From NCBI RefSeq assembly GCF_002803295.2, contig NZ_PGGB02000003.1, positions 210-32,209 on the forward strand: DNA of 32,000 nucleotides, written 5' to 3'. The stretch is from Caedibacter taeniospiralis (GTDB taxonomy: Bacteria > Pseudomonadota > Gammaproteobacteria > Francisellales > Francisellaceae). Shown piece after piece: positions 1-32,000 of the stretch. Within the stretch, counting starts at the first letter, position 1; every line of letters begins with the position of its first letter. The position numbers and the translations under genes were made by a program. The notes under the pieces are model-generated. The model did not search any database. It was not told where the DNA came from and saw only the letters and a program-made list of their open reading frames with translations.

Positions 1-63
1 TCGCTTCATTGCGGCTGATATTTAGGCGAAATATTTCTCAGGCTGAGGAAAGGCGATATTTAG

Positions 64-1395
64 GTGTCATGTAGTGTGGTTAAAAACAATTGCAATAGCC
101 TACAGTATGTTGAACAGCGGGTTGACGGTATAGCTAAAACAACCAAAGAGATTTTAGCATATCAGCGCCTAATGTTAGATTATGTGGATACGGGTTATTA
201 CGCATATAATTCAAATGTTGATTATTTTATATATGAGGATAAGCCAAAACAGCAGTTATTAGGGTCTGTCAATCTTGCCCTGCATAACTATTGGAGTAAA
301 AATGAATATTTTGCCACGGCTTCCAATGTAAATATTGATATTGATCTGGCACATCGTTCATGGCACAACTGGGCTGGGACACCAAATATCACATTCGAGC
401 TATGCCCAAATAAGGCTTTTGAAATTAGCAAAGACTCGTTGTTTGATGGAGTGAATCGTGTCGTCATCTTTGGTGATAGCTTGTCTGACGAAGGCAATTT
501 GTTTGCATTAACACAAGGAGTGATACCCAGTTCACGCAATTATTACAATGGAATGTTCAGTAATGGCAATACATGGTCAGCTATTTTTAGAAATGCGTTG
601 TTACAGCATAATATCAAAGTAAGTAATTATGCCGTAGGTGGTGCAACAACTTTAAGCTATGACGATAATCTCCATTTACCCTACACTTTAACCGATGAGA
701 CTCATATGTATTATGCCAATGCGTTGTACGAAAATTGGCAGGATGCAAATTCAACTTTAGTGGTAATTTGGATTGGTGGTAATGACTATCTGACTCAGCC
801 TAACAATCTGGATGAAAAGTCACAGCAACAGCTTACAACAAATGTTGTTGATACCATAAAGGCAACGATTGAAGAGTTAGCTGCTTCGGGAGTTAAAAAA
901 TTTGTAGTATTTAATCTGCCCAATTTGTCTTATGTGCCAGCCTCAGTCAGTATAAATAAAAATACCGCTGTAACAGAAGCACTGTCAAAACAGCACAATG
1001 ATAAGCTTAAGACAATGATTGCATCACTTATTGCGACATACTCCAACGAACATGTGTTTAAGGAGATGGATATAGCTGATTTGTTTGGGCAGTTTATGGA
1101 AAAATCACAAAGGCAGCAACTTAATGGTCAATATAAACTTAAGGTAGATGTTGTCAATAAGCCATGCTATCAAGGCAATTATGCCTGGTTAAACATGGAC
1201 CTCATTAAAGCTGTATACAATGCGTACACAGAACAGGTTATTCCAGGACTGGTGAGTTTAAAGAATATAATGTATGACGCCTATAAATATTTCAATGTAT
1301 GTAATAATCCTGAGGCTTATTTTTTCTACGACCAGACCCACCCAAGCGCGCAAGTGCACGAAGTTATCTATGACAAGTTTGTTAAAAACACCTAG
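64..1395 (+). CDS. GDSL/SGNH-family lipase or acyltransferase
   Basis: 443-codon ORF limited upstream by in-frame TAG 61-63. SGNH blocks are present: VIFGDSLSDEGN, AVGGATT, IWIGGNDY and C-terminal FYDQTHPS (Asp-x-x-His). Start is uncertain (GTG 64 after GAGGAAAGG at 44-52, or ATG 172). No signal-peptide-like N-terminus. Confidence 0.8.
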   Translation: MSCSVVKNNCNSLQYVEQRVDGIAKTTKEILAYQRLMLDYVDTGYYAYNSNVDYFIYEDKPKQQLLGSVNLALHNYWSKNEYFATASNVNIDIDLAHRSWHNWAGTPNITFELCPNKAFEISKDSLFDGVNRVVIFGDSLSDEGNLFALTQGVIPSSRNYYNGMFSNGNTWSAIFRNALLQHNIKVSNYAVGGATTLSYDDNLHLPYTLTDETHMYYANALYENWQDANSTLVVIWIGGNDYLTQPNNLDEKSQQQLTTNVVDTIKATIEELAASGVKKFVVFNLPNLSYVPASVSINKNTAVTEALSKQHNDKLKTMIASLIATYSNEHVFKEMDIADLFGQFMEKSQRQQLNGQYKLKVDVVNKPCYQGNYAWLNMDLIKAVYNAYTEQVIPGLVSLKNIMYDAYKYFNVCNNPEAYFFYDQTHPSAQVHEVIYDKFVKNT

Positions 1396-1465
1396 GAACT
1401 CGGCAGTTCTGATGTAGACAACATGCCGACTGAACTGTGCTAGAAAAGCCTTTAAGATTTTACGA

Positions 1466-1500
1466 AACAAAAAAGCCGCACAGATGGCGGCTTATATTTT
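1466..1500. terminator. Candidate bidirectional intrinsic terminator between convergent GDSL gene and rplI
   Basis: Stem AGCCGC (1474-1479) / GCGGCT (1487-1492) with a 7-nt loop. An A-run lies upstream and a T-rich tract downstream. Confidence 0.55.
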
Positions 1501-1516
1501 TAGAGCTAATTAAGAC

Positions 1517-1963
1517 TTATTCAGCAATAACGACTAACTTGATTTGAGCATCGACATCCGAGTGCAAATGAACAGATAATTCATATTCACCCAATGAACG
1601 AATGGTCCCTTCTGGCATGCGCACGTGACGTTTCTCAACTTCAACGCCAGCTGCAGCAATGACGTCCGCCACTTCTTTAGTCCCAACGGAACCAAACAGC
1701 TTGCCACCATCACCTGCTGCGGCAATGATTTTAAATACCTGACCAGAAATTTTCTCTGCCTTTACCTTAGCACTTGCTAAACGCGCAGCTTCTAGCTGAT
1801 GCAACTCTGCTTTCTGTTTTTCAAAAGCAGCAATGTTAGCTTCTGTTGCCTGAACCGCTTTCCCAAAGGGCACTAGATAGTTACGCGCATAGCCTGGTTT
1901 TACGTTAACAACATCCCCCAGTGAGCCCAGGTTTTCTACTTTCTGTTTTAATATAACTTGCAT
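1517..1963 (-). CDS. rplI: 50S ribosomal protein L9
   Basis: [36 protein letters not shown] is a typical L9 N-terminus. ATG 1963 is preceded by AAGAGG. The two extra codons in the ORF track begin at a TTG. Confidence 0.95.
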
Positions 1964-1987
1964 TATCAAAGACCTCTTAACCTATGA

Positions 1988-2215
1988 TTAGTTGAAGTGA
2001 CGATCACAGTAAGGGATCAACGCTAAAAATCTTGCTCTTTTGATAGCATTAGCAAGCTGACGCTGATACTTAGTTGAAGTACCTGTGATACGACTTGGAA
2101 CGATCTTACCTGTTTCAGTAATGTAACCCTTCAACATGTTTAGATCTTTATAATCAATCTCTTTAACGCCTTCAACGGTAAAACGGCACACCTTACGACG
2201 ACGATTTGGACGCAT
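1988..2215 (-). CDS. rpsR: 30S ribosomal protein S18
   Basis: [24 protein letters not shown]...IVPSRITG...[20 protein letters not shown] matches the S18 pattern. ATG 2215 lies 6 nt after AGGAG, giving 75 aa. The longer ORF-track start would overlap the rpsF stop. Confidence 0.9.
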
Positions 2216-2225
2216 ACTCATCTCC

Positions 2226-2582
2226 TTACTCAGCTTCACTTATTTCTTTAACTTCTTTCTTCTCATCCTTTACCATCATGATTGAAGGCTCAGTGATTGC
2301 ATCATTGGTGTTAAGCACCAAACGACGAAGAATTGCATCATTGTATCTGAATGATTCGTTTAGCTCATCTAGTGCATCTGTACCACACTCAATATTCATT
2401 AAGATGTAATGGGCCTTGTGAAGCTTCGCGATTGGGTAAGCAAGCTGACGACGTCCCCAGTCTTCCAGTCGATGAATCTTACCGCCTCTGGATTCAACGA
2501 TTTCACGGTATTTTTGTAGCATGTTTGGTAACTGATCGCTTTGATCAGGATGAACCATGAACACGATTTCATAATGTTTCAT
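2226..2582 (-). CDS. rpsF: 30S ribosomal protein S6
   Basis: [17 protein letters not shown]...[14 protein letters not shown] is a typical S6 sequence with an acidic C-terminal tail. It sits upstream of rpsR-rplI. Confidence 0.95.
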
Positions 2583-2666
2583 ATTTTACTCCTTTCGGTT
2601 TATCGTATTTACTCTCGATAAGCTATTACCACCCTTGCGAGTTAAGCAATAGCAAAGAGCCGCGCT

Positions 2667-2695
2667 ATTGTCACAGTTCAGCACCCAAAACTCAA
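2667..2695 (-). promoter_or_regulatory. Possible sigma70 promoter of the rpsF-rpsR-rplI operon
   Basis: On the minus strand: TTGAGT (2695-2690), 17 nt, GACAAT (2672-2667). A 7-bp hairpin follows (CAATAGC...GCTATTG) in the leader. Weak -10. Confidence 0.25.
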
Positions 2696-2711
2696 GCGCT
2701 AATTCAGGACA

Positions 2712-2743
2712 CAAACAAAAAAGGCTTCACATGGAAGCCTTTT
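2712..2743 (-). terminator. Intrinsic terminator downstream of tRNA-Val
   Basis: Minus-strand RNA reads AAAAGGCUUC-CAUGU-GAAGCCUUUUUUGUUUGU: an 8-10 bp stem followed by a U-run, starting 8 nt after the tRNA 3' end. Confidence 0.65.
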
Positions 2744-2750
2744 AAATCTC

Positions 2751-2826
2751 TGGTGGGTGCTGAGGGGATCGAACCCCCGACCCTCGCCTTGTAAGGGCGA
2801 TGCTCTCCCAGCTGAGCTAAGCACCC
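2751..2826 (-). tRNA. tRNA-Val (anticodon UAC)
   Basis: Reverse complement is GGGTGCTTAGCTCAGCTGGGAGAGCATCGCCCTTACAAGGCGAGGGTCGGGGGTTCGATCCCCTCAGCACCCACCA. It folds as a 76-nt cloverleaf with anticodon loop CTTACAA, T-loop TTCGATC and encoded CCA. It closely resembles E. coli tRNA-Val(UAC) as recalled. Confidence 0.95.
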
Positions 2827-2840
2827 GAGAACGAAGACAG

Positions 2841-2868
2841 ATTATATGGTTTAAAAAATCAAAGTCAA
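2841..2868 (-). promoter_or_regulatory. Near-consensus sigma70 promoter for tRNA-Val
   Basis: Minus strand: TTGACT (2868-2863), 16 nt, TATAAT (2846-2841). The -10 ends 14 nt before the mature tRNA 5' end. Confidence 0.55.
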
Positions 2869-2895
2869 CGCCTAAAATTGTTATTTTTAAATTTT

Positions 2896-3108
2896 TTAAT
2901 ATTCCTGCTCAGCCCTGATTTCTGCTTTGCTTATTTTGCCACCAGCAATCTCGCGTAAAGCGACAACTGTAGTCTTGTCATTATCCCAATCAACACGAGG
3001 CTCTTTCCCGCTTAAGCTTAAAAATCTTGCTCTTTTGGCCGCCAAAACGATTAATTCAAAGCGACTATCAATTTTTTCTAAGCAATCTTCTACCGTTACA
3101 CGTGCCAT
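2896..3108 (-). CDS. rpoZ: DNA-directed RNA polymerase subunit omega
   Basis: [30 protein letters not shown] is a typical RpoZ N-terminus. 70 aa. Confidence 0.9.
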
Positions 3109-3212
3109 AAATATTCTCCTAGGTTCAAAAGCTGCTCGATTCTATAGAAATTTTGGAATTTTGCCAAGCTATGGTTGTTAAATCTTCTGGCAAATAGTTA
3201 AAACGAGTTAAG

Positions 3213-4181
3213 TCACCGACTTTCATCAATAATTGTCTTTAACATCTTGATATGTAAATCACTGTCATTTAGGCAGGGAATGACCCTATATTCTTTACCA
3301 CCTGCATTCATAAAGGTTTCACGTTCGGTTTCGGCTAATTCCTCCAGAGTTTCCAGACAGTCAACGGCAAACCCTGGTGCCATAATGAGCACATTTTTCT
3401 TACCTTCTTTAGGTAAGTTTGCCAAAACATCTGTTGTATAAGGTTTCAGCCACTCTTTAGGACCAAAGCGTGATTGAAAAGATAAACTCACTTCAATCTT
3501 GATATCAATAAGCGCCTGCATCAATAATTCATAAGTCGATTGGCAATGCTGCCGATAAGGATCACCCTTTTGTACACATTCCAAAGGAATACCATGAAAT
3601 GATAGTAAAAGCACATCTGGTTTAAAATGAATGGTTGTTAGATAACTCAAAACACTTTGCTTTAACGCCTCGATATAAGCACCATGTTGATAGTAAGGTG
3701 CAATACCCGTAATATTGGGTTGATAGCGCATACCCTGCAATACGCGAAATATTTCATCAAAAACTGAAGCTGTTGTCGTTGCGGAATATTGCGGATAAAG
3801 CGGGAAAGCTATGATTTCTGTTATTCCCTGTTTCACAAGAGAATGAAGTTTATACTCGATGTTTGGTTTACCATAGCGCATGGCAAAATCAATCAGTGTA
3901 TTACCCTCCATGACTTCCGCTAATTTCTGTGCCTGCATTTGCGTATAGTGCATAAGTGGCGAGTTATTTTTAGCTTTTAACCACACCTTCTCATATAGTT
4001 TTGCTGTTTTGGGAGAGCGAAATGGCAAAATAAACAAGCGCAAAATAGGCTGCCAGATCAAAGGCGATGCCTCGATCACTCGCCGATCGGATAAAAATTC
4101 TTTTAAGTAACGACGCACATCTTTTACTTGATATGATTCTGGGGTTCCCAAATTAATAAGCAAAATGGCTTTTTTATTCAT
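3213..4181 (-). CDS. hemH: Ferrochelatase
   Basis: MNKKAILLINLGTPES...VRRYLKEFLSDRRVIE...FPLYPQYSATTT...SFHGIP are ferrochelatase signatures. ATG 4181 lies 8 nt after GGAAGG. The ORF-track start 24 nt upstream is less likely. Confidence 0.9.
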   Translation of the reverse strand: MNKKAILLINLGTPESYQVKDVRRYLKEFLSDRRVIEASPLIWQPILRLFILPFRSPKTAKLYEKVWLKAKNNSPLMHYTQMQAQKLAEVMEGNTLIDFAMRYGKPNIEYKLHSLVKQGITEIIAFPLYPQYSATTTASVFDEIFRVLQGMRYQPNITGIAPYYQHGAYIEALKQSVLSYLTTIHFKPDVLLLSFHGIPLECVQKGDPYRQHCQSTYELLMQALIDIKIEVSLSFQSRFGPKEWLKPYTTDVLANLPKEGKKNVLIMAPGFAVDCLETLEELAETERETFMNAGGKEYRVIPCLNDSDLHIKMLKTIIDESR

Positions 4182-4226
4182 TGTTGCTGCCTTCCCTCTT
4201 TCCAAGAAAATAACTCAATATCATAC

Positions 4227-5063
4227 TCATTTCACGATACTCACACTCGAAACAATTAATTCACACTTGTATCCAGCAAACTTGCGCAAATTCATCACCC
4301 CTGTATCAAGGATAATGTATTGCCCCTTAATGCCAAGCAGAACCCCCTCAACCTGTGAATTTTTATCCAGGTTATGTGAATTGACCTTTTGTGGGTAACT
4401 TAGCACTGGATAGTGAATATTTATCTCCTTAGTATCCACAATGTCGATTGCATGCGTACCATATTCAACTTGTAGTGATTCAATAAAGTGCTGCTCTTGT
4501 AAGAGCAATTCTCTTTTAATCGCCACCAAGTCAGTGGCATCAGGGTGTTGTTTCAACATCGCCTGCCAGTTAGTTTTGTCTGACAATGTTTGTGCCAGCT
4601 CAACTTCAATCAATCCAGATAAGCGCCGCTCACTAACCTTAATAATTGGCAAGACCTGTACGGCTCCTTGGTCAATCCAACGCATGGGAATATTTTTTTC
4701 ACGCGTAATACCTACTTTTACGCCCCCTGTATTTGCCAAATACACATAATGCGGTTTAAGGCAATGTGCCTCTCCCCAAGAGCTATCACGACATGTTCCT
4801 TCGTGATAATGACACAGCTCAGGCTTAACAATACATGTATCGCATTCAGCCAGACTACGCACGCAAGGAAAACAATACCCCTGGTTAAAGCTTTTTTTGG
4901 TCAGGCGCCCACAAGCCACGCAATTGATTTGATTGAGAAATATAAGCTTGATTTTTTTACCAACCAGACCATTCATCTTGATGTCCTGCAGTTGATAGCA
5001 GGCATTGTTATCACTATCTAATGTAGTCTTCATTTTCTGCAAATGCAGCGTATATTCGCTCAT
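4227..5063 (-). CDS. DUF2797-family Cys-rich protein
   Basis: Cys-rich segment CVACGRLTKKSFNQGYCFPCVRSLAECDTCIVKPELCHYHEGTCRDSSWGEAHC is followed by HYVYLANTGGVKVGITR, as recalled for DUF2797. ATG 5063 follows AGAGGG and lies 14 nt after the queC stop. The longer ORF-track start would overlap queC. Confidence 0.7.
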   Translation of the reverse strand: MSEYTLHLQKMKTTLDSDNNACYQLQDIKMNGLVGKKIKLIFLNQINCVACGRLTKKSFNQGYCFPCVRSLAECDTCIVKPELCHYHEGTCRDSSWGEAHCLKPHYVYLANTGGVKVGITREKNIPMRWIDQGAVQVLPIIKVSERRLSGLIEVELAQTLSDKTNWQAMLKQHPDATDLVAIKRELLLQEQHFIESLQVEYGTHAIDIVDTKEINIHYPVLSYPQKVNSHNLDKNSQVEGVLLGIKGQYIILDTGVMNLRKFAGYKCELIVSSVSIVK

Positions 5064-5077
5064 TAAACCCTCTTTCC

Positions 5078-5899
5078 CTAGGCTTTTATTTTTTGATGAA
5101 ACTCGGTGATGACCTTCTTGGCATATGACTTCACCGTCTGCCAATTCACAGGACCTGACTCATCCGCATACGCCACAGGATCTTTTAATCCCAATGCCAA
5201 AAATGCCTCGATGCGCCCAATGGACGAGGCTGATTTATAATCGCTATAACTCATATGGTCATATTCAACTGGAATATAGGATGTAAAAGTCATCTTATAA
5301 ATTTCTTCGTAATTTAAATTTAGTGCTTCACAAGCATTAATACCATCACGTAAAACCACCGTCTTACTCGCATTGATATAAGGCAAATGGTAAGTCACTT
5401 TTTCGGCATCCCAATTCCCAGCAAGAAATGCCTCATAATCCTTATCGCGAAACACCTGGCGGCAATCAGGATAAGTCGCATAATCTCCACTATGAACTCC
5501 CATCGCAATAATGACAGATGTTTTTTGTGCTTCTGCTATCGATAGCGCTGCGGCTTGAATAATGGAGCTAAAAATTTTATTACGATTGGGAACAACCGTC
5601 AGGCGCATATTACTCTCATGATAATGCCCAAGCGGAACCTCTTCTCCACCACTGATCAGTGCAGAGTCTAAGAGTACTGAAAGCCCATCGATTTTAATAA
5701 TATGATGCCTGATTTTGCAGCCTTTCTTTTTAAGATAATCCGTTAAGCTTGCGGCTTTCTCCAATTCCACTCTATGCTTTTGCCCATAGTCAAACGAGAT
5801 TGCCATCACATCATATTCATCAGCCAGTAAACGTAACATCAATGAAGATGAATCCATCCCACCTGATAGCGATAATACGGCATATTTTTTCTTTTCCAT
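5078..5899 (-). CDS. queC: 7-cyano-7-deazaguanine synthase homologue (QueC family, atypical)
   Basis: PP-loop SLSGGMDSS, VVPNRN and YPDCRQVF blocks are present. 273 aa, longer than typical QueC. The usual C-terminal Cys cluster is absent (see findings). Divergent from queD-queE. Confidence 0.8.
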   Translation of the reverse strand: MEKKKYAVLSLSGGMDSSSLMLRLLADEYDVMAISFDYGQKHRVELEKAASLTDYLKKKGCKIRHHIIKIDGLSVLLDSALISGGEEVPLGHYHESNMRLTVVPNRNKIFSSIIQAAALSIAEAQKTSVIIAMGVHSGDYATYPDCRQVFRDKDYEAFLAGNWDAEKVTYHLPYINASKTVVLRDGINACEALNLNYEEIYKMTFTSYIPVEYDHMSYSDYKSASSIGRIEAFLALGLKDPVAYADESGPVNWQTVKSYAKKVITEFHQKIKA

Positions 5900-6006
5900 T
5901 AGCTTTCCTTATTGCTGAGTTCACCCGCTAATTAACTGAAGTTATACACTCTCACAAATTTTGTAGTTTAGAAAACACCCCGTCAACCTTAGGTTGCCAC
6001 CCCTTT

Positions 6007-6059
6007 TGGAAAGAGGGGAATCTAGTAACAACCTTGTCGGAAAAATTCCCCTCTTTCCA
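6007..6059. repeat. 15-bp perfect inverted repeat (hairpin) in the queC/queD intergenic region
   Basis: TGGAAAGAGGGGAAT (6007-6021) and ATTCCCCTCTTTCCA (6045-6059), separated by 23 nt. Confidence 0.85.
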
Positions 6060-6081
6060 AATAGGGGTGCCGAGTCTGCCC

Positions 6082-6099
6082 GACCACTCTGGAGTGGTC
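6082..6099. repeat. Perfect 18-bp palindrome GACCACTCTGGAGTGGTC, copy 1
   Basis: Self-complementary 18-mer. An identical copy lies at 6215-6232. Confidence 0.9.
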
Positions 6100-6179
6100 A
6101 GCCCTTGTTCAAAAATGCAAAAGTACGTAACTCCAGTGATTAACCCTTGCAATTGCTTGCAGCAACTGCAGATTTCACC

Positions 6180-6374
6180 TATACCACTCGTAAATCATTT
6201 TGCGGTGTTTACCTGACCACTCTGGAGTGGTCAGGTGTAGTTGCGAAGCAGCTTGTGAAGATTTTGGCAAGTTGAATTGCAGGGAATAGCTGAGACTATT
6301 GCCAAAGTTCAACTTGTCAAAATCACGCAAAATGCAAAGCAAGAAACTCTGTAAAATGGTTTATGAGTGGTATA
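6180..6374. repeat. ~195-bp MITE-like foldback element (long imperfect palindrome)
   Basis: Terminal inverted repeats 6180-6201 / 6353-6374 match 20 of 22. Internal pair 6260-6276 / 6308-6324 matches 16 of 17. Apex is AATAG-N6-CTATT (6285-6300). No ORF inside. The mobile-element interpretation is inference. Confidence 0.4.
6212..6235. repeat. Perfect 24-bp palindrome containing copy 2 of GACCACTCTGGAGTGGTC
   Basis: CCTGACCACTCTGGAGTGGTCAGG. The core 6215-6232 is identical to 6082-6099. Confidence 0.9.
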
Positions 6375-6407
6375 TAGTGCTCAAAAACCTTAAGCATCAT
6401 ATCACAA

Positions 6408-6887
6408 ATGATTTATCGTGTTGAAAAATATCTTGATGGCTTCTCTACCTGCTTTCGCCAATGGAACGCTACGCACTCCCATTGCCGCTTTTTGCATGGT
6501 TATGCGATCTCGTTTCGCCTGCATTTTGCCGCCAAAAGTTTAGATGAGCACAATTGGGTATGGGATTTTGGCTGGCTAAAAGACCCACAATTTCAGATTA
6601 ATGGTTTAACGACAAAAGAGTGGTTTCATTATATGTTTGATCACACCGTCGTGTTATCGGAAAAAGACCCTGCACTGAAAACCTTTCAGGATCTGGAGAA
6701 TCAAGGGCTGCTACAGCTTCGCACTTTGCCTTATTTCAGCTGTGAAGGCATTGCCGAATTTGTCTTAAACACGCTTAATCCCATGATCCAAGAGCATAGC
6801 AACCATCGCGTGAGTCTGTTTCGCGTTGATGTAATGGAAAACAACAAGAATCTGGGTGGCGTTGAAATTGACCACGAATTTGCCTGA
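6408..6887 (+). CDS. queD: 6-carboxy-5,6,7,8-tetrahydropterin synthase homologue (QueD/PTPS family, atypical motif)
   Basis: 159 aa with HSHCRFLHGYAISFRLHF...WVWDFGWLK...MFDHTVVL, resembling the QueD C-x3-HGH / DF..LK / DH core. Directly followed by queE. No clear SD before ATG 6408. Confidence 0.7.
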   Translation: MIYRVEKYLDGFSTCFRQWNATHSHCRFLHGYAISFRLHFAAKSLDEHNWVWDFGWLKDPQFQINGLTTKEWFHYMFDHTVVLSEKDPALKTFQDLENQGLLQLRTLPYFSCEGIAEFVLNTLNPMIQEHSNHRVSLFRVDVMENNKNLGGVEIDHEFA

Positions 6888-7644
6888 CTACCATAAAATT
6901 CTACCGATTATTGAGCTTTACCCTTGCTTACAGGGTGAGGGTTCTCGCCGTGGGCACCCATGTTTTGCCATTCGCACCACAGGCTGTACACATCGCTGCT
7001 ACTTTGGTGAGTCTGGGGGATGGTGTGATACCTGGTATTCAAGCATTCATGCGGATAAGGGTAAGTTTTCTTTTAGCGACATCATCAGCATGATTAGGGC
7101 ACACCCCGACATTAGGGAAATTATGCTAACAGGTGGCGCACCCACCATGCACCCAGCTCTTATAAATGAGATCATGCAGCTTGCGCATGCGTATCAATTA
7201 TTTGTAACTTTAGAGACGGAAGGGTCTCACTTTGTTAAGACCGATTACCCGATTGATCTTGTGAGCCTGTCACCTAAATTCAGCAATAGCATTCCTCAAT
7301 TAGGCATAACCACACCAAAAAACAAGGTTGTCGATCAGACATTTATTGATCAACACAACAAATATCGACTTAATATTGATGCAATAAGCCAAATGATTGC
7401 CTATCACAAAGATTATCAATTTAAACCCGTCTGCGATGGGAGTGAAGCAAATATTCAGGAGATAAAAGCCCTCATCAGTCAATTAAATATTCCTAACCAC
7501 AAAGTCTATCTAATGCCTGCAGGCAGTACACGTAAAGAAATGATCAAAGCCTACCCTCTGATTATTGAACTTGCGCTACAGAATGGCTTTAATTTTACCG
7601 GACGCGATCACATTATCGCGTTTGATGACAAGATTGGAGTGTAA
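6856..7644 (+). CDS. queE: 7-carboxy-7-deazaguanine synthase homologue (radical SAM, QueE family)
   Basis: IIELYPCLQGEGSRRGHPCFAIRTTGCTHRCYFGESGGWCDTWY resembles the QueE N-terminus (E.F.S.QGEG ... C..C..CDT). Start is uncertain: GTG 6856 overlaps queD by 32 nt, and TTG 6862/6868/6880 are alternatives. Confidence 0.75.
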   Translation: MALKLTTNLPDYHKILPIIELYPCLQGEGSRRGHPCFAIRTTGCTHRCYFGESGGWCDTWYSSIHADKGKFSFSDIISMIRAHPDIREIMLTGGAPTMHPALINEIMQLAHAYQLFVTLETEGSHFVKTDYPIDLVSLSPKFSNSIPQLGITTPKNKVVDQTFIDQHNKYRLNIDAISQMIAYHKDYQFKPVCDGSEANIQEIKALISQLNIPNHKVYLMPAGSTRKEMIKAYPLIIELALQNGFNFTGRDHIIAFDDKIGV

Positions 7645-7669
7645 TCAATCAGTGAGTGAAGCCCCAAAA

Positions 7670-9142
7670 TCATATCTCAAGCAACATCCTTGAAGGATCT
7701 TCAATCAATTCTTTAATTGTTTTTAGGAACTTCACTGAAACACTCCCATCAATGATCCGATGATCATAGGATAACGCTAAATACATGATGGGGCGAACGA
7801 CGATTTCGCCATTTATGACCACAGGGCGCTCAACGATATTGTGCATGCCTAAAATCGCGCTTTGTGGCGCATTGATAATCGGAGTGGATAACATCGAACC
7901 ATAGGTGCCGCCATTAGTAATAGTAAACGTGCCACCCTGCATTTCCTCAAGTGACAACTTGCCATCACGCGCTTTGATCGCCATTTCGATGATTTCATTT
8001 TCAATTTTGGCAAATGATTTTTGATCAGCATTACGAATCACAGGAACTACCAGACCACGATCTGAACCAACCGCAACACCAATATCAAAAAAGCCATGAT
8101 AAATAACATCGCTACCATCGATTGACGCATTGACTTCAGGAAAACGTTTTAATGCCTCTGTCGCTGCCTTTAGGAAGAAAGACATAAAGCCAAGTTTGGC
8201 ATCGTGTGTCTTTTGAAATAGATCTTTATATTGTTTTCTCAAATCCATGACAGGCTTCATATCGACTTCATTGAAGGTCGTTAAAATGGCATTAGTATGC
8301 TGCACTTCAACTAAACGCTTAGCAATCGTTTGACGCAAGCGTGTCATCCGCACACGCTTTTCAAGACGACCGCCCGCAAAACTCACCGCCTCAACGCTAG
8401 GTGCTGCCACTGCTGTAACTGGCATATTAATCACATCCTGTTTGGTAATACGACCATTTTTACCTGTGCCTTGAACCGTGGTAACATCAATCTCATTGAC
8501 CTTAACCGCACGACGCACAGAAGGGGATAAATGATCATGTGACTGCATAGAGGTTTCTGCACTTCTGGCAGTTGATACGGATTCAGCACTAATGGCACCT
8601 GTAGTCATTTCGGCAACTGCTTCAGCGCTTAGTACCGTATCACCTTCATTTTTAAGTTTTTTGACTAATATACCACTCTTCGAAGCAGGGACTTCCATCA
8701 TGACTTTATCCGTTTCGATTTCAACCAGGGTTTCACCTTCTGTCACTGTATCACCGATATTTTTGTGCCAGGTCGCCACCGTCCCTTCAGCAATCGATTC
8801 TGGAAAAACAGGCGCATTGATAGTCACGCTTTCGGCAACTGATCCAGTCTGTATTTTTGACCCTGTAGTGACGACTTTAGCTGCTGTTTTAGCTGAGAGT
8901 TTCGCTCTACCCTCACCAATTGTACCAATCGTTTCTTGTGATAACACCGTGTCACCTTCATGCTTTTTAATTTCACCCATAATGCCAGCACTCATCGCTG
9001 GAACCTCCATCACGACTTTATCCGTTTCAATTTCGGCTAAAACATCGCCCTCTTCAACAAGATCCCCTGGCTTTTTATACCAGGTCGCTATGGTGCCTTC
9101 TGCAATCGACTCTGGAAAAACAGGAACTTTTATCTCTGTCAT
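7670..9142 (-). CDS. sucB: 2-oxoglutarate dehydrogenase E2 (dihydrolipoyllysine succinyltransferase) with two lipoyl domains
   Basis: Two tandem lipoyl domains ([14 protein letters not shown]...[12 protein letters not shown]). Subunit-binding segment LSPSVRRAV. Catalytic domain with SYDHRIIDG. Directly downstream of sucA. Confidence 0.92.
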
Positions 9143-9194
9143 TTTCTTACCCTTTTTTACTTTTCTACTTTAAAAATCTACTTGCGCTGCCATA

Positions 9195-9225
9195 TGCCCA
9201 AAAGGCGTATTCAATACGCCCCTAC
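9195..9225 (-). terminator. Possible attenuating hairpin between sucA and sucB
   Basis: Minus-strand RNA reads GGCGUAU-UGA-AUACGCC followed by UUUUGGG: a 7-bp stem with only 4 U. Confidence 0.25.
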
Positions 9226-9241
9226 TATGTAAATACACAAC

Positions 9242-12094
9242 CTAATTCAGGTTCAATTTAAGCGCTTCATTAACCAACTCAGTTTGTTGCGCATGAAATA
9301 ATGACGGATAACCTACCGCAGGTGCTGCTGCCGCCTTTCTGCCAACATAGGATAAACTTTGATCTTTATGCAGCACTTTACGCAACTGATGCTGAATCAT
9401 CCACCACGCACCCTGATTTTCTGGCTCTTCCTGTACCCAAACAATGTCTGTGATATGTTCATATTTCGCTAGTACTTTTCCTAAATCCACCTGAGGGAAG
9501 GGATAAAGCTGCTCAAGTCTTATAATCGCAACATCTTTTACCGCCTTGTCTGTCCGCTCAGTCAATAAATCATAATACACTTTACCTGAACACAGAATCA
9601 CGCGAGACACCTCTGAAGGTTTGATATTTTCAACTTCAGCAATGACATTTTGGAACTGACCATCAGCAAGCTCATCGATACTCGAATGGACCAAGGGATG
9701 GCGTAATAAGCTCTTAGGCGACATAACAATCAAGGGTTTTCGATAGGTCCTTAACATCTGTCGGCGCAGCATATGAAATATTTGCGCAGGTGTTGTTGGC
9801 ATACAAACCTGCATATTGTCATGCGCACACAACTGTAAAAATCGCTCAAGCCGTGCTGAAGAATGCTCTGCTCCTTGCCCTTCCTGACCGTGAGGCAAGA
9901 GCATGACAAGACCTGATAAAATACCCCACTTTTCCTCTCCCGCAGCAATAAACTGATCAATCACAACTTGTGCAGTATTAACAAAATCCCCAAACTGCGC
10001 CTCCCACAACACCAGTGTTTTTGGGGATGAGCAACTATAACCATACTCAAAGCCGAGCACGGCATATTCAGATAGTATTGAGTCAATAATATGGCATTGA
10101 GCATTTTGATTAATATGTCGTAACGGTGTGTAATCTAGCAAATTGGCATTACTATGATCGTAATTATGTAATACCGCATGCCGATGAGAAAATGTGCCGC
10201 GCCCAGAATCCTCGCCAGATAAACGTATATTAAAACCTTCCGACAACAGCATCGCATAAGCCAGGTTCTCAGCAAAACCCCAATTGACAGGTATTTTACC
10301 ACTTGCCATTTTAATGCGATCATCCATTGCTTTTCTTACTTGCGGCTGCAAAGCTAACGCTTGCGGCAGATCATTAAGTTTTTGCGCAAGCTCTATAAGT
10401 TTATCCTTGGCAAAACGAGTGTCTACACTTTGATCCCATTTCTGGTTCACGTAAGGACGCCAATCAGCAATACACCTGCTCTTACGTTCATGCTTGCCTA
10501 CGATAATATCCGCAACCACTTTTCCTGCCTGCAACCGATCACGATAAGCCTTTGCCATTTCATCAGCCTGCGCTTTTGTTACAACACCCTCTTTTTCAAG
10601 CTTTTCAGCATAAATAGCGCGCGTTGTTGGCAGCTGTTTGATAACGCTATACATGAGGGGCTGCGTCCCAGACGGTTCATCTGCTTCGTTATGACCCTGC
10701 CTACGGTAGCACACCAAATCAATGACCACATCTTTGTTAAACATCATGCGATAGTCCATCGCAAGACCTGCCACACGTATAACCGCTTCAGGATCATCGC
10801 CATTGACATGAAGCACAGGAGCCTCAACGACTTTAGCAATATCCGTACAATACAAGCTGCTACGGTTATCTTCCTTTTTATCCGTGGTATATCCAATCTG
10901 GTTGTTAATCACAATATGAATCGTACCACCCGTACCGTAGTATCGAGTTTGCGACAACGCAAAGGTTTCCATCACCACGCCTTGACCACAGAAAGCGGAA
11001 TCGCCATGAATCAAAACAGGTACCACTTTACTGTGTGGGTTTTCAGTAAAACAATCCTGTTTGGCTCTAACAGCACCCTCTACCACAGGATCTACGGTTT
11101 CTAAATGAGATGGGTTAAAGGCGAGTGCCAAACGCACTTCCTCTTTTGGCGTTTTATGCCAGGAAGCAAAGCCCAGATGATATTTCACATCCCCCGACAA
11201 GAAACGCTTACTTTGCACCCCCTCAAACTCTTTAAACAAATCTTCAGGGGATTTACCCATAATATTGACAAGGACATTTAAGCGACCTCGATGAGCCATT
11301 CCTAAGCCAATTTCCTCAACAGCAACCTCACCTGCTTTATTGATGATTTCATTTAAAGCGGGAATCATCGACTCTGAACCTTCTAATGAGAAGCGCTTTT
11401 GACCAACGTATTTCATGCCAAGGTACTTCTCCAAGCCTTCAGCTGCCGTTAATCGATCCAACAGCCAGGCTTTGCGCTCATTCGACAAACTGGGAATGGT
11501 TTGTTCAATACGCTGTCTAAACCACAACTTCTCTGCCATATTGCTTAAGTGCATAAACTCATAACCGATACTACCCGCATAAATATGTCTAAGCTGTAGC
11601 AGAATATCTTTTAATGGCATAGCTTTATAGTCAGAGAAAATACCAACATTAAAGCTTTCATTCAAATTGGATGTGTTCAAACCATGAAAATCCAGTTCAA
11701 GCTCAGGCGTTTCTTGTGCTTGCTTGATGCCAAGTGGATCAAGATTTGCAATCTTATGCCCAATACTGCGATACATATACACAAGATCCATCACCGCAGA
11801 GACTTTGTCTCCGCCATCTGGATAACTACCAGAATCTATGACAGCACCTTGCGATCCATATAACGCAAAACGAAATGGATTCTTGCTTAGCGCAATAAAA
11901 TCCTCTCTAACCTCCGCATGTGAGACTTCGTGCTTATTATCACGAATCGCATCAAAATATTGGCGCCAGCTACCATCAACAGCATTTGGATCTTTTAGGT
12001 AATCTTCATAGATGGCATCTAAGTATGCGCTGCTACTGCCCGATAACTGCGAACTCTGCCACCAGGAGACCATTGATTCGTGGGTTTCACTCAT
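9242..12094 (-). CDS. sucA: 2-oxoglutarate dehydrogenase E1 component
   Basis: 950-aa ORF with E1o-typical blocks (GMAHRGRLNVL, IHGDSAF.GQGVV, NNQIGYTT, RRQGHNE.DEP). Lies between sdhB and sucB. Confidence 0.95.
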   Translation of the reverse strand: MSETHESMVSWWQSSQLSGSSSAYLDAIYEDYLKDPNAVDGSWRQYFDAIRDNKHEVSHAEVREDFIALSKNPFRFALYGSQGAVIDSGSYPDGGDKVSAVMDLVYMYRSIGHKIANLDPLGIKQAQETPELELDFHGLNTSNLNESFNVGIFSDYKAMPLKDILLQLRHIYAGSIGYEFMHLSNMAEKLWFRQRIEQTIPSLSNERKAWLLDRLTAAEGLEKYLGMKYVGQKRFSLEGSESMIPALNEIINKAGEVAVEEIGLGMAHRGRLNVLVNIMGKSPEDLFKEFEGVQSKRFLSGDVKYHLGFASWHKTPKEEVRLALAFNPSHLETVDPVVEGAVRAKQDCFTENPHSKVVPVLIHGDSAFCGQGVVMETFALSQTRYYGTGGTIHIVINNQIGYTTDKKEDNRSSLYCTDIAKVVEAPVLHVNGDDPEAVIRVAGLAMDYRMMFNKDVVIDLVCYRRQGHNEADEPSGTQPLMYSVIKQLPTTRAIYAEKLEKEGVVTKAQADEMAKAYRDRLQAGKVVADIIVGKHERKSRCIADWRPYVNQKWDQSVDTRFAKDKLIELAQKLNDLPQALALQPQVRKAMDDRIKMASGKIPVNWGFAENLAYAMLLSEGFNIRLSGEDSGRGTFSHRHAVLHNYDHSNANLLDYTPLRHINQNAQCHIIDSILSEYAVLGFEYGYSCSSPKTLVLWEAQFGDFVNTAQVVIDQFIAAGEEKWGILSGLVMLLPHGQEGQGAEHSSARLERFLQLCAHDNMQVCMPTTPAQIFHMLRRQMLRTYRKPLIVMSPKSLLRHPLVHSSIDELADGQFQNVIAEVENIKPSEVSRVILCSGKVYYDLLTERTDKAVKDVAIIRLEQLYPFPQVDLGKVLAKYEHITDIVWVQEEPENQGAWWMIQHQLRKVLHKDQSLSYVGRKAAAAPAVGYPSLFHAQQTELVNEALKLNLN

Positions 12095-12114
12095 AGTATT
12101 ACTCTTGTTCTTAA

Positions 12115-12819
12115 TTACACGTTATTCTTTAGCATCATTGATCTTAATTTTCCAATCGCCTTTGTCGGGTTGAGCCCCTTGGGACAAACGCTCACACAGT
12201 TCATGATCGTACGACATCTAAAGACGCTAAATGGATCTTGTAAAGCGTCAAGACGCTCTTGGGTCGCGCCATCCCGCGAGTCAATCACAAAACGATATGC
12301 CTGCAAAAGACCAGATGGACCAATGAACTTCTCTGGATTCCACCAGAATGACGGGCATGAAGTTGTGCAACAGGCACATAATATGCACTCATAAAGTCCA
12401 TCTAACTTCGCGCGCTCCTCAGGGGACTGCAAACGCTCCTTGACAGGCGTATCACCTTCAGCTGGAATTAAATAAGGCTTAACCTTTTCATAATTTTTAT
12501 AGAACTGACTCATATCCACTACTAAATCACGAATTACTGGCAATCCAGGTAAGGGCTGTAATTTAATGGGTTGAGACAACTCGCCAATAGAAGTAATACA
12601 CGCCAGGCGATTTTTACCATTGATATTCATGCCATCGGAACCACAAACCCCCTCGCGACATGAACGGCGCACTGCTAAGCTTGGATCCTGATTTTTAATA
12701 AGCTCAATTGCAGTTAATACCTTAGTCCCTTCATTTTCCACCGTGACGGTATAGTCCTGATAGTAGGGCTTGCTATCCACTTCGGGATTATAGCGATAAA
12801 CTTTAAACTTGACTTCCAC
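12115..12819 (-). CDS. sdhB: Succinate dehydrogenase iron-sulfur subunit
   Basis: Three Fe-S Cys clusters: CREGVCGSDGMNING, CILCACCTTSCP and CRTIMNCVSVCP. Confidence 0.95.
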   Translation of the reverse strand: MEVKFKVYRYNPEVDSKPYYQDYTVTVENEGTKVLTAIELIKNQDPSLAVRRSCREGVCGSDGMNINGKNRLACITSIGELSQPIKLQPLPGLPVIRDLVVDMSQFYKNYEKVKPYLIPAEGDTPVKERLQSPEERAKLDGLYECILCACCTTSCPSFWWNPEKFIGPSGLLQAYRFVIDSRDGATQERLDALQDPFSVFRCRTIMNCVSVCPKGLNPTKAIGKLRSMMLKNNV

Positions 12820-12829
12820 CGTTATCTCC

Positions 12830-14617
12830 TTAGTAGCTTCTTACTTTTGGTTGAAATGGTTCTAATTTTAATGGCTTCATATTGACTTCGCGCGTCGAGA
12901 ACCTGTCACCATCAAGGAAATATAAACTGTGTTTCAGCCAGTTCTGATCATCGCGCTCAGGATAGTCCTCACGCGAATGTGCGCCACGCGATTCTTTACG
13001 ATTAAGCGCCAAAACGGCTGTTGCTATGGCGGTTTCCATTAAGTTATCTAACTCAAGCGCCTCGACTCTGGCAGTGTTATAAACCTGTGTATGGTCAGTC
13101 AATGATGCTTTTTGTACACGTGCGCGTAAGGATTTTAGGCGCTCTAAACCATCCTGCATCTGCTGTTCGGTTCTAAAGACTGAGAAATCAATCTGCATTG
13201 CCTTTTGTAATTCGGCACGTAATTGGGCAACACCTTCGCCAGCTTTGTTACTTTCCCAACGGTTATAGCGCGCCATCGCATCATTCAAGGCTTTTTCTGT
13301 TACTTCACGCTGCTGTATGCCAGCACGTAAAACCTCTTCAGCGTGCATGCCCGCAGCACGTCCAAATACGACCAAGTCCAATAATGAGTTTGATCCTAAA
13401 CGGTTTGCCCCATGCACAGAAACACTGGCGCACTCACCCACTGCATACAGTCCCTCAATTACGACGTCTTCTCCCTTGTCGTTTTGCGTTAGCGCCTGAG
13501 CGTATTTGTTCGTTGGAATTCCTCCCATCATATAGTGACAGGTAGGCACCACTGGGATAGGAGCTTTTAATGGATCAACACCTGCAAAGGTCATGGCTAG
13601 TTCACGAATCCCTGGCAAACGCTCCTTGATTACACTTTCATCTAAATGGGTTAAATCCAGATTGACACAATCAACACCTGCAAATTTTAATCCTCTCCCC
13701 TCGTTAATCTCTTGTTGCGACGCTCGCGATACCACGTCACGTGATGCCAGATCTTTGGCATTTGGTGCGTAGCGCTCCATGAAGCGCTCACCGTTTTTAT
13801 TGCGTAAAATACCTCCTTCGCCGCGACATCCTTCAGTAACGAGAACCCCAGCACCCGCGATTCCCGTTGGGTGAAATTGCCAAAACTCCATATCCTGTAG
13901 TGGGAAGCCAGCTCTAAGCGCCATGCCAATGCCATCTCCTGTATTGATATGCGCATTGGTGCTTGACTCATAAATGCGCCCAGCTCCCCCTGTTGCTAAA
14001 ATAGTGACTTTTGACTGGAAGAACACAATCTCCCCTGTTTCCATGTTCATCGCCAACACTCCAGCAATCGCATCCTCGGAGGCTTTTACCAAATCTAAGG
14101 CATACCACTCATTAAAAAATTTCGTTTGATTTTTTAAGTTACCTTGATAAAGGGTGTGTAGCAACGCATGCCCTGTCCTATCGGAAGCCGCACAGGTTCG
14201 GTTAGCAATATTTCCCACATCGTAATTCCGCGACATACCACCAAAAGCACGCTGATAAATTTTACCGTTTTCCAAACGTGAAAAAGGCATGCCCATGTGT
14301 TCCAACTCAATAATCGCCTGCGGTGCATTTTCGCACATAAACTCGATAGCCTCTTGATCGCCAATATAATCAGACCCTTTGACCGTGTCATAAGTATGCC
14401 ATTTCCAATCATCTGAGGGTAAGCCATCGTCATGTTCAACATTGCCAAGGGCTGCGGCAATCCCCCCTTGCGCTGAAACCGTATGTGAGCGTGTGGGGAA
14501 AACCTTAGAAATCGCTGCGGTTTTAAACCCCGATTGCGCAAGCTGAAATGCTGCTTGCATTCCTGCTCCTCCTGCTCCAACGACAATGGCATCAAATTGT
14601 TGTACTGCAATTCTCAT
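12830..14617 (-). CDS. sdhA: Succinate dehydrogenase flavoprotein subunit
   Basis: [13 protein letters not shown] dinucleotide fold and [10 protein letters not shown] covalent-FAD His motif. ATG 14617 lies 8 nt after AGGGG. The ORF-track start two codons upstream is a TTG. Confidence 0.95.
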
Positions 14618-14629
14618 TATCAACGCCCC

Positions 14630-14971
14630 TTAAAACAAAATGCAAATAAGCCAAATAAAACAAGTCAAGTAACCGACAATCGCCGCCACCTGCAAAACAC
14701 CACGGATACATGCACACTTCACATAATCGGTAAAAATAGTCCACATACCAATCCACGCGTGTGCCATCAATGACAAAAATGCCAAAAGGGTAAAAATTTT
14801 CACCCCTGTATTTTGGAATATTCCTAGCCACGCGTGATATGAGCCATCACCTGATAAACATAAAATAACGATCACCGCAAAAATCGCATATAGCATAATA
14901 ATAATTGCGCTAATACGCTGTAAGAACCAGTCTTTCAATCCCGAACGGGTGCAAGAAGTTACATTACCCAT
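14630..14971 (-). CDS. sdhD: Succinate dehydrogenase membrane anchor subunit
   Basis: Small hydrophobic protein between sdhC and sdhA. LLAFLSLMAHAWIGMWTIFTDYVK resembles E. coli SdhD. ATG 14971 overlaps the sdhC stop region; the ORF-track start is a TTG. Confidence 0.85.
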   Translation of the reverse strand: MGNVTSCTRSGLKDWFLQRISAIIIMLYAIFAVIVILCLSGDGSYHAWLGIFQNTGVKIFTLLAFLSLMAHAWIGMWTIFTDYVKCACIRGVLQVAAIVGYLTCFIWLICILF

Positions 14972-15348
14972 ATCCAAAGCCCCCAGAAAATAGTTACCAA
15001 TACACCAAGCACTAAAACTGCAATCGAAGAAGCTTTAGCTACACACATTTCTTCGCCAAAACCTAAATCCATGATCAGGTGGCGCACTCCCGCAATCACG
15101 TGATATGAGACTGCTGAGAGAAATATCCATACAATAACGCTCCATGGCGAATGGATGAGTAAACCCTGCACATAGTAAAAGTCTTCGCTACAGCGCATGG
15201 ATAAACTAAATCCCCATAACAAAAATGGCAATAAAAGCACCATCAAAACCCCTGTAATGCGGTGAATAATCGAACTTATTGCTGTGATAGGGAAAGAATA
15301 GGATTTTATTGAGCCAAGTCCTATATTCCGTGGTCCTTGATTTTTCAT
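14959..15348 (-). CDS. sdhC: Succinate dehydrogenase cytochrome b556 subunit
   Basis: MKNQGPRNIGLGSIKSYSFPITAISSIIHRITGV parallels the E. coli SdhC N-terminus. ATG 15348 lies 5 nt after AGGAGA. Confidence 0.88.
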   Translation of the reverse strand: MKNQGPRNIGLGSIKSYSFPITAISSIIHRITGVLMVLLLPFLLWGFSLSMRCSEDFYYVQGLLIHSPWSVIVWIFLSAVSYHVIAGVRHLIMDLGFGEEMCVAKASSIAVLVLGVLVTIFWGLWIWVM

Positions 15349-15464
15349 TTTTTTCTCCTGCATATCAAGAAAACTAAGTGGTTAGCACAAAATTTCCCGT
15401 ATTCTAACATAAATAAATTGAAGCGCTACAGCGAAGAAGCAAGCAAACAGGATTATGATAACAA

Positions 15465-15905
15465 TCACTCGATTTTACGCACATGAATCTGATAACCCTG
15501 GTGCTGCAATTGCTTGTACTGGACTCGCGACGCATTTAATTTTTTGGGTTCTTGATCGACTATTTTTACTAACGCCTGAGCCCCTTTAAAATGACAGCTC
15601 ATATCCTCAGATAAATCTACCACCACGTCTTTTTCTGTACTGTCTAGAAATCCTATTTCACTAGCGAGCACCACGGGTAAACGAGCATATTCCAACTCGG
15701 TTTCATTGGTAATATAAAAATGAGGGATAAAAATATCGCTTTGATCAAACCATAAAAGCTGATCCAGTTTTTGGCACAATTCTCTGTCTGCATAAACAAC
15801 AACCGATCTATCAGTTTCATAATATGCCTTGATCTGTTGCACTGTAAACTGAAGATACGCTGCCTCGGTTTGACCTGGTAAGATAAAAAACTCGACATTC
15901 ACCAC
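15465..15905 (-). CDS. holC: DNA polymerase III chi subunit
   Basis: 146 aa. FFILPG...VVVYADRELCQKLDQLLWFDQSDIFIPH matches the HolC pattern (LD..LW....F.PH). GTG start lies 3 nt after the yjdM stop. Confidence 0.7.
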   Translation of the reverse strand: MVNVEFFILPGQTEAAYLQFTVQQIKAYYETDRSVVVYADRELCQKLDQLLWFDQSDIFIPHFYITNETELEYARLPVVLASEIGFLDSTEKDVVVDLSEDMSCHFKGAQALVKIVDQEPKKLNASRVQYKQLQHQGYQIHVRKIE

Positions 15906-15908
15906 TGA

Positions 15909-16244
15909 CTAAGCCTTCTTCACGAACTCCGATTTAAGCTTCATGGCGCCAATTCCATCGATTTTGCAATCGATATCATGATCACCCTCAACCAGACGAA
16001 TATTTTTTACCTTGGTACCCACTTTGACTACCAAAGATGAGCCCTTGACTTTCAGGTCTTTAATTACCGTAATTGTATCACCATCCTGCAATGGCGTACC
16101 ATAGGCGTCTGTTTTGGTCACCTGGATCTCCACCTCCGCGTCACTTACACTCCACTCGTAAGCGCATTCAGGACAGATCAGCATCTCGCCATCCTGGTAA
16201 ACATACTCGCTTTGGCACTGTGGGCAATTAGGTAATTGTGTCAT
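15909..16244 (-). CDS. yjdM: Zinc-ribbon PhnA/YjdM-family protein
   Basis: [25 protein letters not shown]...[48 protein letters not shown] is near-colinear with E. coli YjdM as recalled. Confidence 0.88.
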
Positions 16245-16254
16245 TTATTTTCCT

Positions 16255-16291
16255 TAAAAAATAAAAAGCCCTTTCAGCTCTAAAGGGCTTT
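16255..16291 (-). terminator. Intrinsic terminator after the 145-aa acidic ORF, abutting the yjdM RBS
   Basis: Minus-strand RNA reads AAAGCCCUUU-AGAGCUG-AAAGGGCUUUUUAUUUUUU: a 10-bp stem plus U-tract. The tract runs straight into AAGGAAAATAAATG (yjdM SD and start). Confidence 0.65.
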
Positions 16292-16428
16292 AGTGTTATT
16301 AAGCTGTGTCGGGGCAGTGTAACAAATAATCCATAAGGCAGAAACCTATACCTGCGCACCCTCTGCAATAATCTTTAGGTCTACTCCCAACGGTAAATAC
16401 CGAAAAGCTAAATAAAATTTAAGGCACT

Positions 16429-16866
16429 TTAGGTATCCGACAAACTTTCGTTAAATTCAAAAAAGCTTTCAAGAACCATTTGATGGAGTAAATCGTCACA
16501 CTCCTCATTGTAGTAATGCGCAAGCTTATCAAGACTCTGTTGATAGTACTCTTCAGATCTTGCCAAGTTACTAATCTCAAACTTCTCCATAAGTTCCAGA
16601 TAAACCTGCAGGCGAATAAGCGCCTCATCTGCAGATGCCGTGGTAAAAAACACGGGAGCTTCATCGTCATCCGCTTCACCTGCAATAATAGACACCGCAT
16701 ACAAGGAAGATTTCTCAGCCTGTGTGATAATTTGAAAGTCAACGGTAAAACTCCAATCTAAACGTTCACCTAACTGATCCGCCATATCATCAATCATGCG
16801 CATTTTCTCACGCACACTTTGGTTTAATTCATAATAAGTCTCAATATTTTCACTCACTTCAAACAT
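16429..16866 (-). CDS. Hypothetical strongly acidic protein (145 aa)
   Basis: ORF starts 12 nt after the purK stop and has a terminator downstream. No family recognised. Rich in D/E. Confidence 0.55.
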   Translation of the reverse strand: MFEVSENIETYYELNQSVREKMRMIDDMADQLGERLDWSFTVDFQIITQAEKSSLYAVSIIAGEADDDEAPVFFTTASADEALIRLQVYLELMEKFEISNLARSEEYYQQSLDKLAHYYNEECDDLLHQMVLESFFEFNESLSDT

Positions 16867-16878
16867 CTTCTTTATTCC

Positions 16879-17964
16879 CTAGAATTCCTCTAAACATGGC
16901 TTGGCTTTAAGATTTTGGTAGATTATATTGATACTTTCCACAAATGTCTCTAATTCATTATCTACGATGTTGACATGCCCCATTTTTCGCCCAGGACGTA
17001 ACTCCTTGCCGTAGCTTTTGACAAAAACATTTTCGGGTAACTCAACCGCAGGAACATTTTCTCCAATCAGGTTAATCATCATCATGTGACGCGCATTTGC
17101 ATGAGGTTCAACAACTCGCGCCCCACTAATGGCTAACATATGATTTCGAAACTGGCTCACATTCGCGCCATCAATCGACCAATGCCCTGAGTTGTGCACG
17201 CGCGGTGCCATTTCATTGGCATATAGAACATTGCCCTTAACAAAAAATTCAACCGCAAACGTACCGACATAATCAAAATGCATCATCAAACGCCTGACAG
17301 ACTCCCGTGCTGAAAACGTAAGCTCATCTTCTTCGTGTAAAACGTGCGTCTCGCGCAATATTCCCTCGCGATGCTCGTTACGCACCAAAGGATAAAAGGC
17401 AATATTGCCAAACTGATCAGCTGAAGCAACTTGTGAAACTTCATAGTCAAACGCCACAAAACTCTCGGCTATTAAAAGATATTGCCCAAGCAAATCCCAT
17501 GCTTTAGATAAAGATTCAGGTGCTTTGACGATATACTGCCCTTTACCATCATAGCCAAAGCGCCTTGTTTTCACGATAAAGGGGTAGCCAAGACTCACTG
17601 CAGCCTCACGCAAATCAGCCCATGAGTTCACCGCTAGAAAAGTATTGGTTTCAATCTCTAACTGCTTAAAAGTAGTTTTTTCCAATAGACGATCTTGAGC
17701 GACCTTTAATCCATCAATGGCAGGAAATATGCGCGTTTCTTCGTTCACGGTCTGAAGGAGTTCAACAGAAATATTTTCAATCTCATAGGTCACGACATCA
17801 TAATCTTTAAGTCTTTGCTGCCAAAGAGAAATTTCTGCCGCGGTGCTTTGCCCATTTGCGTCTATTTCAGGTAGCGGATAAGCATCAATTTCCAATGCCA
17901 GATCACTAACGCTTTCTATCAGCATTTGCGCCAGCTGACCGTTTCCTAGTATTGCGATTTTCAT
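16879..17964 (-). CDS. purK: N5-carboxyaminoimidazole ribonucleotide synthase
   Basis: MKIAILGNGQLAQML, ATP-grasp core YPFIVKTRRFGYDGKGQ and NEMAPRVHNSGHWSIDGANVSQF are PurK signatures. Confidence 0.9.
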   Translation of the reverse strand: MKIAILGNGQLAQMLIESVSDLALEIDAYPLPEIDANGQSTAAEISLWQQRLKDYDVVTYEIENISVELLQTVNEETRIFPAIDGLKVAQDRLLEKTTFKQLEIETNTFLAVNSWADLREAAVSLGYPFIVKTRRFGYDGKGQYIVKAPESLSKAWDLLGQYLLIAESFVAFDYEVSQVASADQFGNIAFYPLVRNEHREGILRETHVLHEEDELTFSARESVRRLMMHFDYVGTFAVEFFVKGNVLYANEMAPRVHNSGHWSIDGANVSQFRNHMLAISGARVVEPHANARHMMMINLIGENVPAVELPENVFVKSYGKELRPGRKMGHVNIVDNELETFVESINIIYQNLKAKPCLEEF

Positions 17965-18005
17965 TGTGTATTATCCTAATTTATTTCATAAAGTTATGAT
18001 GCGAA

Positions 18006-18058
18006 CACCTCTCCCCTTGTGGGAGAGGTCGCATTGCTGTGCAATGCGGGTGAGGGGG
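18006..18058. repeat. Left 53-bp composite inverted-repeat arm flanking the DUF559 gene
   Basis: CACCTCTCCCCTTGTGGGAGAGGTC (18006-30, itself a hairpin), GCATTGC-TGT-GCAATGC (18031-47) and GGGTGAGGGGG (18048-58). The outer 25-mer and inner 10-11-mer are exact reverse complements of 18431-55 and 18403-13. Confidence 0.9.
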
Positions 18059-18064
18059 TATATG

Positions 18065-18403
18065 TCATTGCTGTAACGCTTGATAAATATGTGCCAATAC
18101 ATTTTCTGTCTCTTTTAGTATGTCATGATTCCAAAAGCGTAAGACTCGATACCCTTGACCATGGAGGTACATTGATCTTGAATCATCATATTTTTTCTTC
18201 TCAGCTTCATTGTGTTGAGCACCATCACATTCAATAATCAACCTTTTTTCAAAACAAATAAAGTCAACAATATACAATCCAATAACCACCTGACGCCTAA
18301 ACTTATATCCCGACAAATGTAGATTCCTAAGGTAATACCACAATGTAGCCTCGGCATTGGTTTGTGAAGTTTTCAACTGCTTTTGAAAAACTTTAATATT
18401 CAT
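18065..18403 (-). CDS. DUF559 (Vsr-like PD-(D/E)XK) endonuclease-domain protein
   Basis: ATLWYYLRN...YKFRRQVVIGLYIVDFICFEKRLIIECDGAQH...D..R...L...GYRVLRFWN is the DUF559 pattern. ATG 18403 abuts the repeat arm. The ORF-track GTG 18442 start merely translates the repeat (GEVGKQSLPGEG). Confidence 0.8.
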   Translation of the reverse strand: MNIKVFQKQLKTSQTNAEATLWYYLRNLHLSGYKFRRQVVIGLYIVDFICFEKRLIIECDGAQHNEAEKKKYDDSRSMYLHGQGYRVLRFWNHDILKETENVLAHIYQALQQ

Positions 18404-18455
18404 CCCCTCACCCGGCAAGCTTTGCTTGCCGACCTCTCCCACAAGGGGAGAGGTG
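18403..18455. repeat. Right 53-bp composite inverted-repeat arm flanking the DUF559 gene
   Basis: TCCCCTCACCC (18403-13), GGCAAGC-TTT-GCTTGCC (18414-30) and GACCTCTCCCACAAGGGGAGAGGTG (18431-55). Mirror image of 18006-18058, with a different middle hairpin. Confidence 0.9.
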
Positions 18456-18526
18456 AGCCTCGGTAAGTAAACAAATGCAATTTAATCATGATGATATTAG
18501 TCATTAGCTTAAATTTTCACTTAGCC

Positions 18527-19405
18527 TCATATTAAATTCATATTAAATTTCATACTGGTAATAGCCCCGCTTATTGGACTCATTTTTTGACAATAGAGAT
18601 CTCCTCCATCCTTGAAATAAAGCCAAATAATTTCATTAAACTGTTTTAAATCCTTTGAAATGCATTTTATCTTATCGAATTTACCATCAAAATCTGTCAC
18701 CAATTTGCTAATGGAATTATCCGCTTTTTTAACATCAATATGTGCAATCACATGATCACGCATCGATTTAAGCCAATCACCTTCCAAATTATTTTTAATA
18801 GTGGATTCAAGATCTTTCAGCTTATTTTTAACCTCTTCTCTACCAACACGTGGATTAAAATGATCTAAATAGTTAATCATTTTTTGCATAGAAATATCTG
18901 CATTCTTTGATCTATCTGTCAGATGGTGAATATTTAAAATAATTGCGTAAAGCAATTTTCTTTCATAATCATAGAGTAACTGGTCCGTTAACATATAAAA
19001 ATATTCACTTTTCTTATCTTCGCTATACAGCGCAATCACATCCTCTAAAGTTTGAATATCATCCAAAATATTGCCCACTGTGCCCCAAAAAAAATAAAGC
19101 GCCTTATTAAATTTCTCACAATCAAAGCTTATCATATTAATTTCGTTAGAGGTCATAGTTGAAATAATAGCTTTCACAATACTTTCAGCATTTGGATGAT
19201 TCTCCAGCTCACGTACAGGAACACCCGGTTCAATATTTTTATTAAGAACTTTAATAATTAATTGTTCGTTCTTACTTTCAAGTATAAACTCAGCCTCATA
19301 TAATGTTTTCTTTAATTGTCCAAAAAGCTTTTTATCTAGTTTCAGTTCTTTGCATAATGTGCAAAGTTTATATAGCTTATTCAACTCAATCATATTTTTC
19401 TCCAT
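18527..19405 (-). CDS. Hypothetical protein with HEPN-like R-x5-H motif (possible Abi-type defence protein)
   Basis: 293 aa from ATG 19405 (GAAGG 7 nt upstream). The ORF-track start would overlap ligA. SMRDHVIAHID is encoded at 18734-18763, and HHLTDRSKNADISMQKMINYL lies upstream of it. Sampled 60-nt lines have about 27-30% GC versus about 48-53% in sampled ligA lines. Confidence 0.55.
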   Translation of the reverse strand: MEKNMIELNKLYKLCTLCKELKLDKKLFGQLKKTLYEAEFILESKNEQLIIKVLNKNIEPGVPVRELENHPNAESIVKAIISTMTSNEINMISFDCEKFNKALYFFWGTVGNILDDIQTLEDVIALYSEDKKSEYFYMLTDQLLYDYERKLLYAIILNIHHLTDRSKNADISMQKMINYLDHFNPRVGREEVKNKLKDLESTIKNNLEGDWLKSMRDHVIAHIDVKKADNSISKLVTDFDGKFDKIKCISKDLKQFNEIIWLYFKDGGDLYCQKMSPISGAITSMKFNMNLI

Positions 19406-19433
19406 CACAATACCTTCTGTAAACCTTATGTCA

Positions 19434-21491
<2,058 letters not shown>

Positions 21492-21594
21492 CTAAATAAA
21501 GTGTGCTCATCATACTAAAGCTCTTGTAAGTTGGAAAGCTTTGGCAATGCCCTGGTTTTGGTGATGTCATAATCCTAAAAGTCTTTCATTGTTG

Positions 21595-22551
21595 CTATAT
21601 TGCACACTGCATTAACTCTCTCAACATCCCACTTAATTTCCCCCGCTGAAATGACATTAATTGTTCCCTGCCACATGCCTGCATCAATCTGTCATGAGCT
21701 AACAGCCCATAAACAAACCACAAAACATGCGCTATTTCCAAAGCATCTGCCAGATTTTTTTCAGACTCGAACTGCATATAATTTTTGAGGCAGGCATGCT
21801 TGATCTTAAGATAGTCATGATCACGCTCTGTGAGCGCATAATGTTTCCTTACTTGGTATAAACAATTCAGCAGAGAAAAAAATGGGTGTGAGATGGAAAT
21901 TTCACCCAAATCAATGATAGTGATATTTTGCGAGTTATCGCCTATCAACGTGTTGTTGTCATTAAAATCCGGTTGGACGATGGTTTGTTTAATGGCGTAG
22001 CCAGATAATTTTTCGCATAAATCAGTTATCCTTGGATGCAGCTTTTCTAATTCGTTTACTTCCAATTCAGATAACCCATCAGCTATAAACAAATCCTTCT
22101 GTGAAATCGCTTGCTGATATAACTCAGGCAGTTTGTTTAATCTCCAGTCTGGAACACCAATATTAATAAAATCATCCACATGATCTGCAATTGTTATTTG
22201 AAGAGCAGTAAATTGTTCGATTGCTTTGCAAAGCAAGTCAGTATCAAACTTCTTTTTCAAAATGCTACGCAAAGATGTGCCAGCATCTTCCATCAAAAAG
22301 CAATGTAACTCAGCATTATGCGCAATAACGGTAGGCACCTGTGCATGAAATTGGTCATGCAATATTTTGAGAATGTCAGCCTCTAAAGCAATAAGCGCTG
22401 GGGTGGTTTTAAGATAAAAAAGTTCATTCCCCGTGTTGATTCTTACAACACTGGACCAAGGCGTTTGTACAACGGTCTCTGTATTAATTTTAGTTTGTTG
22501 TAGAGTCGCCATGGCCCATTCAAGGGCGTCAGTTAATTTATCGTTAGTCAC
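21595..22551 (-). CDS. APH/choline-kinase-fold phosphotransferase family protein
   Basis: 318 aa. Catalytic-loop-like IVQPDFNDNNTLI and metal-binding ITIIDLGEISISHPFF. GTG 22551 start overlaps the stop of the upstream 46-codon ORF. Confidence 0.65.
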   Translation of the reverse strand: MTNDKLTDALEWAMATLQQTKINTETVVQTPWSSVVRINTGNELFYLKTTPALIALEADILKILHDQFHAQVPTVIAHNAELHCFLMEDAGTSLRSILKKKFDTDLLCKAIEQFTALQITIADHVDDFINIGVPDWRLNKLPELYQQAISQKDLFIADGLSELEVNELEKLHPRITDLCEKLSGYAIKQTIVQPDFNDNNTLIGDNSQNITIIDLGEISISHPFFSLLNCLYQVRKHYALTERDHDYLKIKHACLKNYMQFESEKNLADALEIAHVLWFVYGLLAHDRLMQACGREQLMSFQRGKLSGMLRELMQCAI

Positions 22552-22684
22552 TCTTTTTTGCTATCCAAACAAGATGTTGATCTTGATCACTTTCTTTTAA
22601 AAGAATTTCAGAGCCATAGTTTTTAAGATATTGTTTGTAAACTGCGGGATCGAGGCTGTAAAAATGAAGTTCTTGGTTGTTCAT
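22544..22684 (-). CDS. Possible 46-aa small protein
   Basis: Below the ORF-track size cutoff. Reads ATG 22684 (AGGAG 9 nt upstream) to TAA 22544: MNNQELHFYSLDPAVYKQYLKNYGSEILLKESDQDQHLVWIAKKSD. The stop overlaps the GTG of the next gene. No family recognised. Confidence 0.25.
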   Translation of the reverse strand: MNNQELHFYSLDPAVYKQYLKNYGSEILLKESDQDQHLVWIAKKSD

Positions 22685-22703
22685 TGTTGGGGCTCCTAAA
22701 ATT

Positions 22704-23124
22704 TCATAATGTTTTCTTCATGAAGTAACGTTTTTGTCCAGCAGGGCAATTCTCAAGAACACCGAAAATCTCATAACCATGCTTTAGATAGAAATCTTTT
22801 GCTTGGTGATTAAAGGTATCCAAATGGATCAACTTGGCTCCCATAGCTTCAGCATCAGCTTCAACTTGATTAAGTAATAAAACGCCCAATCCTTTATTTC
22901 GATAATTTTCATACACAAAAAGCACGTTAATAGCCAAGCATTCTCCTAGATAAAAACAACTTCTAATGCCAGCAATAATTAAGCCGTTCTTTGATAACAT
23001 AATCTTTCAAAACTTCAGTATCGCCATGAAATGAAACTTGCTGGGCAACAAAAGCATTGATTTTATTATTGAGCGCTTCTGCTTCTTCGCTTGTAGCGGG
23101 AGATAATTTGTAATCTGTCATCAT
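22704..23124 (-). pseudogene. GNAT acetyltransferase interrupted by a 1-nt frameshift
   Basis: Frame A (ATG 23124, ATGA overlap with the upstream stop) gives MMTDYKLSPATSEEAEALNNKINAFVAQQVSFHGDTEVLKDYVIKERLNYCWH*. Frame B (ORF 22704-23000) continues LSKNGLIIAGI...YENYRNKGLGVLLL...FYLKHGYE. Together they are colinear with the GNAT half of the 23121-24131 product. Confidence 0.6.
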
Positions 23125-24131
23125 AATACTTTCCTAAGAAAAATCCTTGAATGTTCACGCCAGTATTTTTTTATCTCGCCAATAGGTTGATAGCCATTTT
23201 TCAAATAAAAATCCTCGGCTTGAAAGTCCCATGTATCCAATGTTGAAAAAACACAGCCATATTTAATAGCTTCTTGTTCTGCCGCATTTATTAATTTTGT
23301 ACCGTAACCTTGGTTCCTGAGCTTTTGGTCAACCCATAATGTTTCCAGATAAACTGATTCACTATCAAACTGTGCTTGTATGCCGCCGAGAATTTCTCCC
23401 GAGTCATTTTTCAAAAACACTGAAAATTCTTTGTCTCTAGACTGTCCCATTAGGCGTTCATAATCAACGACCAAACCTTCTGCCACAGCATCTTTGTCGG
23501 CTTGACTTGGCGTGTGATCGACAATTATTTTGTATGCAGCGTTTGGTATCAATTCCGCAGTTTGATCATTAGTTCGAATAATCCAATGAGCTATAGATTC
23601 GGCAACCTGATTTATTGTCAATCTTGTTGTGTCAAAAATTTTAACAAATGCTTTTCTATCCCAAGCCTCCAACTGATCCCAGGGACTAAAAGACAACTCG
23701 TTCCAACAATCTTCTTTCAGTACATGCGGCGCCCACTGCGGATCGCGGGTGTGCATGCGAAGCCAAGCAGACCAGTTCAACATATTTTGATCCGCACCAT
23801 AGGTGTTGCGCTTTTTGAGGCGTTGAATACGTTCGAAATCGCTGACATCTAAAAGACAAAAGTTGATTTTATCTATTTGTTTGGCTGAAGGGCAGCTCAG
23901 TATTTCGCCTAAAACAATTTGACTCAGCAAGCAGGCATCTTTGCCTTCGCTCAATAATTTTTGAAGCCACTTTTCGGTGGATTCTTGACGCCATTTTTTA
24001 TCAGCACCTTCTGGTACACCGATGTCATCAAAATCATAAACGGCGATGCAATCCTTCAGCAGCTCTTTCAAATAAGGCATCACAGCCGTTTTACCGCTGC
24101 CACTGGCGCCGCCTATAAAATATAATCTCAT
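23121..24131 (-). CDS. P-loop kinase-like domain fused to GNAT acetyltransferase
   Basis: N-terminal Walker A YFIGGASGSGKT within a ~185-aa NTPase/kinase-like domain. C-terminal GNAT (LWVDQKLRNQGYGTKLINAAE...FYLKNGY). Confidence 0.75.
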   Translation of the reverse strand: MRLYFIGGASGSGKTAVMPYLKELLKDCIAVYDFDDIGVPEGADKKWRQESTEKWLQKLLSEGKDACLLSQIVLGEILSCPSAKQIDKINFCLLDVSDFERIQRLKKRNTYGADQNMLNWSAWLRMHTRDPQWAPHVLKEDCWNELSFSPWDQLEAWDRKAFVKIFDTTRLTINQVAESIAHWIIRTNDQTAELIPNAAYKIIVDHTPSQADKDAVAEGLVVDYERLMGQSRDKEFSVFLKNDSGEILGGIQAQFDSESVYLETLWVDQKLRNQGYGTKLINAAEQEAIKYGCVFSTLDTWDFQAEDFYLKNGYQPIGEIKKYWREHSRIFLRKVL

Positions 24132-24150
24132 AAGATCTTCCTCGTGTTAT

Positions 24151-25149
24151 TTAAGAGTCATACGCTCTCTCTATTGCACCATTCGGCAGAAAAACAGGCT
24201 GCAAGTGTTCAAAGCATTGCATCCGATCGTCACCACCTTCATCAGACAGAAAGATGTATTCACAATAGTCGCCGATGTCTTGGATGATACGTTCAAAACC
24301 ATAGTAGGCGATCGCATCCTGATTGATCTTTATTTGGTCATATCCCTGATAAAATAGTGATTCTTCTTCGTCAGGCGTTAGACCACTATCCCAAATGCCA
24401 GCGCCGATAAACATCAAATCACGCTCGACGGGAGCAAAGATGAGCGTATCCCAGTCAACAATATAAAGGGCGTTTTCTTTATCAACCATCAGGTTCCAGC
24501 CATGCATATCAGCGTGGCATAAAACATAGTCGAGGGGCTGTTTTTGGATCGCGATTGCAAGCTCTTCAGCGCGCTCCACGAGTTTAAGTATTTCGCACCT
24601 TTTTGATTTCAGAAACCGTGCCATTTTTACAGCAACAGGCTCTTCAAAAACTTCATTTTCAATGCGCATAAGAAATGCTTTAACGGTTTCTCGCCATTTT
24701 GAAGAAAACGTTTCCCGCGGTACATCTTTTGTTATTGATGAAGGAATATCGGTGCTATGCAGCCTTTTAATGGCCGCACCAAATTGAACCCACTGATCTT
24801 CTGATAGTTTGGTTTCTACGCCATTACTGCCTTCGACATAAGGGTACAGAATTGCCTTGAAAGATGCCAAGCTTGTCCAAAGTTGCCCTGTTTTGGTTGC
24901 AAGAGGTGGGATCACTTGCTTGATACCGAAATCCGCCAAGTGTTTTGGAACTGATACCGAAGCTTCTAAAAATTTACCGCTCCTTAACTTTAGAAAATAA
25001 TCCGTTTGATTGTTTGTTGTAACACGATAAACATCTGTACTGAAATCAGCGCCAAGGGGAAGAAATGAAATGGTTGCTATATCCAGTCCATATGCATCCT
25101 GCAAACACGCAATGATTTCTTGGTCTTTGAGATTAGGTTTTATTAGCAT
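24151..25149 (-). CDS. Aminoglycoside phosphotransferase, APH(9)-like
   Basis: 332 aa. YVLCHADMHGWNLMV (H.D....N) and LYIVDWDTLIFAPVERDLMFIG match, from memory, the corresponding blocks of Legionella APH(9)-Ia spectinomycin kinase. Confidence 0.8.
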   Translation of the reverse strand: MLIKPNLKDQEIIACLQDAYGLDIATISFLPLGADFSTDVYRVTTNNQTDYFLKLRSGKFLEASVSVPKHLADFGIKQVIPPLATKTGQLWTSLASFKAILYPYVEGSNGVETKLSEDQWVQFGAAIKRLHSTDIPSSITKDVPRETFSSKWRETVKAFLMRIENEVFEEPVAVKMARFLKSKRCEILKLVERAEELAIAIQKQPLDYVLCHADMHGWNLMVDKENALYIVDWDTLIFAPVERDLMFIGAGIWDSGLTPDEEESLFYQGYDQIKINQDAIAYYGFERIIQDIGDYCEYIFLSDEGGDDRMQCFEHLQPVFLPNGAIERAYDS

Positions 25150-25174
25150 GGTCTGTGTACCCCAATATCAGCAC

Positions 25175-25951
25175 TCATGCTTTCCTCGAATAAATATTGT
25201 TTTTAAACAGGGTCTCAAACCCAAGTTTTTGATAGACTCCGAGCCCTGAATCGGAGGACTCTAAAAAGCAATGACGAGCGCCTAATTTTTTGGTCTCTAA
25301 CAGCACATAACGCATGAGATGCGTTGCATATCCTTTGCCTTGAAATTCAGGCAAAGTTCCCAGATCATCGATCCTTGCAATGGCGTTGTCGCACATTGAT
25401 AGAGTAATTGATGCGATTGGTTTTTTCTGTTTGTACAAGCTGAAATGGCGAAGGTTAATATTCTTTTTTAAGGCATTTTCATGGGTTACTGCATAAATTG
25501 AACTAATTTCAATGGTTGATTCAAATGCCCCTATCAACGGCGTCATCCAATCATTTAATTTTTCGTCGTTGCCTCGAATAATTATTTCATCAAAGAAAGC
25601 TGGCAGAGCGGTGGCTCTGAAGTCATCTAATTTAACCGCCATCGAAACTGATTTTCCCGTTTGATGATAACCCATACTACTAAAAACACCTTCTACATCA
25701 GAGGTACAAAACTCTTGTGGGATGACAACAACAAAGGAAAGGCTGCTTTGGTCGTAAAACTGCTTGCCCTTGTTCAAAATCTTATCAAGGGAAGCGGTAT
25801 TTTTTGTGATATAAACAAGATTTAAATCTGCCACTGGAACCCCTGTCATATAGGCATTAGCCCTGTTGTCCAGATTTAAGCATTTTGAGGAAATGCCTCT
25901 GAAAAAATAATCCTCGACCTGGCGGTATAAATTTACTAGTGGAGCGTTCAT
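25175..25951 (-). CDS. GNAT-family acetyltransferase (258 aa)
   Basis: C-terminal GNAT core LPEFQGKGYATHLMRYVLLETKKLGARHCFLESSDSGLGVYQKLGFE. First gene of the same-strand cluster. Confidence 0.75.
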   Translation of the reverse strand: MNAPLVNLYRQVEDYFFRGISSKCLNLDNRANAYMTGVPVADLNLVYITKNTASLDKILNKGKQFYDQSSLSFVVVIPQEFCTSDVEGVFSSMGYHQTGKSVSMAVKLDDFRATALPAFFDEIIIRGNDEKLNDWMTPLIGAFESTIEISSIYAVTHENALKKNINLRHFSLYKQKKPIASITLSMCDNAIARIDDLGTLPEFQGKGYATHLMRYVLLETKKLGARHCFLESSDSGLGVYQKLGFETLFKNNIYSRKA

Positions 25952-26026
25952 ATTTCTTGCTAACGTAAATCAAATGAAGTGATGATAAATCAATTTCCAG
26001 ACAGTTACGACAGATTTTGAGTTTAC

Positions 26027-26395
26027 TATGTCCTAAAAGTAACGAAATATGACACTTTTAGGACATGCTAGACGCATTCATGTCCTTTAGGTTTCATTAT
26101 TCGTAACCCAAAGGACATATTGATCATAATCGCTAAATTACGGTTGGTTACACACTTTCTAGAGATAGCATGTCCGTATAATTACAGTATTTGTAACCTT
26201 AGCCACATGCCTGATCATATATTGGCAAACTTCAGCTATTACTCGCATGTTTTAAGTTTATTGTGTGGCTATAATTACATTATTAGTAATTATACATACA
26301 TGCTGATACAAGAAATTAAACATTTTGCTTGCGCTTTTCTGAGAATAGACGTATCATGCTCTTATAATTACACTATTTGTAATTTTGGAAGCATG
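26027..26395. promoter_or_regulatory. Array of five 41-bp palindromic modules upstream of abiEi (candidate operator array)
   Basis: Modules at 26027-26067, 26079-26119, 26169-26209, 26262-26302 and 26355-26395 share the register (C/T)ATG-N9-5mer-N5-5mer-N9-CAT(G/A). The module-4 left box reads TGTG. Inner core of the last three is ATAATTACA-N5-(T/A)GTAA, each including TATAAT. Centres are spaced 52, 90, 93 and 93 bp. Confidence 0.6.
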
Positions 26396-26403
26396 GCAAT
26401 CAT

Positions 26404-27210
26404 ATGAATCTACAGTCTTACATAAAACAGCTCAGGAAATATGGGAAACGAGCCTTCACGATTGAAGAGATTTTGGAAGAATTCAAAGTATCTCGCAATT
26501 ATGCCAGGGTGGCTTTATATCGCCTTATTCAAAGTGGCGACCTTGTCTCCCCGGCTAAAGCTTTTTATGTCATCGTGCCTCCTGAATATCAAACATACGG
26601 TTGTATACCCGCAGAACAACTTATTCCCATACTCATGAAGCATCTAAATACCGATTATTATGTTGCCCTATTATCAGCAGGGTTGTTTCATGGAGCAACC
26701 CATCAAAAACCCGCTAGGTTCCAAGTCATGTTGAATAAAAGGATGAGCGGTAATTTGGTTTTTGGTGATGTTGAAATAGAGTTTATTTACAAAAATTCAC
26801 TCTCTGGGCTTCCAACTCAAGATTTCGTTGTGGATACTGGCTATCTTAAAGTTGCATCACCTGAGCTCACTGCAATCGACTTACTTAATTACCCCTCTCA
26901 TGCGGGCGGGCTTAACCACATAGCAACCGTTTTTTCTGAATTAGCTGAAGCTATAAATTCGGAAAAATTGATAGAACTTGCCGAAAAGATCAATGCCAGA
27001 TACCAATTACAACGTATTGGTTATATTTTAGAGAAAATTGATGTCATGGATGAAGATAAAAAAGCTCAAATCATCGAGGCTTTAGAAGCTTTTTTAAAGG
27101 GAAAAATGAAATATTACATACCCATCGCTTCTGAAATAGAAAAAATGGGTTACCCGAGATCCAAACGATGGAAAATAATAGAAAATACTGAAGTAGAGAG
27201 CGATTTATGA
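26404..27210 (+). CDS. abiEi: AbiEi-family type IV toxin-antitoxin antitoxin / transcriptional regulator
   Basis: 268 aa. N-terminal wHTH-like FTIEEILEEFKVSRNYARVALYRLIQSGDLV. Typical AbiEi length. ATGA overlap with the downstream AbiEii gene. Confidence 0.8.
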   Translation: MNLQSYIKQLRKYGKRAFTIEEILEEFKVSRNYARVALYRLIQSGDLVSPAKAFYVIVPPEYQTYGCIPAEQLIPILMKHLNTDYYVALLSAGLFHGATHQKPARFQVMLNKRMSGNLVFGDVEIEFIYKNSLSGLPTQDFVVDTGYLKVASPELTAIDLLNYPSHAGGLNHIATVFSELAEAINSEKLIELAEKINARYQLQRIGYILEKIDVMDEDKKAQIIEALEAFLKGKMKYYIPIASEIEKMGYPRSKRWKIIENTEVESDL

Positions 27211-27992
27211 TCCCAAATATTTTTATACAAAATTGGTCTAATCATGTTAAATGGCAAACACCAGCCCAAATTGAACAAGATCTCATTATAAGCAGAGCGT
27301 TAGTAGATTTGTACAACGATCCACACATCAAAGACGCTTTAGTTTTCCGCGGCGGTACGGCGCTCAACAAATTATTTATTAACCCGCCGTCTAGGTATAG
27401 CGAAGATATCGATTTCGTGCAGAAAAACGCTGATCCAATCGGCCAAACAATTAATGCGATTCGTGAGGTGCTCAAACCATGGTTAGGTGAACCAAAATGG
27501 AAAATTACTCAAAGAAGTGCAAAGCTAATTTACAAATACGAATCCATAAACAAGTCTGCATCAAAACTAAAAATCGAAATAAATACGACTGAACATTTTC
27601 AAGTGCTGCCCTTAAAAAAGGTTCCTTTCTCTATGGATTCAGATTGGTTCAAGGGGACGGCGGATATTATTACTTACGAAATGGATGAGCTGATGGCGAC
27701 TAAGTTACGCGCTCTTTATCAGCGTCGCAAAGGGCGGGACTTATTTGATGTATGGTATGTGGCAGATCGCAATTTAATCAACTTGAATCGAGTTTTTGAT
27801 ATTTTTCATCAGTATTGCACTTATAACGATTTGAAGATCACAGGCGAAGAATTTTTACAGAATCTTCAGCTTAAAAAGGATCATCGTGACTTTCATATGG
27901 ATATGAGTGTTTTATTGCCATCGAAATTGCATTGGAATTTCGAAGAAGCCTATCAATTCGTTGTAGATAACGTCATTAGCAGGCTGCCGTAA
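27207..27992 (+). CDS. abiEii: AbiEii/AbiGii-family nucleotidyltransferase toxin (DUF1814)
   Basis: FRGGTALNKLF...RYSEDIDFV NTase motif and later KLRALYQRRKGRDLFDVWY. 261 aa. Confidence 0.85.
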   Translation: MIPNIFIQNWSNHVKWQTPAQIEQDLIISRALVDLYNDPHIKDALVFRGGTALNKLFINPPSRYSEDIDFVQKNADPIGQTINAIREVLKPWLGEPKWKITQRSAKLIYKYESINKSASKLKIEINTTEHFQVLPLKKVPFSMDSDWFKGTADIITYEMDELMATKLRALYQRRKGRDLFDVWYVADRNLINLNRVFDIFHQYCTYNDLKITGEEFLQNLQLKKDHRDFHMDMSVLLPSKLHWNFEEAYQFVVDNVISRLP

Positions 27993-28098
27993 ATGCAAAG
28001 AATCAAACAGTACAGCAAGGTCTCAACAAGCCTCGCATGCCTGAGTAATGAGAAACTAAGAAAGATTTTGGCAGATAGCAATCTGAGAGGCCACAAAA

Positions 28099-28992
28099 AT
28101 GGACATTAAAATTGAGACTAAACGTCTATCATTACGTTTATTGACTAAAAATGATCTTGATAATTTACAAAAATTAAACGCAGATCCAGATGTAAGGGCA
28201 TTTTTTCCAGACGGAACACAAAACAGGGAACAAACAAAGAAAAGGATGCTGGAGCTAATCAATAACTATAAGGACCATAAATTACCCGGCTTCATAATAT
28301 TAGAAAAAGAATCCCAGACTTTTTTAGGACGTTGTGGTTTCTCATTGTTAGAAAATAATGAAGTAGAAGTCGGGTATTTGCTGCATAAAAATTATTGGGG
28401 CAAAGGGTATGCTACTGAAGCTTTAAATACATTGCTTAATTGGGCGAAGAAAAATATTAACCGACATTATATTATAGCATTTGCTCCCACACCGCACGTT
28501 GCATCACAGCGTGTAATGGAGAAGTGCGGTATGATTTTATATAAAACTGATATTGCCCATGGAGTGGAATGCAAATTCTATAAAATTAAAAATACTCAAA
28601 TCAAAGCACGCATAAGTCATGTAGCACTTTTGATAACAGACTTAAAAAAAGCAAAGCATTTTTATGGCAATATCTTAGGACTCTCTGAACTAAAACGACC
28701 ACCATTTTTTATTAAAGGACTCTGGTATGATTTGGGTGACCTTGAATTACACCTTATGCTTTATGAGCAAGCAGAACAACCTCAAGTACACCCCTTAAAT
28801 GAAACCGTGCAAGCGCATTTTGCCCTATCCATGCCAGAGCTTCAGTTAAACATAATTTTGGAAAAATTAAAAACCGCTGGTATAGAACTGATTACAGAGC
28901 CGTCCCTATCACCTGCAGGGGTATTGCAGGTTTTCTTTTACGATTTTGACAAAAATATGATTGAGCTTAATAATGAACCGGAGACAACATGA
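28099..28992 (+). CDS. RimJ/RimL-like GNAT acetyltransferase fused to a VOC (glyoxalase/bleomycin-resistance) domain
   Basis: N-terminal IETKRLSLRLLTKNDLDNL...YWGKGYATEAL...ASQRVMEKCGM (Acetyltransf_3-like). C-terminal ISHVALLITDLKKAKHFYGNILGL...ELHLM...HFAL...MIELN (VOC-like). Confidence 0.75.
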   Translation: MDIKIETKRLSLRLLTKNDLDNLQKLNADPDVRAFFPDGTQNREQTKKRMLELINNYKDHKLPGFIILEKESQTFLGRCGFSLLENNEVEVGYLLHKNYWGKGYATEALNTLLNWAKKNINRHYIIAFAPTPHVASQRVMEKCGMILYKTDIAHGVECKFYKIKNTQIKARISHVALLITDLKKAKHFYGNILGLSELKRPPFFIKGLWYDLGDLELHLMLYEQAEQPQVHPLNETVQAHFALSMPELQLNIILEKLKTAGIELITEPSLSPAGVLQVFFYDFDKNMIELNNEPETT

Positions 28993-29558
28993 CCATCATT
29001 ATTGAAACAGAAAGGCTTATTTTAAGAACTTGGAAAGAAGAGGATGCGGATGGCTATTTTCAAATCAACCAAGATCCAAAAGTGATCGAGTTTTTACGTG
29101 GACCATTGATGATGGAGCAAGTGAATGATTTTATCCCTGCGGTTAATAATCATCAAGATAAACACGGTTACACATTATGGGCAGCCTGCCTGAAGAAAAC
29201 TGGTGAATTGATAGGCTTTATCGGTCTAAATTACACTAATTTTGAATCACATTTTACTCCTGCAGTTGAAGTAGGTTGGCGTTTAGGATCGCAATATTGG
29301 GGTAAAGGCTTTGCCACGGAGGGAGCTAAAGCTTCCTTGGAATATGGGTTTAAACAGTGCGGTCTTAAAGAAATTGTTTCTTTTACCGTGCCAGCTAATA
29401 TTCGCTCTATTAGGGTTATGGAAAAAATAGGATTAAAACGTGATTTAAATGGCGATTTTGCTCATCCTAAATTAGCTGCGGATCATCCTTTATCACAACA
29501 TATTTTATATCGCTTGAATGTGGATGAATATTTGAAATTAAATCAACATATTTTATGA
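28989..29558 (+). CDS. RimJ/RimL-like GNAT acetyltransferase
   Basis: IIETERLILRTWKEEDADGYF...YWGKGFATEGA...RSIRVMEKIGL. ATGA overlap with the preceding gene. Confidence 0.8.
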   Translation: MTIIIETERLILRTWKEEDADGYFQINQDPKVIEFLRGPLMMEQVNDFIPAVNNHQDKHGYTLWAACLKKTGELIGFIGLNYTNFESHFTPAVEVGWRLGSQYWGKGFATEGAKASLEYGFKQCGLKEIVSFTVPANIRSIRVMEKIGLKRDLNGDFAHPKLAADHPLSQHILYRLNVDEYLKLNQHIL

Positions 29559-29587
29559 GAACATTTGAGCAAAACATCATTTTATAG

Positions 29588-29663
29588 GCTATCAAATTGG
29601 CTAATGACAATGACTATTTTGTTTGAGTCGAGATTTTATCTAAGCTATCAAATTTAGGCTAAT
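29588..29663. repeat. Direct repeat GCTATCAAATT(TA)GGCTAAT, two copies
   Basis: 29588-29605 and 29644-29663 are identical apart from a 2-nt insertion. The second copy overlaps the response-regulator stop codon. Confidence 0.7.
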
Positions 29664-30324
29664 CTTGTGATTTTTGAACAATATATCCAACCCCACGCAA
29701 GGTTTTAATGTATTTGCTCTGAATTTTTTTACGTAAGTTATGGATATGCACTTCTAAGGTATTTGAGTCAACTTCCTCGTCCCAGCCATAAAGTTTCTCA
29801 AGGAGCTTCGTTTTTGAAACAACCTTGCCTGCGTTTTCTAATAGACACTCTAATAGCGCAAACTCACGCCTTGATAACTTAATAAATTCACCATTTACCG
29901 TTAGTGTTTGTGCGGCGGGATCCAGCTCTAATGATTCAAATTTTATTTTAGGCTCAGCTCTACCCGCTGAACGGCGCACCAATGCTCGCATCCTTGCCAA
30001 AAGCTCCGACAGATCAAATGGCTTTGTTAAGTAATCATCTGCTCCTGAATCAAGACCTCGTACACGATCACCAACTGCATCTCGTGCGGTTAGTAATAAC
30101 ACAGGCACTGCATTTCCCTTGGCACGAATGCTCCTTACAATGGCGATCCCATCTTTAGATGGCAAACCGATATCCATCACTACCGCATCATAAGGTTCAG
30201 TATCTAAGGCAAGTTCAGCCATTTTTCCATCCTGCATTAAGTCTACAGCGTAGTTATGCTGTTTTAAACCTTCAACGATCCCCTCACCTAACATGACATC
30301 ATCTTCAGCCACCAATATGCGCAT
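29659..30324 (-). CDS. OmpR/PhoB-family response regulator (QseB/PmrA-like), no adjacent sensor kinase
   Basis: Receiver domain MRILVAEDD...VVMDIGLP...LLLTARD...KPF. C-terminal winged helix ...TLEVHIHNLRKKI...IKTLRGVGY. Confidence 0.9.
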   Translation of the reverse strand: MRILVAEDDVMLGEGIVEGLKQHNYAVDLMQDGKMAELALDTEPYDAVVMDIGLPSKDGIAIVRSIRAKGNAVPVLLLTARDAVGDRVRGLDSGADDYLTKPFDLSELLARMRALVRRSAGRAEPKIKFESLELDPAAQTLTVNGEFIKLSRREFALLECLLENAGKVVSKTKLLEKLYGWDEEVDSNTLEVHIHNLRKKIQSKYIKTLRGVGYIVQKSQD

Positions 30325-30373
30325 TATTACTCCAATCTACTATGATTCTGCTCTATAAGCTAATAGCACTACC

Positions 30374-31999
30374 TTAAGCAATGTATGCCAACAACCCTTT
30401 GGTTGAGCTGTCATAATTGTCATGAGAAAAAACACCCTTTTGCAAACTCTCTAAGATAGGCTTGCTTAACGCTTTTCCCAGCTCAACCCCCCATTGGTCA
30501 AAACTATTAATCCCCCAAGTGACTCCTTGAACAAATATTTTATGCTCATACAAAGCGATCAACTCGCCCAGGGCATATGGCGTTAATTCATCCATAATGA
30601 TGGTATTGCTTGGCTTGTTACCTGCAATGACCTTTTGTGCTGCCAATGTACTGATCTCATTTTCATTGACTCCAGCACTTTTTAATTCCTGCACAACAGA
30701 TGCTAAGGTTTTGCCCTGCATCAATGCTTGAGATTGCGCTAAACAGTTTGCCAGTAACGCTTGTTGATGGTCTTTTAATCCGTGGTGTGGTTTCTTAATT
30801 GCAATGAAATCAACGGGGATAGTAATATTGCCTTGATGCAGAAGTTGATGAAAAGCGTGCTGCCCATTGGTGCCAATACCACCCCATAACACAACCCCTG
30901 TCTGCTCATGACTTAAAACCCCCTCTTTTTTACAAGACTTTCCATTGCTTTCCATGTCGGCTTGCTGTAAATAATCAACCAGGTAACGCAACCTATCATC
31001 ATAGGCTAAAATCGCCTGTGATTGCGTATGATAAAAGTTACTATACAAAATAGCGGTCATTGCCAAAATCACCGGCATGTTTTGTTTTAGTGGTGCCGTT
31101 TTAAAGTGTTCATCCATAGCATGCGCACCCTTTAGCAAGTCTTCAAAAGCACTATAACCCACGGCAAAAACAATCGCCATTCCGATGGAGGACCATAGTG
31201 AATATCGACCGCCAACCCAACCCCACATTTCAAAGCAGTTTTGCAAGTCAATCCCAAAAGCTTTTACTTTGTCTAATGCGCTTGAAACGGCAACAAAGTG
31301 TCTTGCAATCGCTTTTTCATCCCCGTAATAGTCCAAAAGCCAGCGCCGCGCTGTCATTGCATTCATGAGCGTTTCCTGTGTTGTAAATGATTTTGAGGCA
31401 ACGATAAACAGGGTTGTTTCAGGATTCACTTGATTTAAAACACTCAAAACAGACACTGCATCGACATTTGACACAAAATGCACACGTGTTTTATTAAGGT
31501 GATATGGTCGCAAGGCTTCAACTGCCATCTTGGGTCCCAAATCAGATCCCCCAATACCGATATTGACGACATCTGTTATTGTTTTACCCGAAAATCCACA
31601 CCAACGTCCCTCATGCACATCGTCCACTAACTGTTTAACACGCTGACGCTCCGATTCAATTTCAGATTTTACATTTGCGCCGTCAACACAGACTTCTTGA
31701 TGCGAAAAATCTCGCAAAGCCGTATGCAATACCGCACGATGTTCACTGCTATTAATTTTGTTGCCTGCAAACATTTTATCCCTTAGTTTTTCAACTTTTG
31801 CATCAATTGCTAAGGCAAAAAGTTCATGCAAAATATCCTCGGTTATTTTGTTCTTTGAGTAATCCAATAAAAGTGTTCCAACTTTCAAATGATATTTTTG
31901 AAAGCGCTGACTATCTTCATCAAATAGATTTTGAATGTGCAAATTTGAATATTTATTGATAAGTAAATCCTGCAATCTTTGTCTAATATGCTGATTCAT
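30374..31999 (-). CDS. pgi: Glucose-6-phosphate isomerase
   Basis: 541 aa, complete (ATG 31999). PGI blocks [30 protein letters not shown] and [15 protein letters not shown]. Confidence 0.95.
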
Positions 32000-32000
32000 G

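Follow-up and report, generated by a model that had tools for sequence, protein, structure and literature searches.

AbiE systems are widespread abortive-infection toxin-antitoxin modules. To our knowledge, regulation has been studied in only two of them, and the operators are adjacent in both. In S. agalactiae, AbiEi represses abiE via an inverted-repeat pair at the promoter (PMC3985639). This operator, TGTTGCTTTTA-N27-TAAAAGCAACA, measures 49 bp, is best conserved in its outer arms and overlaps with both the core promoter and the start of transcription (PMC3985639). The M. tuberculosis AbiEi homologue Rv2827c binds two inverted-repeat pairs, IR1-IR4 (PMC7319586), which corrects the statement in the initial annotation of the present locus that the described AbiE paradigm has only one pair. 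The Rv2827c pairs are contiguous, with a gap of 4 bp, and lie entirely within -1 to -131; their binding is negatively cooperative, and the cooperativity reported for AbiEi acts between adjacent half-sites (PMC7319586). In the lac system, the operator O1 is located at +11, with O3 at 92 bp upstream of it (PMC1762422).

The DNA analyzed here, a 32-kb stretch referred to as the window, contains an abiE operon preceded by five palindromic modules, M1 to M5:

26027 to 26067, unstranded: M1 palindrome, outermost; left edge of the conserved abiE unit
26079 to 26119, unstranded: M2 palindrome; family-consensus outer arms and GTTTCA/CGTAAC core
26169 to 26209, unstranded: M3 palindrome; cognate (TATAATTACA) type, 93-94 bp 5' of M4
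26262 to 26302, unstranded: M4, the distal palindrome, 93 bp 5' of M5; proposed auxiliary operator
26355 to 26395, unstranded: M5, the proximal palindrome; proposed primary AbiEi operator
26404 to 27210, + strand: abiEi, antitoxin and predicted winged-helix repressor, 268 aa; Pfam AbiEi_1
27207 to 27992, + strand: abiEii, DUF1814 nucleotidyltransferase toxin, 261 aa; Pfam AbiEii
27993 to 28087, + strand: right end of the conserved abiE unit with the 5' remnant of a kinase-like third gene, placed by homology endpoints

Like S. agalactiae abiE, this is a type IV AbiEi/AbiEii bicistronic operon with inverted repeats that overlap the operon promoter (M5 here), and each module has the same outer-arm layout, e.g., ATGTCCTAAAAGT-N13-ACTTTTAGGACAT in M1. 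Unlike in S. agalactiae, there are five pairs instead of one, a module measures 41 bp instead of 49 bp, a second operator is conserved 93 bp upstream, and the operator starts at the -10 element whereas that of S. agalactiae covers the -35 element. With Rv2827c, the locus has in common that more than one inverted-repeat pair lies 5' of an abiEi-type gene and that the sites differ in quality ("tuned" affinities; PMC7319586). However, the gaps here are 11-52 bp, up to five pairs span about 370 bp, and the proximal-distal distance is itself conserved.

The abiE operon and its boundaries

The initial annotation took the downstream gene for abiEi, and the Pfam matches bear out an AbiEi/AbiEii pair. 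The abiEi product matches PF09407 (AbiEi_1; COG5340 lineage) with E = 8.9e-36 and 123.7 bits (cut-off 22.2), and the abiEii product matches PF08843 with E = 4.9e-38 over profile positions 2-237 of 238. The abiEii start (27207) overlaps the abiEi stop (27210) in an ATGA, which makes this a bicistronic pair, and both genes are intact. The Pfam family AbiEi_4, an N-terminal winged helix, scores 18.3 bits on the abiEi product, below its cut-off of 25 bits. In the AlphaFold2 model of AbiEi, which is of moderate quality (mean pLDDT 69), residues 3-56 form three helices followed by strands, suggestive of a winged helix but with a low-confidence wing. The best Foldseek matches of this model in the PDB are 6y8q_A (S. 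agalactiae AbiEi, E = 3.1e-4) and 1zel_A (Rv2827c), while a phmmer search of the PDB with the AbiEi sequence found nothing relevant. Kinship with the solved AbiEi structures is visible at the level of the fold only: the protein is too diverged from S. agalactiae AbiEi for a sequence match, and the fold alignment gives 20% identity.

Between unrelated genomic contexts, homology of the conserved unit has its left edge at 26020-26029, at M1, where identity falls from 0.92 to 0.57. On the right, homology to related loci (L003, L007, L008, L009, L010, and L014) stops at 28074-28087. The kinase-like third gene is intact in related loci; in L009 and L014, a 348-aa ORF with a weak Pkinase match follows abiEii. 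The unit is found in MAGs labelled as several different orders, and its left neighbors vary by locus (e.g., RNase T or an ion channel). Together with the boundary at the left edge of M1, this variability led us to reject the earlier suggestion that the divergent GNAT operon shares the control exerted by the array.

Five palindromes in the abiEi leader

Five 41-bp modules in one frame had been described for this leader, with a TGTG left box in M4 and a TATAAT inside each of M3, M4, and M5, and all of these features were found again. Each module consists of two 18-nt arms around a 5-nt center, and 14, 14, 12, 12, and 14 of the 18 arm positions are complementary in M1 to M5, respectively. The module centers (26047, 26099, 26189, 26282, and 26375) give the claimed spacings of 52, 90, 93, and 93 bp, corresponding to gaps of 11, 49, 52, and 52 bp between modules. 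The array thus occupies 26027-26395 and ends 8 nt before the abiEi ATG. Such an accumulation is not expected by chance: the 452-bp intergenic region holds five palindromes with at least 12 of 18 complementary positions, whereas 3000 shuffles of this region average 0.28 and never exceed 3. The remaining 31.5 kb of the window contain 14 palindromes of this quality, which is about chance density. The pattern ATGTCC-N15-35-GGACAT, expected 0.03 times, occurs in the window at M1 and M2 only.

Both the 93/93 family and the M1/M2 palindromes were recovered by a repeat search. Tandem Repeats Finder reported no 93-bp tandem for the array, and the spacers between the modules have no significant likeness (z = 0.3 for the M3-M4 versus the M4-M5 spacer), apart from about 14 nt common to the M2-M3 and M3-M4 spacers. 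Hence, what repeats is the operators and the spacer lengths and not a recently duplicated 93-bp unit, and a recent 93-bp tandem duplication is ruled out.

Conservation of the modules among abiEi leaders

About 100 related loci, in which AbiEi is 53-100% identical, were compared. The modules belong to a palindrome family with the half-site CATGTCCTTAAAGTTACA that is seen in abiEi leaders only. Paired sites detected with a family-wide half-site matrix lie exclusively within 650 nt 5' of abiEi; 292,313 other bases contain none at strict or relaxed thresholds, and no module copies were found elsewhere in the window. The multi-operator array proposed in the initial annotation is therefore upheld in that the modules are both conserved and specific to abiEi leaders.

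The number of modules per locus varies from 0 to 5, the window representing the maximum. The proximal module (M5) is near-universal and centered at -29, or at -20 to -23 in distant clades. Scanning for palindromes without a motif yields pile-ups at -29 and -122 in the clades with at least 90% and with 61-64% AbiEi identity. The corresponding positions are -21 and -114 for the 59-60% clade, and -20 and -103/-101 for the 56-58% clade (-23 and -106/-104 after start-codon refinement). A loss of module register in homologous loci had been named as an outcome that would speak against the array; on the contrary, module positions are kept relative to the ATG across related abiE leaders. In L055, where AbiEi is 63% identical, the M3 homologue takes the place of the distal operator, at 93 bp from the proximal module. 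Sixteen loci with sufficient upstream sequence have the proximal module alone, and the auxiliary sites are thus dispensable.

Among the ten loci with five modules, mean pairwise identity is 0.98 for M5, 0.975 for M2, and 0.92 for M1, compared with the neutral yardsticks of spacers (0.86-0.875) and codon position 3 (0.88). M4 has a conserved inner core and variable outer arms in these loci. In both M3 and M4, conservation of the inner core exceeds that of spacers (0.86) and of codon position 3 (0.88), and the outer arms evolve near the neutral rate. All module types have ATGTCC, T14, and C17 in common, and the recognition-helix region of AbiEi is nearly invariant family-wide.

The predicted abiE promoter

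The following elements are predicted on the + strand around M5:

26329 to 26334, + strand: predicted -35 element, TTGCGC (family consensus TTGACT), at offset -26 from the first base of the module
26352 to 26357, + strand: predicted -10 element, TATCAT, at offset -3; shares its final 3 nt with the start of M5
26339 to 26368, + strand: alternative promoter-like site, CTGAGA-18-TATAAT, with its -10 within the left arm of M5
26387 to 26391, + strand: possible Shine-Dalgarno sequence, GGAAG, in the right arm of M5, read from the sequence

Across 73 unique proximal upstream sequences, matches to a -35 element peak at offset -26 (mean of 3.71 out of 6 versus a median of 1.62 over all offsets) and matches to a -10 element at offset -3 (4.58 out of 6 versus 2.0). 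Separated by 17 nt, they form a conserved sigma-70 promoter, TTGnnn-17-TATCAT, at 26329-26357, which M5 overlaps. This pair is present in 51% of the 73 proximal sequences, but in only 2% of the distal ones. Transcription is predicted to start near 26364, and M5 would accordingly comprise the edge of the -10 element, the predicted start and the 5' UTR.

A promoter consensus scan returned CTGAGA-18-TATAAT as the only + strand match (10 of 12 positions). TATAAT within the operator is peculiar to this clade and missing in the operators of other clades. The earlier idea of a promoter at each TATAAT is not supported: the conserved -10 element is TATCAT and straddles the left edge of the proximal module, the distal modules have no -35 element, and a usable one exists at M5 alone. 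The right arm of distant clades, AAGGACATG, reaches to within 0-2 nt of the ATG. No terminator-like T-run was found in the leader.

Spacing between modules

Of 35 spacer lineages (less than 80% alike), 20 have an M4-M5-type spacing of 93 bp, 10 have one of 81-83 bp and 3 have one of 90-92 bp, the lineages being not independent and the counts not wholly free of common ancestry. This spacing is kept although the spacer sequences have diverged. Neighboring spacers in close relatives do carry 1-bp indels, and M3-M4 measures either 93 or 94 bp. The classes of 93 and 81-83 bp lie about one helical turn apart, with 90-92 bp also seen.

The initial annotation regarded the leader as a helically phased array that suggests cooperative, looped or wrapped repression. 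Of the phasing, the constraint on the 93-bp length between M4 and M5 stands, but not the phasing of the array as a whole. A Rayleigh-type test over all pairs is significant owing to the proximal-distal pairs only; for upstream module pairs, R = 0.36 is reached by 2372 of 5000 random sets, and helical periodicity of the entire array is thus not supported. Cooperative or looped repression fits the M4-M5 length constraint across diverged lineages. The 93-bp constraint could also stem from some other feature of the spacer.

Module types and the M1/M2 block

Within each locus, the operator type of the distal module matches that of the proximal one. At the variable half-site positions, identity between distal and proximal modules amounts to 76% in the same locus versus 55% across clades, which none of 5000 permutations reaches, the counts being not entirely free of common ancestry. 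M1 and M2 are of other types. M2 is 85-92% identical to proximal and distal operators of the clade with 58-59% AbiEi identity, and M1 resembles those at the proximal position in the 57-58% clade. Across 26 loci whose AbiEi proteins are 58-100% identical, M1 keeps 83-98% identity, with its asymmetric center and orientation preserved, and no co-variation of M1 with the AbiEi protein was found. In L055, the M1-M2-M3 block is 92% identical. M1 and M2, judged by these sequence comparisons, behave as a separately conserved, exchanged block. Since they are of other-clade operator types and M1 does not co-vary with the protein, they may not be sites for the cognate AbiEi.

Proposed regulation and alternative explanations

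Very probably, the AbiEi repressor binds to the 41-bp palindrome. We consider it likely, on the strength of sequence comparison, that the five modules form an AbiEi operator array in which M5 is the primary operator, M4 a phased auxiliary operator and M1 to M3 are further sites. The scheme enlarges on the known control of AbiEi through inverted-repeat operators. We infer that AbiEi is the binding protein, that its binding would repress the operon and that M4 would act by looping. Each module would represent one inverted-repeat pair with two CATGTCCTTAAAGTTACA half-sites 5 nt apart, would take two AbiEi molecules and would be the counterpart of the S. agalactiae abiE IR1-IR2 pair. The putative primary operator M5 would begin in the -10 element and span the predicted start and the leader up to the ribosome-binding region. 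Because of its overlap with the -10 element and the predicted start, AbiEi bound to M5 would exclude RNA polymerase. M4, located at about -82 if transcription starts near 26364, would raise the occupancy of M5 by protein-protein contacts over a short DNA loop or bend, like lac O3 for O1. M3, which is of the same operator type, as well as M2 and M1 might provide extra cooperativity, alternative loops or a local AbiEi reservoir.

The arrangement resembles lac O1/O3 in that a primary palindrome lies at about +11 to +12 of the predicted start and a promoter-less auxiliary about 92-93 bp upstream, near -82. Unlike in lac, the protein belongs to an unrelated family of which no bivalent oligomer is known, and the likeness is one of geometry only, to a start that is itself predicted. 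We know of no described AbiEi oligomers that bridge sites 93 bp apart, and our literature search found no paper tying AbiEi to looping or describing this leader. A more far-reaching version of the scheme appears possible, yet we regard it as doubtful: the clade would use action at a distance, with a phased auxiliary operator 93 bp (or, one turn less, 81-83 bp) upstream looping onto the promoter operator. The leader itself would act as a recombining cassette made up of operator units, whose number (0-5) would tune the set-point and whose heterotypic members M1 and M2 would enable cross-regulation by AbiEi paralogues of other clades.

Not all five modules need to serve the cognate AbiEi. Only M3 to M5 might be AbiEi sites, with M1 and M2 bound by AbiEi paralogues of other clades from elsewhere in the genome, as cross-regulation among AbiE systems, or by an unrelated host factor and the upstream half exchanged separately. 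The other-clade types of M1 and M2, the similarity of M1 and of the M1-M2-M3 block in loci with diverged AbiEi and the conservation of M2 and M1 above the neutral level would agree with this, as would the two side-by-side abiE operons of L030. However, no second abiE was found within the 32-kb window, and, given the shared ATGTCC, T14, and C17 and the nearly invariant recognition-helix region, the cognate AbiEi may bind all module types. We consider a different binder for M1 and M2 unlikely. Still less probable is that M5 alone works and M1 to M4 are relics without function, left behind by recombination or duplication between abiE leaders. Module numbers do range from 0 to 5 even among close relatives, down to the proximal module alone in 16 loci, blocks have clearly been exchanged between clades, and the outer arms of M3 and M4 drift at about the neutral rate. 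Relics would nevertheless not be expected to surpass spacers and codon position 3 in conservation, as M2, M1, and the M3/M4 inner cores do, nor to keep the 93-bp distal position in 20 diverged spacer lineages or to change operator type along with the proximal module.

Explanations other than protein binding fare worse. RNA hairpins in the leader, in which the left-arm GTCCT would act as an anti-Shine-Dalgarno against the right-arm AAGGA, could provide translational control or transcript stabilization. The SD-like AAGGA/GGAAG in the proximal right arm, 0-2 nt from the ATG in distant clades, and an M5 RNA in which 16 of 18 positions would be paired with G-U included (as read from the sequence) would suit this reading. 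Yet the predicted transcription start lies inside the module, so that the left arm would be largely untranscribed, and distal modules have no gene to control. Particular bases are conserved rather than pairing as such, and G-U-compatible arm mismatches number 162 on the + strand versus 156 on the - strand, i.e., there is no strand asymmetry. Rfam gave no match apart from a single meaningless miRNA-like one on M2 at a permissive E-value. This negative, the strand-symmetric G-U/A-C mismatches and the missing terminator led us to reject an RNA element, and we consider hairpin control very improbable. A mobile or recombination element (REP- or MITE-like, attC-like or cassette ends) has an even smaller chance of being correct. 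M1 does form the left boundary of a unit that occurs in unrelated genomic contexts and in MAGs labelled as several different orders, but there are no copies outside abiEi leaders in 292 kb, the right end of the unit has no matching palindrome and the modules keep a fixed distance to the ATG and the promoter. Viral contigs have no true matches either, as a scan for CATGTCCT-N25-AGGACATG gave two chance matches only, with no abiE close by. Integron attC sites are ruled out because the neighboring GNAT and APH genes are 20-26 nt apart and leave no room for them. The initial annotation also offered a coding alternative, in which 26120-26407 encodes a 95-aa protein with a thrice-repeated C-x-YNY motif; translation of this ORF would be coupled to that of abiEi. 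A TTG-started ORF of 95 codons does exist, with an ATGA overlap with abiEi, and 93 bp corresponds to 31 codons. However, relatives keep neither its frame nor its length. Among loci with at least 91% AbiEi identity, the frame is open for 16-111 codons with varying starts, 95 codons are kept in the window and L005 only, and L012 and L038 have lost the overlapping TGA. The difference between 93 and 94 bp for M3-M4 in close relatives shifts the frame, and other clades have spacings of 81-83 bp. With no Pfam match, and a repeated peptide that is a mere translation of the conserved DNA core TATAATTACA, we give this reading almost no credence.

Implications for the AbiE family

The AbiEi clade is abundant in freshwater Legionellales-like genomes. 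If the modules are the AbiEi operator array that we propose, the clade provides naturally occurring leaders that form a series of 0-5 operator pairs, with the proximal-distal distance strictly maintained at 93 bp. This series bears on whether an antitoxin-repressor can act cooperatively over distance, on how operator number sets the level and noise of a toxin-antitoxin system and on cross-talk between paralogous AbiE systems through common operator types. In practical terms, the operator consensus and the predicted promoter can be used to annotate these abiE loci. If the looping version of the scheme is true, the AbiEi clade would comprise the first toxin-antitoxin repressor with a lac-like loop.

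Module Array of the abiEi Leader

The leader of abiEi holds five 41-bp palindromic modules (M1 to M5) between 26027 and 26395, and direct reading of the window sequence bore them out as the initial annotation had described them. Each module has the frame (C/T)(A/G)TG, 14 nt, a 5-nt centre, 14 nt and CAT(G/A). From M1, the outermost, to M5, which lies next to the abiEi ATG at 26404, the centres are spaced by 52, 90, 93, and 93 bp.

Modules and predicted promoter elements of the leader. Identity is the mean pairwise identity among ten five-module loci.
26027-26067, M1: centre 26047, arm complementarity 14/18, identity 0.92
26079-26119, M2: centre 26099, arm complementarity 14/18, identity 0.975
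26169-26209, M3: centre 26189, arm complementarity 12/18, identity 0.89
26262-26302, M4: centre 26282, arm complementarity 12/18, identity 0.88
26329-34, predicted -35: TTGCGC
26352-57, predicted -10: TATCAT, its CAT being bases 1-3 of M5
26355-26395, M5: centre 26375, arm complementarity 14/18, identity 0.98
Spacers: identity 0.86-0.875
abiEi codon position 3: identity 0.88

Palindromes of module quality number five in the 452-bp intergenic region (mean 0.28 and maximum 3 in 3000 shuffles) and 14 in the remaining 31.5 kb of the window, which is approximately the chance density. A repeat search of the window recovered the 93/93 family together with the M1 and M2 palindromes. The ten half-sites of M1 to M5 form a single family, and a matrix trained on them gave no further match above 13 bits in the 32-kb window. 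Recent duplication of a 93-bp unit can be rejected because the inter-module spacers are dissimilar (M3/M4 versus M4/M5, z = 0.3) and TRF found no tandem repeat in the array; what recurs is the module plus the spacer length. The array is a real, non-random and evolutionarily conserved set of probable operators.

Conservation Across Related Loci

Related abiE loci (L numbers) came from a genome-collection scan (22 loci, AbiEi 82-100% identical to that of the window), a metagenome scan with the family alignment (80 further loci, 53-98% identity), and look-ups of graded homologues (six further loci). The 22 genome-collection loci come from MAGs that bear the labels Legionellales, Coxiellaceae, Francisellaceae, and others. 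Loci with AbiEi 82-100% identical (L003-L024) are also found under the labels Rickettsiaceae, Marinamargulisbacteria, Oligoflexia, and Alphaproteobacteria, a spread that reflects either recent horizontal transfer of the abiE unit or binning errors.

A motif-free scan for 18+5+18 palindromes, with positions relative to the start codon, gave pile-ups at -29 and -122 in the clades of at least 90% and of 61-64% AbiEi identity, at -21 and -114 in the 59-60% clade, and at -20 and -103 or -101 in the 56-58% clade (-23 and -106 or -104 after start-codon refinement). The family half-site consensus is CATGTCCTTAAAGTTACA, in which A2 T3 G4 T5 C6 C7, T14, and C17 are nearly invariant. Under the family matrix, paired sites occur only within 650 nt upstream of abiEi, and none was found in 292,313 other bases, a relaxed threshold included. 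Comparison of abiE leaders in relatives confirms that the modules occur family-wide and are confined to abiEi leaders. Where at least 450 nt of upstream sequence was available, 10 loci have no module, 16 have one, 32 two, 12 three, six four, and 10 five, which places the window at the top of the range; the zero-module loci mostly carry palindromes in the same frame with diverged sequence.

Some relatives depart from this layout. The entire leader is lost in L013 (1-165; AbiEi 95% identical), where homology to the window begins only at 26390 and neither a module nor a predicted promoter is present. Many relatives (L006-L009, L011, L014, L020, L035) carry a different conserved palindrome set in the 100 nt upstream of M1, TTTCGATAATAAT...ATTATTATCAGAA and TTATCGATT...TTTCGATAA (e.g., L009 2500-2620), absent from the window and located in a non-coding stretch before abiEi that is unusually long, at 0.8-1.1 kb. 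Within the 62-64% clade, L048 (centre -70) and L059 (centre -85) have a distal-proximal spacer that is itself a palindrome of the 41-bp frame around the -35 box (14/18 and 16/18), unrelated in sequence to the operator family.

M3 and M4 are conserved in their inner cores and variable at outer positions 5-8. The centre-to-centre distance from the proximal module (the M5 position) to the next one upstream was tabulated over 35 spacer clusters of less than 80% mutual identity: it is 93 bp in 20, 90-92 bp in three, 81-83 bp in ten, and 180 or 203 bp in two. Within the 93-bp class, AbiEi identity extends from 59% to 100% and the spacers are unalignable save for the -35. The 93-bp and 81-83-bp classes are 10-12 bp apart, about one helical turn; the helical repeat in vivo derived from lac looping is 11.1-11.6 bp per turn (PMC1762422). 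Helical phasing of the whole array, as initially proposed, was not supported: the spacings of the upstream pairs are aperiodic (R = 0.36, a value that 47% of random sets reach), and the lineages are not phylogenetically independent. Unlike the proximal distance, those further upstream differ by 1 bp even between relatives at least 94% identical, M2-M3 being either 90 or 91 bp and M3-M4 either 93 or 94 bp.

Promoter

Over 73 unique sequences, a -35 element lies at offset -26 from the proximal module (consensus TTGACT, mean 3.7/6 versus a background of 1.6) and a -10 element at offset -3 (TAT(C/T)AT, 4.6/6 versus 2.0), with 17 nt between them. In the window, transcription would start near 26364, so that M5 would lie around +12 and M4 around -82. 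The conserved -35 precedes 51% of proximal modules versus 2% of distal ones, and the TATAATs of M3 and M4 have no -35; the suggestion of a promoter at each TATAAT is not supported. The sole match of a consensus promoter scan of the + strand, CTGAGA-18-TATAAT, has its -10 inside M5; it is an alternative site and not the conserved promoter, because the TATAAT hexamer is specific to the operator type of the window clade.

Proposed Recognition of the Modules

RNA hairpins are rejected because conservation concerns specific bases in both half-sites rather than pairing, arm mismatches are equally often G-U on the + strand (162) and on the - strand (156), an Rfam search of the leader gave no meaningful match, and no terminator was found in it. 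The alternative 95-codon ORF (26120-26407) finds no backing in relatives at least 91% identical, in which the frame ending at ATGA is open for 16-111 codons with variable starts. The overlapping TGA is lost in two loci (L012, L038), the 93/94-bp spacing variation shifts the frame, and the C-x-YNY repeat is no more than a translation of TATAATTACA. The modules are predicted protein-binding palindromes, not hairpins.

From clade to clade, the distal and proximal operators switch type in step: at variable positions they are 76% identical within a locus versus 55% across clades, a difference matched by 0 of 5000 permutations. Such agreement would follow if a single co-evolving protein bound the two sites, though shared ancestry also plays a part. 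The modules are probably AbiEi operators with M5 as the primary site. Position and the family paradigm suggest that AbiEi on M5 would block RNA polymerase. M4 might increase the occupancy of M5 through cooperative contacts over a 93-bp segment that is bent or looped, a role suggested by the conservation of the spacing, the agreement in operator type, and the lack of a promoter at M4; taken alone, the M4-M5 looping step is a tentative proposal that leans toward doubtful. M3, M2, and M1 could, as a conjecture, be extra sites that add to cooperativity, allow alternative loops, or serve as a reservoir.

The upstream modules show a pattern of their own. M1 is the outermost module in every case and is 83-98% identical in 26 loci whose AbiEi are 58% to 100% identical, its asymmetric 13-nt centre and orientation included. 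M2, the second most conserved module, has a core of the type that serves the 58-59% clade as its own operator. In the related locus L055, the M1-M2-M3 block is 92% identical while AbiEi is merely 63% identical. The upstream half of the leader behaves as a block conserved and exchanged separately. An attractive reading is that paralogous AbiEi proteins may cross-regulate via this half. L030 has two abiE operons side by side, but the window, in which no second abiE operon was found, has just one. The L030 operons (1-2307) diverge around one 468-bp intergenic region; their AbiEi copies are 66% and 48% identical to that of the window, and a family module at -29 exists only for the 66% copy.

The abiE Unit and its Neighbors

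Genes of the unit and adjoining features.
26404-27210: AbiEi antitoxin (PF09407, E = 9e-36)
27207-27992: AbiEii, DUF1814 nucleotidyltransferase (PF08843, E = 5e-38)
27993-28106: 37-codon ORF from the abiEii stop (TAAATG), 5' remnant of a kinase-like 348-aa gene
28099-28992: GNAT-glyoxalase fusion gene

abiEi and abiEii overlap in ATGA. The N-terminal winged-helix Pfam match of AbiEi is sub-threshold. An AlphaFold2 model with 32 homologues as input (mean pLDDT 69) has S. agalactiae AbiEi (6y8q_A, E = 3e-4) and M. tuberculosis Rv2827c (1zel_A) as its best two PDB fold matches. The homology that close relatives share with the window starts at 26020-29 (the left edge of M1) or further inside and stops at 27988-28087, and the genes flanking the unit vary between loci. 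Hence, the leader is part of the abiE unit rather than of the divergent GNAT operon, and the proposed control common to both was not borne out.

The final 90 nt of the unit are a remnant of the kinase-like third gene, which is intact in L003, L007, L009, and L014, where abiE seems to form an operon of three genes. In L009 and L014 this gene (weak Pkinase match, E = 9e-5) directly follows abiEii with overlapping stop and start, and the downstream sequence is common to L003 and L007; in the window it is truncated at about 28085. L001 (MAG contig GCA_031972495.1, 99.7% identity) has no GNAT-glyoxalase gene, and abiEii is directly followed by a 189-aa GNAT gene; the fusion gene is a presence/absence polymorphism adjoining the unit (window 27994-28987 versus L001). 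In L008, a tRNA-like 3' end immediately follows the unit. In otherwise unrelated contexts, abiE of the window clade recurs among GNAT acetyltransferase and APH/kinase-like genes (window 22704-25951 and 28099-29558; L025, L026, L027, L028, L014), and the abiEii stop of L025 and L026 is overlapped by an APH(6)-like gene. AbiEi clades of 70-100% identity show this association repeatedly, and it may be functional, as a defence/stress island or through stabilisation by the toxin-antitoxin pair.

Relation to Known AbiE Systems

In S. agalactiae, AbiEi represses abiE from a single inverted-repeat pair across the promoter, TGTTGCTTTTA-N27-TAAAAGCAACA, and transcription starts 26 nt ahead of the ATG (PMC3985639). 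The sites of Rv2827c are two contiguous pairs, which it binds with tuned affinities and with negative cooperativity (PMC7319586). The initial view that AbiE systems have a single pair is therefore superseded, and having several pairs is no novelty in itself. Each module of the window corresponds to one such pair. The proximal-distal geometry coincides with that of lac, where O1 lies at +11 and O3 92 bp upstream (PMC1762422); our literature search found no paper tying AbiEi to looping or describing this leader. The array is probably a variant of the AbiEi inverted-repeat autoregulation scheme. Its three new features are a count of as many as five pairs, their spread across 370 bp, and a distal operator that lacks a promoter and keeps a constant distance of 93 bp.
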